Positions 1 through 64,000 of a stretch of DNA of 64,000 nt are shown here, piece by piece. The notes under the pieces are model-generated. The model ran no database searches. It had not been told where the DNA came from and worked only from the letters and a program-made list of their open reading frames with translations. Source of the DNA: Aquificaceae bacterium (lineage in GTDB: Bacteria > Aquificota > Aquificia > Aquificales > Aquificaceae); NCBI GenBank assembly GCA_037925075.1, contig JAXSNR010000002.1:64001-128000 (forward strand), given 5' to 3'. Position numbers and translations under genes: made by a program. The stretch's first letter is position 1. Every line of letters starts with the position of its first letter.

Positions 1-14
1 GGCTTTTTTGGTTT

Positions 15-1217
15 ATGTCTGGCTTTGGCTTTCTCTTCCTTTCTCTCAGATGTGCCAACATAGCAAGCGTAGAATACGGTGGGGTTAGCCCTCTCTTGTC
101 TTATGCATTGTTTGTACCTTTTTCTCTCCTTTTGAGCTTTTATCAGTTTTACATGCCCCTGTGGTTAAACAAAAGGCTTTTCAGAAACTTCTTATGGACC
201 CTTCCCTTCCTTTATGTGGGCTTTGAAGTGTTGAGATCTCACTTTCCCTACGGTGGGTTTCCCTGGCTTATCATGGGTTCTCTTACAGTTTATATACCCC
301 TTCTCAAGCATAGCCTTTTGTACCTGAACGTCTATGTTCAAAGCCTTTTTATTTGGTTTACTATCCTTTTGATACTTCAAAGGAGATGGAAAGCGTCCAC
401 AATCCTTGTGCTTACCATCACCCTTGTGGGTTTTATGGCAATGAAGGAAAAGGAAGAAAGGATAAAAAGGGCAAAGGTTGTAGATGTCGCCTTGGTGCAA
501 ACTGCAGTCCCTCAGGAGGATAAGCTATACACCTCAGCCTTTAAAAGGCATGCAGAAAGCCTCCTACAGCTTACCGAAGAAGCTGTCCATAAAGGCGTGG
601 ACCTTGTAGTACTTCCCGAGTCCGCTTTTCACTTTTTCTATTCTGAGGAAAACGATGATTATAATTTCAGACTAAGAACACTTAGCATAGAAGCCCCGAT
701 CCTTGTGGGTCTTATTGACATAAGAGAAGGCCTAAAGCCTTACAACTCCGCATACCTTTTAAAGGATGGTAGGGTAATAGACTATTACGATAAGATAAGG
801 CTTTTCCCAATAGGTGAGTACATGCCCTTTCCCTTTGGCTTTCTGAAAAACCTCTTTCCTGCCATAAGCGGTATTGATTACCTTCCCGGAAAAAACCTAA
901 AGCCCATAGAATACAAAGGCATGAAAATAGCCACGCCCATATGCTTTGAGGTGGCTTATCACGGCCTTGTAAAGGAGCTTTCTAAAAGGGCTAACCTTAT
1001 TGCGGTTTTTACCAACGACGGCTGGTTCAAAGACTCTGACTGTGTAAGCCAGCATTATCTTTGGGCAAGGGTAAGGGCTTTGGAGACGGGCAAATATGTG
1101 CTCTGGGTAAACAACTCAGGAGATACGGGCATAATAGACCCTATGGGCAGGGTTTTAGAGAGGCTACCCTACATGAAAAGGGGTATAGTCTATGGGAAAG
1201 TCCTTCTTATTGACTAA
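15..1217 (+). CDS. lnt: Apolipoprotein N-acyltransferase (frame open to the window edge, probably 5'-truncated)
   Basis: TM N-terminus with GFPW motif; nitrilase-fold triad motifs PES, YDKIRLFPIGEY and ICFE; TNDGWF. Confidence 0.93.
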   Translation: MSGFGFLFLSLRCANIASVEYGGVSPLLSYALFVPFSLLLSFYQFYMPLWLNKRLFRNFLWTLPFLYVGFEVLRSHFPYGGFPWLIMGSLTVYIPLLKHSLLYLNVYVQSLFIWFTILLILQRRWKASTILVLTITLVGFMAMKEKEERIKRAKVVDVALVQTAVPQEDKLYTSAFKRHAESLLQLTEEAVHKGVDLVVLPESAFHFFYSEENDDYNFRLRTLSIEAPILVGLIDIREGLKPYNSAYLLKDGRVIDYYDKIRLFPIGEYMPFPFGFLKNLFPAISGIDYLPGKNLKPIEYKGMKIATPICFEVAYHGLVKELSKRANLIAVFTNDGWFKDSDCVSQHYLWARVRALETGKYVLWVNNSGDTGIIDPMGRVLERLPYMKRGIVYGKVLLID

Positions 1218-1731
1218 TCTACCTAACCTTCTTTCCTTTGCTAGGCTGGTGCTAAGTCCCTTGCTTGTTTTTGTTTCGCAAGAATATATACTCTTTTTGT
1301 TTTTTCCTCTTGCTCTTTCTGATGCTCTAGATGGCTTTCTTGCAAGGAAATTAAGGGCTCAAACGGAGCTTGGCAAGGTGCTTGACCCATTGGCGGACAA
1401 GGTTATGCTTCTTTGTGGGCTTTTTGTATGCACCTTTAAGCTCCAAACTATACCTCAGTCTTTTCTTTATGCTGTGTTGGCAAGAGACCTGTTTCTACTT
1501 GTGGGTGGTGCCCTTCTTACCAGCAGGCATGGAAAGGTTCCCTCTTCAAGGTTGTTGGGTAAGGCTTTCACTTTTATTTTGTCCCTTCATATTGCCCTCT
1601 GTATTATTGGAATTTCCTCTTCCTTTGTGCTCCTGATTAGCCTACTCATGCTTTTCCTTTCTTGGATAGACTACGCCCTGTTCGGGCTAAGAAATCTCAA
1701 AAGTCAAACTTCTTCCTCAGCCTTATTCTGA
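1192..1731 (+). CDS. CDP-alcohol phosphatidyltransferase (PgsA family)
   Basis: NLPNLLS start and SDALDGFLARK...GKVLDPLADK signature. Confidence 0.9.
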   Translation: MGKSFLLTNLPNLLSFARLVLSPLLVFVSQEYILFLFFPLALSDALDGFLARKLRAQTELGKVLDPLADKVMLLCGLFVCTFKLQTIPQSFLYAVLARDLFLLVGGALLTSRHGKVPSSRLLGKAFTFILSLHIALCIIGISSSFVLLISLLMLFLSWIDYALFGLRNLKSQTSSSALF

Positions 1732-4700
1732 CCTCGTGAGACCTGTCCGAGTAGTACCTTCCACCTATGGAGGTGCTTGGTGTGAGCCTTACGTCTCCGC
1801 CTGTGTAGGTTTCCTTGGGATTTTTCAAGGTGCTTTGTCTGTGCTCCACTGTTATCCTTTGTGTTATGTCTTTGGAGATGGTAGCACTTAGCCCAACCTC
1901 TCCCGTGGGAGATACGGATGGTGATACTTGGACCTTTACATCAAGGCCTGTCATACCCTTTGCACCCTTTATGAGCTGGCTTATCTGAGGTATTTGGCTT
2001 ATGAGGGCACCGCCTACGGGTATTAAGCCTTCCGTCTCCGCACCTCCAAGCACCAAGGTGGTAAGCACCTCCCTTGTGTCCCTTGGAGGCTCAGACCTGA
2101 TTACTGCCTTCGGATACTGTGGGTTTCCCTTTAGGTCAATTATTATGCTGTAATCGGGTGTGGGTGCTATTATGGTGAGATCCATCTGGTTGTCTTTGCC
2201 TGTAAAAGTAAGCTCACCCCTTCTTACGTAAAATTCCCTTTCAAAGTATGTAAGGCTTCCGCCTTTTAGATATGCCTTTAACACATAATCGGGCTCATAA
2301 AGAGTGCCCTTTACCTTTGCGGAAATGTCCGTGTACACAAAGCCCTCCGGTAGGTTGACCCTTAGAGGTTCAGAGGAGGCTACGGATAGGTCAAGGTTTA
2401 TCCTCTTGTACTCCTCGGGATTTTCTCCCGTTCTTTTCTTAACCTTTTGCAGGTTAACAACTCCAGAGGTGTAAAACTCGCCCCTTATGTTCAAATTCTT
2501 GTAGTCAGAGCTCAGAGTTCCTTTGCCGGATATAAAGAGGTTCGTCCTGAGTGTTTCATTTCTGTACAGAAAGGGTAGCTGTGAAACTTCAAACCTAAGC
2601 TCCGCAAGCTTATCATTGCCTGCAAGATTGGCAAGGATGGAAGCCTTCTGGTTGCCAATTAGTTTTACGGAACCTGAAAGCCTGTTATCCTTAAAGCTCA
2701 ACTCAAGCGCACCAAACAGGGGTACCGCAAGGTATCTGGACCTAAAAGTTATCTTGTCAGAGGTAGCTTTTAAATTCAGAGCTTCTGTGTAAATAAGCTT
2801 GTAAAACACCTTCCCCTCCATATCCGCAAAAACTCTGCTCCTTACCACAGAAGAAAACCTCCCAAGGTCCATTACACCCTTAGAGGAAAGCCTCAAGCCC
2901 TCATCGTAGGAAAGTTCAAGCAAGCCCTCTAGAGCACCGTACATACTGCCTTTAAGGGAAAGAGCCTTGCCTTTGTACTCTCCCTTTTGAAACTCTACCT
3001 TTGAAAATACCTCTTGCCCAATGCTCATAGTAAGTGGGGCAACATCTATACTTCCGCTTTCCATGCCTCCGTACAGCTTCAGCTCTGGCACTCTCAGAGA
3101 CACAAGACCCTCCTTGAGGGTAAAGCCTTTCATCAGAGCCTCAAGCCTTCCCTCTTTCCTATAAACACTGACATTAAGCGGAAAGCTGATGCTTTTATAT
3201 TTGCCCTCGCCCATGAGCTCAAGGTTAAAGTCCATCCCCCTGCCATTAAGGAGGTATTTAGAGGCTACCGAAAGGTCGCCACGAGCATACCGTAGAGATC
3301 CCTCAAGGCTGTAGGAAGCATTCTTATAATCGTAGTAGCCTCTACCCATAGGACCATCCTGAAGTTCAAAGGAAAAGGATACCTTTTCCCCTTCCACCTT
3401 TCCCTCAAAGCTACCCCTTGGGTAAGAAAGCTGGAGTATTCTTGCCTCTTTGAGCTCACCTCTAAAAGGACCCTTTAACTGTTCTCCCCTTTTTTCTATG
3501 TCAAAGTATAGGGCGATCCAGGAGGAAATCTTATCTTTGAAGACCTTCCCCTCAAGCCTTCCAGAACCCCACGCCTTATTCTCTCCGAGTTTAACTTCCA
3601 CGTTTCCCTTCAAAGATTCCAGCCCAACCCCTGCATATGAAAGGTTCATACCTTCAAACTTTAAACTTCCAGAGAAGGTTCTATCCTTTAAGGAACCATC
3701 CCCTGAAAGGGAATAGCCTCTTCCCATGAGGTTTATCTTGTAGCTATCCCCCTCAAGGAAAAGGTCATAGCTGGCGCTTCCAAGCTCTATACCCTTCAAA
3801 AACAGGTTTTCTATCCTCCCTCTCCCGTAGCTAAGAGCCTGACCTTGCTGAAGCTTCAAGGACCCACTGTAGGAGATAGTTGCGGAAGCATCCTCATGCC
3901 TTAGTCTGTATCCGAGAAGCTCCACACTTCCGGTGAAATCCCTTGCATAAAAGCCACCCTTTACCGAGAGTAGAAAGGGCTCAGCTACAGAAAGTTCAAG
4001 GTTTCCCCCTGGCACTCCTTCGTAGTTAAGTTCTACTCTAAGGCTGACATCTGCTAGCTTGTGGTCTTCCACCTGTGCCATTGGGGAATGAGCCTGAAGA
4101 TTTAAGAGTTTTTTCTCTAAGTCAAGGTCAAGCTGGCCATTAACTATGGTGAGCAACCTCTTATCTATGCCAAGAAGTCTCTGGTCCACTGGAAAAGCCC
4201 TAAACGCCGCACGCAAAACTCCATCCTTTAAAGAGTAGTTGACCTCTGTGGTGGTAAAGCCGTCTGTTAGAACAGCCTTAAGCTGGCTTTTCTCCCTCCA
4301 TTTCCATAGGTATTCTCCACTTAACTTAAGACTTTTGAACTCCCTTCTGTCTTTTATGTCAAGACTCTCCGCAAACCCCGAAAAGCTTGCACCTATATGA
4401 GTATAGTCTAAGCTTCCCAAGAGCCTTATATTCACCCTTGCAAGCGAGAAGCTCTCTTTTTTAATAGGCTCTATGTATCCATCCGCCTCAAAGACTCCCT
4501 TTTTGCCTTCCCATACTCCTCTTAAGCTAAAGTCATAAAGACTACTTCTTACTTGGGCTTGCTCTAATATAAACCTTTTCCCTTCTGTACGGGCTTTCTC
4601 AAGAAATACTTCAAGGTGGTGTATGTTTTTGTAGTGCATCCAGTAAGCTTGCGTCCACCCATTAGAGAAGACCTTCCCAGCCCTCAACTCGGTTTTTGGT

Positions 4701-5092
4701 ATGAAAAGGGTAAGGCTCTCTCCATAAGGTACATAGTTTGTGGAGATGTAAGTGTGGCCCACCTTCAGGTTCAGCTTGCTTGCTAACTCTATAAGGGGTC
4801 CAAAGTCATAATCAAAGGGTTTATCAGAAGGTGGAGCGGTGGAAACCTCTATAAGATTAAACTCACCGGCTTTAAGGTCCCAAGGCCTTATAGAAGCTTC
4901 ACTAACAAAGATGTGAAGAGTTGTTTGCTTAAAGGGTAGATACACTAAAAGCCTCTCAAAACTCAAACCTTTTTCAAAGCTAAGTCTGACCCCTTCCAAC
5001 TGGATCTGTATATTCCTTACAGTCATGTAGGGCTTTATAAGCAGAAGGTAAAGGGCGAGGAGCAAGAGCAAAAGATAACCAACAGCACGCAT
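1697..5092 (-). CDS. tamB: TamB/AsmA-like translocation-assembly module protein
   Basis: 1131 aa, N-terminal anchor, long beta-strand-rich body, DUF490-like C-terminus ending RKKFDF. Confidence 0.75.
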   Translation of the reverse strand: MRAVGYLLLLLLALYLLLIKPYMTVRNIQIQLEGVRLSFEKGLSFERLLVYLPFKQTTLHIFVSEASIRPWDLKAGEFNLIEVSTAPPSDKPFDYDFGPLIELASKLNLKVGHTYISTNYVPYGESLTLFIPKTELRAGKVFSNGWTQAYWMHYKNIHHLEVFLEKARTEGKRFILEQAQVRSSLYDFSLRGVWEGKKGVFEADGYIEPIKKESFSLARVNIRLLGSLDYTHIGASFSGFAESLDIKDRREFKSLKLSGEYLWKWREKSQLKAVLTDGFTTTEVNYSLKDGVLRAAFRAFPVDQRLLGIDKRLLTIVNGQLDLDLEKKLLNLQAHSPMAQVEDHKLADVSLRVELNYEGVPGGNLELSVAEPFLLSVKGGFYARDFTGSVELLGYRLRHEDASATISYSGSLKLQQGQALSYGRGRIENLFLKGIELGSASYDLFLEGDSYKINLMGRGYSLSGDGSLKDRTFSGSLKFEGMNLSYAGVGLESLKGNVEVKLGENKAWGSGRLEGKVFKDKISSWIALYFDIEKRGEQLKGPFRGELKEARILQLSYPRGSFEGKVEGEKVSFSFELQDGPMGRGYYDYKNASYSLEGSLRYARGDLSVASKYLLNGRGMDFNLELMGEGKYKSISFPLNVSVYRKEGRLEALMKGFTLKEGLVSLRVPELKLYGGMESGSIDVAPLTMSIGQEVFSKVEFQKGEYKGKALSLKGSMYGALEGLLELSYDEGLRLSSKGVMDLGRFSSVVRSRVFADMEGKVFYKLIYTEALNLKATSDKITFRSRYLAVPLFGALELSFKDNRLSGSVKLIGNQKASILANLAGNDKLAELRFEVSQLPFLYRNETLRTNLFISGKGTLSSDYKNLNIRGEFYTSGVVNLQKVKKRTGENPEEYKRINLDLSVASSEPLRVNLPEGFVYTDISAKVKGTLYEPDYVLKAYLKGGSLTYFEREFYVRRGELTFTGKDNQMDLTIIAPTPDYSIIIDLKGNPQYPKAVIRSEPPRDTREVLTTLVLGGAETEGLIPVGGALISQIPQISQLIKGAKGMTGLDVKVQVSPSVSPTGEVGLSATISKDITQRITVEHRQSTLKNPKETYTGGDVRLTPSTSIGGRYYSDRSHEVRIRLRKKFDF

Positions 5093-5658
5093 AGATTTAG
5101 CTTATCACACACACCATACTCTTTAAGATGGATTGGGTTAGTGAGTAATTAATAGTTCCCAAATGAATAGACATTTATTCTCTCCTATCTATAAATTCGG
5201 TTTTGTAGCGAACGGGGACTATAGGCTCCCCTAAGGACTTTCAGGTTTAACCTGTCCGCCCTTCGGTTTTTCCTGTCAATGTTGCCACAAAGGGGACAAC
5301 GCTGTTATCCTTAGTAAGATCCTTGAATAATACCAAAAAGACAGGAAGCTTTTACGGGGAAACTTTTCCAGCTTATTATTCAGATTGTTTATAAAAAGTC
5401 TTAGATATCCTTCTAAGTTTATTTATTCACAATTCTCTTTATATGTTTAGTTACTTTTCTCCAATAACACTCAATGTAAAGGCAGGGTAAGGACAACCGC
5501 CACGCATTTTTACGCCATCTGGCAAAACTCACCTATGGCTTGTCCGCAACTACATCTAATCAGGGGGAATTATAGGGGAAAAGTTTTGACGGAAAAATTG
5601 CGTGTATCCATTCAATATATTTGTTTTTTGACTACACCTTATAGCTTATATGCAAGGA

Positions 5659-5675
5659 GGGGGGACTTTCCCCCC
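5659..5675 (-). terminator. Probable terminator hairpin after aioA
   Basis: GGGGGG-AAAGT-CCCCCC on the minus strand just past the aioA stop; the U-tail is weak. Confidence 0.55.
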
Positions 5676-5682
5676 ATTCTTA

Positions 5683-8298
5683 TCAAGTGAAGTTGTTATT
5701 GGGTAGCAAAGATGTATTCTTGAGAACACTTTCCAGATTACCCTTTAGCTTTCTTATGCCAACCCTTGAAGCTTTGTACCATGGTATGGTGGTCTTGGGG
5801 TCTGTATAGCTCGTGGTAAGGTGGTTCAAAGACTCTTTCCATCTGTACATAAGACCAAATACTGTTCCCGGAGGGGGTGCGTCGTTCACGAGTACAAGGG
5901 CTACTGCATTGCCTTCCAGATTATACAGTTCTACCAGGTCACCACTTTTTATACCAAGCTTTTGTGCATCAACTGGGTTTATTTCTACATAAGGCATGGG
6001 TAGGCTATAAACCTTTTCTGGTAAGTACCTATCGTGATAGCCCGTCTGCCAGATAATCTGAGTCCTTCCGTTGGTAAACCAGAAGGGAAACTTTTTATCA
6101 TTTCCATCCTTGAAGTATTTGGCAATTTGAGGTGGATAGAACTTGAGTGGGTCTGGTTCCCATAGGTCTGTGCCATACCATTTGAACTTACCGTCAGAAG
6201 TTCCAAACTTATGAACGTACCTTCTTTTTGTACCAACAAGCTGACCTGTCTTTGGGTCTATTCGTACTGGAACCTGTATGCCCTTTTGCCCCACCCTTCT
6301 GAGATAATCATAGGTAACGCCCCTGTAGCATTCTGCGGGAAGTTTTGCCTCATCTTCTTCTGTCAATCTATTGTCAGGAAAGTCATTACCGCCATCCAAG
6401 AAGACTTCTTCCGCACTCTTCCAATCCATTCCAGAACAGTACTTCGCTTCTTCTCTGTTTCCTTCAGCCTCGTAAAGCTCTTTCATCCTCGTGGCTATCC
6501 TGCCCCATATCCACCAGTCTGGCTTCGCATCGCCCGGTGGGTCCATAAACTGGTCTGCTATCCTAAGAAGCCTACTGTTGCAGTTTATGTAAGTGGTAGG
6601 TGTTTCACCCCATCCCGCTGCCGGAAGTATCACATGGGCATCCCTTCCTACTTCTGTCTCGTACATGTTTATTACCACAAGGAAGAGTCCATCAGTCTTG
6701 GCAAGCCCTTCCAGTATCCGCTTTGCCCTTTCTTCGGAACCAGCAGGTTCTCCAGCAAAACCGCTGTACTCTGAAAGATACTTGGTTAAGGCAAGGGTTC
6801 TTTCGTGCACCCTCTTTTTGTATTCTTGGGCGTTTGGCGTGGACAGGTATGGGTCTGTGCCAGAAACGAAGTAGACTTTAGCCCTTCGGTCCTTCTTAAC
6901 ATACTCATCTATGTTAGGTGGTGGTCCTCCTGCGTATATGGAACCTACAAGATTTGCCCTTGATGAACCGTGAGGTCTTACATAACCCTCTTGGTGGCCA
7001 CCCTGTCTTCCGCAACCTGTACCAGGTTTTCCATAGTTTCCTGTTAAAGCTGCAAGCTGGGCTATGGCTGCTATGGTGTCATAGTTTTTGTACCCCCATA
7101 TGACACCCTTTTCGTATATGGTGAGAGTCCTCCTTCTAAACTTTCCAGCCTTTGGCTTTGCAATCCACTCAGCCGCCTTTTCTATGTCAGCCCTTGAAAC
7201 GCCTGTGAGCTTTTCCACCCTTCTCATGAACTCATCGTAAGGCACATCCAACATAAGGGACTTTTTCTTATAGTCTTCAAAGGTTTTTAGGTCTGTTCTC
7301 TCCTTTATAAACCTATCATCATGCCAACCCTTTTCCCAAACTGCCCTTGCTATGGCATTGGCTAAAACGTAGTCTGTTCCAAGGTTTAGACGAAGATGAA
7401 GCACTCTGTTTTTGTCTATGGATTCCGCCACCGTAAGGCTTGCAGTCCTCCTTGGGTCTACTACTATTATCCTTGCGGGCTCTGCTGGCTCTCCCTTTAA
7501 ATACTCCTTTTTCTTCTCTTCTATGGTTGCCCCTTGGAAGTTGGGAAGCATGTGCTCCGTGTAGAAAACGGAAGCTGTCTCAAAGGAGTTTGCACCCCAG
7601 AGGACTATGGTATCCGCAAGTCTTGCGTCCTCATAGGTGTAGTTTAGCTCATGCGTTCCCCTTTCTCTTTGACCCCAAACCTCAGAATTGTAAGCGGGTC
7701 TGTTGTGGATGGAAAGCATCCTTGTACCCACCGCTATAAAGAAGAACTTACCAACAGCCCAGTTGTCCTCAAAGCCAGCACCAGAACCGCCATGGTCGTG
7801 TATCTTCATGGCTACGGAGTCTGGTCCATAGGCGTCCTTTACACCCTTAACTACCCTTGCTATAAGGTCTATGGCTTCTTCCCAGCTTATGGGCATAAAC
7901 TCATCACCTACCCTTACCATAGGATGGTGGAGCCTTGCCCTTGTAGGCTTTGTGGGTGCATAGGTTGCCTGGGCATTGGTACCACCTCTTATGGAATAAT
8001 TCCCTCTATTTATAGGGGAATCCTTGGATGGGATTATGACCACATTGTACTGCTTTCCATTTTTTGTTATAACAGAATGCATTGTTTCCACAATTGACTG
8101 ACCAGTCAAAGCAGGTTGTTGCTTTGTAAAGTCTATCCCCAAAGCGTTTTCGTTGGGCATTGCCCCACCGTTCTTGCCTACAGGCCAGACATAAACATCA
8201 TAGCCACAGCCTACATTGCAATATTGGCAGACTGTAGTACGCTTTTCCGCATCCTTTGGTGGTATTGGTATTTGATCTTTTCTTGCAAACAAAGCCAT
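5683..8298 (-). CDS. aioA: Arsenite oxidase large (molybdopterin) subunit
   Basis: CQYCNVGC...S [3Fe-4S] motif, HNRPAYNSE, YEKG, GGHQEGY, molybdopterin dinucleotide C-terminal domain; AGGAGG RBS. Confidence 0.96.
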   Translation of the reverse strand: MALFARKDQIPIPPKDAEKRTTVCQYCNVGCGYDVYVWPVGKNGGAMPNENALGIDFTKQQPALTGQSIVETMHSVITKNGKQYNVVIIPSKDSPINRGNYSIRGGTNAQATYAPTKPTRARLHHPMVRVGDEFMPISWEEAIDLIARVVKGVKDAYGPDSVAMKIHDHGGSGAGFEDNWAVGKFFFIAVGTRMLSIHNRPAYNSEVWGQRERGTHELNYTYEDARLADTIVLWGANSFETASVFYTEHMLPNFQGATIEEKKKEYLKGEPAEPARIIVVDPRRTASLTVAESIDKNRVLHLRLNLGTDYVLANAIARAVWEKGWHDDRFIKERTDLKTFEDYKKKSLMLDVPYDEFMRRVEKLTGVSRADIEKAAEWIAKPKAGKFRRRTLTIYEKGVIWGYKNYDTIAAIAQLAALTGNYGKPGTGCGRQGGHQEGYVRPHGSSRANLVGSIYAGGPPPNIDEYVKKDRRAKVYFVSGTDPYLSTPNAQEYKKRVHERTLALTKYLSEYSGFAGEPAGSEERAKRILEGLAKTDGLFLVVINMYETEVGRDAHVILPAAGWGETPTTYINCNSRLLRIADQFMDPPGDAKPDWWIWGRIATRMKELYEAEGNREEAKYCSGMDWKSAEEVFLDGGNDFPDNRLTEEDEAKLPAECYRGVTYDYLRRVGQKGIQVPVRIDPKTGQLVGTKRRYVHKFGTSDGKFKWYGTDLWEPDPLKFYPPQIAKYFKDGNDKKFPFWFTNGRTQIIWQTGYHDRYLPEKVYSLPMPYVEINPVDAQKLGIKSGDLVELYNLEGNAVALVLVNDAPPPGTVFGLMYRWKESLNHLTTSYTDPKTTIPWYKASRVGIRKLKGNLESVLKNTSLLPNNNFT

Positions 8299-8312
8299 GG
8301 TTTCACCTCCTT

Positions 8313-8849
8313 TTATTTGATAATGTTCTTTGACCTACCCCAAATAAGACCTTCAACGCCTTCTGCGTATATGTCCCCTGTAGTGGGTTCAAACTTGAGG
8401 ATGATCTGGGGTAACCACTGTGAAGCATGTCCTTGATAGGTCTGTCCGTTCTTTGCTGGGTCAAACATGCTGTAATGACATTTGCATATAAACCTTTTCT
8501 TCTCATAATTGACAGGACAGCCCTGATGAGTACAGAGAGCGGAAAAGGCCACTATATCCCTTTGGGGTCCTACACCTCCGATGGCTTCTTTCCCTAACTT
8601 TACCAGTATGGCATGGCTTGACTCATCAGGATATTTGAAGAGAACAGGTTGGTCCTCTTTGAGATCCCTTATGTTTGCCACCTTCACCTTCTTATAAGGT
8701 AGGGAAGGGGCAACAGAGGCATGTGCCTTACCAACCGTGGCACCAGCTAAAACAGTTGCAGCCCCAGAGATTTTTAAAAAGTCTCTCCTGTCCACGGACA
8801 GGCTACAGTCGGCTTGGTAGCATGTATCCATCTTGCTCTTCCTCTTCAT
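8313..8849 (-). CDS. aioB: Arsenite oxidase small Rieske subunit with Tat signal
   Basis: DRRDFLK twin-arginine leader, CTHQGC and CKCHYSMFD Rieske boxes, GLIWGR end; directly upstream of aioA. Confidence 0.96.
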   Translation of the reverse strand: MKRKSKMDTCYQADCSLSVDRRDFLKISGAATVLAGATVGKAHASVAPSLPYKKVKVANIRDLKEDQPVLFKYPDESSHAILVKLGKEAIGGVGPQRDIVAFSALCTHQGCPVNYEKKRFICKCHYSMFDPAKNGQTYQGHASQWLPQIILKFEPTTGDIYAEGVEGLIWGRSKNIIK

Positions 8850-8885
8850 GACCTATACCTCCTAACTTTTCTGAACTTTTTATTT

Positions 8886-8901
8886 TGCAAATTAAGTGCC
8901 A
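8886..8901 (-). promoter_or_regulatory. Sigma-54 (RpoN) -24/-12 promoter of aioBA
   Basis: Minus strand reads TGGCAC-TTAAT-TTGCA, matching TGGCAC-N5-TTGCW, 36 nt before the aioB ATG. Confidence 0.88.
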
Positions 8902-8953
8902 ATTTTTAAAACCTTAAAAAAACATAGATTTTTCATATTTCTAAAAGAATGTT

Positions 8954-8992
8954 TGCTCAAATTTTTAACAGATAATGTTCAAAAACGGTACA
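8954..8992. promoter_or_regulatory. Two candidate enhancer-binding-protein sites (TGY-N11-ACA)
   Basis: TGCTCAAATTTTTAACA (8954-8970) and TGTTCAAAAACGGTACA (8976-8992), starts 22 bp apart, upstream of the sigma-54 promoter. Confidence 0.5.
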
Positions 8993-9040
8993 TTTAAATC
9001 TTCCATTTTATTTTATAAAATGATTTTTTAGTTATTTAAT

Positions 9041-9405
9041 GCTTTGATAAATAATATTTAGAGAGGTGTATATGAAAAACGACAAGCCAATGAGCATAGA
9101 TTGGAAAATATACAACCATAAGCTTGTAAAACAGAGAGCCAAAAGTAGGCAAACTATCAGAGGAGAGTGATTAAGAAAGAAGTGTGGAAAGAAATATAGT
9201 AGATAGAACTGCAATGTGGCGTATAAGGTAAGCGACAGTGAAGAGCCTTGTGTGGAGTTAAGGGGAAAATGCAAGTAGTAGGACAAGGGAGGAGGTGGTT
9301 AGTTGAGAGTTTTCCCCTGCCCTTAAGCGATAGTTTTGGGAGTATGTGAGGGTTTTTTGTGGCTGGAGAAGTAGACAGAAAACTGAACCTCTTATTGGGC
9401 AAAGC
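9041..9405 (+). mobile_element. Degenerate, internally deleted IS5-family (IS903-like) element
   Basis: Imperfect terminal IRs (GCTTTGATAAATAA vs GCTTTGCCCAATAA), 9-bp flanks TTATTTAAT/TTTTTGAAT, transposase-like fragments DWKIYNHKLVKQR and GRRWLVESF/ALKR*FWEYVR. Confidence 0.7.
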
Positions 9406-9504
9406 TTTTTGAATATGCTACCGCCAATCTATAAACCCAAAAGAAAAAACAAAATAGCAAAGCTCTCCTAACACAACATCGTAGAAGATGCTATAATCTT
9501 ACCA

Positions 9505-10119
9505 ATGATGCAAGAAATCATATCAAGGCTTGAAAAGGTTTTTCCAGATAAGTTAGAGCTGAACTTTTCAAACCCCCTTGAGCTTCTTGTGGCGGTCATA
9601 CTTGCGGCACAGGCAACGGATAAAAAGGTAAACGAGCTTACGAAGGACCTATTCAAAAAATACAAAAGCTGTGAAGATTATCTAAGGGTTCCCATTGAAG
9701 AGCTTGAAAGAGACATAAGCTCCATAAACTACTACAAGAACAAGGCAAAGTTCATAAAATCTGCCTGTCAGAAGATTATGGAGTATCACGGAGGAAAAGT
9801 GCCAGACACTATGGAAGAATTAACAAAGCTTCCGGGTATTGGCAGGAAAAGTGCTAACATAATACTTTACAATGCTTTTAAGAAGAACGAGGGCATTGCG
9901 GTGGATACGCACGTGTCAAGGGTAAGTCAAAGGCTTGGATTAACAACTGAGAGCAAGCCCGAAAAGATTGAGCAAGACCTCATGAAGCAAGTCCCAACAG
10001 AGCTATGGGGCAAGTTTTCAAACCTTCTCATACTACTTGGTAGATACATATGCACGGCAAAAAAACCAAAGCATCATGAGTGCCCCCTTTATGACCTTTG
10101 CCCTTCGAGGGAGTTATGA
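9505..10119 (+). CDS. nth: Endonuclease III
   Basis: LAAQATD, HhH motif [16 protein letters not shown]-terminal Fe-S loop. Confidence 0.95.
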
Positions 10120-10949
10120 TAGGCATAATAGGTGGTAGTGGGCTTTACAGGCTTGAGGATGTTGAAGTTATTGAGAAGGTAAAACTCAAAACTCCCTTTG
10201 GCGAGCCTTCTTCTGATATACTGCTGGCACGAATTGAGGGCAAAAGGGTGTGCTTTTTGGCAAGGCACGGCGAAGGGCACATCTACCCTCCTCACCTTGT
10301 ACCTTACAGGGCAAACCTATGGGCTTTCAGAGAGCTTGGTGTTAAGAGGGTCCTTGCCATATCCGCGGTGGGTAGCATAAACAGAAGATTCAGAGCTGGA
10401 GATTTTGTGGTAGTGGATGACCTAATTGACTTTACCAAAGGGAGAGAAGAAACCTTCTACGAAGGAAAGTTTTCCCTTTCAGTGGAGGGCGAGGATAAGG
10501 TAGCCAAGCTTTTAAGGGAAGGTAAGGTGGTTCACATAGATGTTAGCCATCTTTACTGTCCGCAGATGAGAGGAGTGCTTATAGAAGTTCTTGAATCTCT
10601 TAAGCTATCCTATCATCCTTCTGGAGTTTATGCATGCACCGAAGGTCCAAGGTTTGAAACACCAGCGGAGATAAGAGCTATAGAGAAGCTCGGCGGAGAT
10701 GTGGTGGGTATGACAGGCTATCCTGAGGTGGTCCTTGCCAGAGAGCTCACCATGTGCTATACAAGCCTGTGTGTTGTGGCAAATCCCGCCGCAGGTATAG
10801 CTGGCTACAGGCTAACCAGTGATGAAGTGCTAAACCTTATGAAGGAAAAGGAGAAAGACATAGGTAGAGTAATCTTAGAGTTTATAAAGGTTCTTCCCGA
10901 GAAAAGAACCTGCGAATGCGAACGCATACTTGAAGGTGCAGAAGTCTAA
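10116..10949 (+). CDS. mtnP: Methylthioadenosine/methylthioinosine phosphorylase
   Basis: [30 protein letters not shown] overlaps the nth stop (ATGA). Confidence 0.9.
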
Positions 10950-11854
10950 ACACTTACCTCTTGGAGGAACTTACTAAACTCCTCAATAAAGTTTCTCACC
11001 GCTGGGCTGTGAGGTCTGTCCTTACTGTAAAGCATGTAGAACTTTCTTGTGGGTACTTCAATGCCGCTAACCTTCAACACTTTTACCCCTTCACCATCAA
11101 TCCCTTTTAAAACATGGGAAGAAAGGTAAGAGACTGCTCTAATCCTTCTTAGCACATCCAATATAACCTCATTTTTATTCACAGTTAGAACCACCTTAAG
11201 CCCCTTCACATCCACCCCCAAAGATTTCAATAAGCTCTCCATGAACTTTCTTGTGCCTGATGTCTCTTCTCTGAGAACAAAAGGCATGTTGATAAGCTCC
11301 TCAAGGGTAAGCACCTCTTTGATCTTCTTACCACCTACAAAGAGTATGCTGTCTTCCCAAACTTCGCTTACTTGAATTCTCTTGTCCTGTTGAACAAAAC
11401 CCGTAAAACCTACATCCACCACCCCCTGTTCCACCTTTTTAAGCACTATCTCGGAATCCTCCACCATCAGGTCTATCTGAGTGTTGGGATTTTTGCTGAT
11501 ATATCTACCTATAAACTCTGGCAGGAGATAGGCTCCCGGTATTGAGCTTGCACCTATTTTTATATAACCCTTGTAGGAGCCTGTGAGGAGCTTTATCTCT
11601 TCTACTACAGAAAGTTTTAGCTCAAGTAGTTTCCTTGCATAGGGATATAGCATGTGTGCGTTGCTCGTGGGAAGCAATCTCCTACCCTTTCTGTAAAAAA
11701 GTTTAAGCCCTATGGACTTTTCAAGTTGATGAAGATGAAAGCTTATAGTGGATTGCGAAAGGTGAAGGCAATTAGAGCTTTCCGAGAGGCTTCCCTTTTC
11801 ATAAACACAACAGAAAAGTTCAAACAATCTCAGGTCAAGGTCCATGTTTTTCAT
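10946..11854 (-). CDS. LysR-family transcriptional regulator
   Basis: N-terminal HTH ([14 protein letters not shown]...LFYR), [13 protein letters not shown] (CysL/CbbR-like). Confidence 0.92.
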
Positions 11855-11913
11855 GGTATTAGCTTAAATATAAATGTGTAAGGGTTTCAATGAAAAGGGT
11901 CATAGGTTTTTGC

Positions 11914-12873
11914 TCAAAAATTTACCTTTTCCTCCACCACAAAGGGTTTATCTTCTCTCGTTCTGTAGTATATCCTCACAAGGAGCTCCGCTATTATGCC
12001 CGTGGATAAAAGCTGTATGCCTGCAAGAGTGAAGAGGACGCTTAGAATAAGCAAAGGCCTTCTTCCAATATCTTCATCAAGAAAGAGCTTTATAAATACA
12101 AGGTAAAAAAGCATAGCCAGTCCAAGGCTAAGAAGCAAAAAGCCCAAAGTTCCGAAGACATACATGGGTTTGTTTATGTATTCGTTTAAAAACTTCACCA
12201 AGAATATGTCAAGTATCACCCTCACAGTCCTACCTATGCCGTACTTGGACTTTCCGTACATTCTGGGGTGATGCCTAACGGGGATCTCCGTTATCTTTGC
12301 ACCAAGCCTTTTGGTAAGGGCCGGTAAAAACCTGTGCATATCTCCGTATAGCTCAAGCCTTTTTATTATGTGTGCCCTATATGCCTTTAGAGTGCAACCA
12401 TAATCATGAAGTTTTACTCCCGTCACCTTTGATATAATCCAGTTGGCTATAATAGAGGGAAGCCTTCTTGAAAGGAATGGGTCCTTTCTGTCCTTTCTCC
12501 ACCCGCTTACTATGTCGTAGCCCTTTTCCAGTTCCTGCAAGAGCAAAGGAATATCTTCTGGGTCGTTTTGAAGGTCTGCATCCAAGGTTATGATCACTTC
12601 TCCACTGGCATGTTGAAAGCCTGCATACATGGCGGCGGTCTGTCCGTAGTTTTTCCTGAAGCGTATAAGCTTGACCCTTTTGTCCCTCTCCGCAATTTCC
12701 TTTAGCCTTTCCCATGTGCCATCCAAGGACCCATCATCCACAAAGAGAATCTCATACTCCCTTCCGAGGCTGTCAAGGACCCTTTTAAGCCTTTCGTAAA
12801 GCACTGGTATATTGTCCTCTTCGTTGTAAGCGGGGATAACCACAGAAAGGTATGTGCTTTTTTCAGACCTCAT
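11914..12873 (-). CDS. GT2 polyprenol-phosphate glycosyltransferase (ArnC/DPM-like)
   Basis: SVVIPAYNEE, VDDGS, DADLQNDP, two C-terminal TM helices. Confidence 0.92.
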   Translation of the reverse strand: MRSEKSTYLSVVIPAYNEEDNIPVLYERLKRVLDSLGREYEILFVDDGSLDGTWERLKEIAERDKRVKLIRFRKNYGQTAAMYAGFQHASGEVIITLDADLQNDPEDIPLLLQELEKGYDIVSGWRKDRKDPFLSRRLPSIIANWIISKVTGVKLHDYGCTLKAYRAHIIKRLELYGDMHRFLPALTKRLGAKITEIPVRHHPRMYGKSKYGIGRTVRVILDIFLVKFLNEYINKPMYVFGTLGFLLLSLGLAMLFYLVFIKLFLDEDIGRRPLLILSVLFTLAGIQLLSTGIIAELLVRIYYRTREDKPFVVEEKVNF

Positions 12874-13525
12874 ACTTTCCCTCCGACCTCATGACCACTA
12901 TGGTTCTGTTGCCCTTTTCTCTTATGTCTTCAACCTTGTAGTCGTAAAAGTTTATTCTTTCAAGGTCTGAGAAGCTTAGGTTTTTCTCCGCTATGTACCT
13001 TAGGGTATAGGCATAATGCTTATAAGGTACTTTTACCTTCTGGTCCCTTCTGTAGTATTCAAAGCTCAAAAGTCTCTGTGCATGCCTTAGGTCAAAGAGC
13101 TTCTCATATAACTTGCCTGTAAGTAAAACCACAACTTTTTCAGAAAGGAGCCTTTTTGAGAGATTTCTTATGTGCTCTCTCCAGAAATCCATAAGAGTCT
13201 TGTTTCTGTATGGCTCTTTCCAAGATACTGGTGCAAAGGGGATGCAAGCGGTAGGCTTTATAAGACCATACATTGGAGATATAACCCACGAATTTTCCCT
13301 TATGTAGCTCTTCACGGGAGGGGGCAAAACCCACAGTTCAAGGCTCTCCCAAAAGGCTCCACCAAGCCTCCTGTACAAGGGTGCAAGGGAAGTATCCTTT
13401 ACAAACTCCTTCTCAATGGATCTGGCAAAAGGTTCAAACTCCTCCAACCAAAACCTGCCTTCATTACAGTCTTTAAACACAAACCTCTTCTGTACGGTGC
13501 TGTAGGGTAGAAGGAAAAGAAACAT
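12863..13525 (-). CDS. YaaA-like (DUF328) peroxide stress protein
   Basis: LYRRL.GAFWESL, ISPMYGLIKP...IPF and L.DFWR resemble YaaA motifs. Confidence 0.65.
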   Translation of the reverse strand: MFLFLLPYSTVQKRFVFKDCNEGRFWLEEFEPFARSIEKEFVKDTSLAPLYRRLGGAFWESLELWVLPPPVKSYIRENSWVISPMYGLIKPTACIPFAPVSWKEPYRNKTLMDFWREHIRNLSKRLLSEKVVVLLTGKLYEKLFDLRHAQRLLSFEYYRRDQKVKVPYKHYAYTLRYIAEKNLSFSDLERINFYDYKVEDIREKGNRTIVVMRSEGKYEV

Positions 13526-13542
13526 GCCTAAAATTATAAGGC

Positions 13543-14292
13543 ATGAGGCTCAAAAAACACTTAGGTCAGCACCTTCTCGTGGCCAAAGGCGTGCTAGAGC
13601 GTATAGTGGAGTTTTTGGACCTTAAAGAAGAGGACCTTGTGGTTGAAATAGGTCCGGGTACAGGCAACTTAACAAGGGAAATACTCAAAAAAAACTTTAA
13701 GGAGCTTCACCTACTGGAGATAGACCCTCAGATGGTGGAGGTCCTTCAGAAAAACCTGAGGGACATAAGGGTGTTTATTCACAATGAGGATGCGGTCAGT
13801 TTTGACCTTTGTTCTCTGGGAGAAAGCCTAAAGGTGGTAGGAAACCTGCCCTACAATGTGGCAAGCCTTATACTGGAAAAAACAGTCCTTCAACACGCCT
13901 GCATACCTATGGCTGTTTATATGCTACAAAAGGAGGTGGCTGAGAAAATCCAAAAGGGTCCTTCATGGCTTTCCACCTTTGTAAGAACCTTTTACAAGGT
14001 GGAGTATCTTATGAGCCTGCCCGCACGTTTTTTTATACCACCGCCCAAGGTTCAATCTGGACTTATAAGGCTTATAAGGAGAGAAGACCTTCCAGAAATA
14101 AGGCTTTTAGACTACAAGGGTTTTCTTACAAGGCTTTATTCCATGAGGAGAAAGGCTATAAAAAACAAACTTCCAGAGGATGTATTGCTTTCAGTGGGTA
14201 TAGACCCCATGTGTAGGGTAGAATCCCTTGAACCGGAAAAGGTTTTTATGATTTATAATATGCTTCAAAAACAAAGAGGTGAAATACTATGA
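13543..14292 (+). CDS. rsmA: 16S rRNA adenine dimethyltransferase
   Basis: KKHLGQHLL, EIGPGTG, GNLPYNV, QKEVA, FIPPPKVQS. Confidence 0.95.
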   Translation: MRLKKHLGQHLLVAKGVLERIVEFLDLKEEDLVVEIGPGTGNLTREILKKNFKELHLLEIDPQMVEVLQKNLRDIRVFIHNEDAVSFDLCSLGESLKVVGNLPYNVASLILEKTVLQHACIPMAVYMLQKEVAEKIQKGPSWLSTFVRTFYKVEYLMSLPARFFIPPPKVQSGLIRLIRREDLPEIRLLDYKGFLTRLYSMRRKAIKNKLPEDVLLSVGIDPMCRVESLEPEKVFMIYNMLQKQRGEIL

Positions 14293-15131
14293 TGGACACC
14301 TTTTTTATGGAGAGAGACCCATACGCACCCATAAGACATTGCTATCCAGTAAGCAACATACTTTATCATGGCAAAAGTGAGTATCAGGAAATCATGGTTG
14401 TAGAATCTCCACACTTTGGGAGAATCCTTGTCCTTGACGGTGTTGCTCAATGCGATGAGCGGTACGAGTTTATATACCACGAGTTTATGGCACATGTGCC
14501 TCTGTATGCTCATCCAAACCCAGAAAATGTTCTGATAATTGGGGGTGGGGACGGCGGAGTTCTAAGAGAAGTTCTCAAACATCCAGAGGTCAAAAGGGCT
14601 GTTCTTGTGGATATAGACAAGGAGGTTATAGAGGTTTCTAAAAGATTCCTTCCCACCATGGCGGTTGCCTTTGAGGATCCAAGGGCAATAGTCCTCAACG
14701 AGGACGGTTATAAGTACATCCAAGACTACGAGGACGAGTTTGATGTGATAATTGTGGATTCCACAGACCCCGTAGGCTTTGCCCATGTGCTTACCACGGA
14801 AGAGTTTTTTAAGTATGTTTATAGAGCCCTAAAAGAAGATGGCATATATGTAGGTCAGACAGAATCTATACACTACCACATTGAAATAGTAAGAAGAATA
14901 CAAAAGGCCCTCAAAAAGGTCTTTCCCATAGTGGACCTCTACACTGCGGTTATACCGGGATATGCTGGCTATTGGTGGACCATTTCCATAGCCTCCAAAA
15001 AGCATCCAGTGAGAGAACCCTCAAGAGAGGTAAAGGCTCAAACAAAGCTTTATTCCGCGGACATGCACAAGCACGCCTTTTTGCCTGAGAGCTTCTACAA
15101 CAAGCTTATATCGGGTGAGTACATGTTTTAG
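14289..15131 (+). CDS. speE: Polyamine aminopropyltransferase (spermidine synthase)
   Basis: SEYQEI, LVLDG, YHEFMAH, IIGGGDGG, DSTDP. Confidence 0.95.
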   Translation: MMDTFFMERDPYAPIRHCYPVSNILYHGKSEYQEIMVVESPHFGRILVLDGVAQCDERYEFIYHEFMAHVPLYAHPNPENVLIIGGGDGGVLREVLKHPEVKRAVLVDIDKEVIEVSKRFLPTMAVAFEDPRAIVLNEDGYKYIQDYEDEFDVIIVDSTDPVGFAHVLTTEEFFKYVYRALKEDGIYVGQTESIHYHIEIVRRIQKALKKVFPIVDLYTAVIPGYAGYWWTISIASKKHPVREPSREVKAQTKLYSADMHKHAFLPESFYNKLISGEYMF

Positions 15132-15568
15132 TATTTGCCGGTGATGTAATCCGCCACCGTGGTTGCCGCTATGGAGTGAGGTTTTACCACCGGCTTTAGC
15201 CCCTGTGCAAGCACATAGCCTATGGCTTCTTTTAGTATTACGCTGGAATTATGCTCTGGGTTTGGGTTTATGTCAAGATGGACCTCAAAGGGTCTTTTCC
15301 CCACAACCTCCGAGATCTCAAGGGCAAGATATACCGCCCTGCTTACTTCCTCAAGAAGCCTTTGACGCAAGGACCTTATGCGTGGTACCTTATCCACCTT
15401 CCAGAAGATCTTTGCCCCCCTGCAAGAATCTATATGTACCACCACCACAGAGACAAAAACAGTATGGTTTTTTACCTGCCTTGAATCACAACCCACATAC
15501 ACCGCGGTTTTTTGAGAAGTCCCCTTTATAAACTCCTTTACCTCTTTAATGTCCCTTATAAGAGGCAT
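15128..15568 (-). CDS. RNase H-like YkuK (DUF458) family protein
   Basis: VYVGCDS, RLLEEV, EVHLDIN, KPHSIAATTVAD. Confidence 0.8.
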   Translation of the reverse strand: MPLIRDIKEVKEFIKGTSQKTAVYVGCDSRQVKNHTVFVSVVVVHIDSCRGAKIFWKVDKVPRIRSLRQRLLEEVSRAVYLALEISEVVGKRPFEVHLDINPNPEHNSSVILKEAIGYVLAQGLKPVVKPHSIAATTVADYITGKY

Positions 15569-15647
15569 AGGAATATTTTAATGTATACATAAACCAAGTG
15601 GTGAAACTCCTCCGAGTTTTAAGCCTAAAAACAACTCTTTATAAACT

Positions 15648-18590
15648 CTAACTGTTTTTAAATAAAGCCTCTAATAACTGAGCAAACCTATAAAAGCTGT
15701 CAAACCAATATTCTTTATATTTATCAAGCACCTTTTCCATGTTCTCAGTTCTAAGAAATAGTTTTACACTAACTAAATATTCATTGTATCTGAATGTTTT
15801 ACAAATTTTGTTTTCACCTTCTTTATACTCAAATATTCTGGAATATCCATCAATCTTTCTATAACCTTCCGCATATTCCGTGCTTTTCGGATCAACAAAA
15901 AGAATAATGTATCTATTTCCTTTCTTTAACCAAAAGATGAAATCAGGCTTAAATTTTTCAATTTTATTTGTTTTAGGTTGATAGTAAGGAATATAGACCT
16001 CATCAAGATTTTCATCAATCTTAGAGAAAAACCACCAATCAAATTGTTCAAAAAAGTTATTTCGTGTTTTAAGATATTCTTCTAATTCCTTTATAAAATC
16101 AACTTCGCTCCTGGTTTTGATGATATGAGTAATGTAATTTATCTTCTCGTCTTCTGATAATAAAACAGGAATATAATAGTGGTTTTGAATGTAGTTAATG
16201 GCTAAAGGCCCATGTTCTACTTCTTTTATGAAATTTTTATCTATGTTCCTTATCTCTTCGGTATATTTATCAATATCTATTTCCCTCTTGTGAAGCTGTT
16301 CTTTAAGCTCCTTTTCCTTTTCTCCTTTTAGCGGATAAGCTTTGACTTTTATTATCTTTTCTCTAATGCTGTTTAATTTTTCCTTACTAATTCTTACCTG
16401 CTTAAAGTGTATGATTTCATTCTCCAGTGGCTTTAGCTCTCTAAATTCTTTAGTCCTTATTGAAAAATGGCGGGATATATTCCTAAGTAGAATTTCTGGC
16501 TTTGCAATTGTAGATACATTTTTATTAGTATTGTAGTATTCATCTTGATTACGAAAACTCTCTTTTATCTTCTTTAATATTTTTGGTTCCATATCAAACT
16601 TTACCAACGCTACTTTATCATCAATATAGTTAAGATAATTCATTGTAAGCTTCAAATCATCTTTGCTAATCTCAAACTTGATAAAATACTGTTCGTCAAC
16701 TAACATCTTTTCGCTTTCTGTATATACTGGAATTAAAAGCAACTTATCCTTTATATCAGGATTAATCTCAAAAAGGTTTCCTATAAGTTCTTCTTGTTTT
16801 TGTTCTTTAAGTGTTTCAATTACTTCTTTAAGGTTTTCTGCTTTTGTGCCATAAACAAAGAGTGTTTCAATTAGATTAATATTATTATTCTTCTTTATCT
16901 CTTCAAACATATTTTTCTTAATTTCATTGTTGTTATACAAAACTTCCAATCTTTTTCTTTTATTTGGCAATGGTTCAATACGAACACCTCTTCCTATAGA
17001 TTGCAAAACAAACTTTTTAGCATCTGTTCCTTTTCCTATGTTTATGTATAAAATAATGTTTGGCCTGTTGCTATCCCATCCTTCATAAAAAGCCCGAGAA
17101 CCCATTAAAATATTTATGTCAGAATCCTCTTTATTGATTTTTTCAAATACGCTTTCATCAACAAGCGTTTCGTTAATTTCATAACCAGAGAGCTTATCTT
17201 TAATCCATTTATATGTATCACCGATCCTTATAAGTGCAAAAGGCTTTTCGCTTGTTTTAAGTTTAAAGCTTATTTGTTTATTGTCCTTCTGCTTTTTTAA
17301 TACTTCAATATCACCATTTGTTTTAGCATTAAAAACATTTTCTAAAATATCTTCAAAAGTCAGATTATTAATCTGTTCATCCTCAAATTGAATTCTATCA
17401 GGGACAAATTCACAAGTATGTTGTAAATCGTTAATTAAATCCCTTTTGGCTTCCTGTAAAAGATCATCATCAACGCCATCTTTTGCAATTTTAACTAGCT
17501 CTCTAAAAAAGAGTTCAAGGTCGGAATCCTCTGTATTTACCGAATTTACCAGTGTTAGTATTAAAGGTTTATGATAAAAACCTTGTGGTTTTGATTTTTT
17601 TATTAGTGTATGGAGCAAGAAGATTTTTAAAATTATTACTTGTTTTTGTCTTTCTGTCAATTCTGTATGTTTTTGTAAGGCTTCTATATTTGATTGAGAT
17701 ATATAAACCTGCTTGCCATATCCACTCTGTATGAATTTTTCCAGATTAAAATTAAACACACAGGTTGCAAAATCTCTCGGATCAGTAAAGGTAGCCGAAA
17801 AGTTAAACAAAAATCCATTTCTGGAAAGTATAGAGTAATATAATTGTCTCTTACTATCCTCTTTATCACCCTTATGAGCTTCATCAAGGATTATGTACCA
17901 ATTACCATTGGCATCATAATTTCTGAAATCAATAATTTTCTCTTTTTGTTCATCGGATATTAAATCGCTTCTATAATAAAACACATCTATTTCATTCCCC
18001 ATTTTTAGCTTGTTTTCTCTTTTTACTTTTTCATAGTCCTTTAAACTATACAAGATAATATGTAAGGAGTTGTCCGAAGAGTTAAACTCATTAACATGTT
18101 TTTTAAATTGGTCAATAAGGTCTTCACGATAAGTTAGAAAGAGGATTTCTTTTTGTGGTATCTGTCCATTTTTTATGAGATTTCCAAGTAATTCAATTAG
18201 CTTAATAATAACAAGTGTTTTACCGCTTCCCGTTGCCATCCAAAAACTCATTCGGTTGATAAAGTTATAAAATGGTATAGTGCTGTTTTGTATTTCATAA
18301 TACTCCTCAAGGATTTTAAAAATTTTGTGATTTTTACCGTTCAATTTATAGTCAAGCCCTTTTGTTTCTATCAAGCCGTTATTTTTGTAAAGTTCAAAAA
18401 AGCTTTCTTTGTTTCCATTGCAATCTTTGTAATACTTATATAAAGCTTTCAAAGCATTTTCCAGTACTTTCTGTTGATAATCAAACAAGGTTTTTTTATT
18501 TGAAAACTTTGCTAAATCAAAGCTTAGCCAATCAGGTTCTAAGGATTGCATTTGAATGGAATTTACTATTTTTTGCAAGTACAGTTCCAT
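15648..18590 (-). CDS. res: Type III restriction endonuclease Res subunit
   Basis: MATGSGKT, DEAH, FSAT, EGWD, QSIGRGVR helicase motifs; C-terminal PDF...DPK nuclease motif; AT-rich. Confidence 0.92.
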   Translation of the reverse strand: MELYLQKIVNSIQMQSLEPDWLSFDLAKFSNKKTLFDYQQKVLENALKALYKYYKDCNGNKESFFELYKNNGLIETKGLDYKLNGKNHKIFKILEEYYEIQNSTIPFYNFINRMSFWMATGSGKTLVIIKLIELLGNLIKNGQIPQKEILFLTYREDLIDQFKKHVNEFNSSDNSLHIILYSLKDYEKVKRENKLKMGNEIDVFYYRSDLISDEQKEKIIDFRNYDANGNWYIILDEAHKGDKEDSKRQLYYSILSRNGFLFNFSATFTDPRDFATCVFNFNLEKFIQSGYGKQVYISQSNIEALQKHTELTERQKQVIILKIFLLHTLIKKSKPQGFYHKPLILTLVNSVNTEDSDLELFFRELVKIAKDGVDDDLLQEAKRDLINDLQHTCEFVPDRIQFEDEQINNLTFEDILENVFNAKTNGDIEVLKKQKDNKQISFKLKTSEKPFALIRIGDTYKWIKDKLSGYEINETLVDESVFEKINKEDSDINILMGSRAFYEGWDSNRPNIILYINIGKGTDAKKFVLQSIGRGVRIEPLPNKRKRLEVLYNNNEIKKNMFEEIKKNNNINLIETLFVYGTKAENLKEVIETLKEQKQEELIGNLFEINPDIKDKLLLIPVYTESEKMLVDEQYFIKFEISKDDLKLTMNYLNYIDDKVALVKFDMEPKILKKIKESFRNQDEYYNTNKNVSTIAKPEILLRNISRHFSIRTKEFRELKPLENEIIHFKQVRISKEKLNSIREKIIKVKAYPLKGEKEKELKEQLHKREIDIDKYTEEIRNIDKNFIKEVEHGPLAINYIQNHYYIPVLLSEDEKINYITHIIKTRSEVDFIKELEEYLKTRNNFFEQFDWWFFSKIDENLDEVYIPYYQPKTNKIEKFKPDFIFWLKKGNRYIILFVDPKSTEYAEGYRKIDGYSRIFEYKEGENKICKTFRYNEYLVSVKLFLRTENMEKVLDKYKEYWFDSFYRFAQLLEALFKNS

Positions 18591-18594
18591 TATT

Positions 18595-21222
18595 TCACTC
18601 CCACCATATAAGTGGTTTAATAAGTTTATAATCTAAATCTTTTGTGTTTATAACCGTTCCATCTTCAAACTCTACTTCATCTTTCCGGATTTTCTTGATC
18701 CACTTACCTGTAAGATTAGATAGGGTTTCCGCAATGTCAATGTTAGAATAAAGCTTTGATAAATCTACTTTCACTTTGTTATTTTCATAGTCTATTTCAA
18801 GAGCTTTGAGCATTTTTTCATCCTTCATAAAAACATACTCTTGGTATGGATCCCTTCGGGGTATAGTAAATAGGTCCCCATCTTCATACTTACAATTTGC
18901 CAGTGTTTCTTCGTATTGTTCAAGTTCGTAGTATTTAAAGAATATTCCTATACCATCTACATCTTTTGGCTTACCTTCTTCCCAGTTAAATGAATAGGCA
19001 ATCTTTTTAATTCTCGGAATGATTACGGTTTCAAAGTAATCTGCCATTTCTACAAGGATAAACTTTCTTTTGCCTCCATCTTCTTTATTTAGTTTCATAA
19101 CTGCGTGAGCGGTTGTGCCAGAGCCGGCGAAGAAGTCGAGAATTAAGTCTTTTTTACGTGATGAAACGTAAATTAAAAGCTTTATTAAATTAGTGGGTTT
19201 TGCAGTATCAAAAGTTACACCTAATAAATTCTTTAGTTCTTTTGTCGCTTCGGAAGTTCCTCCAATTTTATAAGGCAATTCATTATCATCTAAAACACTT
19301 TTCAATGGATCCCCATTAATCATACCCTCAGCATCATGTAAATACTTTTTTATCATAATTCTATATTTGTCCCTCTCTTTAATTACACCAATTACTCCGC
19401 GAGCATAAACCTCTTCCATACTCTTCTTTGTCATTGCGAATACTGATTCTCCGTCCTCAGATGGATAAATAACTACTTCTTGTGTTGGATCTATTTCCTC
19501 TGTATTCTTTTTGAAATCTAATCTATCTTCCTTGAAGTTATATACAACACCATAGAATAGATTGGGCCTTTGTTCTTTAGTATATTGATGAATTACCAAA
19601 TCATGCCACTTGAATATTCCATGTTGATCTTTATTTACGTACTTCCTTAGTTTTGTTGGACTCAAAATATTCGTAAAAATCTTGGAATTTTGTAATCCCC
19701 ATACAAATATATATTCATGAATTTCTGTAATATCTGAAATAACATAACTACCACTTGCACTTCTTCTTTTCCAAACTAGGTCTGCAAAGCGTTTTTCAAA
19801 TAGATTTTCTAAGATAATGCCGAGTTTATAAGATTCCTTGTAGTAGTTTTGATTATTCGCTATACTTACAAAGATAACTCCATCGCTTTTCATTAACTCC
19901 CTTGCCAAACTTAACCTATTTTCCATCATCGTAAGCCAAGAAGAAGATCTAAATCTATCACTATAAATAAATTCATCACTTCCCGTGTTATAAGGTGGGT
20001 CAATATAGATTGTCTGCACCTTTTCCCTAAATTTTGGTAAAATAGTATTCAATGCCTGATAGTTTTCACTTTTTATAAGCCAACCATCCAAGGAATTATC
20101 TAAATCATCAAACAATCCAAGAATTTCAAGTTCTAAATCCTTAAAGTACTTTGTATCAATAGGTAAATGCTTGTATTTGTTTGATAACTTCTTACCTGTT
20201 AAATCCTTTTCAAAAACATTCTCCACCTTAAAGCTCTCATCTACTATTCCCAACTCTTGCCATTCTTTTATCTGCTCTTTAATGTTTTCGTGGTTTAGTA
20301 TCTTTTCAATAACACTGTATCCACCATCCTTTTCCGCTATCCTGTCCAGTGTAATCACATAGTTAGAGTTTTTCACAAACTTTGGTTTGTTCCAGATTTT
20401 TAACAGTTCATCTTCAAACTGCGATATAAAGTCAATAATCTTAAAAGCAATTTCCTTTAGGATTTGCAATTGATTTATCCTATCCGCTGTCCATTCTTTT
20501 GCTCCATCCCAAACATATTGGTAAACCCATAGTTTAAACTGCTCATGTAAAAAGGCTTTGGCGTTCTTGTTAATAAAGAAATCAACTTCGCTTTGTTTTT
20601 CAAAAATCTTAAAGGCACGTTCCAATTGGTCTTCGGTAATCTTAATACCTTTTCCCTTTAGAGCCTTTAAAATCTCCTCCTGCTTTGTTTTTGTTCCTTT
20701 TTCAGAGTATTTAATACTAAAAACAATTGTCCCATCTTCCTTAACCTCTTTTAATTCAAAAACCAAGGATCTTTTCTCATTAGCTTTCTTGTTTTCTATC
20801 TCTGTCGCATCAAAGTAGAATTTAAGTCCGTCAAACTCCACAGGCAAACTTCTAAAAATCCTGTCGGTTTTCACATAATAGAGCATATGAGTTTTCCAGA
20901 ATAAAATAACATCTCTATCATCAGTATAAACTTTCTCGTAAATATTGCTATGAAAAGGCGTTGAATTAAAATAAATTGAGCCACTTTCTGTGAAATATCT
21001 ACTAAAGAAAGAATAAAGCTTATCAAAGAGTTCATCCCTAAAGGATGGGTATTTTTCTAAAGCCTTTTCTATATCTTCCCTTAGAAACTTCTCTATTTTT
21101 TCATAGTATTTTGATTTTATATTCATTAAGTTAATAAAACCACCTTTGCCTTCAACCTTCGCACCGACAAATACGTCCCGCAAGGCGGAATAAAATTTTT
21201 GTTCCTTACTTTCGGTAGCCAT
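18595..21222 (-). CDS. mod: Type III R-M DNA methyltransferase Mod subunit (beta class)
   Basis: YIDPPYN precedes DFFAGSGTT with an intervening AT-rich TRD; stop is 4 nt before the res ATG. Confidence 0.93.
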   Translation of the reverse strand: MATESKEQKFYSALRDVFVGAKVEGKGGFINLMNIKSKYYEKIEKFLREDIEKALEKYPSFRDELFDKLYSFFSRYFTESGSIYFNSTPFHSNIYEKVYTDDRDVILFWKTHMLYYVKTDRIFRSLPVEFDGLKFYFDATEIENKKANEKRSLVFELKEVKEDGTIVFSIKYSEKGTKTKQEEILKALKGKGIKITEDQLERAFKIFEKQSEVDFFINKNAKAFLHEQFKLWVYQYVWDGAKEWTADRINQLQILKEIAFKIIDFISQFEDELLKIWNKPKFVKNSNYVITLDRIAEKDGGYSVIEKILNHENIKEQIKEWQELGIVDESFKVENVFEKDLTGKKLSNKYKHLPIDTKYFKDLELEILGLFDDLDNSLDGWLIKSENYQALNTILPKFREKVQTIYIDPPYNTGSDEFIYSDRFRSSSWLTMMENRLSLARELMKSDGVIFVSIANNQNYYKESYKLGIILENLFEKRFADLVWKRRSASGSYVISDITEIHEYIFVWGLQNSKIFTNILSPTKLRKYVNKDQHGIFKWHDLVIHQYTKEQRPNLFYGVVYNFKEDRLDFKKNTEEIDPTQEVVIYPSEDGESVFAMTKKSMEEVYARGVIGVIKERDKYRIMIKKYLHDAEGMINGDPLKSVLDDNELPYKIGGTSEATKELKNLLGVTFDTAKPTNLIKLLIYVSSRKKDLILDFFAGSGTTAHAVMKLNKEDGGKRKFILVEMADYFETVIIPRIKKIAYSFNWEEGKPKDVDGIGIFFKYYELEQYEETLANCKYEDGDLFTIPRRDPYQEYVFMKDEKMLKALEIDYENNKVKVDLSKLYSNIDIAETLSNLTGKWIKKIRKDEVEFEDGTVINTKDLDYKLIKPLIWWE

Positions 21223-21224
21223 GT

Positions 21225-21422
21225 ATATTATTATAACCCATTTGGGAATTTTTTATCCCGCTTGTATGTTCTAACCTATCCTCCCTCTTTTGACTTGTTT
21301 TTCACCTCTGGTGGCAAAAAGCTTACATCCTTGTAGTATGTAGGTCTGAAAAAGATCCAATGCTTGAGGTTTTCAGGGGTTTTTGAATAGGAAACTTCAC
21401 ATAGCAAACCACCTTCCATTAA
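21225..21422. repeat. Direct repeat copy 1 (3' end of the 120-aa Cys-rich gene plus mod promoter)
   Basis: Aligns with 22417-22613; encodes LMEGGLLCEVSYSKTPENLKHWIFFRPTYYKDVSFLPPE. Confidence 0.92.
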
Positions 21423-21476
21423 TAAGGTTTCAAAAGGAATATCGTTTATGATGTTTTGTAAGTATAATTTAGACAT
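21276..21476 (-). pseudogene. Chimeric remnant: Res N-terminus fused to the duplicated C-terminus of the host gene
   Basis: MSKLYLQNIINDIPFETL resembles the Res start MELYLQKIVNSIQMQSL; the rest matches the C-terminus of 22467-22829. Confidence 0.8.
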
Positions 21477-22203
21477 TTTCAAGCGTTATTTCTTCTCCAT
21501 TACTGAATACTTTTAAGCCTTTAATCTCAATCCATTCCTCTCCAATAGTTAAAGGTTCTGTAGCTATTATCACCGCCTTCTCGTCTGGCTTTTTAATTTC
21601 TTCAAGGCTCAAGCTATATCCTTTATCTTTTAGTGTTACTTTCGGAAACGGTGCTTGTCGTTTCACAAAATATAATGCGTCATGCCCAAATGCAAAAAGA
21701 TAGTTCCCGTCGGACATCAAGAAATTAAATCTACCTAATTTAGAGATCTTCTCTGCTTCCAGCTTTAGAATTTTGTAAATATCTTGAAGCTTCTCTTTTC
21801 CGGCAATTTTATCCAACAAATAACAGAATGCGTGTTCAGAATCAGTATCTCCCTCAGGTTTAAAATTCTCTAATGCCCAAGATTTTATTTTCCTTACTGT
21901 TCCATTATGAGCAAATGACCAGTTTTTTCTATCAAATGGATGGGTATTTTTATGAGCTTGGCTACCACAACTTGCTAATCGAACATGCCCAATGATAATT
22001 TTGCTTTTGAATTTAAATTTATTATCAGTTATATCAGCATCAGCAAGAGATGTTGGACTTTTAATTATTTTGAGGGTGTTATTTTCGTCGTAAAAAGCAA
22101 AGCCATAGCCATGATAATTTGATCTTCCCCTAAGTTGAAATTCCTCTAAGGAAAGATTGATATCAACAAAATTATTGGATGATACTCCTAAAAGTTGACA
22201 CAT
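21469..22203 (-). CDS. Class II glutamine amidotransferase / Ntn-hydrolase (YafJ/EgtC-like)
   Basis: N-terminal MCQLLG, GYGFAFY, GHVRLAS, NTHPF, FAHNG, GDTDSE, ATEPL. Confidence 0.92.
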   Translation of the reverse strand: MCQLLGVSSNNFVDINLSLEEFQLRGRSNYHGYGFAFYDENNTLKIIKSPTSLADADITDNKFKFKSKIIIGHVRLASCGSQAHKNTHPFDRKNWSFAHNGTVRKIKSWALENFKPEGDTDSEHAFCYLLDKIAGKEKLQDIYKILKLEAEKISKLGRFNFLMSDGNYLFAFGHDALYFVKRQAPFPKVTLKDKGYSLSLEEIKKPDEKAVIIATEPLTIGEEWIEIKGLKVFSNGEEITLENV

Positions 22204-22207
22204 GTTT

Positions 22208-22418
22208 TTACCCCCACCAAATTAAAGGTTTAATCAATTTATAATCCAAATCTTTGGTATTAATTTTTGTACTGTCTACAAATTTCACTTTTCTTAATCC
22301 AATTTTTTATAATATTCTGATTTTATCTTCATCAAATTGACAAAACCACCTTCGCTCTCAACCTCCGCACCAATAAATAAGTCTCGCAAGGCTTTATAAA
22401 ATTTTTGTACTTTGACAT
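22208..22418 (-). pseudogene. Internally deleted type III mod pseudogene
   Basis: 5' part reads QKFYKALRDLFIGAEVESEGGFVNLMKIKSEYY and 3' part reads VKFVDSTKINTKDLDYKLIKPLIWWG*, matching both ends of the intact Mod. Confidence 0.9.
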
Positions 22419-22613
22419 ATTATTATAACCCATTTGGGAATTTTTGTCAAGCTTGTGTGGTCTAGCCTATTGTCCCTTTTTCGGCTTGTTTTTCGCCTCT
22501 GGTGGCAAAAAGCTTACATCCTTGTAATAGGTAGGCCTGAAAAAGACCCAATGCTTAAGGTTTTCGGGGGTTTTTGAATAGCAAATTTCACATAGCAAAC
22601 CTCCCTCCACCAA
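22417..22613. repeat. Direct repeat copy 2
   Basis: Aligns with 21225-21422. Confidence 0.92.
22422..22450 (-). promoter_or_regulatory. Consensus sigma-70 promoter upstream of mod'/amidotransferase
   Basis: TTGACA-17 nt-TATAAT on the minus strand. Confidence 0.85.
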
Positions 22614-22829
22614 CTTTGAATTGTCATCACAGCAATCCGTTAGGTTCCAAAACTCATAGTTATCATGAAATATTAGCTTGCTACAGCCAAGACATTCATA
22701 AAGCTTACAGCCCTTTGAGGATAGAAACTCTTTAAGCTCCATATCCTCAGGAAGCTTTTCAAGTTCAAAGAGGTTTTTGAGAAACTCTTTCTGTCTCTTT
22801 TCCAGCTCCCTTATCTTCATGGTACTCAC
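22467..22829 (-). CDS. Cys-rich hypothetical protein (possible zinc binding)
   Basis: CxxC (CLGC), CC and CxxC (CEIC); GTG start overlaps the upstream stop. Confidence 0.7.
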   Translation of the reverse strand: MSTMKIRELEKRQKEFLKNLFELEKLPEDMELKEFLSSKGCKLYECLGCSKLIFHDNYEFWNLTDCCDDNSKLVEGGLLCEICYSKTPENLKHWVFFRPTYYKDVSFLPPEAKNKPKKGQ

Positions 22830-23332
22830 CTAAAAAGGGATACCTTTTCAAAAACTCCTTTTACATAGTCCCAGTTGTCCGCCTTTAGTCCGTTGTAGGC
22901 TTTTACCGCCATAGGCCAATTGCCAAACCTTTGAAAGTTCTCGTAGAGTATCCTTGCTCCAAGTTCTATGTTGGTTTCTATGTCAAAAAGCTGGTCTGGG
23001 TCGGTTATACCGTATTCCCTCATAAGCCTTATGTTGTGCTGGTAGTTTACCTGCATAAGGCCTCTGTCTTCTGTGCCATCTTTGTTTTTGTTGTATGCCC
23101 TTGGATTGAAGTTGCTTTCTTGCTTTATTATGGCAAGGATTAGCTCTTTGGGAATGTTATACTTTAATGAAACCTCCTCCACCTTTGCCCTTATTCTTGC
23201 ATCCATCGGTAAGTTTTCCTTATCCTGCCTTTTTTCTATGGCTAAGTTTAGATAAGAACTAAAACTCTCTTGGGCTTTTATATGAGCCTCCCTTGTGGTT
23301 TTAAGCTCTAACTTCCATCCTTCTATTCTCAT
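22826..23332 (-). CDS. Lytic transglycosylase (SLT domain)
   Basis: AIIKQESNF, GLMQV, AYNG; start placed at MRIEGW. Confidence 0.9.
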   Translation of the reverse strand: MRIEGWKLELKTTREAHIKAQESFSSYLNLAIEKRQDKENLPMDARIRAKVEEVSLKYNIPKELILAIIKQESNFNPRAYNKNKDGTEDRGLMQVNYQHNIRLMREYGITDPDQLFDIETNIELGARILYENFQRFGNWPMAVKAYNGLKADNWDYVKGVFEKVSLFR

Positions 23333-23774
23333 GCCTTCTTTCCTTACAATCGGAGCATATGCCAAAGATTTCAAGCCTGTGATTTATTGGTGTAAAACTG
23401 TGTTCTTCGCATACCTTGTCTTGGAGGTTTTCTATCTCTTCCTTGTAAAACTCTATTATCTTTCCACATTCAACGCATATGAGGTGCTCATGATGGGGTT
23501 TTCCTGCGACAAATTCGTATATGGTTCTGTTGCCAAGCTTTATGACTTCCCGTATGGCTCCAAACTCTTGAAGAAGGCGTACCGTTCTGTAAACGGTGGA
23601 CCTGCTGGCTATGGATCTATCTTGGTTTGATATCCAACGTACCAACTCTTCTATTTCAAAGTGTGGACCGTAGTTAGCTATTTTATCAATTATTTCAAAC
23701 CTTCCCTTTGTAATCTTATGTCCGTTTTGTCTCAAAAACTGCTCAAACTTCTGCTTTAGCTCTTCCAACTGCAT
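23301..23774 (-). CDS. Fur-family transcriptional regulator
   Basis: STVYRT, HHEHLICVECG, GICSDC. Confidence 0.93.
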   Translation of the reverse strand: MQLEELKQKFEQFLRQNGHKITKGRFEIIDKIANYGPHFEIEELVRWISNQDRSIASRSTVYRTVRLLQEFGAIREVIKLGNRTIYEFVAGKPHHEHLICVECGKIIEFYKEEIENLQDKVCEEHSFTPINHRLEIFGICSDCKERRHENRRMEVRA

Positions 23775-23822
23775 GGCATATAATATAAGCTAACTGAATA
23801 TCATTTGCAACAGGAGGAAAAG

Positions 23823-24485
23823 ATGAAAAAGCCAAACCTTACCCTTTACCTTGTGACCGATGACCGATACTTTCAAGATAGGGACCTTGTTTCTACCATA
23901 GAGTCTGCCATAAGGGGTGGTATCACAGCCCTTCAGTACAGGTTCAAAAACAAGCCAGCAAGGCAGATGTACGAAGAGCTTTTGGTTCTCAGAGAATTGA
24001 CCCAGAGGTACGGCGTTCAGCTTGTGGTAAACGATAGGGTGGATTTAGCCCTTGCAGTTGGAGCGGACGGGGTGCATGTGGGTCAAGAGGACCTTCCTCC
24101 AGATGTGGTCCGGAAGCTTGTAGGAGAAAGTATGTTTATAGGCTATTCGGTAAACTCGGTAGAAAAGCTAAGGGAAGTGGAACACCTGCCTATAGATTAC
24201 ATAGGCTTTGGCTCTGTTTATGAAACCACTACAAAGGCAAACTACAAGCTTGTGGGTATAGAGGGTTTGCGTCAGGCGGTAAAGCTTACTTCAAAGCCCA
24301 TAGTGGCCATAGGGGGTATAACCCATTACAGAGTTGGTGAGGTCCTCTCTGCGGGGGCAAAGGGTGTTGCGGTGGTCTCTGCCATACTGGGCTTTGAGGA
24401 TGTGGAGAAGGCAACAAGGAGCCTCGTGGAAGCTATGAAGGGCTACTACAGAAGGGCTTTGCATGAAGGTTTTGTATCTCCTTGA
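23823..24485 (+). CDS. thiE: Thiamine-phosphate synthase
   Basis: LYLVTD, QYRFK, VNDRVD, GVHVGQED, AIGGI; AGGAGG RBS. Confidence 0.95.
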   Translation: MKKPNLTLYLVTDDRYFQDRDLVSTIESAIRGGITALQYRFKNKPARQMYEELLVLRELTQRYGVQLVVNDRVDLALAVGADGVHVGQEDLPPDVVRKLVGESMFIGYSVNSVEKLREVEHLPIDYIGFGSVYETTTKANYKLVGIEGLRQAVKLTSKPIVAIGGITHYRVGEVLSAGAKGVAVVSAILGFEDVEKATRSLVEAMKGYYRRALHEGFVSP

Positions 24486-25332
24486 CGGATCTGCCTTTTT
24501 GTACAGGAGCTTTTTTGCACTTCCTCCTCTTTCCACAAAGTCTGGCTTCCCTACGGGTGCCATATACGGCTTTATGAGGGCTGTTCTTGCCCTTTTAAAG
24601 ACGGAAAAACCCTCCTACTTTGCCATAGCCTTTGACCATCCCGCACCCACACAAAGAGAAAAGGTCTACAGAGAATACAAAGCCAAAAGGCCTTCCATGC
24701 CAGACCCACTAAAGCTTCAGATACCGGTGATAAAGGAGCTTGTGGACCTTCTTGGTATCAAAAGGTATGAGATGGAAGGCTACGAGGCGGACGACCTTAT
24801 AGCAACCATAAGCTGGTGGGCTCTTGAAAGGGACTTTTCTGTTAAGGTCTACTCTCCTGACAAGGATATGCTCCAGTTAGTATGCGAAAGGCTTGTGCTG
24901 GTTAATCCCATAAGCGGTGAGGTCTTTGACAGAAGGAAGGTTTTAGAAAAGTTTGGCGTTCCTCCAGAAAAGCTAAAAGATTACCTTGCCCTTGTGGGTG
25001 ATAAGGTGGACAACATAGAGGGCGTAAAGGGCATAGGTCCAAAGACAGCCATCAAGGTTCTTGAGGTCTACGGTAGCGTAGAGAATCTTCTGAGAAATTG
25101 GGAGGACTTTGTTGGTTCCTTCCCTCAAGCGAGAAAGGAAAGCCTTGAGCTTGCCCTTTCACTTCTTGAATTGCACAGGATAGAAGACATGGAGCTATCT
25201 GAAGAAGAGCTAAGGCTAAAAAAACCTCAGCTTGAAGCACTGAAAAGAAAGCTTGAAGATTTAGAGATGAAGAGCCTTATAAGGGAGGTGGAAAACCTTT
25301 CAAAGGCACCCACGCAGAAGAGCCTTTTCTAA
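24463..25332 (+). CDS. Stand-alone 5'-3' exonuclease/flap endonuclease (Pol I N-terminal domain)
   Basis: LLDGS, YKAKR, EADD, DKD, GDKVDNIEGVKGIGPKTA; no polymerase domain. Confidence 0.92.
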   Translation: MKVLYLLDGSAFLYRSFFALPPLSTKSGFPTGAIYGFMRAVLALLKTEKPSYFAIAFDHPAPTQREKVYREYKAKRPSMPDPLKLQIPVIKELVDLLGIKRYEMEGYEADDLIATISWWALERDFSVKVYSPDKDMLQLVCERLVLVNPISGEVFDRRKVLEKFGVPPEKLKDYLALVGDKVDNIEGVKGIGPKTAIKVLEVYGSVENLLRNWEDFVGSFPQARKESLELALSLLELHRIEDMELSEEELRLKKPQLEALKRKLEDLEMKSLIREVENLSKAPTQKSLF

Positions 25333-26051
25333 AAGCTCTGATTAAACCTTTCGTACAGGACATCAAGGGACCTTATGAGGTTTGAATAAACTTCGTGGGC
25401 TCTGTGGGTTTGAATAAGATGTGCCATTTCAAGTATAGGGTTCACATTGGAAAGCTCAAGAAAGCCCTGCATAAGCTTGTAGCCTTGAGAAGGTTGAGCT
25501 TGACCCACAAATAGGTCTCTACCAACCTTTTGAGGATTCTGAAGGTCAAAGATTCCAAGGGTGGCAACCTGCTGACCATTTACAAAAACAGACCCATCCG
25601 CACCAAAGACAGGTTGTCCCTCAAGCCTTATCTCCTTTAGGTTTTGGTCAAGTAGCCTGTAGCCAAGCTCGTTAACAAGATAGCCTTCTGCGTCCAGCCT
25701 GAGGTTTCCTTTTCTCGTGTAGAGGACCTCCTGACCCCTTCTGACTGCAAAAAAGCCAGACCCTTCTATGGCAAGGTCAAGGGGATTGCCAGTCTGTCTA
25801 ATCTGCCCTTGTGAGAGGTCCGCGAAGACCCTTTCCACTATTGGATAGAGAAAATTGTTGCTTGGATTTTGAGGGTCGGTGTCCGGAAAGGCTTGACCCA
25901 TAGGTGTTTCCCAAAGGCTTGCCAGCATAAGGTCCTTCTTAAAGGCAGGTGTATCCACGTTGGCAAGGTTGTTGGTTATGGTATCCAGCTTTCTTTGTTG
26001 TAGTAGCATCCCGCTTGAAAGTATGTATAGGGCTTGGTATTCCACCGCCAT
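25329..26051 (-). CDS. Flagellar basal-body rod protein (FlgF/FlgG family)
   Basis: NNLANVDT, TGNPLDLAIEG, YTRKG, LELSNVN. Confidence 0.9.
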   Translation of the reverse strand: MAVEYQALYILSSGMLLQQRKLDTITNNLANVDTPAFKKDLMLASLWETPMGQAFPDTDPQNPSNNFLYPIVERVFADLSQGQIRQTGNPLDLAIEGSGFFAVRRGQEVLYTRKGNLRLDAEGYLVNELGYRLLDQNLKEIRLEGQPVFGADGSVFVNGQQVATLGIFDLQNPQKVGRDLFVGQAQPSQGYKLMQGFLELSNVNPILEMAHLIQTHRAHEVYSNLIRSLDVLYERFNQSF

Positions 26052-26075
26052 CTTTTAACCTCCCCGTTGTATATT

Positions 26076-26300
26076 TTACCTGAAAAGTTTAGAAAGTATC
26101 CCACCTATGTATCCCACCAAAAGACCCACAAAAAAGCTCAAAATCACCAAAAGCCCAAGAGGCAGGGGAGGGATCATATAATAAATACCACCAAAGACTG
26201 GCGTAAGCACCAGAGAAACCTTCTCCTGATTAAGAAAAACAAGGGTTCCAGATATTCCCGCGATTATAATTAGCAAAAGAAAAATTAATACCATCTTCAT
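26076..26300 (-). CDS. Small membrane protein (LapA/DUF1049-like)
   Basis: Two hydrophobic segments with N...V and LPLGL pattern. Confidence 0.55.
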   Translation of the reverse strand: MKMVLIFLLLIIIAGISGTLVFLNQEKVSLVLTPVFGGIYYMIPPLPLGLLVILSFFVGLLVGYIGGILSKLFR

Positions 26301-27673
26301 GGCATACCCTCCTCCCTTTTGGCTACTTCCAGTCTCTTTAAAAGCTCTTCCCTTGCGGTCCCACCGTAGGTTTTTCTTCTGTCCGCCACCTTTTCTGGGC
26401 TCAAGAGCATCAAGGCATCCTCTTGGTAAAGTTCAGAGAAGCTCCTTAGCTCCTCCAAGGTAAGCTCTTCTGGTCTTTTGCCCTTTTCTATCAAATAGGC
26501 GGTTATGGAACCTACAACCGCGTGTGCTTGTCTGAAGGGAAGTCCCTTTATTACCAAGTAGTTGGCAAGGTCCGTCATTAGGGTAAAGCCTCCGCTTGCC
26601 TCAAGCATCCTGTTTGCCTTTATGCTCATACCTTCCAACACAAGGGTCATGCCTTCAATGCAGTCCCTTATGGTTTTCAAACTGTCAAAAAGTGGCTCCT
26701 TGTCCTCTTGAAGGTCCCTGTTGTACGCCATGGGAAGCCCTTTAAGTGTGGTAAAGAGGCTAAGGAGGTTTCCGTAAAGCCTTCCCGTTTTGCCTCTTAT
26801 GAGTTCAAGTACATCGGGGTTCTTTTTCTGTGGCATTATGGAGCTTCCAGTACATAACCTGTCGGGCAGATCCACAAAGCCAAACTCTTCGGTGGACCAA
26901 AGTATAAGGTCCTCAGAAAGCCTTGAAAGGTGCATACCACAAAGGGCACAGGCATAAAGCACATCAAGGATAAAGTCCCTGTCTGCGGTTGCCTGCATGG
27001 AGTTTCTACAAAGCCTGCCAAAGCCCAAGAGTTCCGCGGTGTAAAATCTGTCCAATGGGAAATCCACACCCGCGACCGCACCAGAGCCAAGAGGAAGACA
27101 GTCCGCACTTTTGTAAGCGTTTATAAATCTTCCCTCATCGCCCAAAAACATCTCCCTGTAGGCTAAAAAGTAGTGGGCAAGCCTTATGGGTTGAGCCCTC
27201 TGAAGATGGGTGTAGGAGGGTAAAAGTATGTCAATAGACCTCTCTGCAAGTTTTATAAGCTCCCTTCTAAGGGACCTAAGGCTTTTTATAACCTCTAAGA
27301 CCTTGTCCTTTATGTAGAGCCTTTCGTCGGTAGCCACTTGGTCGTTTCTGCTTCTTGCGGTGTGGAGCTTTCCTCCAAGATCTCCAAGCCTTCTTATAAG
27401 CTCCGCTTCTATGTTCATATGCACATCCTCAAGCTCTTGTCTAAAGTCAAAGCTTCCTTGGGATATGTCCCTTTCTATGTCTTCAAGACCTTTGAGGAGT
27501 TTTTGGGCTTCTTCTTCTGTTAGCACTCCAGCCTTTTGGAGGGTTTTTACATGTGCCTTACTTTGCCTTATGTCCCAAAGGGCAAGCTCCTTGTCAAAGC
27601 TCACCGATTGGGTAAAGTTCTCCACAAACTTCTCCGTCCTTTCTCTAAACCTGCCTTCCCAAGGCTTTTGCAT
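26297..27673 (-). CDS. argH: Argininosuccinate lyase
   Basis: WEGRF, RSRNDQ, THLQRAQP, GSSIMPQKKNPD; start placed at MQKPW. Confidence 0.96.
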   Translation of the reverse strand: MQKPWEGRFRERTEKFVENFTQSVSFDKELALWDIRQSKAHVKTLQKAGVLTEEEAQKLLKGLEDIERDISQGSFDFRQELEDVHMNIEAELIRRLGDLGGKLHTARSRNDQVATDERLYIKDKVLEVIKSLRSLRRELIKLAERSIDILLPSYTHLQRAQPIRLAHYFLAYREMFLGDEGRFINAYKSADCLPLGSGAVAGVDFPLDRFYTAELLGFGRLCRNSMQATADRDFILDVLYACALCGMHLSRLSEDLILWSTEEFGFVDLPDRLCTGSSIMPQKKNPDVLELIRGKTGRLYGNLLSLFTTLKGLPMAYNRDLQEDKEPLFDSLKTIRDCIEGMTLVLEGMSIKANRMLEASGGFTLMTDLANYLVIKGLPFRQAHAVVGSITAYLIEKGKRPEELTLEELRSFSELYQEDALMLLSPEKVADRRKTYGGTAREELLKRLEVAKREEGMP

Positions 27674-27756
27674 GGAAAAATTATAAGCTGACACATATCA
27701 GAAAAAAGGGCTATCTGTCGCTTAAAATTTAACATCAACCTAAAAAGGAGGCGATC

Positions 27757-29937
27757 ATGTGGCGGGTGGTCTATACGGGTCAAAGGCCTCACTACGAAAA
27801 CATAGCCCTTGATAGGATAATGCTTGACCTGATGGCTGAGGGTAAAATCCCTCCCACCATAAGGTTTTTACAGTTTAAGCCTGAGTGCGTTTTGGTGGGT
27901 TTCCATCAGGCGGTGGAGCAAGAGGTAAGGCTTGAATACACACAAAGGGAGAATATACAAGTGGGCAGGCGTATAACCGGCGGTGGTGCCATATACTTTG
28001 ACGAAACGCAGATAGGCTGGGAGGTGATCGCAAGCACGGATCATGTGGGAAGCCTTAGCTACGAAGAGCTTACAAAGAAGATTTGCACAGGCGTTGCAAA
28101 GGGACTTCAAAGGCTTGGCATAAGGGCAGAATTTAGACCGAGAAACGACATAGAGGTGGAAGGAAGAAAGATCTCTGGCACTGGGGGAGTTTTTGAGGGT
28201 AAGACCTTTCTCTATCAGGGCACTGTGCTTATGGACTTTAACGTGGAGCGTATGCTTAAGTCCTTGCAAATTCCAGTGGAAAAGCTTACCTCAAAGGGTA
28301 TAAAGTCCGCAGAGGACAGGGTAGAGTGGGTCAAAAGAGCCTTGGGCTATATGCCACAGAAGGAAGAGGTCTTTTCCGCCATATTGGAGGGTCTAAAAGA
28401 AGAGCTTAGTATACAGTACCAATGGGGTGAGTTAAGCGATGAGGAGTTGGCTCTCCTTGAGGAGAAAAGGGACTACTTCAAAAGCGACGAATGGGTCTAT
28501 CATGTAAAGAAGGCACCGCAAGAGGAAGAAATGCTCTTTGGCATATATAGGTGTCCCGGTGGCACCTTTAGGGTCTCTGCCAAGGTGGACTTTCAGAGCA
28601 AGGTACTACAGCAGGTCATAATAAACGGCGACTTCTTTGTCAAACCCCAAAGGCTCATATACGACCTTGAGGCTTACCTAAAGCATACACCAATCGCTGA
28701 TGTGGAGAAGAGGATAAGGGAGTTTTTCTCACAGAGAAGGTGGGAAGGGTTAAACCTAAGCGTGGAAGACCTCGTGGAGGCGGTCCTTTTCCCACTTAGG
28801 AAGATAGAAGGGCTTGATCTAGGCATTGAAAAAAAAAGACTGAATAACATCATAGCCTCCATAGGTGGTGGGCTTATAGAGAACATAAACAAGGCTAAGG
28901 TTATGCTACTTCCTTACTGTGCCAAACCCCGTTGGTGCGACTACAGGCACTTAGACGACTGCGGAGAGTGTGGGGGTTGCACGGTGGGAGATGCCTACAG
29001 GCTTGCCTACCAAAAGGGCATGATACCCATCACCATAACCTCCTTTGAGCTACTCAGAGATACCCTCCTTTGGTGTGCCCAAAATGGGTATACCTACATA
29101 GGGCACTGCTGTTATGAGTTTTACGAAAAAAGGTATGAAATATTCAGGAGGGCGTCCGAAGAGGGAGCAAAGGGCGTGCTTTTTGACATAGTGGGGACCA
29201 CCTGCTACAGTCTTGGAGTGGAAGAGGAGGAGAAGGCTTATCATGGAGAGTTTACGGTAGAGCTGGACCTTATAAAGGAGGACCTATACCGGAGCCTTTC
29301 CATGAAAGAGGATGTAAAAGAGGAAGACAGCAAAAGGGAGGCAAACTTTGACTTTTCCCCCTACCTTGTAGATTTTAGACCCTCCTACTACAAAAAGCCA
29401 AAGGCTGTACCCACACCTGAAGAAGATAAGACAAGGGTCTCCATGGAAAGGGAGGTATTCCTCGGAGAGGCAACCATAGGAGATGAGGTAGTTAGCTATC
29501 TACAAGCCCTCCAAACCCTTGCCCGATGTATAAGGGAGTCGGAAAGGCCCACTCTGGTAGTGGGACCTCTAATCTTTTGGGACTTTGGAGACAAAAGGCT
29601 TCAAGAAAAGGCAAGATTGATAAGAGAGCTGATAGAAAAGGTAGGCAAATTCAACGTAAAGGTCCTGCCAGACTATAGACCAAAGCTGAAAAAGTACGAC
29701 CCTTCCGTGGAGATGGACCCACCAAACCCTCACCATGCGGTCTTACATGGCAAGCATGATCTTACCCTTCTTGTGGGAGTTCATTGCTACAGGACGGACT
29801 TTGTGATAAGGCTACTCAAAAAACACACGGAAACCAAGGTGGTCGCCCTATGCGGTCTTTATGGCCACCCCACCGCAGACCTTTCTACCAGCTTCACAGA
29901 AGCGGAGAAATTGGAAACTTTGCTTAAGCTTCTGTGA
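27757..29937 (+). CDS. Lipoate-protein ligase fused to a Cys-rich DUF116-like domain and a PorD/CdhB-like domain
   Basis: RRITGGGAIY, NDI, KISG ligase motifs; INGDFF accessory domain; LPYC..C...CGECGGC; C-terminal GPLIFW...PDYRPK...GVHC...LC..GH. Confidence 0.8.
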   Translation: MWRVVYTGQRPHYENIALDRIMLDLMAEGKIPPTIRFLQFKPECVLVGFHQAVEQEVRLEYTQRENIQVGRRITGGGAIYFDETQIGWEVIASTDHVGSLSYEELTKKICTGVAKGLQRLGIRAEFRPRNDIEVEGRKISGTGGVFEGKTFLYQGTVLMDFNVERMLKSLQIPVEKLTSKGIKSAEDRVEWVKRALGYMPQKEEVFSAILEGLKEELSIQYQWGELSDEELALLEEKRDYFKSDEWVYHVKKAPQEEEMLFGIYRCPGGTFRVSAKVDFQSKVLQQVIINGDFFVKPQRLIYDLEAYLKHTPIADVEKRIREFFSQRRWEGLNLSVEDLVEAVLFPLRKIEGLDLGIEKKRLNNIIASIGGGLIENINKAKVMLLPYCAKPRWCDYRHLDDCGECGGCTVGDAYRLAYQKGMIPITITSFELLRDTLLWCAQNGYTYIGHCCYEFYEKRYEIFRRASEEGAKGVLFDIVGTTCYSLGVEEEEKAYHGEFTVELDLIKEDLYRSLSMKEDVKEEDSKREANFDFSPYLVDFRPSYYKKPKAVPTPEEDKTRVSMEREVFLGEATIGDEVVSYLQALQTLARCIRESERPTLVVGPLIFWDFGDKRLQEKARLIRELIEKVGKFNVKVLPDYRPKLKKYDPSVEMDPPNPHHAVLHGKHDLTLLVGVHCYRTDFVIRLLKKHTETKVVALCGLYGHPTADLSTSFTEAEKLETLLKLL

Positions 29938-30015
29938 GTCTTTTCCACAAGCCTGAAGTTCAGGGTTCTTTCTTTTGCAACTTTGCAAAGGGAAAGGTGC
30001 TATATTAGGCTAACC

Positions 30016-31074
30016 ATGATAAGGATTATTCAACAGAATTTTTCGGAAGAGGAGAAGGAAATAGTCCTTGAAATACTTGAAAGCGGTCAGATAACGCGTG
30101 GTAAATGGACATCCCTTTTTCAGGAGGAGTTTGCCAGGTATTTGGGTGTTAAGCATGTATTTACCGTATGCTCTGGCACTGTAGCCCTTTTTGTAGCTTT
30201 GAAAGCCCTTGGTGTTGAGGGTGAAAGGGTGGTGGTCCCTGCCATGAGCTTTATGGCAACCATAGATGCGGTCTATCTTGCGGGCGGAGTGCCAGTGGTT
30301 GTGGATGTGGATGACTACTACACTATGGACCCTCAACAGCTTGAGGATGCGGTAAAAAGATACAGACCCAAGGTGGTCATACCCGTGCACCTGTACGGAC
30401 AGACCGCGGACATGGACGCCATAATGTGGCTTTCAGACAGGTACGGCTTTTATGTGCTTGAGGACTCCGCTCAGGCTCACGGAGCCAAATGGAAAGATAA
30501 AAGGGCTGGCTCTCTTGGGCATCTGTCCGCCTTTAGCTTTTACGCCTCAAAGAACCTCCCCATGGGAGAAGGCGGAGCTATAGCCACTGATGATGACAGG
30601 CTTGCCAAGGAGATAAAAAAATGGATAGACTTTGGGGACCATCCTGCCTTTAACCTGAGGATTACCGAGTTTCAGGCAGGTATAGGGTATGTTCAGCTCA
30701 AAAAACTGGAAGAAAACAACAGAAAAAGAAGAGAAACAGCATTTAGATATATGCAATCCCTAAACGGTGGCTTTGTCCATCCTGTAGAGAGGGAAAAGGC
30801 TTACCACGTATACCATCTTTATACTCTAAAACATCCAAACAGAGACCTTATGGTAGAAAGGTTAAAGGAAAAGGGTGTAGATGCAAGGGTGTACTATCCA
30901 TATCTTTTGCACGAACTCAGGTCCGCAGAACACCTTCCCACGCCCAAGGCGGAGAAGTTCAGAAAAGAGGTCTTTTCCATACCTGTCCATCCATACTTAT
31001 CTGAGGAAGAAGTAAACTTTATCGTTGACGCTCTTGTGTCTGAGGTTGGGTTAGTTCCGCACCCCTTATGTTGA
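30016..31074 (+). CDS. DegT/DnrJ/EryC1/StrS PLP aminotransferase
   Basis: SGTVAL, PVHLYGQ, EDSAQAHGA, FSFYASKNL...GEGG. Confidence 0.93.
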   Translation: MIRIIQQNFSEEEKEIVLEILESGQITRGKWTSLFQEEFARYLGVKHVFTVCSGTVALFVALKALGVEGERVVVPAMSFMATIDAVYLAGGVPVVVDVDDYYTMDPQQLEDAVKRYRPKVVIPVHLYGQTADMDAIMWLSDRYGFYVLEDSAQAHGAKWKDKRAGSLGHLSAFSFYASKNLPMGEGGAIATDDDRLAKEIKKWIDFGDHPAFNLRITEFQAGIGYVQLKKLEENNRKRRETAFRYMQSLNGGFVHPVEREKAYHVYHLYTLKHPNRDLMVERLKEKGVDARVYYPYLLHELRSAEHLPTPKAEKFRKEVFSIPVHPYLSEEEVNFIVDALVSEVGLVPHPLC

Positions 31075-31768
31075 GTATAACTATTTCTACTCTCCTGTTT
31101 TGGGCTCTGCCCTCAGGAGTGGCGTTAGAAGCCATGGGTCTCGTGTCCGCATAGCCTGAAGCTTTTAGCCTTTCTGGGTTTATACCTTTGGCTATAAAGT
31201 ACCTGACGATAGAGCCAGCTCTTGCTGTAGAAAGTTCCCAGTTGGAGGGAAACTTATCCGTGGATATGGGTATGTTGTCCGTGTGCCCCTCCACCTCTAC
31301 GGGATTTGGAAGGTCCTTTATTATTTCGTAGAGTTTGTCAAGCACTGGCCTCATTTCTGGCTTTATGTCCGCACTTCCCGATTCAAAAAGGAGCTTTTCC
31401 TGAAGTATGAGCCTTATACCTATGGCTTCATAGGCTATTTTAAATTCACCTTCAAGCCCCATTCTTTTTAGCATCTCCTGAAGCTCCAGAAGCTGTCTTT
31501 GAATTTTTCTTCCCTTTTCCGTGGGTTCTGCTCTTTTTAGCACAGGTTCTGGGAGTATTTGCTTAGGTAGTGTTTCCTGAAAGGGTACAAGTCTCATGCC
31601 AAAGGCTTTTGCAAAAGCCTGAGCGTATTCAAGGGCAGCTTGTTTTCCCGCCTGAGCCATAGCGAAGAGGGCTATAAAAAGGCATAAAAGTAATGTAAGA
31701 AAGTCCGCATAGGGAATCGCCCACTTTTCGGAAACTTCCTCTGGACACTTTTTCTTCCTTGCCATCAC
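31019..31768 (-). CDS. motB: Flagellar stator protein B
   Basis: WAIPYADFLTLL, GHTD, NWELSTARA, NRRVEI. Confidence 0.95.
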   Translation of the reverse strand: MMARKKKCPEEVSEKWAIPYADFLTLLLCLFIALFAMAQAGKQAALEYAQAFAKAFGMRLVPFQETLPKQILPEPVLKRAEPTEKGRKIQRQLLELQEMLKRMGLEGEFKIAYEAIGIRLILQEKLLFESGSADIKPEMRPVLDKLYEIIKDLPNPVEVEGHTDNIPISTDKFPSNWELSTARAGSIVRYFIAKGINPERLKASGYADTRPMASNATPEGRAQNRRVEIVILNIRGAELTQPQTQERQR

Positions 31769-32511
31769 TTGACCTCAACGTAGGAGCTAAGCCTTTCTTC
31801 AATAAGCCTCGGGTTTTCACCCCTTACCATCATCCTACAGGCGTCCAGTATCATATACATCCTCAGGATTTCTTCTTTTGACTTTATCTTGATCTTTTTG
31901 GAAAGTGGGCCAAACACAAGATAGGAAAAGGTTATACCATAGACGGTTGCCACAAAAGCTGCAGATATGCCGGCAGCAAGCTCCTGAGCGTTATCAAGGC
32001 TCTTTAAGGCCTTCATCAGTCCAAAAACAGCACCTACAAGCCCAAAGGTAGGTGCACTTTCTGCGGAGTTTTTCCAGTATTCCACCGCTATCTCAAAATC
32101 CTCCTCCTTTTTTGCTATCTCCGCCTCAAGGCTTTCCACAAGCACGTTTTCATCTACTCCAAGAACCATAAGGTCTATGGCTCTCCTGAGAAAGGGGTCC
32201 TCTATTTCTTCCGCCCGAGTTTCAAGGGCAAGCATTCCCTCTTTTCTTACTATATTTGCCAATTCCACAAGCTGGGTTTTTGTCTCAAGAGCCTCGTTGC
32301 CTCCCCCTTTGAAAGCTATCTTAAGTCCTTCTATTATCAAAGAAAACTTCGATATGGGCATGGTTATAAGGCTTGCAAATAGGGTGGTGGGAACCACTAT
32401 AACAAAGGCAGCGGGCTGAATCAGAAAGAGTATACTGGCACCCTTGAGAATAGCACCTATTAAAAGAGCCACAAGCCCTCCCACAATACCTATAACCGTA
32501 AGAAGGTCCAT
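31765..32511 (-). CDS. motA: Flagellar stator protein A
   Basis: RKEGMLALE, APTFGLVGAVFGL, AFVATVYG. Confidence 0.95.
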   Translation of the reverse strand: MDLLTVIGIVGGLVALLIGAILKGASILFLIQPAAFVIVVPTTLFASLITMPISKFSLIIEGLKIAFKGGGNEALETKTQLVELANIVRKEGMLALETRAEEIEDPFLRRAIDLMVLGVDENVLVESLEAEIAKKEEDFEIAVEYWKNSAESAPTFGLVGAVFGLMKALKSLDNAQELAAGISAAFVATVYGITFSYLVFGPLSKKIKIKSKEEILRMYMILDACRMMVRGENPRLIEERLSSYVEVK

Positions 32512-32553
32512 GTTAATTATTATAATCGTTAGCTGTGTTTTAATATTTAAGCC

Positions 32554-33738
32554 ATGAGAGTTTTAAGTGGAATGAGGCCAACTGGCAAACTACACCTTGG
32601 GCATTATTTTGGGGTAATAAGAAATTGGGTAAGATTGCAAGAAGAATATGACACCCTTTACATGGTTGCAGACTGGCATGCCCTTACTACTGGCTACAAG
32701 AGGGTGGATGAAATACCCCAGAATATAGAGGATATGCTTATAGACTGGCTTGTCTTGGGTATTGACCCGCACAAAAGCATCATATTCCAGCAGTCAAAGG
32801 TAAAGGAGCATGCGGAGCTTTTTCTCATATTTTCCATGATAACGCCAAAAAGCTGGCTTGAGTGGAACCCCACCTACAAGGATACCAAGTATAACCTCCT
32901 AAGGATTGCAGACCTCAGCCTCATGTTTAAAGGGGGTTTAAGGGATCATATAAAAACCTTTATCGCTAAGCTACCTTACAGGGTTGAGGACTTTGAGGCT
33001 TTTGAAGAGCTTCTTCTTGATGCCTTGTCTGACACTCTCATAGGTGCAGTTTTTGAAGGTTATTTGGAAAAGGAAATACTTAGGGAGCTTAATGTCTCTA
33101 AAAGGGATTTTTACGACACGGATACCTATGGATTCCTTGGCTATCCAGTGCTTCAGGCGGTGGACATACTCATATACAAGGCTCAGGCGGTTCCGGTAGG
33201 AGAAGACCAGCTACCACACATAGAACTTTCAAGGGAAATAGCAAGAAGGTTTAACAATCTATACGGAGAAACCTTCCCAGAGCCTCAGGCAATGCTTACG
33301 GAAACTCCGAGGCTTCCGGGCACGGATGGAAGGAAGATGAGCAAATCCTACGGCAACGCCATATACTTTGAAGACAGCGAAGAAGAGGTAAAGAAAAAGG
33401 TCATGAGCTTTTATACAGACCCCCAAAAGCTCAGAAAGGGAGACCCCGGAAGACCAGACATATGCCCCGTGTTTTTCTACCACAAGATTTTTACACCATC
33501 GGAAAGAACTGAGGAGATAGAAAGAGACTGCAAAAGTGGTAGGCTTGGATGTGTGGATTGCAAAAAAATTATGTTCGAAGGGCTTGAAGGTTTTCTCAAA
33601 CCACTGAGAGAAAAAAGGGAAGAGGTTGTAAAAAACAAGGAACTCCTCATGGAGATATTAGAAGAGGGTTCTAAAAGGGCAAGACGCATAGCCCAAGAGA
33701 CCATGGAAGAAGTAAGAGAAAGAATAAGGGTGGGATGA
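32554..33738 (+). CDS. trpS: Tryptophan--tRNA ligase (with internal insertion)
   Basis: SGMRPTGKLHLGH, YPVLQAVDIL, VGEDQ, KMSKS. Confidence 0.96.
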   Translation: MRVLSGMRPTGKLHLGHYFGVIRNWVRLQEEYDTLYMVADWHALTTGYKRVDEIPQNIEDMLIDWLVLGIDPHKSIIFQQSKVKEHAELFLIFSMITPKSWLEWNPTYKDTKYNLLRIADLSLMFKGGLRDHIKTFIAKLPYRVEDFEAFEELLLDALSDTLIGAVFEGYLEKEILRELNVSKRDFYDTDTYGFLGYPVLQAVDILIYKAQAVPVGEDQLPHIELSREIARRFNNLYGETFPEPQAMLTETPRLPGTDGRKMSKSYGNAIYFEDSEEEVKKKVMSFYTDPQKLRKGDPGRPDICPVFFYHKIFTPSERTEEIERDCKSGRLGCVDCKKIMFEGLEGFLKPLREKREEVVKNKELLMEILEEGSKRARRIAQETMEEVRERIRVG

Positions 33739-34787
33739 CTTATATCCTTCTGATCTTTGCCTTTTTTGTACTCTACTTACTTTTAGCTGAGCTTTATCCT
33801 GTAAGGTTTTTAAAGGCGGAAAAGGTTAACAAAACAGGTTTTTCAGACCTACCGCCCTTATACCTGTATTCCTTTGAGCTTCATATCCATACCCAGTTTT
33901 CATACGATTCTCTTGGAAAGCCAGAGGATTTGATCAGAGCTTCAAAAGAGGAAGACATAGACTTTGTTATAACCACAGATCATGAAAACGACCATATAAA
34001 AAACTTTGCAGGTGGAAACATAATAGCGGGCAAGGAGATAAAGATTACGGACGAAAAGGGAAGAATACTTGGAGACCTTCTTGAGGTACAAGATATAAGA
34101 GTGGTTGCCCATCCCTTTAAAGAAAAATACAGATGGCGTCTTCCCCTTCCAGAGGATTATCTTTTTGAGATTATAGACTTGAAGGACGCACTGCTTGAAA
34201 GAAAGTGGATGCTTTTTCTTCTGTTGCCTCATGTGATCCTGAGGGGGCTTATCTCCATAAACTTGGCTCTTGACTTTTTGAAAGGGCTCGTGGATATAAG
34301 AAGATACGCCCTTATGTACCTAAATATGGGTGTAAAAAATCCAGTGGTTGCAGGGCTTGACCATCACGTGAAGGTGTATGTAAGGGAGGTAGGTATAAGG
34401 TTCCTCTTTCCTAACTACCTGCATAGCTTTAGAATCTTGAGAAACTTTCTTATAACCACAAAAAGGGTAAAAGATTCAGAGAGCTTCCTAAGAGAGTTAA
34501 AACAGGGAAGCATACTCATATCTTTTAGCAAAAAGCCAACCGTATTTTGGAAAGAAGCTCATACGATTAAAATCTTACCACCTACGAACTGCCTTCTATG
34601 TCTTTTAAGGGAAAAGGGAGAGGAGTTTTACCGTGGATCCTACTTTGAGATAAATATACCCTCCGGAAGGAGCCTTCTTCTGGGATATACTTATAAGTTC
34701 AGACTTTGGAGGTTTTACTTCGGGCTTGCGCCCCTTTTCTTATTTACGCACAAGGAGGAAAAGGATGGAAGAGATGCCTCTTCCTGA
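33735..34787 (+). CDS. Membrane-anchored PHP-domain phosphoesterase-like protein
   Basis: N-terminal TM, HIHTQFSYD, TDH, AHP, GLDHH. Confidence 0.75.
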   Translation: MTYILLIFAFFVLYLLLAELYPVRFLKAEKVNKTGFSDLPPLYLYSFELHIHTQFSYDSLGKPEDLIRASKEEDIDFVITTDHENDHIKNFAGGNIIAGKEIKITDEKGRILGDLLEVQDIRVVAHPFKEKYRWRLPLPEDYLFEIIDLKDALLERKWMLFLLLPHVILRGLISINLALDFLKGLVDIRRYALMYLNMGVKNPVVAGLDHHVKVYVREVGIRFLFPNYLHSFRILRNFLITTKRVKDSESFLRELKQGSILISFSKKPTVFWKEAHTIKILPPTNCLLCLLREKGEEFYRGSYFEINIPSGRSLLLGYTYKFRLWRFYFGLAPLFLFTHKEEKDGRDASS

Positions 34788-34995
34788 GGAGATAAAGGAG
34801 AAGATCCTTCAAAGGGTATCCAACAAGGCTCTTGCCATAAAAGCCTTTGAGTACATAAGGCTTGTAAAAAGGGAAGATGGAACCCTTTGGGTAAAAGAAA
34901 ACTTTAAAGATACCAATAACCATGCCTTGTGGTTTATGGTGCTTGCCTGTGTAAATTACGCCCAAAGACTTATAAAAGGAGAGGACATAGACTGA
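34765..34995 (+). CDS. Small hypothetical protein
   Basis: AGGAGG upstream; overlaps both neighbours in an operon-like run. Confidence 0.65.
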   Translation: MEEMPLPEEIKEKILQRVSNKALAIKAFEYIRLVKREDGTLWVKENFKDTNNHALWFMVLACVNYAQRLIKGEDID

Positions 34996-35342
34996 TGCCT
35001 TGGAATGTGATAGTAAAGAAAAGGTTTAACTGGGCTCACTTTCTTACGGATTATCACGGTGCTCCAGAACCCATACACGGACACACATGGACTGTGGAAA
35101 TTCACATAAGGGCGGACAGGGTGGATTCGGGAGGTATGGGTTATGACTTCATAGAAGTTGAAGCTTTTCTGAGGGAGCTGTTGCCAGATTACAGGCTTAT
35201 AAACGAGATAGTGGATTTTTCACCCAGCGCGGAGAACATGGCAAGATGGATTTACAAAAGGGTAAAGGAGAGGTACCCCACAGTCTCCAAGGTTGTGGTT
35301 TGGGAAAAAGAGGACTGTGGGGCTGAGTACTGGGAGGATTAA
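34995..35342 (+). CDS. 6-pyruvoyl-tetrahydropterin synthase family protein (ExxHGH, PTPS-III-like)
   Basis: FNWAH, EPIHGH, PSAENMA, VWE; TGATG coupling. Confidence 0.85.
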   Translation: MPWNVIVKKRFNWAHFLTDYHGAPEPIHGHTWTVEIHIRADRVDSGGMGYDFIEVEAFLRELLPDYRLINEIVDFSPSAENMARWIYKRVKERYPTVSKVVVWEKEDCGAEYWED

Positions 35343-35794
35343 CAGTTAATACAATTTGCCTCTTTTGCCTGTCTTGCCCTCTTTGCCATCTCAAGATCGT
35401 AGGCTTTGCCCTGCCAGAGCATCTGATAGACCACTTCGTAGGTGCTTTCCGCAAGTTCTGCAAGCTCTTTAAAGAGCCTATTGAAGCCCTCGCTTCTGTG
35501 GGATTCTTCGTGGTCCTCTAAGGACCTCCAGAAGGTGATTATGAGAACTTCCCTTTCCTTAAGGGGATGCTCTATGGTTTGACCGGCGGTAGAGCCCTCA
35601 AGGGAGACACCACCCGTATTCAGTGCCACAAAGCCTCCGTAAAAGCCCGTGTCCGAATGATAGGTTTTCACATGCTCGCAGAGGTATGCCACCTTCTCCG
35701 CCAAATCGTCAATGGTAACACCCTCCTTGAGTACCACATAGTTTATGTTAACTATTGCGTCCTCTGGAACATCCACTATATAGTTTCCATACAT
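35339..35794 (-). CDS. Sulfur oxygenase reductase-like / ABM-fold protein
   Basis: IN..LK...C...GF.G...TFW...HEESH...YE..Y pattern; C-terminal CINC; strong RBS. Confidence 0.55.
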   Translation of the reverse strand: MYGNYIVDVPEDAIVNINYVVLKEGVTIDDLAEKVAYLCEHVKTYHSDTGFYGGFVALNTGGVSLEGSTAGQTIEHPLKEREVLIITFWRSLEDHEESHRSEGFNRLFKELAELAESTYEVVYQMLWQGKAYDLEMAKRARQAKEANCINC

Positions 35795-35880
35795 GTTGGC
35801 ACCTCCTTTAAGGTTTTAGGATATTCTAATATAGTTAAAGATTTATTCTGAGTTATGTGTTAGGTCATAAATACTGACGC

Positions 35881-37041
35881 TTAGTGCCCTTCGTATGCCC
35901 TTTTGTAGAGTTTATAAAGGTCCTCAAGAGAGGGTTCTACGGGGTTTATGGAAAAAAGACCTCGCGAAAGCATATAAACATCCTCTGTGAGTCTTTCAAG
36001 CTTTTCCTTTTCCACCCCAAGGTCCTTTAAACTCAACCTAAGACCTACCCTTTGCAAGAAGTCCTCAAGAGCCTTAACAGCCATATGAGGCTTTGGTTCA
36101 TAGCCCATAAGTTCAGAAAAGAGAGAATACTTTTCAGGGTTTCCTCTGTGGTTGAAATCTGTAACCGCGACCGCAAGGGCGGAAAGTCCCTCCGCGTGTG
36201 CCACATGAGGGTAGTGGGCGGAAACTGGATGCTCCATGCCATGTATGAGGGCTACCCTCTTTTTGTCTATGGCTATACCTGCAAGCATACTCGCATAGCT
36301 CATATAGGTCCTTGCCTGTAAGTTTTGAGGTTCTTCAAGGGCTATGGGAAGCCATTTTTTTATAAGGACTATTGCCTTCATGGCAAGTTCTTCAGCCAAG
36401 GCGTTGGAAAGTCTGTTGGTAAGAGATTCAAGGGCATGTATGAGGGCGTCTATACCAGTTATGGCGGTAAGCCTTCTGTCCATAGAAAGGGTAAGCTCTG
36501 GGTCAATGAGGGCTACCTTTGGATAGTTGAGGGAGTGTGATATAACCATCTTCTCCTTTCTTATGGGGTTTGAGATCACCGAGTACCTGTTTACCTCGCT
36601 TCCCGTCCCTGCGGTGGTGGGTATGCATATCACAGGCCTGTTTAAAAAGGGTATAAGCCTTGGACCTTCTGGGTAGTTCACATAATCCCATGCATAGCCC
36701 TCGTTGGAGGAGACTATGGATACTGCCTTTGCGGAGTCAAGGCTACTGCCACCCCCAAGGCCTACTATGTAATCTATTTTTTCCTTAACCACCAATTCGC
36801 TTGCAATATTTACCATCTTGTCCGTAGGGTTTGGTTCTATACCATCAAAAACCAGCACCTCCTCCGCTCCATTTCTTTTTAGAGATTCGACCACCTTTTG
36901 AAGAGAGCCATTTTCCTTAGTGCTTTTTTTGCCAGTGACTACAAGAACTCTGTATCCAAAACGCCTACCCACCTCGCCAACCTTATGTACAGAGCCTGTG
37001 CCGAATATTATCTCAACAGGAAGATAGAATTCAAAGTTCAT
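35881..37041 (-). CDS. Iron-containing alcohol dehydrogenase
   Basis: EPNP, GGGSSLD, PTTAGTGSE, DALIHALE, HGMEH. Confidence 0.93.
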   Translation of the reverse strand: MNFEFYLPVEIIFGTGSVHKVGEVGRRFGYRVLVVTGKKSTKENGSLQKVVESLKRNGAEEVLVFDGIEPNPTDKMVNIASELVVKEKIDYIVGLGGGSSLDSAKAVSIVSSNEGYAWDYVNYPEGPRLIPFLNRPVICIPTTAGTGSEVNRYSVISNPIRKEKMVISHSLNYPKVALIDPELTLSMDRRLTAITGIDALIHALESLTNRLSNALAEELAMKAIVLIKKWLPIALEEPQNLQARTYMSYASMLAGIAIDKKRVALIHGMEHPVSAHYPHVAHAEGLSALAVAVTDFNHRGNPEKYSLFSELMGYEPKPHMAVKALEDFLQRVGLRLSLKDLGVEKEKLERLTEDVYMLSRGLFSINPVEPSLEDLYKLYKRAYEGH

Positions 37042-37481
37042 GCTTCTGTTATGTCTTCCCTTTGAAGTTCTACCTCCTCGGGTATGGTTGCCTCAAAGGT
37101 GATGGCTGGGTATGTGGGTACTATGCCTTCTTCTTCCGCCTTTTCCGCACAGTGGGCATGGTATCTGGTCCATGGTATGGCCATGAGCCTTTCAAAGGGT
37201 ATTTCTTCGTTGCAGTATTCACATATGCCGTATGTGCCTGCTTGGATCTTACTAAGGGCATGGTCAATCTCCTTTATCAGGAAAAATTCCCTTGAGGAGA
37301 GGGTGTCAAGTAGCTCCTGCGTGTAGGTCATCTGCCCTATGTCCTCTAAGTCTCTTGGCTCCTTTACCTCCTCTTCAATTTGTGCCTGCGTGTCCTCCTT
37401 TTTTCTGTATCTTTCAAGGAGTTTGTCCTTCTCCTCTAAGAGCTTCTCCTTCAAAATTTCAAGCTGTTCTCTGCTCAACAT
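37038..37481 (-). CDS. dksA: DksA/TraR zinc-finger protein
   Basis: Coiled coil with DLED, GTYGICEYC.EEIPFERL.AIP. Confidence 0.85.
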   Translation of the reverse strand: MLSREQLEILKEKLLEEKDKLLERYRKKEDTQAQIEEEVKEPRDLEDIGQMTYTQELLDTLSSREFFLIKEIDHALSKIQAGTYGICEYCNEEIPFERLMAIPWTRYHAHCAEKAEEEGIVPTYPAITFEATIPEEVELQREDITEA

Positions 37482-37534
37482 GTTAGCCCTCCTACAAAAG
37501 GAATTCAGAATAATATATGCTAAAATTTTTCACC

Positions 37535-38869
37535 ATGTATTCCCTTCTTCACAGATACAAAAATATAACGGTAGCCATCATAGCTTTGGCTACGGGGGGC
37601 TTCTTTCTGTGGCTTTTCTTTACGGGAAGCACAAGAGATATAACAGCCCCCTCAAAAAGGTGCGTGGCGGAGGTTGGCTCTGGATGTATAACCTTGAAGG
37701 ATTACAGAAGAGAACTTCTAAGGTTTTCAAGCCTTCTTCAGAATTCTGAAATGGAGAAGCTTGTTAGAGAACAGGTCCTTTCAAACCTTATAGCTCAGGA
37801 GCTTCTCTTTCAGAAGGCAAAGAGTCTATCCCTTATGGCAAGCGACGAGGAAGTGGTGGAGGTTATAAAGTCGGATCCAACCTTTCAGGAAGGTGGGCTC
37901 TTTAGCTTTTCCAAGTACAGGGAGGTGCTTTCAAGGATAGGACTGACACCCGAAGAGTACGAAGAATACATAAGAAAGACCCTTAGCATTCAAAAGCTTA
38001 TCAATCTTTTGAGCAACGGCATTTACCTTACAGAAAAAGAGTTGGAGATAAACCTCCTTGCGGACAGCGTCCTTTTAAGCGGTAGCCTCTACCTTATAAC
38101 CTCCGCGGACATATCTCAAGCCTACAAGCCCTCGGAACAGGAGATACTGGAATACTACCAGAAAAACAAAGAGCTTTTCAAAAGACCAGAGGGAAAGATA
38201 GTTTGGATATGGAGAGAAAAGGACAAGGACAAGGCTCTTTCCCTGTACAACAACCTAAAAGCAGGCAAGGAAGCACAAGGTTATGAAGAGTACAGACTGC
38301 CAGAAGACATGCAAAAGATGGGAGAACCCTTAAATAAAGAAGCCCAAAGGCTCACGCCTCAGGAGAGACTAAACATCACAAAGCATGGTGAGGATTATGT
38401 GGTTTTGTACCTAAAGCAAGTTCTTCCTGCTGGCTATGAGGACCTTGAGAAGGTAAAAGAAAAGGTAAGGGAGATGCTTGTGGAGGAGAAGTCTCAGTCT
38501 TTGGTAAAAGAAAAGGCACAGGAGATAGCAAGGGAGCTAAAGGCTGGCAAAAGACCAGAAGCAAAAACCCTCAATTTCTCCGATACACCAGTATCACAGC
38601 TCAATGCGGTAGTAGACATAGATCAAAGGGACTTGGTGCAGGTAGCCCTGTCTCAGGATAAGGTTTTCGGTCCTTATCCTCTTAAGCAAGGCTTTGGCGT
38701 TTTGCTTGTGGAAAGGAGAAGCAAAAAGGAGCTAAAACCCGAAGAGAGGGAAGAAGCTGTTAAGGACATACTCAGCCTTAAATCCCAAGCCATGCTTAGC
38801 CAATACGTGGACTATCTGAGAAAGAACACAAAGGTACACATAAACAAAGAACTCCTTGGAGGTGGATAA
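37535..38869 (+). CDS. SurA-N/PpiD-like periplasmic chaperone
   Basis: N-terminal anchor, SDEEV...I...PTFQ.GG.F...Y SurA_N pattern. Confidence 0.8.
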   Translation: MYSLLHRYKNITVAIIALATGGFFLWLFFTGSTRDITAPSKRCVAEVGSGCITLKDYRRELLRFSSLLQNSEMEKLVREQVLSNLIAQELLFQKAKSLSLMASDEEVVEVIKSDPTFQEGGLFSFSKYREVLSRIGLTPEEYEEYIRKTLSIQKLINLLSNGIYLTEKELEINLLADSVLLSGSLYLITSADISQAYKPSEQEILEYYQKNKELFKRPEGKIVWIWREKDKDKALSLYNNLKAGKEAQGYEEYRLPEDMQKMGEPLNKEAQRLTPQERLNITKHGEDYVVLYLKQVLPAGYEDLEKVKEKVREMLVEEKSQSLVKEKAQEIARELKAGKRPEAKTLNFSDTPVSQLNAVVDIDQRDLVQVALSQDKVFGPYPLKQGFGVLLVERRSKKELKPEEREEAVKDILSLKSQAMLSQYVDYLRKNTKVHINKELLGGG

Positions 38870-38870
38870 G

Positions 38871-39650
38871 ATGGAGAAAAAGTGGAGAACCGCCATAACC
38901 CAACATGTGGGGCATGAAACCTACATAAGAGGCTATAGGCTTTTGGACCTTGTGGGAAACCTTAGCTTTGCTCAAGCCATATACCTGATACTAAAGGGTG
39001 AGCTTCCCAATGAAAAGGAATCCAAGATGATGGAAGCCATGTTTGTATCTGTAATTGACCATGGTATTGCACCACCTTCTGTTATCGCCGCAAGGTCTGT
39101 GGCTTCTGGTGGTAATTCCCTAAATGTGGGCGTTGCGGCGGGTGTGCTTGCCTTTGGTTCTGCTCATGGCGGTGCCCTTGAGGACGCTATGAGATTCATA
39201 CAAGAGGGTGTCTCCAGTGGAAGAAGTGTAGAAGAGATAGTAAAAGGATACTTAGAAGCCAAAAAGCCCATACCCGGCTATGGGCACAGGTACTATAAGG
39301 ATTTTGACCCAAGGACAAAAAGACTGATGGATATAGCCAGAGAACTTGGCTTTTATGGCAAACACTGTGAGTTTGCGGAGGCTGTTCAAGAAGAGATTGG
39401 CAGGCAAAAGGGTAAAAAGCTGGTGCTAAACGTGGACGGAGGTATCGCTGCGGTTGCCTCAGAGATGGGCTTTGACTGGAGGCTTGGAAAGGGCTTTTTT
39501 ATAATAGGTAGAGTCCCGGGGCTTGTCGCCCATGTTTATGAGGAGCTTACCACAGAAAAGCCCTTCTCCAAAAGGCTTGACGAAGAGACAGAAACCGAGT
39601 ACACAGGAGTACCACCAAGGGAGCTACCTGCGGAGTTTAGGAAGCTGTGA
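38871..39650 (+). CDS. ccl: Citryl-CoA lyase (reductive TCA cycle)
   Basis: Short citrate-synthase fold: WRTAIT, DHG, HGGA, PGYGH, DPR, NVDG. Confidence 0.9.
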   Translation: MEKKWRTAITQHVGHETYIRGYRLLDLVGNLSFAQAIYLILKGELPNEKESKMMEAMFVSVIDHGIAPPSVIAARSVASGGNSLNVGVAAGVLAFGSAHGGALEDAMRFIQEGVSSGRSVEEIVKGYLEAKKPIPGYGHRYYKDFDPRTKRLMDIARELGFYGKHCEFAEAVQEEIGRQKGKKLVLNVDGGIAAVASEMGFDWRLGKGFFIIGRVPGLVAHVYEELTTEKPFSKRLDEETETEYTGVPPRELPAEFRKL

Positions 39651-40010
39651 ACCTACAGGCAGGTATAATCAGGGTATACAGATTTTTTACCGGAATAGTC
39701 TTTAACATAGCCATAATCATCCTTTTATTCTCCCTTTTCGTGGGCTTGGTAAGAACCATTACTGAGCTTAGATTGACCTTTACAGAAGAAACAGTTTGAG
39801 CTTGTAAGAGCCTTCGTGGACTATTTTGAGCACGAAAGAGTAAGAATTGAAATACTCATAGAGATAGCTATAGCTTTTCTGATAAGGAAATTTATGATCT
39901 ATGTTTTTGCTGGTCATGCCAAGGGAATGGATATACTCCTATGGGCTTTTGGTATAGCCTTTTTGGTAGGTGCAAGGACTCTCACGGTTGTTTTCAAGCC
40001 CACAAAATGA
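39647..40010 (+). pseudogene. PsiE-family membrane protein, frameshifted/internally deleted
   Basis: GTG coupled to the ccl stop gives MNLQAG...TEETV*; another frame continues ELVRAFVDYFEHERVRIE...IRK. Confidence 0.7.
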
Positions 40011-40012
40011 GT

Positions 40013-40255
40013 TCAAACTTCATAGATAAGGTCAAGGAGTTCCTTTGCCCTCTGGGGGTCTATATCCTTTAACTTCTTATAGACCTCCCTCGCCTGTGAA
40101 ACCTTGCCAGCCCTTTTGTAGGCAACTCCCAGCTTGAAGAGGAGCTCCGGGTCTTCTGGTTTTTGCTCCAACTCCCTTTTTAGGTCTTCTATAAACTTCT
40201 CCAATAGACCTTCTCCCATCTTGCTAAATAGGCCTTTGTACCCCTTTTCCATCAT
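40013..40255 (-). CDS. Small TPR protein
   Basis: PEDPELLFKLGVAYKRAG...AREVY...IDP. Confidence 0.8.
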   Translation of the reverse strand: MMEKGYKGLFSKMGEGLLEKFIEDLKRELEQKPEDPELLFKLGVAYKRAGKVSQAREVYKKLKDIDPQRAKELLDLIYEV

Positions 40256-40761
40256 AGCTTCGCTCCGTAAAATCTGTAATTAAGACCGCATATCCTATCT
40301 AAGTTTTCTAAAAGTATATCCTCCACAAAGGGGTTATGGGACACCACCACTACACTTAGTCCAAAGCCTCCTTCTTCTAGCAGTCTTCTTGAAGTTAAAA
40401 GAAAGCTCCTTAGCACCTCATCTTTTTCTATCTCAAAGGGTGCTCCAAGAAAGTGATGGCTAATGCTCAAAAAACTACCCGGCTTTACCCTCACGGTAAG
40501 CCTTATTGGATTTAGACTTTCTATAAGACGCTCTTTTTCAAGGGCATACTCAAGCCCAAACATGAGCATGGCGTCGGTTATAAGATGTTTGGAAGACAGA
40601 GATACAAACTGCCTAAAGCCACTTTCTCTAAAGTCCAGCTTCAGGTTGTCTCTTACCGTTTCTACCCAGTGGGGGTGAGGGTTTTCCAATAGCCAGAAGA
40701 TTTTCTCAGGATAAAAACTCTGACCTTCCTGCCTTCCCCATAGCATGGTGATAAGGGGCAT
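40252..40761 (-). CDS. Hypothetical protein
   Basis: 169-aa ORF coupled to the TPR gene; host-like codon use. Confidence 0.65.
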   Translation of the reverse strand: MPLITMLWGRQEGQSFYPEKIFWLLENPHPHWVETVRDNLKLDFRESGFRQFVSLSSKHLITDAMLMFGLEYALEKERLIESLNPIRLTVRVKPGSFLSISHHFLGAPFEIEKDEVLRSFLLTSRRLLEEGGFGLSVVVVSHNPFVEDILLENLDRICGLNYRFYGAKL

Positions 40762-40851
40762 TGTTATAAATATAGGCTGGGTTTATACACGTTAGCTGAG
40801 AAATTAAAACTCGCATGGACTCTTCCAATTACCACACTTGGGATTATGTAG

Positions 40852-41275
40852 GTCTATAAAGCCCTTGAAAAGGGGCTTGGCAAGGAAGAAGCTAAAAAGA
40901 TGGTTCATGGGCTTGAGAAAGCAATCTCTGAAGCCACAGAGTATAAGTGGGCAACCACAAAGGAAGAGATAATAGCCGAGTTTAGGAAAGAGATTGATTC
41001 ACTCAGGAAAGAGATTGACGCCATAAGGTAAGGAATTTGTCACAAGGGAACTCTTTGAAGAGAGAATGAATGCCCTACGGGCAGAGCTTGAAGGTAAGAT
41101 AGAAAACGTAAGGGTTGACCTTGAGGGCAAGATAGAAAATGTAAGGATTGGTCTTATCGCAGAGATAAAAAGGCTTGACATAAAGCTGACTTTTTTGATC
41201 ATCCTTATGATAGTAGCCCTTACGCTTATGAATCCTGTGGTGGCGGAGATAATAAAGAAACTTTTGAAGCTTTGA
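40852..41275 (+). pseudogene. Coiled-coil, C-terminally anchored repeat protein (DUF1640-like), disrupted
   Basis: VYKALEKGLGKEEAKK...DAIR* then a one-base shift to KEFVTRELFEER...TM; 21-bp and 33-bp tandem repeats; in-frame TAG before the 5' part. Confidence 0.7.
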
Positions 41276-41341
41276 ATTCCCTAATCTGTGATAAGTCAAA
41301 GGACATTGTTATAAATTTAGCCTGACCTATATTTTTATAGC

Positions 41342-42733
41342 ATGTTTGGTGTGCTAAGGAAAAAACCTCTTGATAAAATTATGGAAGTTCTCGGAAAAGA
41401 AAAGGTAAAGACCTCCTTGGTGGAGAGGAAGTTATACTCCTATGATGCAACTCCCATACCCATTGAAAGGGCTTTGCCTTCTGGGGTGGTTTTCCCCGAA
41501 AGCCATGAGGATGTGGTCAAGCTCGTAAAAGTATGCTACGAAGAGAATATACCCATCTTTCCAAGAGGGGCGGGCTCGGGTTTGACTGGCGGTGCGGTAC
41601 CCACCTCAGATAGGGGCGTGGTGGTGTCCTTTGAAAGGATGAACCGCTTTGAGGTAGATGTGGATAACGCCACCGCAGAGGTCCAGCCGGGGGTGATAAC
41701 CGCCCAATTTCAGGACCATGTGGAAAAGTTGGGCCTTTTCTATCCACCGGACCCTTCCTCCTTTAAGTATTCCACGCTGGGGGGAAATATTGCAGAAAAT
41801 GCAGGTGGACCGAGATGTCTCAAATATGGAGTTACCCGCGAGTACGTGCTTGGACTGACGGCGGTCATAAAGGAGGGAGAAACCATTAAAGCGGGAAACC
41901 CCGTCATAAAGGATGTGGCAGGATACGACATTACAAAGCTTTTTGTGGGTTCTGAAGGGACCTTGGGACTGATAACTTCCGCAACTCTTAAGCTCATACC
42001 AAAGCCCAAGGCAAGGGCAACCGCCTTGGCACTTTTTGACAGGCTTGAGGATGTGGGAAGGGCTGTCACAAAAATATTCACCTCTGGCATATTCCCTTCA
42101 GCCCTTGAGTTTATGGACGAGGACGCCATAAGGGCTGTAGAAGACTACAAACCGGTGGGACTACCAAAGGTATCCGCCCTGCTTTTAATAGAGGTTGATG
42201 GCTCTCCCCTCAGTGTGCAGGAAGATATAAGGGACATAAAGAACCTTCTTCAACCCATGGGAATTGAAGTAAGGACAGCACAAAGCAAGGAAGAGGAAGA
42301 GAAGCTTTGGAGTGCAAGGAAGAACTTAGGTCCAGCTTTGGGAAACCTAAAAACTGGTAAGATAAACGAAGACATAGTCATACCCAGAATACACCTCTCT
42401 GAGGCAATCCCAGAGTTCAGAAGAGTCGCAAAGAAGTATAACCTACTCATGGTCATATTCGGTCATATAGGTGATGGAAACCTCCATGTGAACCTGCTAT
42501 ACGATAAGGCAAACAAGGAGGAAGAAAGCAGGGCGGAAAGGGCTGTGGATGAGGTTTTTGAGATAGCCCTCAAGTACAGGGGGTCCATAACGGGAGAGCA
42601 TGGTGTGGGGCTTACAAAAAGGAAGTTTCTCCAATGGCAGTTTGGACCTGTAGGGTACGAAATGCTAAAAGGTATAAAGAGGCTCTTTGACCCTAAAAAT
42701 CTGTTCAATCCCGGTAAGGTTGTGGAGGTGTAA
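41342..42733 (+). CDS. FAD-linked oxidase (GlcD/D-lactate dehydrogenase family)
   Basis: RGAGSGLTGG, PPDPSS, GSEGTLG, GHIGDGNLH, GEHGVG, NPGK. Confidence 0.93.
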   Translation: MFGVLRKKPLDKIMEVLGKEKVKTSLVERKLYSYDATPIPIERALPSGVVFPESHEDVVKLVKVCYEENIPIFPRGAGSGLTGGAVPTSDRGVVVSFERMNRFEVDVDNATAEVQPGVITAQFQDHVEKLGLFYPPDPSSFKYSTLGGNIAENAGGPRCLKYGVTREYVLGLTAVIKEGETIKAGNPVIKDVAGYDITKLFVGSEGTLGLITSATLKLIPKPKARATALALFDRLEDVGRAVTKIFTSGIFPSALEFMDEDAIRAVEDYKPVGLPKVSALLLIEVDGSPLSVQEDIRDIKNLLQPMGIEVRTAQSKEEEEKLWSARKNLGPALGNLKTGKINEDIVIPRIHLSEAIPEFRRVAKKYNLLMVIFGHIGDGNLHVNLLYDKANKEEESRAERAVDEVFEIALKYRGSITGEHGVGLTKRKFLQWQFGPVGYEMLKGIKRLFDPKNLFNPGKVVEV

Positions 42734-42734
42734 T

Positions 42735-43619
42735 ATGAAGAGACTAATTTTTGCCCTTCTAACCTTTGTAAGTTTAAGCACCGCAACCGACGAGTTTGTA
42801 AAGGGTCTGATAGAAAAATTTATGGAGAAGGGTAAATCCGCATGGTGGTGGGACTCCAAGTGGTGGGAAGAGGGTTATATAGAGAACATGCCTAACTACA
42901 AGGTAAGGGTTGAAACCCTCGTAGTTAAGAAAAGAGATGTGGAGATACCAGTCTATGTGTACAGGCCAGATGACAAGGAAAGATACCCTGGCGTTCTTTT
43001 TATACATGGAAGGCGCGGGCTTGATGAACTCTTCCAACTGCATGCAAAAAGGCTTGCCAGCAAAGGGTTTGTTGTAATAGCACCAGACCTTTACACTGGA
43101 AGGCTTATACCCCAGTTTCCCATAGAGCACGACCCTGTGCTGGAGGAAGACCTTGACGCAGTCCTTGTTTATGCCCTTAACCGAAATGATATAAAGAGTA
43201 AGAAACTCTGTGCTTACGGGCTCACCAGAGGTGGCTACTACGGAATCAGATTGCTTGTAACCTTCAAAAGACAAGAGAAGGACATAGCCTGCTTTGTGGC
43301 TTACTATCCCCATATGCAAAACCCAAACGCCCCAGAACCTGAACAAGTTTACCGCTACGCTCCTGAATGGGAAAGTCTTAAGATACCAACCCTTATACTT
43401 GTAGGCGAAAATGAACAATATCAGAGAATAAGACCAGCACTGGTGGCTGTGGAACACCTCAGAGCTAAGGGTGTGCCCATATGGATAGTGGTTTATCCGG
43501 GTGTGGGTAGAGGCTTTGACTTTAGGCTTGATAGGAGAACCTTTGCGGACGACCTTGCCTCAAAGGATGCCCTCATAAGGTCTTCCCTCTTTATGAAGAA
43601 GTATTTAGAAAAGGAATAG
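42735..43619 (+). CDS. Exported dienelactone-hydrolase-fold protein
   Basis: Signal peptide MKRLIF...; PGVLFIHG, GFVVIAPDLY, GLTRGG, YPGVGRGF. Confidence 0.8.
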   Translation: MKRLIFALLTFVSLSTATDEFVKGLIEKFMEKGKSAWWWDSKWWEEGYIENMPNYKVRVETLVVKKRDVEIPVYVYRPDDKERYPGVLFIHGRRGLDELFQLHAKRLASKGFVVIAPDLYTGRLIPQFPIEHDPVLEEDLDAVLVYALNRNDIKSKKLCAYGLTRGGYYGIRLLVTFKRQEKDIACFVAYYPHMQNPNAPEPEQVYRYAPEWESLKIPTLILVGENEQYQRIRPALVAVEHLRAKGVPIWIVVYPGVGRGFDFRLDRRTFADDLASKDALIRSSLFMKKYLEKE

Positions 43620-44001
43620 CCTCCAACGCCCTACGGAATATTTCCTTGTCTCCCTTATACTTGAGCAACCTCTTTGCCTCTTCAATGGTGAAAAACTTTG
43701 CATCCTTTACTTCCCAAGAGGGCTTAGGTTCACCATGAAGGTATTCCATAAGATAGTAAACCACCCTCTTTCTTATCTTTTCTCCTTCTCTCACATACCA
43801 ATAGCTTATTCTGCCAAGCTCCAAAACTATCCTTCCCTTTACTCCTGTCTCCTCGTAAACTTCTCTGATTGCAGTATCCTCTGGCTTTTCTCCCTTTTCT
43901 ACAAGACCCTTTGGAAAGGTCCATACATCAGAAGGATTTTTTATGAGCAATACCCTTCCCTCTTTTATTAGCAAGCCCCCTGCTGAAAATTCTTCCTTCA
44001 T
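43591..44001 (-). CDS. Nudix hydrolase (Ap4A hydrolase-like)
   Basis: SAGG, WTFPKG, Nudix box GEKPEDTAIREVYEETG. Confidence 0.92.
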   Translation of the reverse strand: MKEEFSAGGLLIKEGRVLLIKNPSDVWTFPKGLVEKGEKPEDTAIREVYEETGVKGRIVLELGRISYWYVREGEKIRKRVVYYLMEYLHGEPKPSWEVKDAKFFTIEEAKRLLKYKGDKEIFRRALEAIPFLNTSS

Positions 44002-44618
44002 GGTAGAACCTCCACCTTTCCCCTTGTGATAACCCTTCCCCTAAGCACCTTTTCTTCCCTTCTTATGCGTACTGTTTTTCCTACTGTGCCAGAATCCACC
44101 GCCACAGCTTGAAAAGTCACCTCAAGGGAACCACTCCTGTATATCACCTCCACCACCTCTCCGGCTTTCACCGCAGGCACCTCTTTGAGAAAGGACCTTC
44201 TTAGCATGGTTCCCTTGGTTATCCGCGTTGAAGCCACGTAGTTTTCAAATTCCTCAGGGTTAAGCCTGAGGTCCGATGGTATGGTTTTCATAAACCTCTC
44301 TTCCACCTTGAATTGCTCAGCTTTTATGGAACTTCCCCGCGGTATGTCTTCAAGGGCTATAAAGACCCTTGCCCTCCAGAGGGCATCTATGATAGCCTGA
44401 TATCTCTCTCCGCCCGAATACAAGTAAGCAACCGCTCTGCTTCTGCCGTATTCCATATCCAACTCAATCTTTTCAAAATCCAGATTTTTTGGTGTGATAA
44501 GCTTGATCTTTTGGAGCTTTACATTATCACCAAAGCGTTTGTAAACCTCAGACTCCACAAACTTTTCAGGGCTGGCAAGGGCAAAGCAAAAAAGTATAAG
44601 GATGCTAAAAAGCCACAT
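43998..44618 (-). CDS. flgA: Flagellar P-ring formation chaperone
   Basis: Signal peptide, SAF-like region, VKAGEVV...AVDSG.VG.TVRI. Confidence 0.85.
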   Translation of the reverse strand: MWLFSILILFCFALASPEKFVESEVYKRFGDNVKLQKIKLITPKNLDFEKIELDMEYGRSRAVAYLYSGGERYQAIIDALWRARVFIALEDIPRGSSIKAEQFKVEERFMKTIPSDLRLNPEEFENYVASTRITKGTMLRRSFLKEVPAVKAGEVVEVIYRSGSLEVTFQAVAVDSGTVGKTVRIRREEKVLRGRVITRGKVEVLP

Positions 44619-45288
44619 TCATAGTCTGCATAAGCTCCCTTATAAGGGTGGCTGGCTCTACTTCCTTTGGACACACCAAGTTGCACTTGTTGCAAGAAAG
44701 ACAGTGGTATAGGTTCCCATCCCTTAGGGCTTGTTTTATTCGGAGCTCCTTTTGCTCTTCCCTTGGGTCCTCATAGAACCTAAACAGCTTGGCAAAGAAC
44801 AAAGGTCCCGCATAGTCCTTTTCGAGCACCTGAGGGCAATAAGACTGACAGGCAAGACAAAGGATACAATCTGCGGAGTTCTCTATTTTTTTGCTAAGCT
44901 CTGGGTTTATCCTTGGGTTTTTGCCTTGCTCCCTTATCCAAAGCCTGAGGTTTTTAACCTTTTGCACCACCTCCTCATTGTCCACCGCAAGGTCCCTTAT
45001 TACCTTGAAGTTTCTTATAGGTTCTATTAGCACCTCCTGCCCAAAAAGAACGTAGGGAAGCGCCTGTTCTTTGCAGGCAAGTTTTGGAAAGCCGTTGACC
45101 ATTATGGTGCATGTGCCACATATACCCGCCCTGCAAAAGTGTCTGAAGCTAAGGGTAGGTTCCATGTCTTCCTTTATCTTCTGAAGGGCACTCAGAAGAG
45201 TCATGCCCTCTTGATATGGGATTTCAAAGGTTTGGTAGTAGGGCTCTCCGGAGCCTTCCTGTCTTCTTATTTTCAGCCTTAAGACCAT
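44605..45288 (-). CDS. Succinate dehydrogenase/fumarate reductase iron-sulfur subunit
   Basis: CRAGICGTC...LAC, CILCLACQSYCP, CLSCNKCNLVCP; start placed at MVLRLK. Confidence 0.92.
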   Translation of the reverse strand: MVLRLKIRRQEGSGEPYYQTFEIPYQEGMTLLSALQKIKEDMEPTLSFRHFCRAGICGTCTIMVNGFPKLACKEQALPYVLFGQEVLIEPIRNFKVIRDLAVDNEEVVQKVKNLRLWIREQGKNPRINPELSKKIENSADCILCLACQSYCPQVLEKDYAGPLFFAKLFRFYEDPREEQKELRIKQALRDGNLYHCLSCNKCNLVCPKEVEPATLIRELMQTMNVAF

Positions 45289-45307
45289 GTTTAAATAATG
45301 TATTCTA

Positions 45308-46492
45308 TTGTCTATGCTGGTCAAGCACTTTGAAAGCAGGGAAGCCTTTTACAGGTTTCTTAAAGAAAAGTTGGGCGTGTTTTTTAGAGAAGCCTACGAA
45401 AGGAGTTTTGAGGGTATTTTTCATGTGATATACCTCAGAGATGTAAAGCCCGAAGTTCTTGTCCCTCTGGCGAAAAAAGCCTGCCTGCATGCCTTTTATG
45501 GCGAGGGTTCTGTTGCCCTCTGTGGTTCAGAAGCCCAGTTTAGAGACTTTTGTTCTAAGCTTGTGAAAGAGGACAAAGGCCTCGCCCTTGAAATACTCCA
45601 AAAGCTCCAGAATTACAGAAAAAGGTCCTTTAAGCTCCAGTTTCGCCAAAAAATACTACCTCTGGGCATAAAAACCGCTATTATGGGCGTTTTGAACATA
45701 ACACCGGATTCCTTTTCTGATGGTGGGCTTTATATGCAACCTTCCGTTGCCATAAAAAGGGCTGTGCAGATGGTGGAAGAGGGTGCGGATATAATAGATA
45801 TTGGTGCGGAGTCCACAAGGCCGGGTTCTAAGCGAATAGATGCGGAAGAGGAGCTAAGAAGGATTCTTCCGGTGCTCAGGGAGGTAAGAAGGGAGCTTCC
45901 GGAGGCTTGGATCTCCATAGACACTTATAAGGCACAGGTGGCAAAGGTATGCCTTGAAGAAGGGGCGGACATGATAAACGATATAAGCGGTGGGACCTTT
46001 GACCAAGAGATGTTCCAAGTGGTAGCCCAGTATAACTGTCCCTATGTGCTTATGCATATAAAGGGAAGACCAGAGACATGGAAAGAAAACCCACCCGTCT
46101 ATGAGGATGTGGTGGAAGAGATAGTTCTTTGGCTTGATGAAAGGTTAATCAAGCTAAAAGAGGCTGGGTACCAAGGGCAAGCCATCCTTGACCCGGGCAT
46201 AGGCTTTGGAAAGTTGCCCGAGCATAATGTGGAAATACTCAAAAGGTTTGATGAATTTAAGATATTTGGTCTTCCTCTTCTTGTGGGGGTTTCGAGAAAG
46301 TCCTTTATAGGTGTTGTTTTGGAGGGATTGCTCAGAAAGAAGACCGAACCTATGGAGAGGCTTTACGGTAGCTTGGGAGCACTTGCCCTTGCGGTGGTAA
46401 AGGGAGCAAACATGGTAAGGGTTCACGACGTAAAGGAAACCAGAGAGTTTCTTGCACTTCTTGACACGGTAAGGACTTATGGTGAATTTTAA
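45308..46492 (+). CDS. folP: Dihydropteroate synthase with N-terminal extension
   Basis: MGVLNITPDSFSDGG, ESTRPG, DPGIGFGK, SRKS, RVHDV. Confidence 0.95.
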   Translation: MSMLVKHFESREAFYRFLKEKLGVFFREAYERSFEGIFHVIYLRDVKPEVLVPLAKKACLHAFYGEGSVALCGSEAQFRDFCSKLVKEDKGLALEILQKLQNYRKRSFKLQFRQKILPLGIKTAIMGVLNITPDSFSDGGLYMQPSVAIKRAVQMVEEGADIIDIGAESTRPGSKRIDAEEELRRILPVLREVRRELPEAWISIDTYKAQVAKVCLEEGADMINDISGGTFDQEMFQVVAQYNCPYVLMHIKGRPETWKENPPVYEDVVEEIVLWLDERLIKLKEAGYQGQAILDPGIGFGKLPEHNVEILKRFDEFKIFGLPLLVGVSRKSFIGVVLEGLLRKKTEPMERLYGSLGALALAVVKGANMVRVHDVKETREFLALLDTVRTYGEF

Positions 46493-47249
46493 CTGGGATT
46501 TATTTAGCTTATTCTCATGGAGAGACATCTTTGACATACTGGCGGTTTCTGCCTTCATATACGGCATTTTGTATTTTCTTCGTATAACAAAGGGTCTTCA
46601 GATTTTTAAGGGGATTGTGGTCCTTGCAGGCTTTTGGCTTGTCGCGGAGCTTTTAGGTCTAAAAACCCTCTCATGGGTCTTCGAAAAGCTTTGGACTGTG
46701 GGGCTCTTTTCTCTTGTGGTCATATTTCAGCCGGAGATAAGGAAAACCCTTAGCAAGCTTGGTCAGAGGACGGGCATATCTGTTATAAAGCCCGTGGAGG
46801 AGAGGGTCGTGGACAGGATTGTAAGGGCATGCTCCTTCCTCTCAGACAGACAGATAGGAGCTCTCATAGTTATAGAGAGAGGGCAAAGCGTGGAGGGTGT
46901 GGTGGAAGGGTGTGTGCTTATAGACAGCCTCGTGTCCGTTGAATTGCTTATCACCATATTTAACCCCATATCTCCATTGCACGATGGTGCGGTGGTGGTA
47001 AGAGGAGATAGGGTTATCTACGCCTCTTGTATACTGCCCCTATCAAAGTCCCCAGAACTCCCCAAGAAATACGGCACAAGACACAGGGCCGCCTTAGGTA
47101 TAGCGGAAGAAACAGACGCCTTGGCTGTGGTGGTCTCGGAAGAAACTGGAGAGATTTCCCTATCAGTGGGAGGAAAACTCAAAAGAAACCTTGACCCAGA
47201 ACTACTTAGGGAACTGCTTTTAAAGGAGTTGAAAGTTGAGAAGGCTTGA
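46479..47249 (+). CDS. cdaA: Diadenylate cyclase (CdaA/DacA)
   Basis: Three TMs, FQPEIR, LHDGA, GTRHRAA, SEETG. Confidence 0.95.
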   Translation: MVNFNWDLFSLFSWRDIFDILAVSAFIYGILYFLRITKGLQIFKGIVVLAGFWLVAELLGLKTLSWVFEKLWTVGLFSLVVIFQPEIRKTLSKLGQRTGISVIKPVEERVVDRIVRACSFLSDRQIGALIVIERGQSVEGVVEGCVLIDSLVSVELLITIFNPISPLHDGAVVVRGDRVIYASCILPLSKSPELPKKYGTRHRAALGIAEETDALAVVVSEETGEISLSVGGKLKRNLDPELLRELLLKELKVEKA

Positions 47250-47628
47250 AGTTTTCTTACTTAGAGACTGGCAGTACAAGCTCGTATCTCTCCTAATGGG
47301 CATAGCCCTGTGGTTTTTTGTAAACCTCGGGGAAAGGGTACCTATGAGCATGGAAAGGAGTATTGAAGTGTATGACAAAGAGAAAGGCTACGAATACAAG
47401 CTGGAAAGGAAAAGAGCGAGGATAAGGCTCAAGGTGATGGAGAGATTTGTCTCTGAGGAGATGATAGAAGTAATCGGCGTAGGCGTAAACGTAAAAGGTA
47501 TGAAGGAAGGAGAATATACCCTAAAAGTGGAAGCTAAAAACCTACCAAGATTCCTTGTAATCGTTGAGAAGATTGAGCCCGAATATGTAAGAGTAAGAAT
47601 AACAAAAGCCCCCGAAGGGGGCCCGTAA
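47236..47628 (+). CDS. CdaR/YbbR-like protein
   Basis: KLVSLLMGIALWFFV anchor, single YbbR-like domain, directly after cdaA. Confidence 0.75.
   Translation: MRRLEVFLLRDWQYKLVSLLMGIALWFFVNLGERVPMSMERSIEVYDKEKGYEYKLERKRARIRLKVMERFVSEEMIEVIGVGVNVKGMKEGEYTLKVEAKNLPRFLVIVEKIEPEYVRVRITKAPEGGP
47604..47623. terminator. Hairpin between convergent genes (likely terminator for the minus-strand Fe-S carrier gene)
   Basis: AAAAGCCCCC-GAA-GGGGGC; on the minus strand the hairpin is followed by TTTT. Confidence 0.7.
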
Positions 47629-47630
47629 TA

Positions 47631-47975
47631 TTATCCACAAGAGAAGGAGCTTCCACAACCGCAGGAGCCGGTTGCATTGGGATTTCTTATAGTAAAACCG
47701 CCACCCATAAAGTCCATCACATAGTCAAGCTCTGCGTTGTTTACATAGGGCATGGAAAACTGGTCTATGGCTATCCTAAGCCCTCCAAAGTCAAAGACAT
47801 TGTCGCCTTCCTCAAGGGTGTCGTCAAAGCCCATGGCATACTGAAAACCGGAGCATCCTCCTGGGACAACCCTTATCCTCAATATGGGCTCGGTTATGTT
47901 GTTCTCTTGTGCGATCCTAAGTACTTCCTGAACCGCTTTTTCTGTCGCAAAGAAGTTAAAAGCTACCTTTTGCAT
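47631..47975 (-). CDS. A-type Fe-S carrier (IscA/ErpA/HesB)
   Basis: GGCSGFQY, NPNA..SCGCGSSF. Confidence 0.95.
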   Translation of the reverse strand: MQKVAFNFFATEKAVQEVLRIAQENNITEPILRIRVVPGGCSGFQYAMGFDDTLEEGDNVFDFGGLRIAIDQFSMPYVNNAELDYVMDFMGGGFTIRNPNATGSCGCGSSFSCG

Positions 47976-48056
47976 AATACTACCTCCTGTAAGAATTTCT
48001 TAGGAATATGATAAGCTTGGGATAGGTTTTTTCAAGGGGAGGATGTATGACTATCC

Positions 48057-48485
48057 TCATGTAGAGCTTTCCACTTTGTGAATTAGCCAAAAGACTCCGC
48101 CTAAGGCTACCAAAACCAAAGCAAGAGTTATAAGCTCCTGAATCTTCTCGGGAGATAGGGAGATTATAAGGACCTTTCTTATTACCGCCGCAAGAGCAAC
48201 AGCGACAAAAGCCCTTATGCTAACGGCTCCTCCTTTTATGTGTTTTACCTCTTCTGACAAAAGCTCAGATATGGCGTAGAGAATAAGCACAGAACCCAAT
48301 ATGCTAAGCCCTCCCTTTTCAATGGGTAGCTGACCCACAAGCACCATGTAAAGCTCGTAGATTATCCAGACCATAAGAAAGAAGCCAACCAAGGAAAGGG
48401 TCAGGATGATGAAGGCATCAAAGACCCATGTTATGCCCCTTATGCTACCGATTAGTACACTCTGATGTCTTTTGAGCTCTTCCAT
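48057..48485 (-). CDS. PsiE-family membrane protein
   Basis: Four TMs, EL and A.IRKVLI pattern. Confidence 0.7.
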
Positions 48486-48532
48486 GGTTAAATATCATAA
48501 AGCCTACAACCACAGAAGCTTATAATAATCCC

Positions 48533-49093
48533 ATGCCTATTGACAAAGAAAAGATAAAACAGGCTATAAGGCTTTTCCTTGAAGGTATAGGAGAAGACCC
48601 AGACAGAGAAGGCTTGCGGGAAACCCCAGACAGGGTTGCCCGTATGTGGGAGGAATTCGAAGGACAAAGAAGCTTTGACTTTAAGCTCTTTGAGGAGTTT
48701 GGCTCTTACAATGAAATGGTGCTTGTAAAGGACATAAACATATACTCACTATGCGAGCATCATCTTCTTCCCTTTTTTGGCAAGGCTCACATAGCTTACA
48801 TACCCGATGGGATAGTGTGCGGGCTTTCAAAGTTGGTGAGAACCGTGCGTGCCCTTGCTCTAAGGCCTCAGGTGCAAGAAAGGCTTACAAACCAGATAGC
48901 GGACTTTCTTATGGAACAGCTAAAACCCAAAGGGGTGGCTGTGGTGCTTGAGATGGAACACCTTTGCATGTCCATGAGGGGTGTTATGTCTCCCGGGCAC
49001 CTTACAATCACTTCAGCACTTAGAGGTCTTTTCCTTAGCGACATAAGAACAAGGGAAGAGTTTCTAAAGCTTATAGGCAAGCAGGCCCCATGA
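48533..49093 (+). CDS. folE: GTP cyclohydrolase I
   Basis: [36 protein letters not shown]. Confidence 0.96.
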
Positions 49094-49872
49094 GGTTGTG
49101 TCTTATAGCCGGTTCTGGAGAATTGCCCGGTGTATTTCTAAAAAAGGCAAGGGAAAAGGGCGTTGAGGTCTTTGTGGCGGGGGTTAAAGGCATAACAGAA
49201 TTGCAGGCGGACGAATACTTTCCTTTGGGCAAGGTGGGAAGGCTACTGAAAACCCTTGAGAAAAGGGGAATAAGGCATATGGTGATGTTGGGCAAATTTG
49301 AGCATAGCCTTATATTCTCCCATCTTCTGACCCTTGATGAGTTGGCTCTGAGAATCCTCAAAAAAGCCAAAGACAAAAAACCTCAGACCCTCATAAAAAC
49401 CCTTATGGATGAGCTTGAGGCTCTTGGCTTTGAATTTCCAGACCCAAGGCCTTACCTTGAGGAGCTTCTTGCAACGGCGGGTCAAATTTCTTCAAAGGAG
49501 CCCTCCAAGGAAGCCATGGAGGACGGTCTTTGGGGCTTTCCTATAGCAAGGCATATAGCGGAGCTTGATGTGGGGCAGACCCTTGTGGTGAAGGATAAGG
49601 CGGTGGTGAGCGTTGAGGCAATGGAAGGAACTCAAAGAGCAATAGAAAGGGCTGGCGAGCTTGCGGGTAAAAACTGTAGGGTGATAAAGGTAGCCAGAAA
49701 AAGTCAGGACTTTCGGATAGATGTACCAACGGTGGGTCCAAAGACCATAGAAGCCATCAAAAAGATAAAGGGAGACGCTCTCTTTGTAGAGGCTGGAAAG
49801 GTTTATCTTTTGGAGAGGGAAAAGCTCACAAAGCTTGCGGACAGGTATGGCATAGCGGTCTACGGGCTTTGA
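49090..49872 (+). CDS. lpxI: UDP-2,3-diacylglucosamine pyrophosphatase
   Basis: [30 protein letters not shown]. Confidence 0.92.
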
Positions 49873-51515
49873 AGGAAAAACTCTATAGCTTCCTTAGGCT
49901 TGCCCTCAAAGACCACCCTGCCATCTCTGAATACAAAAACCCTATCGCATCTGAGGATGTTGGAAAATCTGTGTGCCACAAGCACTATGGTCTTGTCCTT
50001 ATACCTTCCAAAGAGGTTGTTTAACACCTCCTCCTCCTTTCTTGCGTCTAGGGCTGAGGTGACCTCGTCAAGAAGGAGAACCTCCGGAGACCTTAGGAAT
50101 AGCCTTGCAAGGGCAAGCCTTTGCTTTTCTCCACCCGACAGGCTTTTGGGATTTACCTGCTGGTCAAGGTCCTTTACAAAATCGCACCCCGCAAGCCTTA
50201 GAGCTTCCCAAAGGCGGTCTTCCCTTTCTTCTCCTGCCATAAGGAGGTTGTCCTTGACTGTGCCGGGAAATATAAAGCTGTCTTGGGACAGGAAAAGAAA
50301 AAGCTCCCTCAGGTCTTCCCTTTTTATGTATCTTAGCTCAAGCCCATCTACTTTTACGCTCCCTTCGTATGGAACAAGGCCCGCCACAGTGCGTAAGAAG
50401 GTGCTTTTGCCAGAACCCGTATCTCCCATTATGCCTATCTTCTCACCCTTGTAAAGGGAAAGGCTTACATCCTTAAGGAGCTCAGCCTCTCCAAGTCTTA
50501 CCTTGAGCCCTTCCACCTGTATGCCAGTCTTTAGGCTTTTGAGGGAAAGGCTTCCTGCCTCTTCCTCTTTGAGGTTTAGGACTTCTCTTATCCTCTGAAG
50601 CACTGGCAAGGAGGACCTTACCTCCATCAAGCCCTTCTGAGCCTCCATGAGGGGGTTTTGCAAAAAGACCAGAGCGGTAAGGTAGGATATGAAGTCTCCG
50701 GGGGTTAGCCCACCTTCCACTATTCTGTATCCGCCGTAGAGTATGACCAGTGCCACCACAGAGTAGCCAAAGGTGAAGTTAAAAACAGAGTTCATGGCAA
50801 AGTACAATTCGGACTTAAAACTGGACCTAAAGAGGGCCCTGTTGAGCTGATGAAAAAGCCCTTCAAACATGGACTGAGCCCTAAAGCTCCTTATACTGTC
50901 AAAGCCCAGAAAAGAACTAAAGAGCCTGTCTGTGATGTTGGCGTAGCCCTCCTGAGTCCTTCTTATGTGTTTGCCCCTTTTGGTGCCAAAATACCTTACC
51001 GCAAGGGCAAGCACAGGAAGAAGTACCCCAAGGCTCAAGGTGAGAAGCCAGTCCCTGTAGAGAAGAACTCCAAAAAGAAAAATCACCGTTATGGGCTCTC
51101 TTATGAGTTTTATGGCGTAGGCACCTATCAGGTTTCTGTATAGGTTCATGTCAGAGATGACCCTTGAGGCAAACTCTCCCGCGGAAAGCCCCATAAAGGT
51201 AGAGTAATCTGCCCTAAGAAGTCTCTTAAAGGCTTCCTCCCTCAGCCTTTTCATCTCAAGCTCCGTATAGAGGGAAGAAAACAGTCTAACTACGAAATTT
51301 CCAAGCTGTGAGAGAAGAACAAAACCTATCAAGGTTAAGACAATTTTTAATATTTCTCCTTCTTCCCTAAGAAAAAAAACCTTGTCCACAAGGGACTTTA
51401 TGAGAAGGCTTACCCCTGCAGTTCCACCGGCTTCAATAACGGAACCAACAAGGCTCAGAAGTATAAAGTGCCAATATATCCGAAGTCGTCCAACAGCCCA
51501 CTTGATATTGCTCAT
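49860..51515 (-). CDS. ABC exporter, fused permease/ATPase (MsbA-like)
   Basis: TM domain plus GDTGSGKS, LSGGEKQR, LDEVTSALD, AHR. Confidence 0.9.
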   Translation of the reverse strand: MSNIKWAVGRLRIYWHFILLSLVGSVIEAGGTAGVSLLIKSLVDKVFFLREEGEILKIVLTLIGFVLLSQLGNFVVRLFSSLYTELEMKRLREEAFKRLLRADYSTFMGLSAGEFASRVISDMNLYRNLIGAYAIKLIREPITVIFLFGVLLYRDWLLTLSLGVLLPVLALAVRYFGTKRGKHIRRTQEGYANITDRLFSSFLGFDSIRSFRAQSMFEGLFHQLNRALFRSSFKSELYFAMNSVFNFTFGYSVVALVILYGGYRIVEGGLTPGDFISYLTALVFLQNPLMEAQKGLMEVRSSLPVLQRIREVLNLKEEEAGSLSLKSLKTGIQVEGLKVRLGEAELLKDVSLSLYKGEKIGIMGDTGSGKSTFLRTVAGLVPYEGSVKVDGLELRYIKREDLRELFLFLSQDSFIFPGTVKDNLLMAGEEREDRLWEALRLAGCDFVKDLDQQVNPKSLSGGEKQRLALARLFLRSPEVLLLDEVTSALDARKEEEVLNNLFGRYKDKTIVLVAHRFSNILRCDRVFVFRDGRVVFEGKPKEAIEFFLQSP

Positions 51516-51541
51516 ACAAAAGACTATTTTATTAGATAGCC

Positions 51542-51772
51542 ATGTTGAGGTGGATTGTAGGTATCATACTTGCATTCTTGCTAATAGACCACCTATGGGT
51601 TCACTACGGCGGACCAGTTATAGAAGAATTGAGGGGTAAGCACAGGGAGGAACTGAAAAAGGGTACTATTGAAAAGGAAGAGGTCCAGTTACAACAATCT
51701 TACAGGAAAAGCATTCTTGATGAGGCGTGGGATAGGATAAAAAAAGTGTTAAAGAAGGAGGAAGATAGATAA
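51542..51772 (+). CDS. Small membrane-anchored hypothetical protein
   Basis: N-terminal TM, charged tail, fills the gap before ribBA. Confidence 0.6.
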
Positions 51773-51792
51773 ACTTCTCAAGGAGGTTTTGG

Positions 51793-53001
51793 ATGGATTT
51801 CAAGTTCAACACCATAGAAGAAGCCCTTGAGGACATAGCTCAGGGGAAGATGGTTATAGTGGTTGATGATCCAGACAGAGAAAACGAAGGCGACTTGGTT
51901 ATGGCTGCGGAAAAAGTAACACCAGAAGCTATAAATTTCATGGCCAAGTACGGTAGGGGTCTTATATGCCTCACATTAACTCCTCAAAGGTGTGAGGAGC
52001 TTGACCTATATCCTATGGCGGTAAGAAATACGGACCCAAAGGGTACCTACTTCTGCGTATCCATGGATGCACATCCCAAGTTTGGCACAACTACGGGCAT
52101 ATCCGCCTTTGACAGGGCAATGACCATAAGACTTGCCATAAGCCCGGATGCAAAGCCATCGGACTTTATAAGGCCTGGGCATGTGTTTCCCCTTAAGGCA
52201 AAGCCTGGGGGTGTTTTGGAAAGGGCAGGGCATACAGAAGCAAGTGTAGACCTTGCAAGACTTGCGGGGCTTTATCCTGCGGGTGTTATCTGCGAGATAA
52301 TGAAGGACGACGGCACCATGGCAAGACTGCCAGACCTTGTGGAGTTTGCCAAAAGGTTTGACCTCAAGATAATAACCATAGCGGACCTCATAAGATACAG
52401 GCTAAAGAGGGAAAGGCTCGTGGTGAGGGAGGCTACCGCAAACCTTCCTACAAGGTACGGCTTTTTCAAAATACACGCATACAAGCACATACTCACCGGT
52501 GAGGAACAGGTAGCCCTTACCATGGGTGAGTGGAAAGAGGACGAGCCCGTTTTAGTGAGGGTCCACTCTGAATGTCTTACTGGGGATGTTTTTAAATCTC
52601 TCAGGTGCGACTGCAGGGGACAGCTTGAGACAGCTATGGAGATGATTGCTCAAGAGGGCAAGGGCGTTTTGGTCTATATAATGGGTCATGAGGGTAGAGG
52701 CATAGGTATAGTGAACAAGATAAAGGCATACCATCTTCAGGATATGGGTTATGACACGGTGGAAGCCAACGAGAAGGTGGGATATCCCGCAGACCTCAGA
52801 GACTATGGCATCGGAGTCCAGATACTCCTCGACCTTGGAGTCAGGAAGATGAGGCTTCTGACCAACAATCCAAGAAAGATAGTCGCCCTTGAGGGTTATG
52901 GACTTGAGGTGGTAGAAAGAGTACCCCTTAAGCTACCAGCATGCGAGCACAACCAGAGATATTTAGAAACAAAGAAGGAAAAGCTGGGGCATCTACTCTA
53001 A
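51793..53001 (+). CDS. ribBA: DHBP synthase / GTP cyclohydrolase II
   Basis: [35 protein letters not shown]. Confidence 0.96.
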
Positions 53002-53979
53002 GGGAAGGAACACGGTAAAGGTGCTTCCTACACCCTCCTCGCTTTGGACCTCTATCTTTCCGCCATGAGACAGGGTTATGTGCTTTACTATGGAAAGACC
53101 GAGCCCAGTTCCACCCAGATCCCTTGACCTTGAGGGGTCCACCCTGTAGAACCTTTCAAAGATAAAGGGAATATGCTCTTTTGGAATGCCTATGCCCGTG
53201 TCCTCTACCTCTATCTGAAGGTAGGAACTATACCTCTTTGCCCTTACCTCTACCTTACCCCCAATTTTGTTATACTTTATGGCATTATCCACGAGGTTTT
53301 TAAAGAGAAGAAAGAGCTTGTCCCAATCTCCTTTTACCTTAAAGCCCTCTTCCACAGAGTTTATAAGGCTTATTTTTCTCTCTCTTGCTTGGGGTTCAAG
53401 AAGTTCAAAAACTTCCTCTACCAAAAGCCTTAGGTCCACTTCCTCCCTTTTTATTCTTTCTTCACCCGATTCCAATTTGGTGAGTATAAGGAGGTCTTCC
53501 ACAAGCCTTCTCATATCTTCAACGCGTCTCAGAGCCTTTTCTAAAAGAAGCCTTTTCTCTTCCCTGTCTTCTTCTTCGTACATGGTCTCCAAAAGGCTTT
53601 TGAGCACCGCTATGGGAGTTTTTAGCTCATGGGATACATTGGCAACAAACTCCCTCTTTGACCTTTCGTACCTTTTGAGCTCGGTTATATCAGAGAAACG
53701 AACCACTGTAAGCTCGCTTCCTGAAAAGACGTACAAAGTGTACTCCCTATCCTCGTGGTCAAAATTGCAGACTCTACCCTTCCTTTCTGGAAGGGCTTCC
53801 GCAAGACAGCTAACCACTGTCAGATTGTTAATGCATTCATAGTAGGGCTTCCCTTCAAAGTTTTCTCTAAGGATTCTTCTCTTCAAAAGGAAGTCATTGC
53901 CAAAAACCACCCTTCCCTCTTTGTCTATAAGCAGATATCCTTCACCTACTTGACTGAGAAACTCTTTAAGAAGGCTCAT
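52993..53979 (-). CDS. Sensor histidine kinase (PhoR-like, no obvious TM)
   Basis: [35 protein letters not shown]. Confidence 0.92.
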
Positions 53980-55048
53980 GAGAATATAAGGTATTTACTA
54001 TTTTCTCAAGCTTTTCTTCAATTTCTTGCTCCGTGCTTGCAAGTACGTTTATATGTCCCATCTTTCTCCTTGGCTTTTTTTCTTTTCCATACCAATAAAG
54101 TTTCGTTCCTTCCATGGAAAGAAGGCTATAAAGGTCCATATTCTCAAGAGAAAGCCCTAGTATATTCACCATACCCGTAGGTGTTTTTAGTTTTGTGGAG
54201 CCCAAGGGAAGACCGCATATGGCTCTAAGCAGGTTTTCAAACTGGGAGGTGTAGCATCCATCAAGGCTGTAGTGCCCCGTGTTGTGAGGCCTTGGTGCAA
54301 ACTCGTTTATAAAGACCCTTCCATCCCATGTGTAGAAAAACTCCACAGCCATTAGACCCACAAGGTTAAAGTCCTCCATAAGAGACAAGACTATCTCCTC
54401 CGCCTCCCTTATGGAGAAGTTCCTCGTTTGGTTGTAAATCAGAATCCCTCCCTCATGGTGGTTTATGGTCAGAGGATAAAGCTTACTGTTGCCCCTTTTG
54501 TCCCTAACCCCTATAAGGGAAAATTCAAAGCTGAAATCCACAAGCTTTTCCACCAGAAACTTTTCCCCTTCAGAATGATTTTTAAGTATCTTATCCACAT
54601 CCTCCAGATAGTAAACCCTATACTGACCCTTTCCGTCGTAGCCCAAACCTTCGGACTTTACCACGCAAGGAAGCCCAAAATCTTTTACCTTTTTTCGTAA
54701 GTCTATCCAGCTTGCAGTGCTAAAGTCCGCAGTGGGATAGCCCCTAACTCTGTAGAATTCCTTCTCTCTTATTCTGCTCCTTTTGATTTCAAGCACGTTC
54801 AGGGATGGTGTGGTAAGGTCATAAACCTTGTCCAAAACCTCTTGGTTTATATGTTCAAACTCGTAGGTTATAACATCACAAACCCTTATAAACTCTTCAA
54901 CCCTATCTGGTGGGAACCACCAGTCCGCTATCTTGCTTGCGGAAGCCTTTGGGTTTGGGTCAAGGACAAAAAATTCAAAGCCCAGTTTTCTACCTTCGAG
55001 TATGGTCATCCATCCAAGCTGTCCGCCACCAAGAAGGCCAACACGCAT
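53966..55048 (-). CDS. purK: N5-CAIR synthase
   Basis: GGGQLG, YEFE, GYDGKGQ, NEFAPRPHNTGH, RKMGH. Confidence 0.95.
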   Translation of the reverse strand: MRVGLLGGGQLGWMTILEGRKLGFEFFVLDPNPKASASKIADWWFPPDRVEEFIRVCDVITYEFEHINQEVLDKVYDLTTPSLNVLEIKRSRIREKEFYRVRGYPTADFSTASWIDLRKKVKDFGLPCVVKSEGLGYDGKGQYRVYYLEDVDKILKNHSEGEKFLVEKLVDFSFEFSLIGVRDKRGNSKLYPLTINHHEGGILIYNQTRNFSIREAEEIVLSLMEDFNLVGLMAVEFFYTWDGRVFINEFAPRPHNTGHYSLDGCYTSQFENLLRAICGLPLGSTKLKTPTGMVNILGLSLENMDLYSLLSMEGTKLYWYGKEKKPRRKMGHINVLASTEQEIEEKLEKIVNTLYSHEPS

Positions 55049-55057
55049 AAGAAAATT

Positions 55058-55285
55058 TTACTTCTTCAGAAGGCTAAAAAGGAGAGTAAGCAAGACAGAC
55101 AAAAGCACGCTCAGAACTATAGAGGTGGCAAGGGGAAAGTAAAAGGTAAAGCCATCCCTTTTTATGACAATATCTCCGGGAAGCCTTCCAAGACCTAGAG
55201 GGAGTTTTTCAAAGAAGGTAAGCAAAAGCCCCAGCACCAAAAGGACCAAGCCCATAAGCAGAAGGACCTTACCCAACTCACTCAT
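55058..55285 (-). CDS. DUF2905 small membrane protein
   Basis: GRLPGDI...FYFPLATSI; start placed at MSELGK. Confidence 0.85.
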   Translation of the reverse strand: MSELGKVLLLMGLVLLVLGLLLTFFEKLPLGLGRLPGDIVIKRDGFTFYFPLATSIVLSVLLSVLLTLLFSLLKK

Positions 55286-55295
55286 ACTGCCAAAC

Positions 55296-56447
55296 TTAGC
55301 TATATGCACTATTTCCTCTGCTATAGACCCCTTCTTCTTCAAGGGTTGGATCTGGTTTCTTACCCGTTAGGATTTCTATAAGTTCCTTTACGCTTATTAT
55401 TCCTTGTTTTTTTAGTAGATGGCCGTTGGCGCCGCTTATGAATATACCCTCTTCGTAGTTTCCAAGCCATGCGGACCCAAGCCTATCAGCTATGCAAAAG
55501 CCTACCTTTTTGGCTTCTTCTCCCTTGTTGCAAGGTGTTATACAGTGAGAAACACAACTGTTCCAACCGTTGTATCCTGCAATAAGCCTCTCTATAAAGG
55601 GCGTCCTTACAACCCTAAGAGGATAACCAACTGGAGACTTAAAGAGTATTATGTCTTCTTCTTCTGCGTTAAGGACTATCTCCTTGTATATGGGCGGCGC
55701 ATCACATTCGTGAGTAGCTATAAAGCGCGTTGCTATTTGCACACCGCTTGCACCCCTTTCCATGTAATAGAGTATATCCCTGTAGCTCCATACACCCCCC
55801 GCCACAATAACCGGTATGCCACCCCACTTTTGGGCTTCTTCAAGCACAGAAGGAAAGAGGTTTTCCAGTTGGTATTCTGGCATAAAGCACTCCTCGTATT
55901 TAAACCCCTGATGCCCGCCGGATTTAGGACCTTCAAGCACCACTGCATCAGGTAGCCTCTTGTATTTTTTCTCCCATGTTCTACATATAAGATTAAGGGC
56001 TCTTGCGGAAGAGACTATGGGAACCAGTGCCACATCAGCATCACCCACATACTCAGGAAGCCTAAGAGGAAGACCAGCACCGGATATTATCAGGTCTGCA
56101 CCTGCCTCCACCGCATCCACCGCAACCCTTCCGTAGTCAGTTATGGCACAAAGAATATTCACTCCAATGGCACCTCTGCCTTCGGAGAGCCTTTTTGCTT
56201 CTTGAATAATCTTGGTCAAAGCCTCCTTACTGTGTGTATATATGGAGCCTATGGGTCTTCCAAACTTATCTCTTTTCACAAACTCTGGATATCTATAGCC
56301 GGTGCCTACTGCAGACACAACACCCACCGCACCCTCTCTTGCGACAGCACCCGCAAGCTTTTCCCAAGATATACCAACGCCCATTCCCCCTTGAATTATG
56401 GGAATTGGAACCGTTTTATTTCTAAGTTTTAAGGGCTTAAGGGACAT
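55296..56447 (-). CDS. Nitronate monooxygenase/FabK-fold flavoprotein (FabX-like, Cys cluster)
   Basis: PIIQGGMGVG, SGAGLP, GGHQG, SPVGYP, CVSHCITPC...C. Confidence 0.85.
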   Translation of the reverse strand: MSLKPLKLRNKTVPIPIIQGGMGVGISWEKLAGAVAREGAVGVVSAVGTGYRYPEFVKRDKFGRPIGSIYTHSKEALTKIIQEAKRLSEGRGAIGVNILCAITDYGRVAVDAVEAGADLIISGAGLPLRLPEYVGDADVALVPIVSSARALNLICRTWEKKYKRLPDAVVLEGPKSGGHQGFKYEECFMPEYQLENLFPSVLEEAQKWGGIPVIVAGGVWSYRDILYYMERGASGVQIATRFIATHECDAPPIYKEIVLNAEEEDIILFKSPVGYPLRVVRTPFIERLIAGYNGWNSCVSHCITPCNKGEEAKKVGFCIADRLGSAWLGNYEEGIFISGANGHLLKKQGIISVKELIEILTGKKPDPTLEEEGVYSRGNSAYS

Positions 56448-56496
56448 AATAAACCTCCTTTTTATAAATATAGCCTTGGCATACTAGAGGACAAGC

Positions 56497-57471
56497 TTAA
56501 GTGATTTCTTCTTCATACTTAGACAACTCTGTCTTGTGTGCAAATATCCTGAGTATGGTTTCTAGAGGAAGCGATCTACACACAAGCCTTAGATCTACCT
56601 TATGGTTTTTCATCAATTTTTTCAATGACTCAATCTGGCTTGCTGTGGCACTTGGACATAGGCTCATAAGGATAGAAGCATCCTTTGTACTTAAGAGCTC
56701 ATTATTAATTGCATAATTTATGAGATCTTCTGAACCAGAAAAACCGACATCTTTTGCCATCTCAAAAGCATATTCAGTGCTGATGTACTTCCTTACCTTT
56801 TCGTATAACATACCCGCAAGCAGAGCGTCCCTTATGTTGTAGTCCGCAATTTTTTTGTATTGTTTATTCAAAAAGGCTCCTTTTACCTTTGAACCATCCA
56901 TATCGTCCTTATCCATGTTAAGCCCAAACCTTCTTGAAATAAATTTTAAAGTATAACTATTACCACCTACTCTCAAAGACCCCATGAGGTCTATATGGTT
57001 TACTATTTTGGAATTTATATGTTTATGAAAGACTTTGGGCATCATGTCATGCATTATGGTTCTTATCTTCAAAAAATCCATATCAAAGCTTTTTCCATTA
57101 TATGTAATAAGAGTATCCACTTCCTCAAGCCTTTCCCAGAGATGTTCAAGAAGCTCTCTCTCCGCATTAAAAAGTCCATCTTTCAAAGAGAAAGAGATGT
57201 ACACCGAATCCACCTCCCTTTCTCCTATCTTTGTTTTGGACTCTTCTTTTCCCTTCTTTTCATCCATATAAAAGACGTAGCACCTATTCTCCTCCAAGAA
57301 AAATAAGGAACAGGAAATTATATAGGAGACGTAAGGGTTTAATGCAAGATCCTTATGGAAATCCTCGTCAAGGTCGTAATCTTTTCTACCCTTAAGGTAT
57401 GAGATATCTTCTTCTGTAAGCTCATCCAAGGGACAAAAGGTTTCTATGTCAAAGCTGGCAATTTTACCCAT
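56497..57471 (-). CDS. DEDDy 3'-5' exonuclease (RNase H-like/PolB-exo-like)
   Basis: FDIET, TYNGKSFD, HIDL, YNIRD. Confidence 0.85.
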   Translation of the reverse strand: MGKIASFDIETFCPLDELTEEDISYLKGRKDYDLDEDFHKDLALNPYVSYIISCSLFFLEENRCYVFYMDEKKGKEESKTKIGEREVDSVYISFSLKDGLFNAERELLEHLWERLEEVDTLITYNGKSFDMDFLKIRTIMHDMMPKVFHKHINSKIVNHIDLMGSLRVGGNSYTLKFISRRFGLNMDKDDMDGSKVKGAFLNKQYKKIADYNIRDALLAGMLYEKVRKYISTEYAFEMAKDVGFSGSEDLINYAINNELLSTKDASILMSLCPSATASQIESLKKLMKNHKVDLRLVCRSLPLETILRIFAHKTELSKYEEEIT

Positions 57472-57668
57472 TCTACCCCTCCTAAATCTATTATAAACAA
57501 AATCTTATAAACCAAAATATGAACTTTTAAACCGATTGGCACATTGTTTGAACAGGTGGCGGAACTCAATAAAGTATACATAATATAACATCAGGTGAAA
57601 AATTAGAACTTGATATGCCCTTTTCTCACCTTGTCTCTGGTTTCTCCTTATATTATTCTATATCTGCC

Positions 57669-59318
57669 ATGAGCAATGCAAAAACTCTCTTCGGAGGCTA
57701 CACCTTTCTTGTGGTTTCCCTTGTGCTTTTTAGTGCCACCCTTATCGTGGGGCTTTTCCATATAGAAGAAAGGGGAATTCTTTACTTTGCCCTGCTTGGT
57801 GGCACTTCTGCCCTGTTTATTCTTGCTCTTTTTTCTTACGCCCTAAGCGTTTACAGTTTTCTCAGAGAGGAGTATGCAAGGAAAAAAAGTCTGTGGTCCT
57901 TTCTCTTTGACTTTCTTGCGGACCTAAGGCTTGCCATCTTCATAATGATCCTGCTTGCCATCCTTTCCATGCTTGGTTCTACCTATGTTCAGCAAAACCA
58001 GCCCATAGAGTTCTACCTTGATAGGTTTGGTGCGGATTTAGGTTATTGGCTCTGGAGGCTTTGGATAACCGATGTTTTCCGTTCTTGGTATTACATAGGG
58101 CTTATAGCGCTTCTTGGGATAAACCTCATAGCCTGTTCCTTTAAGAGGCTTCCAAGGGTATGGGTACAAACCTTTACAAGGGAAAGGTTCCAAAGGTTGG
58201 ATGAAAACATGGAAAGACACCTAAAAGCTATATCCGTAGAGGTAAACCCTTCAAAGGAAAAGGTCGCACGATTTCTTGCAAGTATGGGCTTTAGGGTCTT
58301 TGTGGAGGAAGAGGGAGGCAGGACTTACTTTTATGCGGAGAAGGGAAGGTATGCTCGCCTTGGGGTTTACATAGTTCATATAGGGCTTTTGGTAATAATG
58401 GCAGGTGCCCTCATAGATGCCCTATGGGGCATAAGAGGTTCTGTTATAATTCCTGAGGGTTCAAAGAGCGACACCCTTATAATCCCTGCCAAAGAAAGGA
58501 GCGTAAAGCTACCCTTTCAGATAGAGCTGAAGGATTTCAGGATCGTAAGCTATGAGGAGGAGTTCCAAAGAAAGGGAAAAAAGGCAGAAACACCCTTTAA
58601 AGATGCCATAGCAAGCTTTGAGAGCGACATAAGAATAATTCAAGAGGGAAAGCCCGTCGCAGAGGGTATGACCGCGGTAAACTCACCCTTTGACTTTGGG
58701 GTCTACAGGATATTTCAGGCAACATACGGGCTAACGGGTGAGGCTGGTAGGGTAAAGCTGGCCATCTTTGACAAGAAGCTTGCCCCCCAAGACCCAAAAA
58801 AGGCTTTAGTAGGAGAGGTGGAGCTAAGGGCAGGAAGAGTCTCTGAGTTCAAAAACATGCTCCTGTCCATAGATAGGTCAACTCTAAACATTGAAGATGA
58901 ACAAAAGGGCTTTCAGGGAGAGCTTAAACCAGCACTCGTGATAAAGGTTTTGATGGATGGAAAAGCCTACGATGTGCCTGTGGTCTATTCACCTGAGCTT
59001 ACCATCTTTGCCCAATCCCAAATGCCACAGCTTATGGATTTTCCCTATGCCTTTTTCCTTGTGGACTTTGAGCCTCAGTTCTTTAGCGGTCTTCAGGTCT
59101 CGCGCCAACCGGGCACACCCATAATATGGCTTGGATCTCTCATGGTAGTGGGTGGGATGATCCTTGCCTTTTACACAGTTCACAGAAAGGTATGGGCAAG
59201 GCTTGAGAACAATACCCTAAAGATAGCTTTCTGGTCTCATAAGTTCAAAGAGGAGTTTAGAAGGGGCTTTCTTAGGTCTCTGGAAAGGTTAAAGCAAGAA
59301 GGAAAAAAGTTCTCATAA
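57669..59318 (+). CDS. resB: Cytochrome c biogenesis system II protein ResB/CcsB
   Basis: LRLAI...GS...Q, DVFRSWYY, NLIACS, YIVHIG, SGLQV..PG. Confidence 0.9.
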   Translation: MSNAKTLFGGYTFLVVSLVLFSATLIVGLFHIEERGILYFALLGGTSALFILALFSYALSVYSFLREEYARKKSLWSFLFDFLADLRLAIFIMILLAILSMLGSTYVQQNQPIEFYLDRFGADLGYWLWRLWITDVFRSWYYIGLIALLGINLIACSFKRLPRVWVQTFTRERFQRLDENMERHLKAISVEVNPSKEKVARFLASMGFRVFVEEEGGRTYFYAEKGRYARLGVYIVHIGLLVIMAGALIDALWGIRGSVIIPEGSKSDTLIIPAKERSVKLPFQIELKDFRIVSYEEEFQRKGKKAETPFKDAIASFESDIRIIQEGKPVAEGMTAVNSPFDFGVYRIFQATYGLTGEAGRVKLAIFDKKLAPQDPKKALVGEVELRAGRVSEFKNMLLSIDRSTLNIEDEQKGFQGELKPALVIKVLMDGKAYDVPVVYSPELTIFAQSQMPQLMDFPYAFFLVDFEPQFFSGLQVSRQPGTPIIWLGSLMVVGGMILAFYTVHRKVWARLENNTLKIAFWSHKFKEEFRRGFLRSLERLKQEGKKFS

Positions 59319-59462
59319 CTGATGCGACCGGCAGAAATTAAACACAAAAAGCCCTTACAGATTGGGAAGATAGAGCCACATGTCCAATTGACTTTATAAA
59401 TCGTAGTCAAAGATTTAGGTAAGTTGTCAATTACATACAAGGATCTATATTTATACTCTGTC

Positions 59463-60479
59463 ATGGAAGAACACAATAACCTACTCAAAGAGGTTCAGCA
59501 GGAGATACCCATTGCTCAAAGACCCTTTTTGCTTGTAGGGGAAAAGGTTGGGATTGAAGAGGAAGAAGTGATAGAAACGCTAAAAACCTTAAAGCAAGAG
59601 AAAATCATCAGGCAGATATCACCAATATACGATACAAAAATGCTCGGATATGACTCTTCTCTTGTAGCCTTTAGAGTTGAACCTGAAAAGATGGAGGAGG
59701 TTGCAAGGTTTATAAACTCTCACCCGGGAGTTAGCCACAACTACGAGAGGGAGGATGAGTTTAACCTGTGGTTTACGATTGCGGTTCCTCCCGATGCTCC
59801 CTTGAACCTTGAGGATACTGTAAGCCTTATGGCGGAAAGGATTGGTGTTAGGGACTTTGTAATACTCAGGACCATCAGAATGTTTAAGATTGGGGTAAGG
59901 CTTACCCACGAAAGCATAGAAGAGAGGGAGGAGGTGGAAGAAAGAGAGCTCCTTTACAAACCTCTTGAAGACAGGGAGATAAGGACGGTAAAGATAACCC
60001 AAGAGGATATGCCACTGGTTAAAAGGCCCTTTCTTGAGTGGGCAAGGGAGCTTAACATGGAAGAGGAGGAGCTTATTGACCTGATGCGTTCCCTTAGGGA
60101 AAGGGGTGTTCTCCGAAGGATAGGTGCCATACTTTTCCACAGAAGGGCGGGTTTTAGTGCCAATGGAATGGCTGTGTGGAAGGTAGAAAAGGAAAGGGTT
60201 GAAGAGGTTGGGAGGTTTATAGCAGGCTTTAAGGGGGTTTCCCATTGCTACGAAAGGACCACAAACCGCGTATGGCACTATAACCTCTTTTCCATGATAC
60301 ATGGAAGAGAAAGGGATGAGGTGGAGGCTCTTGTAAGGAAAATAGCTGAGGAGTTATGCATAAAAGATTACAAACTGCTTTTCTCCAACAGGGAGTTCAA
60401 GAAAAGAAGGGTTAGATACTTTACCGAGGATTTCTACCTTTGGTACAGGGATTTTACAGGGGCAGTCTCTTCTTCTTGA
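59463..60479 (+). CDS. Siroheme decarboxylase, fused two-subunit form (NirDL/AhbAB)
   Basis: Two Lrp/AsnC-like units with VSHNYER...NLWFT and VSHCYER...YNLFSMIH. Confidence 0.9.
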   Translation: MEEHNNLLKEVQQEIPIAQRPFLLVGEKVGIEEEEVIETLKTLKQEKIIRQISPIYDTKMLGYDSSLVAFRVEPEKMEEVARFINSHPGVSHNYEREDEFNLWFTIAVPPDAPLNLEDTVSLMAERIGVRDFVILRTIRMFKIGVRLTHESIEEREEVEERELLYKPLEDREIRTVKITQEDMPLVKRPFLEWARELNMEEEELIDLMRSLRERGVLRRIGAILFHRRAGFSANGMAVWKVEKERVEEVGRFIAGFKGVSHCYERTTNRVWHYNLFSMIHGRERDEVEALVRKIAEELCIKDYKLLFSNREFKKRRVRYFTEDFYLWYRDFTGAVSSS

Positions 60480-60660
60480 CCCAGTATATAAGCGTGGCGG
60501 TAAACAGAAGAAGTGTAAGGGCTATAGAAAAGGGATAAGCAAGGGTCTTATTTACCCTTAGGGTTGTATCAAGAAGGAAGAGAAAAAGAAGATAAAAGCC
60601 ATAGACAACAAGCACAAAGGAGAGGGCTTGAAATAGGTAGTGTTTTAGCTTTGAAAACAT
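60454..60660 (-). CDS. Small two-TM hypothetical protein
   Basis: Abuts the deacetylase stop; two hydrophobic helices. Confidence 0.6.
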   Translation of the reverse strand: MFSKLKHYLFQALSFVLVVYGFYLLFLFLLDTTLRVNKTLAYPFSIALTLLLFTATLIYWVKKKRLPL

Positions 60661-61590
60661 CTAAGCCTCCAGCATTTTTTGTAGGGTGAGGCTAACGCAC
60701 TCTGATAGAGCTTTTAGATTGTAGCCTCCTTCAAGAGCAAAAAGCACTGGCACTGAAAGCCTTTTGGCACTCTGAAGAAGGTTTTCCACAAGCCTACCAA
60801 AGCCTTCGGTAGATAGGTTAAGGTATGTAAGGGGGTCATCCCTGTGGGCGTCGTAGCCCGCAGAAACAAGAAGAAACTGGGGCGAATACTCGTAAAAGAG
60901 CCTTGGGAAGACCTCTCTGTATATCCTTTCAAACTCAGGATCTCCAGCACCGGCAGGAAGGGGTTCGTTGTGGGTAAAGCCATAGCCTCTGCCCACACCC
61001 CTTTCTTCCGAAGAGCCAGTGCCCGGATAGAAGGGATACTCATGAGAGGAAAAGTAAAAGACCCTGTCCTCTTCGTAAAAACTTCTTTGGGTGCCATTTC
61101 CATGATGGGCGTCAAAATCCACTATGAAGACCCTTTCATAGCCCTTCTGAAGAAGGTAATGGGCACCTATTGCTATGTTGTTAAAAAGGCAAAAGCCCAT
61201 AGCCTTGGCGTACTCCGCATGGTGTCCCGGAGGTCTCACCGCACAAAAGACAGCATCCACTTCTCCCCTCAAAAGCCAATCTATACCCTCAAGCACTCCA
61301 CCTACCGCATACAGAGCCACATGGTAAGACGCAGGAACCGTATAGGTATCTGGGTCAAGATAACCCCCACCCGCGGAACAAAAGTCCGCCACTTCCTGTA
61401 TATAGCTTGGGTCATGGTTGAGTGCTACCTCTTGGGCGGTAGCCCTTCTTGGACTTATATGAACAAGCTCCTTTAAGATTCCTCTTCTTTCAAGCTCCTG
61501 AACTATGGCTATAAGCCTGTCCTTGTTTTCTGGATGCCCCTTTTGATGATGCTCAAGGTATATGGGATCATAAACAAAGCCTGTTTTCAT
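60661..61590 (-). CDS. Histone deacetylase-family (AcuC-like) amidohydrolase
   Basis: HPE, RPPGHHA, GFC, DFDAHHGNGT, SAGYD, LEGGY. Confidence 0.95.
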   Translation of the reverse strand: MKTGFVYDPIYLEHHQKGHPENKDRLIAIVQELERRGILKELVHISPRRATAQEVALNHDPSYIQEVADFCSAGGGYLDPDTYTVPASYHVALYAVGGVLEGIDWLLRGEVDAVFCAVRPPGHHAEYAKAMGFCLFNNIAIGAHYLLQKGYERVFIVDFDAHHGNGTQRSFYEEDRVFYFSSHEYPFYPGTGSSEERGVGRGYGFTHNEPLPAGAGDPEFERIYREVFPRLFYEYSPQFLLVSAGYDAHRDDPLTYLNLSTEGFGRLVENLLQSAKRLSVPVLFALEGGYNLKALSECVSLTLQKMLEA

Positions 61591-61630
61591 GAAGATGATT
61601 ATACTCCAAAAGTGCTATAATCCTTTTCCT

Positions 61631-63334
61631 ATGGATAGGTCAAGGCTTGAAAAACTTCAAGTGTTTAGAGAAAGAAGGGAAGCTTACCCCTACAGGTTTG
61701 AGGTTAGCTCACAGATAGGTGAAATAAGAGAAAGGTACGAAAAGCCCGTTGATGGAAAGGAAGTGGCTGTCAAAGGTGTTGTAAAGAGGTCTTCAAGACT
61801 TGAAGAAGGCTATCTTTTGAGGCTTTCCAGTCCCTCTGGCGTTGAGATACTTGCCATAACGAAAGAGGAGCTAAAGGTAGGGCAGGAATACACTCTTGGG
61901 GGAAAGATTGGCAGGTACGAGGGAAAGCTGTGCTTGTACGATGCCTACTCTTGCGATGGAGATGCCATTGATATAGAAGTGGTAAAGGCAGAATATGACC
62001 TTGACCCAAACTTTCAAGAGGTTTCCCTTGCGGGAAGGCTTTTAACCCTCAGAAGCATGGGAAAAGCCATCTTTGGACATCTTCAGGATGCGACAGGCAG
62101 GATACAGATATACCTAAAAAAGGATGTGTTGGGAGAGGAAGCCTTTAAGGATTTTGAGGAGCTTGTGGATACTGGAGACATACTGGGAGTAAAGGGAAAG
62201 CTCTTTAGGACAAAAACCGGTGAGCTAACCCTTGAGGTAGAAGATTTTAAGATACTCTCAAAGAGCCTCCATCCCATGCCAGAAAAGTGGCATGGAATAA
62301 GGGATGTGGAGGTGCGTTACCGTCAAAGATACCTTGATCTTATTGCCAACGAGGACGCAAGGAAGATATTCCTATTGAGAAGTAAAGTCATACAGGAGCT
62401 AAGAAACTTTTTAAACTCCGAAGGCTTTCTTGAGGTGGAAACGCCCATACTTCAACATATAGCTTCCGGTGCCAACGCAAAGCCCTTTATAACCTACCAC
62501 AACTACCTTGAGCAGAACCTATACCTTAGGATCGCCCCTGAGCTTTATCTAAAAAGGCTTGTAGTAGGTGGCTTTAACAAGGTCTATGAACTTGGCAAGA
62601 ACTTCCGCAACGAGGGAGTGGATACCACACATAACCCAGAATTTACCATGGTGGAGTTTTATGTGGCTTACTGGGACTACAAGGACCTTATGGACTTTAC
62701 CGAAAGGCTACTTTCTCATGTGCTTCTTTCCACCGTAGGAAGCCTTAAACTAACCTACAAGGGCAAACAGCTTGACTTTACACCCCCCTACAAAAGATAC
62801 AGCTACTTTAAGCTTTTGGAGGAAAAAACGGGAAAGGAGAAGGAGTTTTTTCTCAGGGACCTTGAAGGTCTTAGAAGGCTTGCAAAGGATATAGGAGTGC
62901 CAAAGGCGGAGGCCTTGACCCATGCAAAGCTTATTGATAAGGTCTTTGACCTTCTTGTGGAGGATGAGCTTTGGGGTCCCTGTTTTGTGGTGGATTTTCC
63001 CAAGATGCTTTCTCCCCTTGCGAAAACGCACAGAGAAGACCCAGATTTAGTGGAGAGGTTTGAGCTCTTTGTCGCAGGAAAGGAGCTTGCCAACGCATAC
63101 ACGGAGCTAAACGACCCCTTTGAGCAAAGGGAGAGGTTTTTAGAACAGCTCAAAGAGAAGGAAATGGGTGATGAAGAAGCCATGCAGATGGACGAAGACT
63201 TTATAACAGCCCTTGAATACGGTATGCCCCCAACCGCTGGAGAAGGTATAGGTGTGGACAGGCTTGTTATGATACTGGCGGATGTGGATTCCATAAGGGA
63301 GGTTATACTCTTCCCAGCTTTGAGGAGGACATAA
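61631..63334 (+). CDS. lysS: Lysine--tRNA ligase (class II) with N-terminal insertion
   Basis: RYRQRYLDL, LRIAPELYLKRL, FRNEG, HNPEF, YGMPPTAG.GIG. Confidence 0.96.
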   Translation: MDRSRLEKLQVFRERREAYPYRFEVSSQIGEIRERYEKPVDGKEVAVKGVVKRSSRLEEGYLLRLSSPSGVEILAITKEELKVGQEYTLGGKIGRYEGKLCLYDAYSCDGDAIDIEVVKAEYDLDPNFQEVSLAGRLLTLRSMGKAIFGHLQDATGRIQIYLKKDVLGEEAFKDFEELVDTGDILGVKGKLFRTKTGELTLEVEDFKILSKSLHPMPEKWHGIRDVEVRYRQRYLDLIANEDARKIFLLRSKVIQELRNFLNSEGFLEVETPILQHIASGANAKPFITYHNYLEQNLYLRIAPELYLKRLVVGGFNKVYELGKNFRNEGVDTTHNPEFTMVEFYVAYWDYKDLMDFTERLLSHVLLSTVGSLKLTYKGKQLDFTPPYKRYSYFKLLEEKTGKEKEFFLRDLEGLRRLAKDIGVPKAEALTHAKLIDKVFDLLVEDELWGPCFVVDFPKMLSPLAKTHREDPDLVERFELFVAGKELANAYTELNDPFEQRERFLEQLKEKEMGDEEAMQMDEDFITALEYGMPPTAGEGIGVDRLVMILADVDSIREVILFPALRRT

Positions 63335-64000
63335 TGGAGCTTGAGAAAAAGCCTATAAGAGAATTTACCGCAAGGGTGATAAAGGTGGTTCCTGAAACGC
63401 CAAGCACAAAGACCCTTGTGTTTGATATAAGGCATGTGGATTTTGACTTTTATCCCGGTCAGTATGTGATGCTAAACGTGCCCTTAGAAGGGCAAATTCT
63501 TAAAAGAGCCTATTCCATAGCAAGCCCGCCAACGCAGAAGGAAACCCTTGAGCTAACCATAAAAAAGGTGCCCAACGGAAGAGCTTCCGTGTATCTAACA
63601 GAGAGGGTAAAGGAGGGAGAGGAATTCCTTATAAAAGGTCCTTACGGAAAGTTTGTATGGCTTCCGCAGATGGGTACAAGCTTGGTGCTCATAGGTGCAG
63701 GGAGCGGTATTGTCCCGCTCATGTGCATGTTAAGGTACATAGTCTCCGCAAGACTTGAACATGTAAGGGCAACGCTCCTTTACTCAAACACCCACTACGA
63801 AGAGATCATTTACAGAGAAGAGTTGGAAAGCTTGAATAAACACCCCAACATAAAGGTGGTACATACCCTTACAAGGTCCCATCCTCCAGATTGGAAGGGC
63901 TACACAGGCAGGATAAACCCAGATATGATTCTTAAGGAGTTGGAGGACCTTCCCACAAACCTCTACTATCTTTGCGGACCACCCGCCTTTGTGGAGGATG
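63334..64000 (+). CDS. FAD/NAD(P)-binding ferredoxin reductase-family oxidoreductase (3'-truncated by the window; absent from the ORF track)
   Basis: TAATG coupling to lysS; hand translation gives FYPGQY, RAYSIAS, GPYGKF, GAGSGIVP, YYLCGPP. Confidence 0.9.
   Translation, partial: MELEKKPIREFTARVIKVVPETPSTKTLVFDIRHVDFDFYPGQYVMLNVPLEGQILKRAYSIASPPTQKETLELTIKKVPNGRASVYLTERVKEGEEFLIKGPYGKFVWLPQMGTSLVLIGAGSGIVPLMCMLRYIVSARLEHVRATLLYSNTHYEEIIYREELESLNKHPNIKVVHTLTRSHPPDWKGYTGRINPDMILKELEDLPTNLYYLCGPPAFVED

Follow-up and report, generated by a model that had tools for sequence, protein, structure and literature searches.

How did an intact hydrolase gene come to lie between the remains of a type III restriction-modification (R-M) system, and could it take part in defence against phages? 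The question is raised by a 64,000-nucleotide stretch of the genome of an Aquificaceae bacterium (the window), for which the initial annotation had proposed that a YafJ/EgtC-like class II glutamine amidotransferase gene (here, the GATase) is flanked by two R-M relics and descends from a mod-GATase-res cassette. Read along the minus strand, the locus runs from a lytic transglycosylase gene through core gene, promoter, mod relic, GATase, res relic, duplicate of the core-gene end, mod and res to an RNase H-like gene. The features concerned are the following.

22467..22829, minus strand: 120-aa core gene, function not assigned, at the island's left edge (slt-hyp-RNaseH-like core operon)
22422..22450, minus strand: predicted promoter, perfect sigma-70 consensus TTGACA-17-TATAAT (12/12 matches), now ~220 nt before the GATase
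22297..22418, minus strand: 5' piece of the mod relic, ~40 codons, frameshifted near its start (tblastn and profile)
22208..22306, minus strand: 3' piece of the mod relic, ending KLIKPLIWWG-stop, with a second small deletion (tblastn and profile)
22204..22207, minus strand: 4-nt gap between the mod-relic stop and the GATase start (sequence)
21469..22203, minus strand: intact class II glutamine amidotransferase-like Ntn hydrolase (GATase_4, YafJ/EgtC family), 244 aa, 34% GC
21420..21476, minus strand: res relic, first 19 codons, with an 8-nt overlap with the GATase end (Res N-terminal profile, E 0.0013)
21276..21418, minus strand: second copy of the core-gene 3' end, into which the res relic reads as an in-frame fusion (tblastn; 86% identity to 22433-22609 over 177 nt)
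21230..21259, minus strand: duplicate of the promoter region in which TATAAT is retained and the -35 departs from consensus, 7 nt ahead of the mod ATG (sequence)
18595..21222, minus strand: intact type III Mod, 875 aa (PADLOC MTase_III PDLC03638, E 1e-234)
15648..18590, minus strand: intact type III Res, 980 aa (PF04851, E 4.6e-17; PADLOC REase_III, E 5e-25)

The flanking fragments do align to Mod and Res. By tblastn, residues 6-44 of the intact Mod match 22413-22297 (67%, E 6e-10) and residues 844-874 match 22306-22214 (74%, E 3e-6), so that the proposed joining of a Mod start to a Mod end is confirmed; the frameshift near the start and the second small deletion had been missed. Profiles made from homologues of each protein (119 for Mod, 119 for Res), with the window's own proteins excluded, were run against 59,705 six-frame segments of the genome. 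The two mod-relic pieces scored E 9e-19 (5') and 5e-15 (3') against the Mod termini, each second only to the intact gene, and the res relic was the second match in the genome to the Res N-terminal profile, after the intact Res and well ahead of the next match (E 0.42). The start MSKLYLQ occurs in 7 of the 119 Res homologues. The mod-relic stop (TAA, 22210-22208) is followed by AAAC and then by the GATase ATG at 22203, a 4-nt gap equal to that of the intact mod-res pair (stop at 18595, ATG at 18590), as had been claimed; the Res-like reading frame that had been described downstream does begin at an ATG at 21476, within the GATase end. The view that the cassette was originally mod-GATase-res is supported. 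Faulty assembly does not account for the arrangement: contigs of runs X1, X3 and X6 (two studies, X1 possibly being the source) bridge the junction of mod relic and GATase with no differences. The intact downstream pair (15648-21222), with its adjacent Mod methyltransferase and Res helicase-nuclease, is a classical two-gene type III system, whereas the relic system had an extra gene at its junction.

What the extra gene encodes can be predicted in some detail. The protein matches PF13230 at E 2.7e-63 (213.9 bits, against a curated cut-off of 23), and its AF2 model (pLDDT 92) retrieves with Foldseek first the Pseudomonas aeruginosa YafJ structure 1te5, then EgtC, and also GlmS and PurF, placing the modelled protein in the Ntn fold. 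YafJ shares both fold and motifs with it, 1te5 being the best sequence match to the profile of its clade (E 4e-50) as well as the best fold match (E 1e-18, 31% identity). The class II motifs are all there (N-terminal Cys nucleophile, HxR, NTHPF, HNG and TDSE), with C2, H73, R75, N86-P89, H99-G101 and T120-E123 present and conserved. In GlmS and PurF, the residues of class II amidotransferases supply the nucleophile, the oxyanion hole and a pocket for the free alpha-amino and alpha-carboxyl groups of the glutamyl moiety. Because the conserved GATase residues form these same elements, the substrate is likely to be glutamine or a gamma-Glu-X compound, and we predict with good confidence that the enzyme hydrolyses gamma-glutamyl amides. 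With the initiator Met removed and a gamma-Glu-X substrate bound in the Arg75/His88/Asn100-Gly101/Asp121 pocket, Cys2 would attack the substrate's amide, releasing glutamate and X. EgtC and yeast Dug3 carry out gamma-glutamyl amide chemistry, a reaction that the GATase, by analogy, likely has in common with them. The kinship with EgtC (PDB 4zfj-4zfl) lies in the Ntn hydrolase fold (Foldseek E 4e-13); sequence identity is 18%, and the GATase scores 61.7 bits against a TIGR03442 cut-off of 218.65. Searches of the host genome gave no EgtB-type (PF03781) or GCS2 (PF04107) match, and hence no egtA/egtB partner of an ergothioneine pathway (controls were positive in 3 and 5 of 14). No PADLOC 2.0 family matches the GATase at E 0.001, and a search of the ESM Atlas returned GATase_4 clusters only.

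The GATase belongs to a distinct group of relatives. A set of about 90 proteins (53-70% identity) is separated from the others, and FastTree groups 97 sequences with a support of 0.77 at the base and of 0.92-0.94 for the inner 89-94 sequences. A second cysteine, Cys79, is invariant in this clade (97/97, compared with 7/190 of the others). Enterobacterial YafJ, at ~34% identity, falls outside it; the clade is separate, has the invariant Cys79 and is island-borne beside defence genes. Its named hosts are scattered over Spirochaetes, Omnitrophica, WOR-3, Nitrospirota and three archaeal groups. The window's GATase is the one member among 178 Aquificota genomes, and samples of six other phyla (43, 301, 201, 401, 151 and 151 genomes) yielded none; neither did a scan of genome contigs, where the 80 matches listed are all distant YafJ. 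Viral contigs, plasmids and phages gave distant relatives only (at most 35% identity), and the junction DNA pattern had four chance matches in viral contigs, none with mod or GATase. When the contigs of GATase matches were compared with those of the top 120 Mod and top 120 Res matches, one coincidence was found, from different sources. Three genomes of the same genus (L002, L003 and L004) carry a different GATase_4 protein, at 36% identity, between an aminotransferase gene and grpE and outside islands.

The company kept by the clade members is what suggests a role in defence. Neighbouring DNA was available for six clade loci among the matches listed, all on short metagenome contigs; four adjoin DNA methyltransferases of R-M systems and two adjoin other defence-like genes, and five of the six have a strong PADLOC match. 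The gene follows a type IIG enzyme at a spacing of 2 nt in L113, where the GATase copy has an in-frame stop, and follows a type IIG enzyme plus Mrr_N in L112 and L118 (89% identical), with a GmrSD fragment downstream in L112. In L114 it lies 27 nt ahead of R-M genes, with a type III Mod and then a PDC-S06 ATPase after it; in L111 it follows a Ppl-like protein (ATPase, E 9e-21) at 46 nt; and in L115 the next gene encodes a truncated RmrA-like protein, a weak match (E 4e-4). As a control, 37 random loci from distant relatives, each with more than 9 kb of DNA, were scanned over 140 neighbours: none lies next to R-M genes, and two have any match at 1e-12. Counting L112 and L118 once, R-M neighbours occur at 3/5 clade loci and 0/37 control loci (p 0.0009), a value that is overstated because the control consists mostly of vertically inherited proteobacterial YafJ and, for the same reason, cannot separate a defence role from mere mobility. 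Among 45 intermediate loci (five duplicates dropped), R-M-type neighbours were found at four (L117, L119, L131 and L195) and most had no match; in the more distant L117 the helicase, GATase and IIG genes overlap, and L116 precedes DarT/DarG-like genes. GATases embedded in, or tightly linked to, R-M genes are thus found in the window, in a metagenome contig from run X7, in L112-L114 and L118 and, more distantly, in L117. Of a pair of GATase_4-winged-helix fusions (L195:5959-7005 and L131:889-1935, 66% identical), the one in L195 lies after a type II R-M cluster and the one in L131 is flanked by an integrase and a type III Mod.

Our best reading is that this intact Ntn-fold enzyme, encoded at the mod-res junction of a type III system that has since decayed, probably serves defence as an exchangeable accessory working on its own; judged on sequence and genomic context, this reading falls marginally short of an even chance, and a defence role as such is about an even call. 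A swappable accessory is likely, rather than a fixed third subunit, because the closest relatives with visible neighbours adjoin anti-phage genes, and a stand-alone accessory is favoured over a Mod-Res subunit because the partners differ between loci and the GATase gene has outlasted the R-M system around it. The enzyme would back up restriction from outside the Mod-Res complex by hydrolysing some gamma-glutamyl pool or adduct of importance during infection, X being likely a small metabolite, nucleotide or protein adduct; this role is the least certain part of the reading. Against this reading stand the number of context loci (six among the matches listed, two of them related), the stop in the L113 copy, the lack of a PADLOC match to the GATase and the fact that just 4 of the 45 intermediate relatives adjoin R-M-type genes. 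The initial annotation had suspected an R-M accessory module that had not been described. The enrichment beside R-M and defence genes that this idea predicted is there (four of six clade loci among the matches listed, none of 37 ordinary YafJ loci); a three-gene system specific to type III is not borne out, given the IIG and Ppl-like partners, a junction that is filled otherwise or empty in relatives, and the want of a complete triad among the loci examined.

The main rival is that the GATase is a metabolic passenger, that is, a gamma-glutamyl salvage enzyme or glutaminase that rides defence islands, these being the places in which foreign DNA settles, and persists thanks to a benefit independent of phages. 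A scan of 38 longer relatives speaks for it, with one fusion to ChaC/GGCT and one to a poly-gamma-glutamate hydrolase, both gamma-glutamyl catabolic domains (several others are winged-helix fusions), and so does an island of Pyrococcus that also contains McrBC, where a class II GATase is paired with a gamma-glutamylcyclotransferase and, in the part of the article available to us, the authors read the two as gamma-glutamyl-cycle genes (PMC5126054). The survival of the GATase beyond its R-M neighbours and the variety of its partners fit a passenger as well. What makes this account rather unlikely in our judgement is that no metabolic partner gene lies beside any of the six clade loci among the matches listed, that the spacing to defence genes is tight at three of these loci and in the window (4 nt), and that the host genome has no match to PF03781 or PF04107. 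The proteins P0373, P0376 and P0399 combine GATase_4 with ChaC/GGCT-like or poly-gamma-glutamate hydrolase domains, the extra domain of P0376 being GGCT-like by eye only.

A second rival makes the GATase a dedicated third component of a type III subfamily, acting on or with Mod-Res. Fifteen of 24 relatives with a Mod match were examined, and both mod and res were visible in 13 Aquificaceae systems of this Mod family. The junction holds an unrelated gene of 153-261 aa in ten of them, the two genes are adjacent in three, and a GATase is present in none. One further instance of the mod side comes from a hot spring: record 22 of run X7 (1028 nt) aligns without gaps to 22135-22281 with 22 differences, spanning the mod end, the gap and the GATase start, and its loose end reads on in frame as a clade motif. 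This run does not contain the window's DNA, and the junction comes from another organism. Elsewhere, near-identical flanks enclose other inserts. Record 2 of X1 and record 17 of X5 differ from the mod end at 10 of 83 positions, and X5 record 17 also aligns to the res start (5 differences in 53). Between these flanks, which are 88-90% identical on both sides, lie 776 letters with less than 80% identity to the GATase, a more distant GATase still being possible there; X1 record 3 has too little room for a GATase. An empty slot at the 21476-22208 joint had been considered and was rejected on account of these 776 letters. We infer that the mod-res junction is an exchangeable cassette slot. The coupled spacing on both sides of the GATase, the X7 junction and the position of L114 and the more distant L131 before type III Mod genes would all suit a third component. 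The 0/13 count, the other inserts, the non-type III neighbours at four of the six clade loci among the matches listed (one of the six being next to a type III gene) and the failure to find a complete mod-GATase-res operon in the 13 relatives or in these six loci, the X7 contig giving the mod side only, make it improbable.

The initial annotation had also raised the idea that the enzyme strips amide-linked groups from hypermodified phage DNA, a claim that received no positive support. The modification-related neighbours Mrr_N and GmrSD_N in L112/L118 are compatible with such an anti-anti-restriction activity, which would let R-M cut, and the invariant Cys79 hints at altered chemistry. However, the pocket for a free glutamyl alpha-amino and alpha-carboxyl group is unchanged and points to a free gamma-glutamyl substrate, and neither Pfam nor fold matches detected a DNA-binding domain in the 244-aa protein. 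The known glutamyl-thymine is amine-linked and would be unsuited to GATase chemistry. We consider this activity very improbable.

The state of the gene itself suggests that it has been maintained. At positions with a conservation of 90% or more across the clade the GATase keeps 92/92, while three relic pieces keep 35/40 of theirs; at 80% conservation the figures are 107/108, second best of 87 sequences, and 46/57, where intact proteins lose about four on average. The Fisher tests (p 0.002 at 90%, 4e-5 at 80%) are to be read as indicative, as different genes are compared and some relic losses lie at junction edges, and they are indicative of constraint on the GATase while the relics decay. The upstream promoter belongs to a group of 17 sites with the perfect consensus genome-wide; its downstream copy is absent among the 10 promoter matches listed. 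Neutral survival, because the deletions are recent or because the intact mod-res needs the upstream promoter, has only a slight chance of being right: the sampled population contigs do show no difference, the downstream promoter copy has a poor -35, and no minus-strand terminator-like site separates the upstream promoter from the mod start, but the relics have gathered three lesions and several conserved-site changes in less than 300 nt against none in the 735 nt of the GATase, and a benefit confined to the promoter would leave its coding sequence unprotected.

The wider locus indicates how this arrangement may have arisen. The island (29-34% GC, in a genome of 44.5%) is bordered by the 120-aa core gene on one side and by the RNase H-like gene on the other (window 15569-22466). 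The core gene, found in 71 of 90 family genomes, is conserved, Cys-rich and coupled to the lytic transglycosylase gene, and has no Pfam or NCBIfam match. In 16 relatives the core and RNase H-like genes are adjacent in six, separated by other inserts in four and differently ordered in six, which marks the site as an insertion hotspot (window and L249-L255). Two of the four relatives with other inserts have a duplicated core-gene end (2/16 in all); in L250 and L251 the duplicated 3' end surrounds a low-GC insert. In the window, a direct repeat (22303-22609 and 21097-21418; 322 columns, 82% identity) consists of two diverged copies of the core-gene end, promoter and mod start. This repeat, the core-gene-end duplicate and the res-relic fusion were absent from the initial annotation. 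The fusion forms a 66-codon reading frame (21276-21476) just upstream of the intact mod, and a TATAAT stands 7 nt ahead of the mod start (21222-21235), a distance that suggests a leaderless transcript. In what appears to be the simplest history, a system A (promoter-modA-GATase-resA) would have inserted at the hotspot behind the core gene; DNA from a relative carrying a core-gene end, promoter, modB and resB would then have recombined in, replacing resA beyond codon 19; and modA would later have been lost by internal deletion, the GATase and the stronger promoter being retained.

Accessory genes embedded in R-M-type loci are known as a kind. According to the parts of the sources available, PrrC (in the type IC system EcoPrrI) and BrxU/GmrSD (in BREX) are non-R-M genes embedded in this way (PMC12707154), and RonA of Ronin is an R-M-embedded accessory (10.1101/2023.04.06.535777). 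These proteins share the embedded position with the GATase; in contrast to it, they are nucleases or a membrane toxin with one partner type each, the GATase being a predicted amidohydrolase with varied partners. A class II GATase has also been placed beside a D5 helicase in mobile elements, again in the portion of the source available (PMC10853773). QatB was considered as a possible GATase and dropped, since the accessible text describes it as having no motifs. Our literature search found no paper tying the GATase family to R-M or defence; defence-candidate tables in supplements could list the family.

Beside the GATase, the other slot-filled systems deserve mention. In nine of ten (L196, L197, L199, L201-L205 and L207) the Res is short, at 615-717 aa, and has no C-terminal nuclease region; L206 has both a slot gene and a nuclease-bearing Res. 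The slot genes show D-x(n)-E-x-K motifs by eye and fall into five unrelated families with no Pfam or NCBIfam match. These systems are likely a split-nuclease variant of type III, for which our literature search found no report, and which is possibly more novel than the GATase finding.

The mod-res slot in this type III family deserves mining: within a single bacterial family it accommodates at least five further gene families that lack annotation. To our knowledge, the described backup defences sheltered by R-M are nucleases or membrane toxins; the enzyme class met here, a predicted amidohydrolase, would be new among them. It is tempting to go further and speculate that the clade constitutes an undescribed anti-phage class of Ntn gamma-glutamyl amidohydrolases with their own invariant second cysteine, swapped among the mod-res junction and other R-M loci and backing restriction by removing a gamma-glutamyl tag or by draining a gamma-glutamyl or glutamine pool that phages need, a proposal that we make tentatively and hold to be doubtful as a whole. 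If a defence activity is true, the GATase would bring a new chemistry to bacterial immunity and would for the first time open the YafJ family, so far uncharacterised, to functional study.
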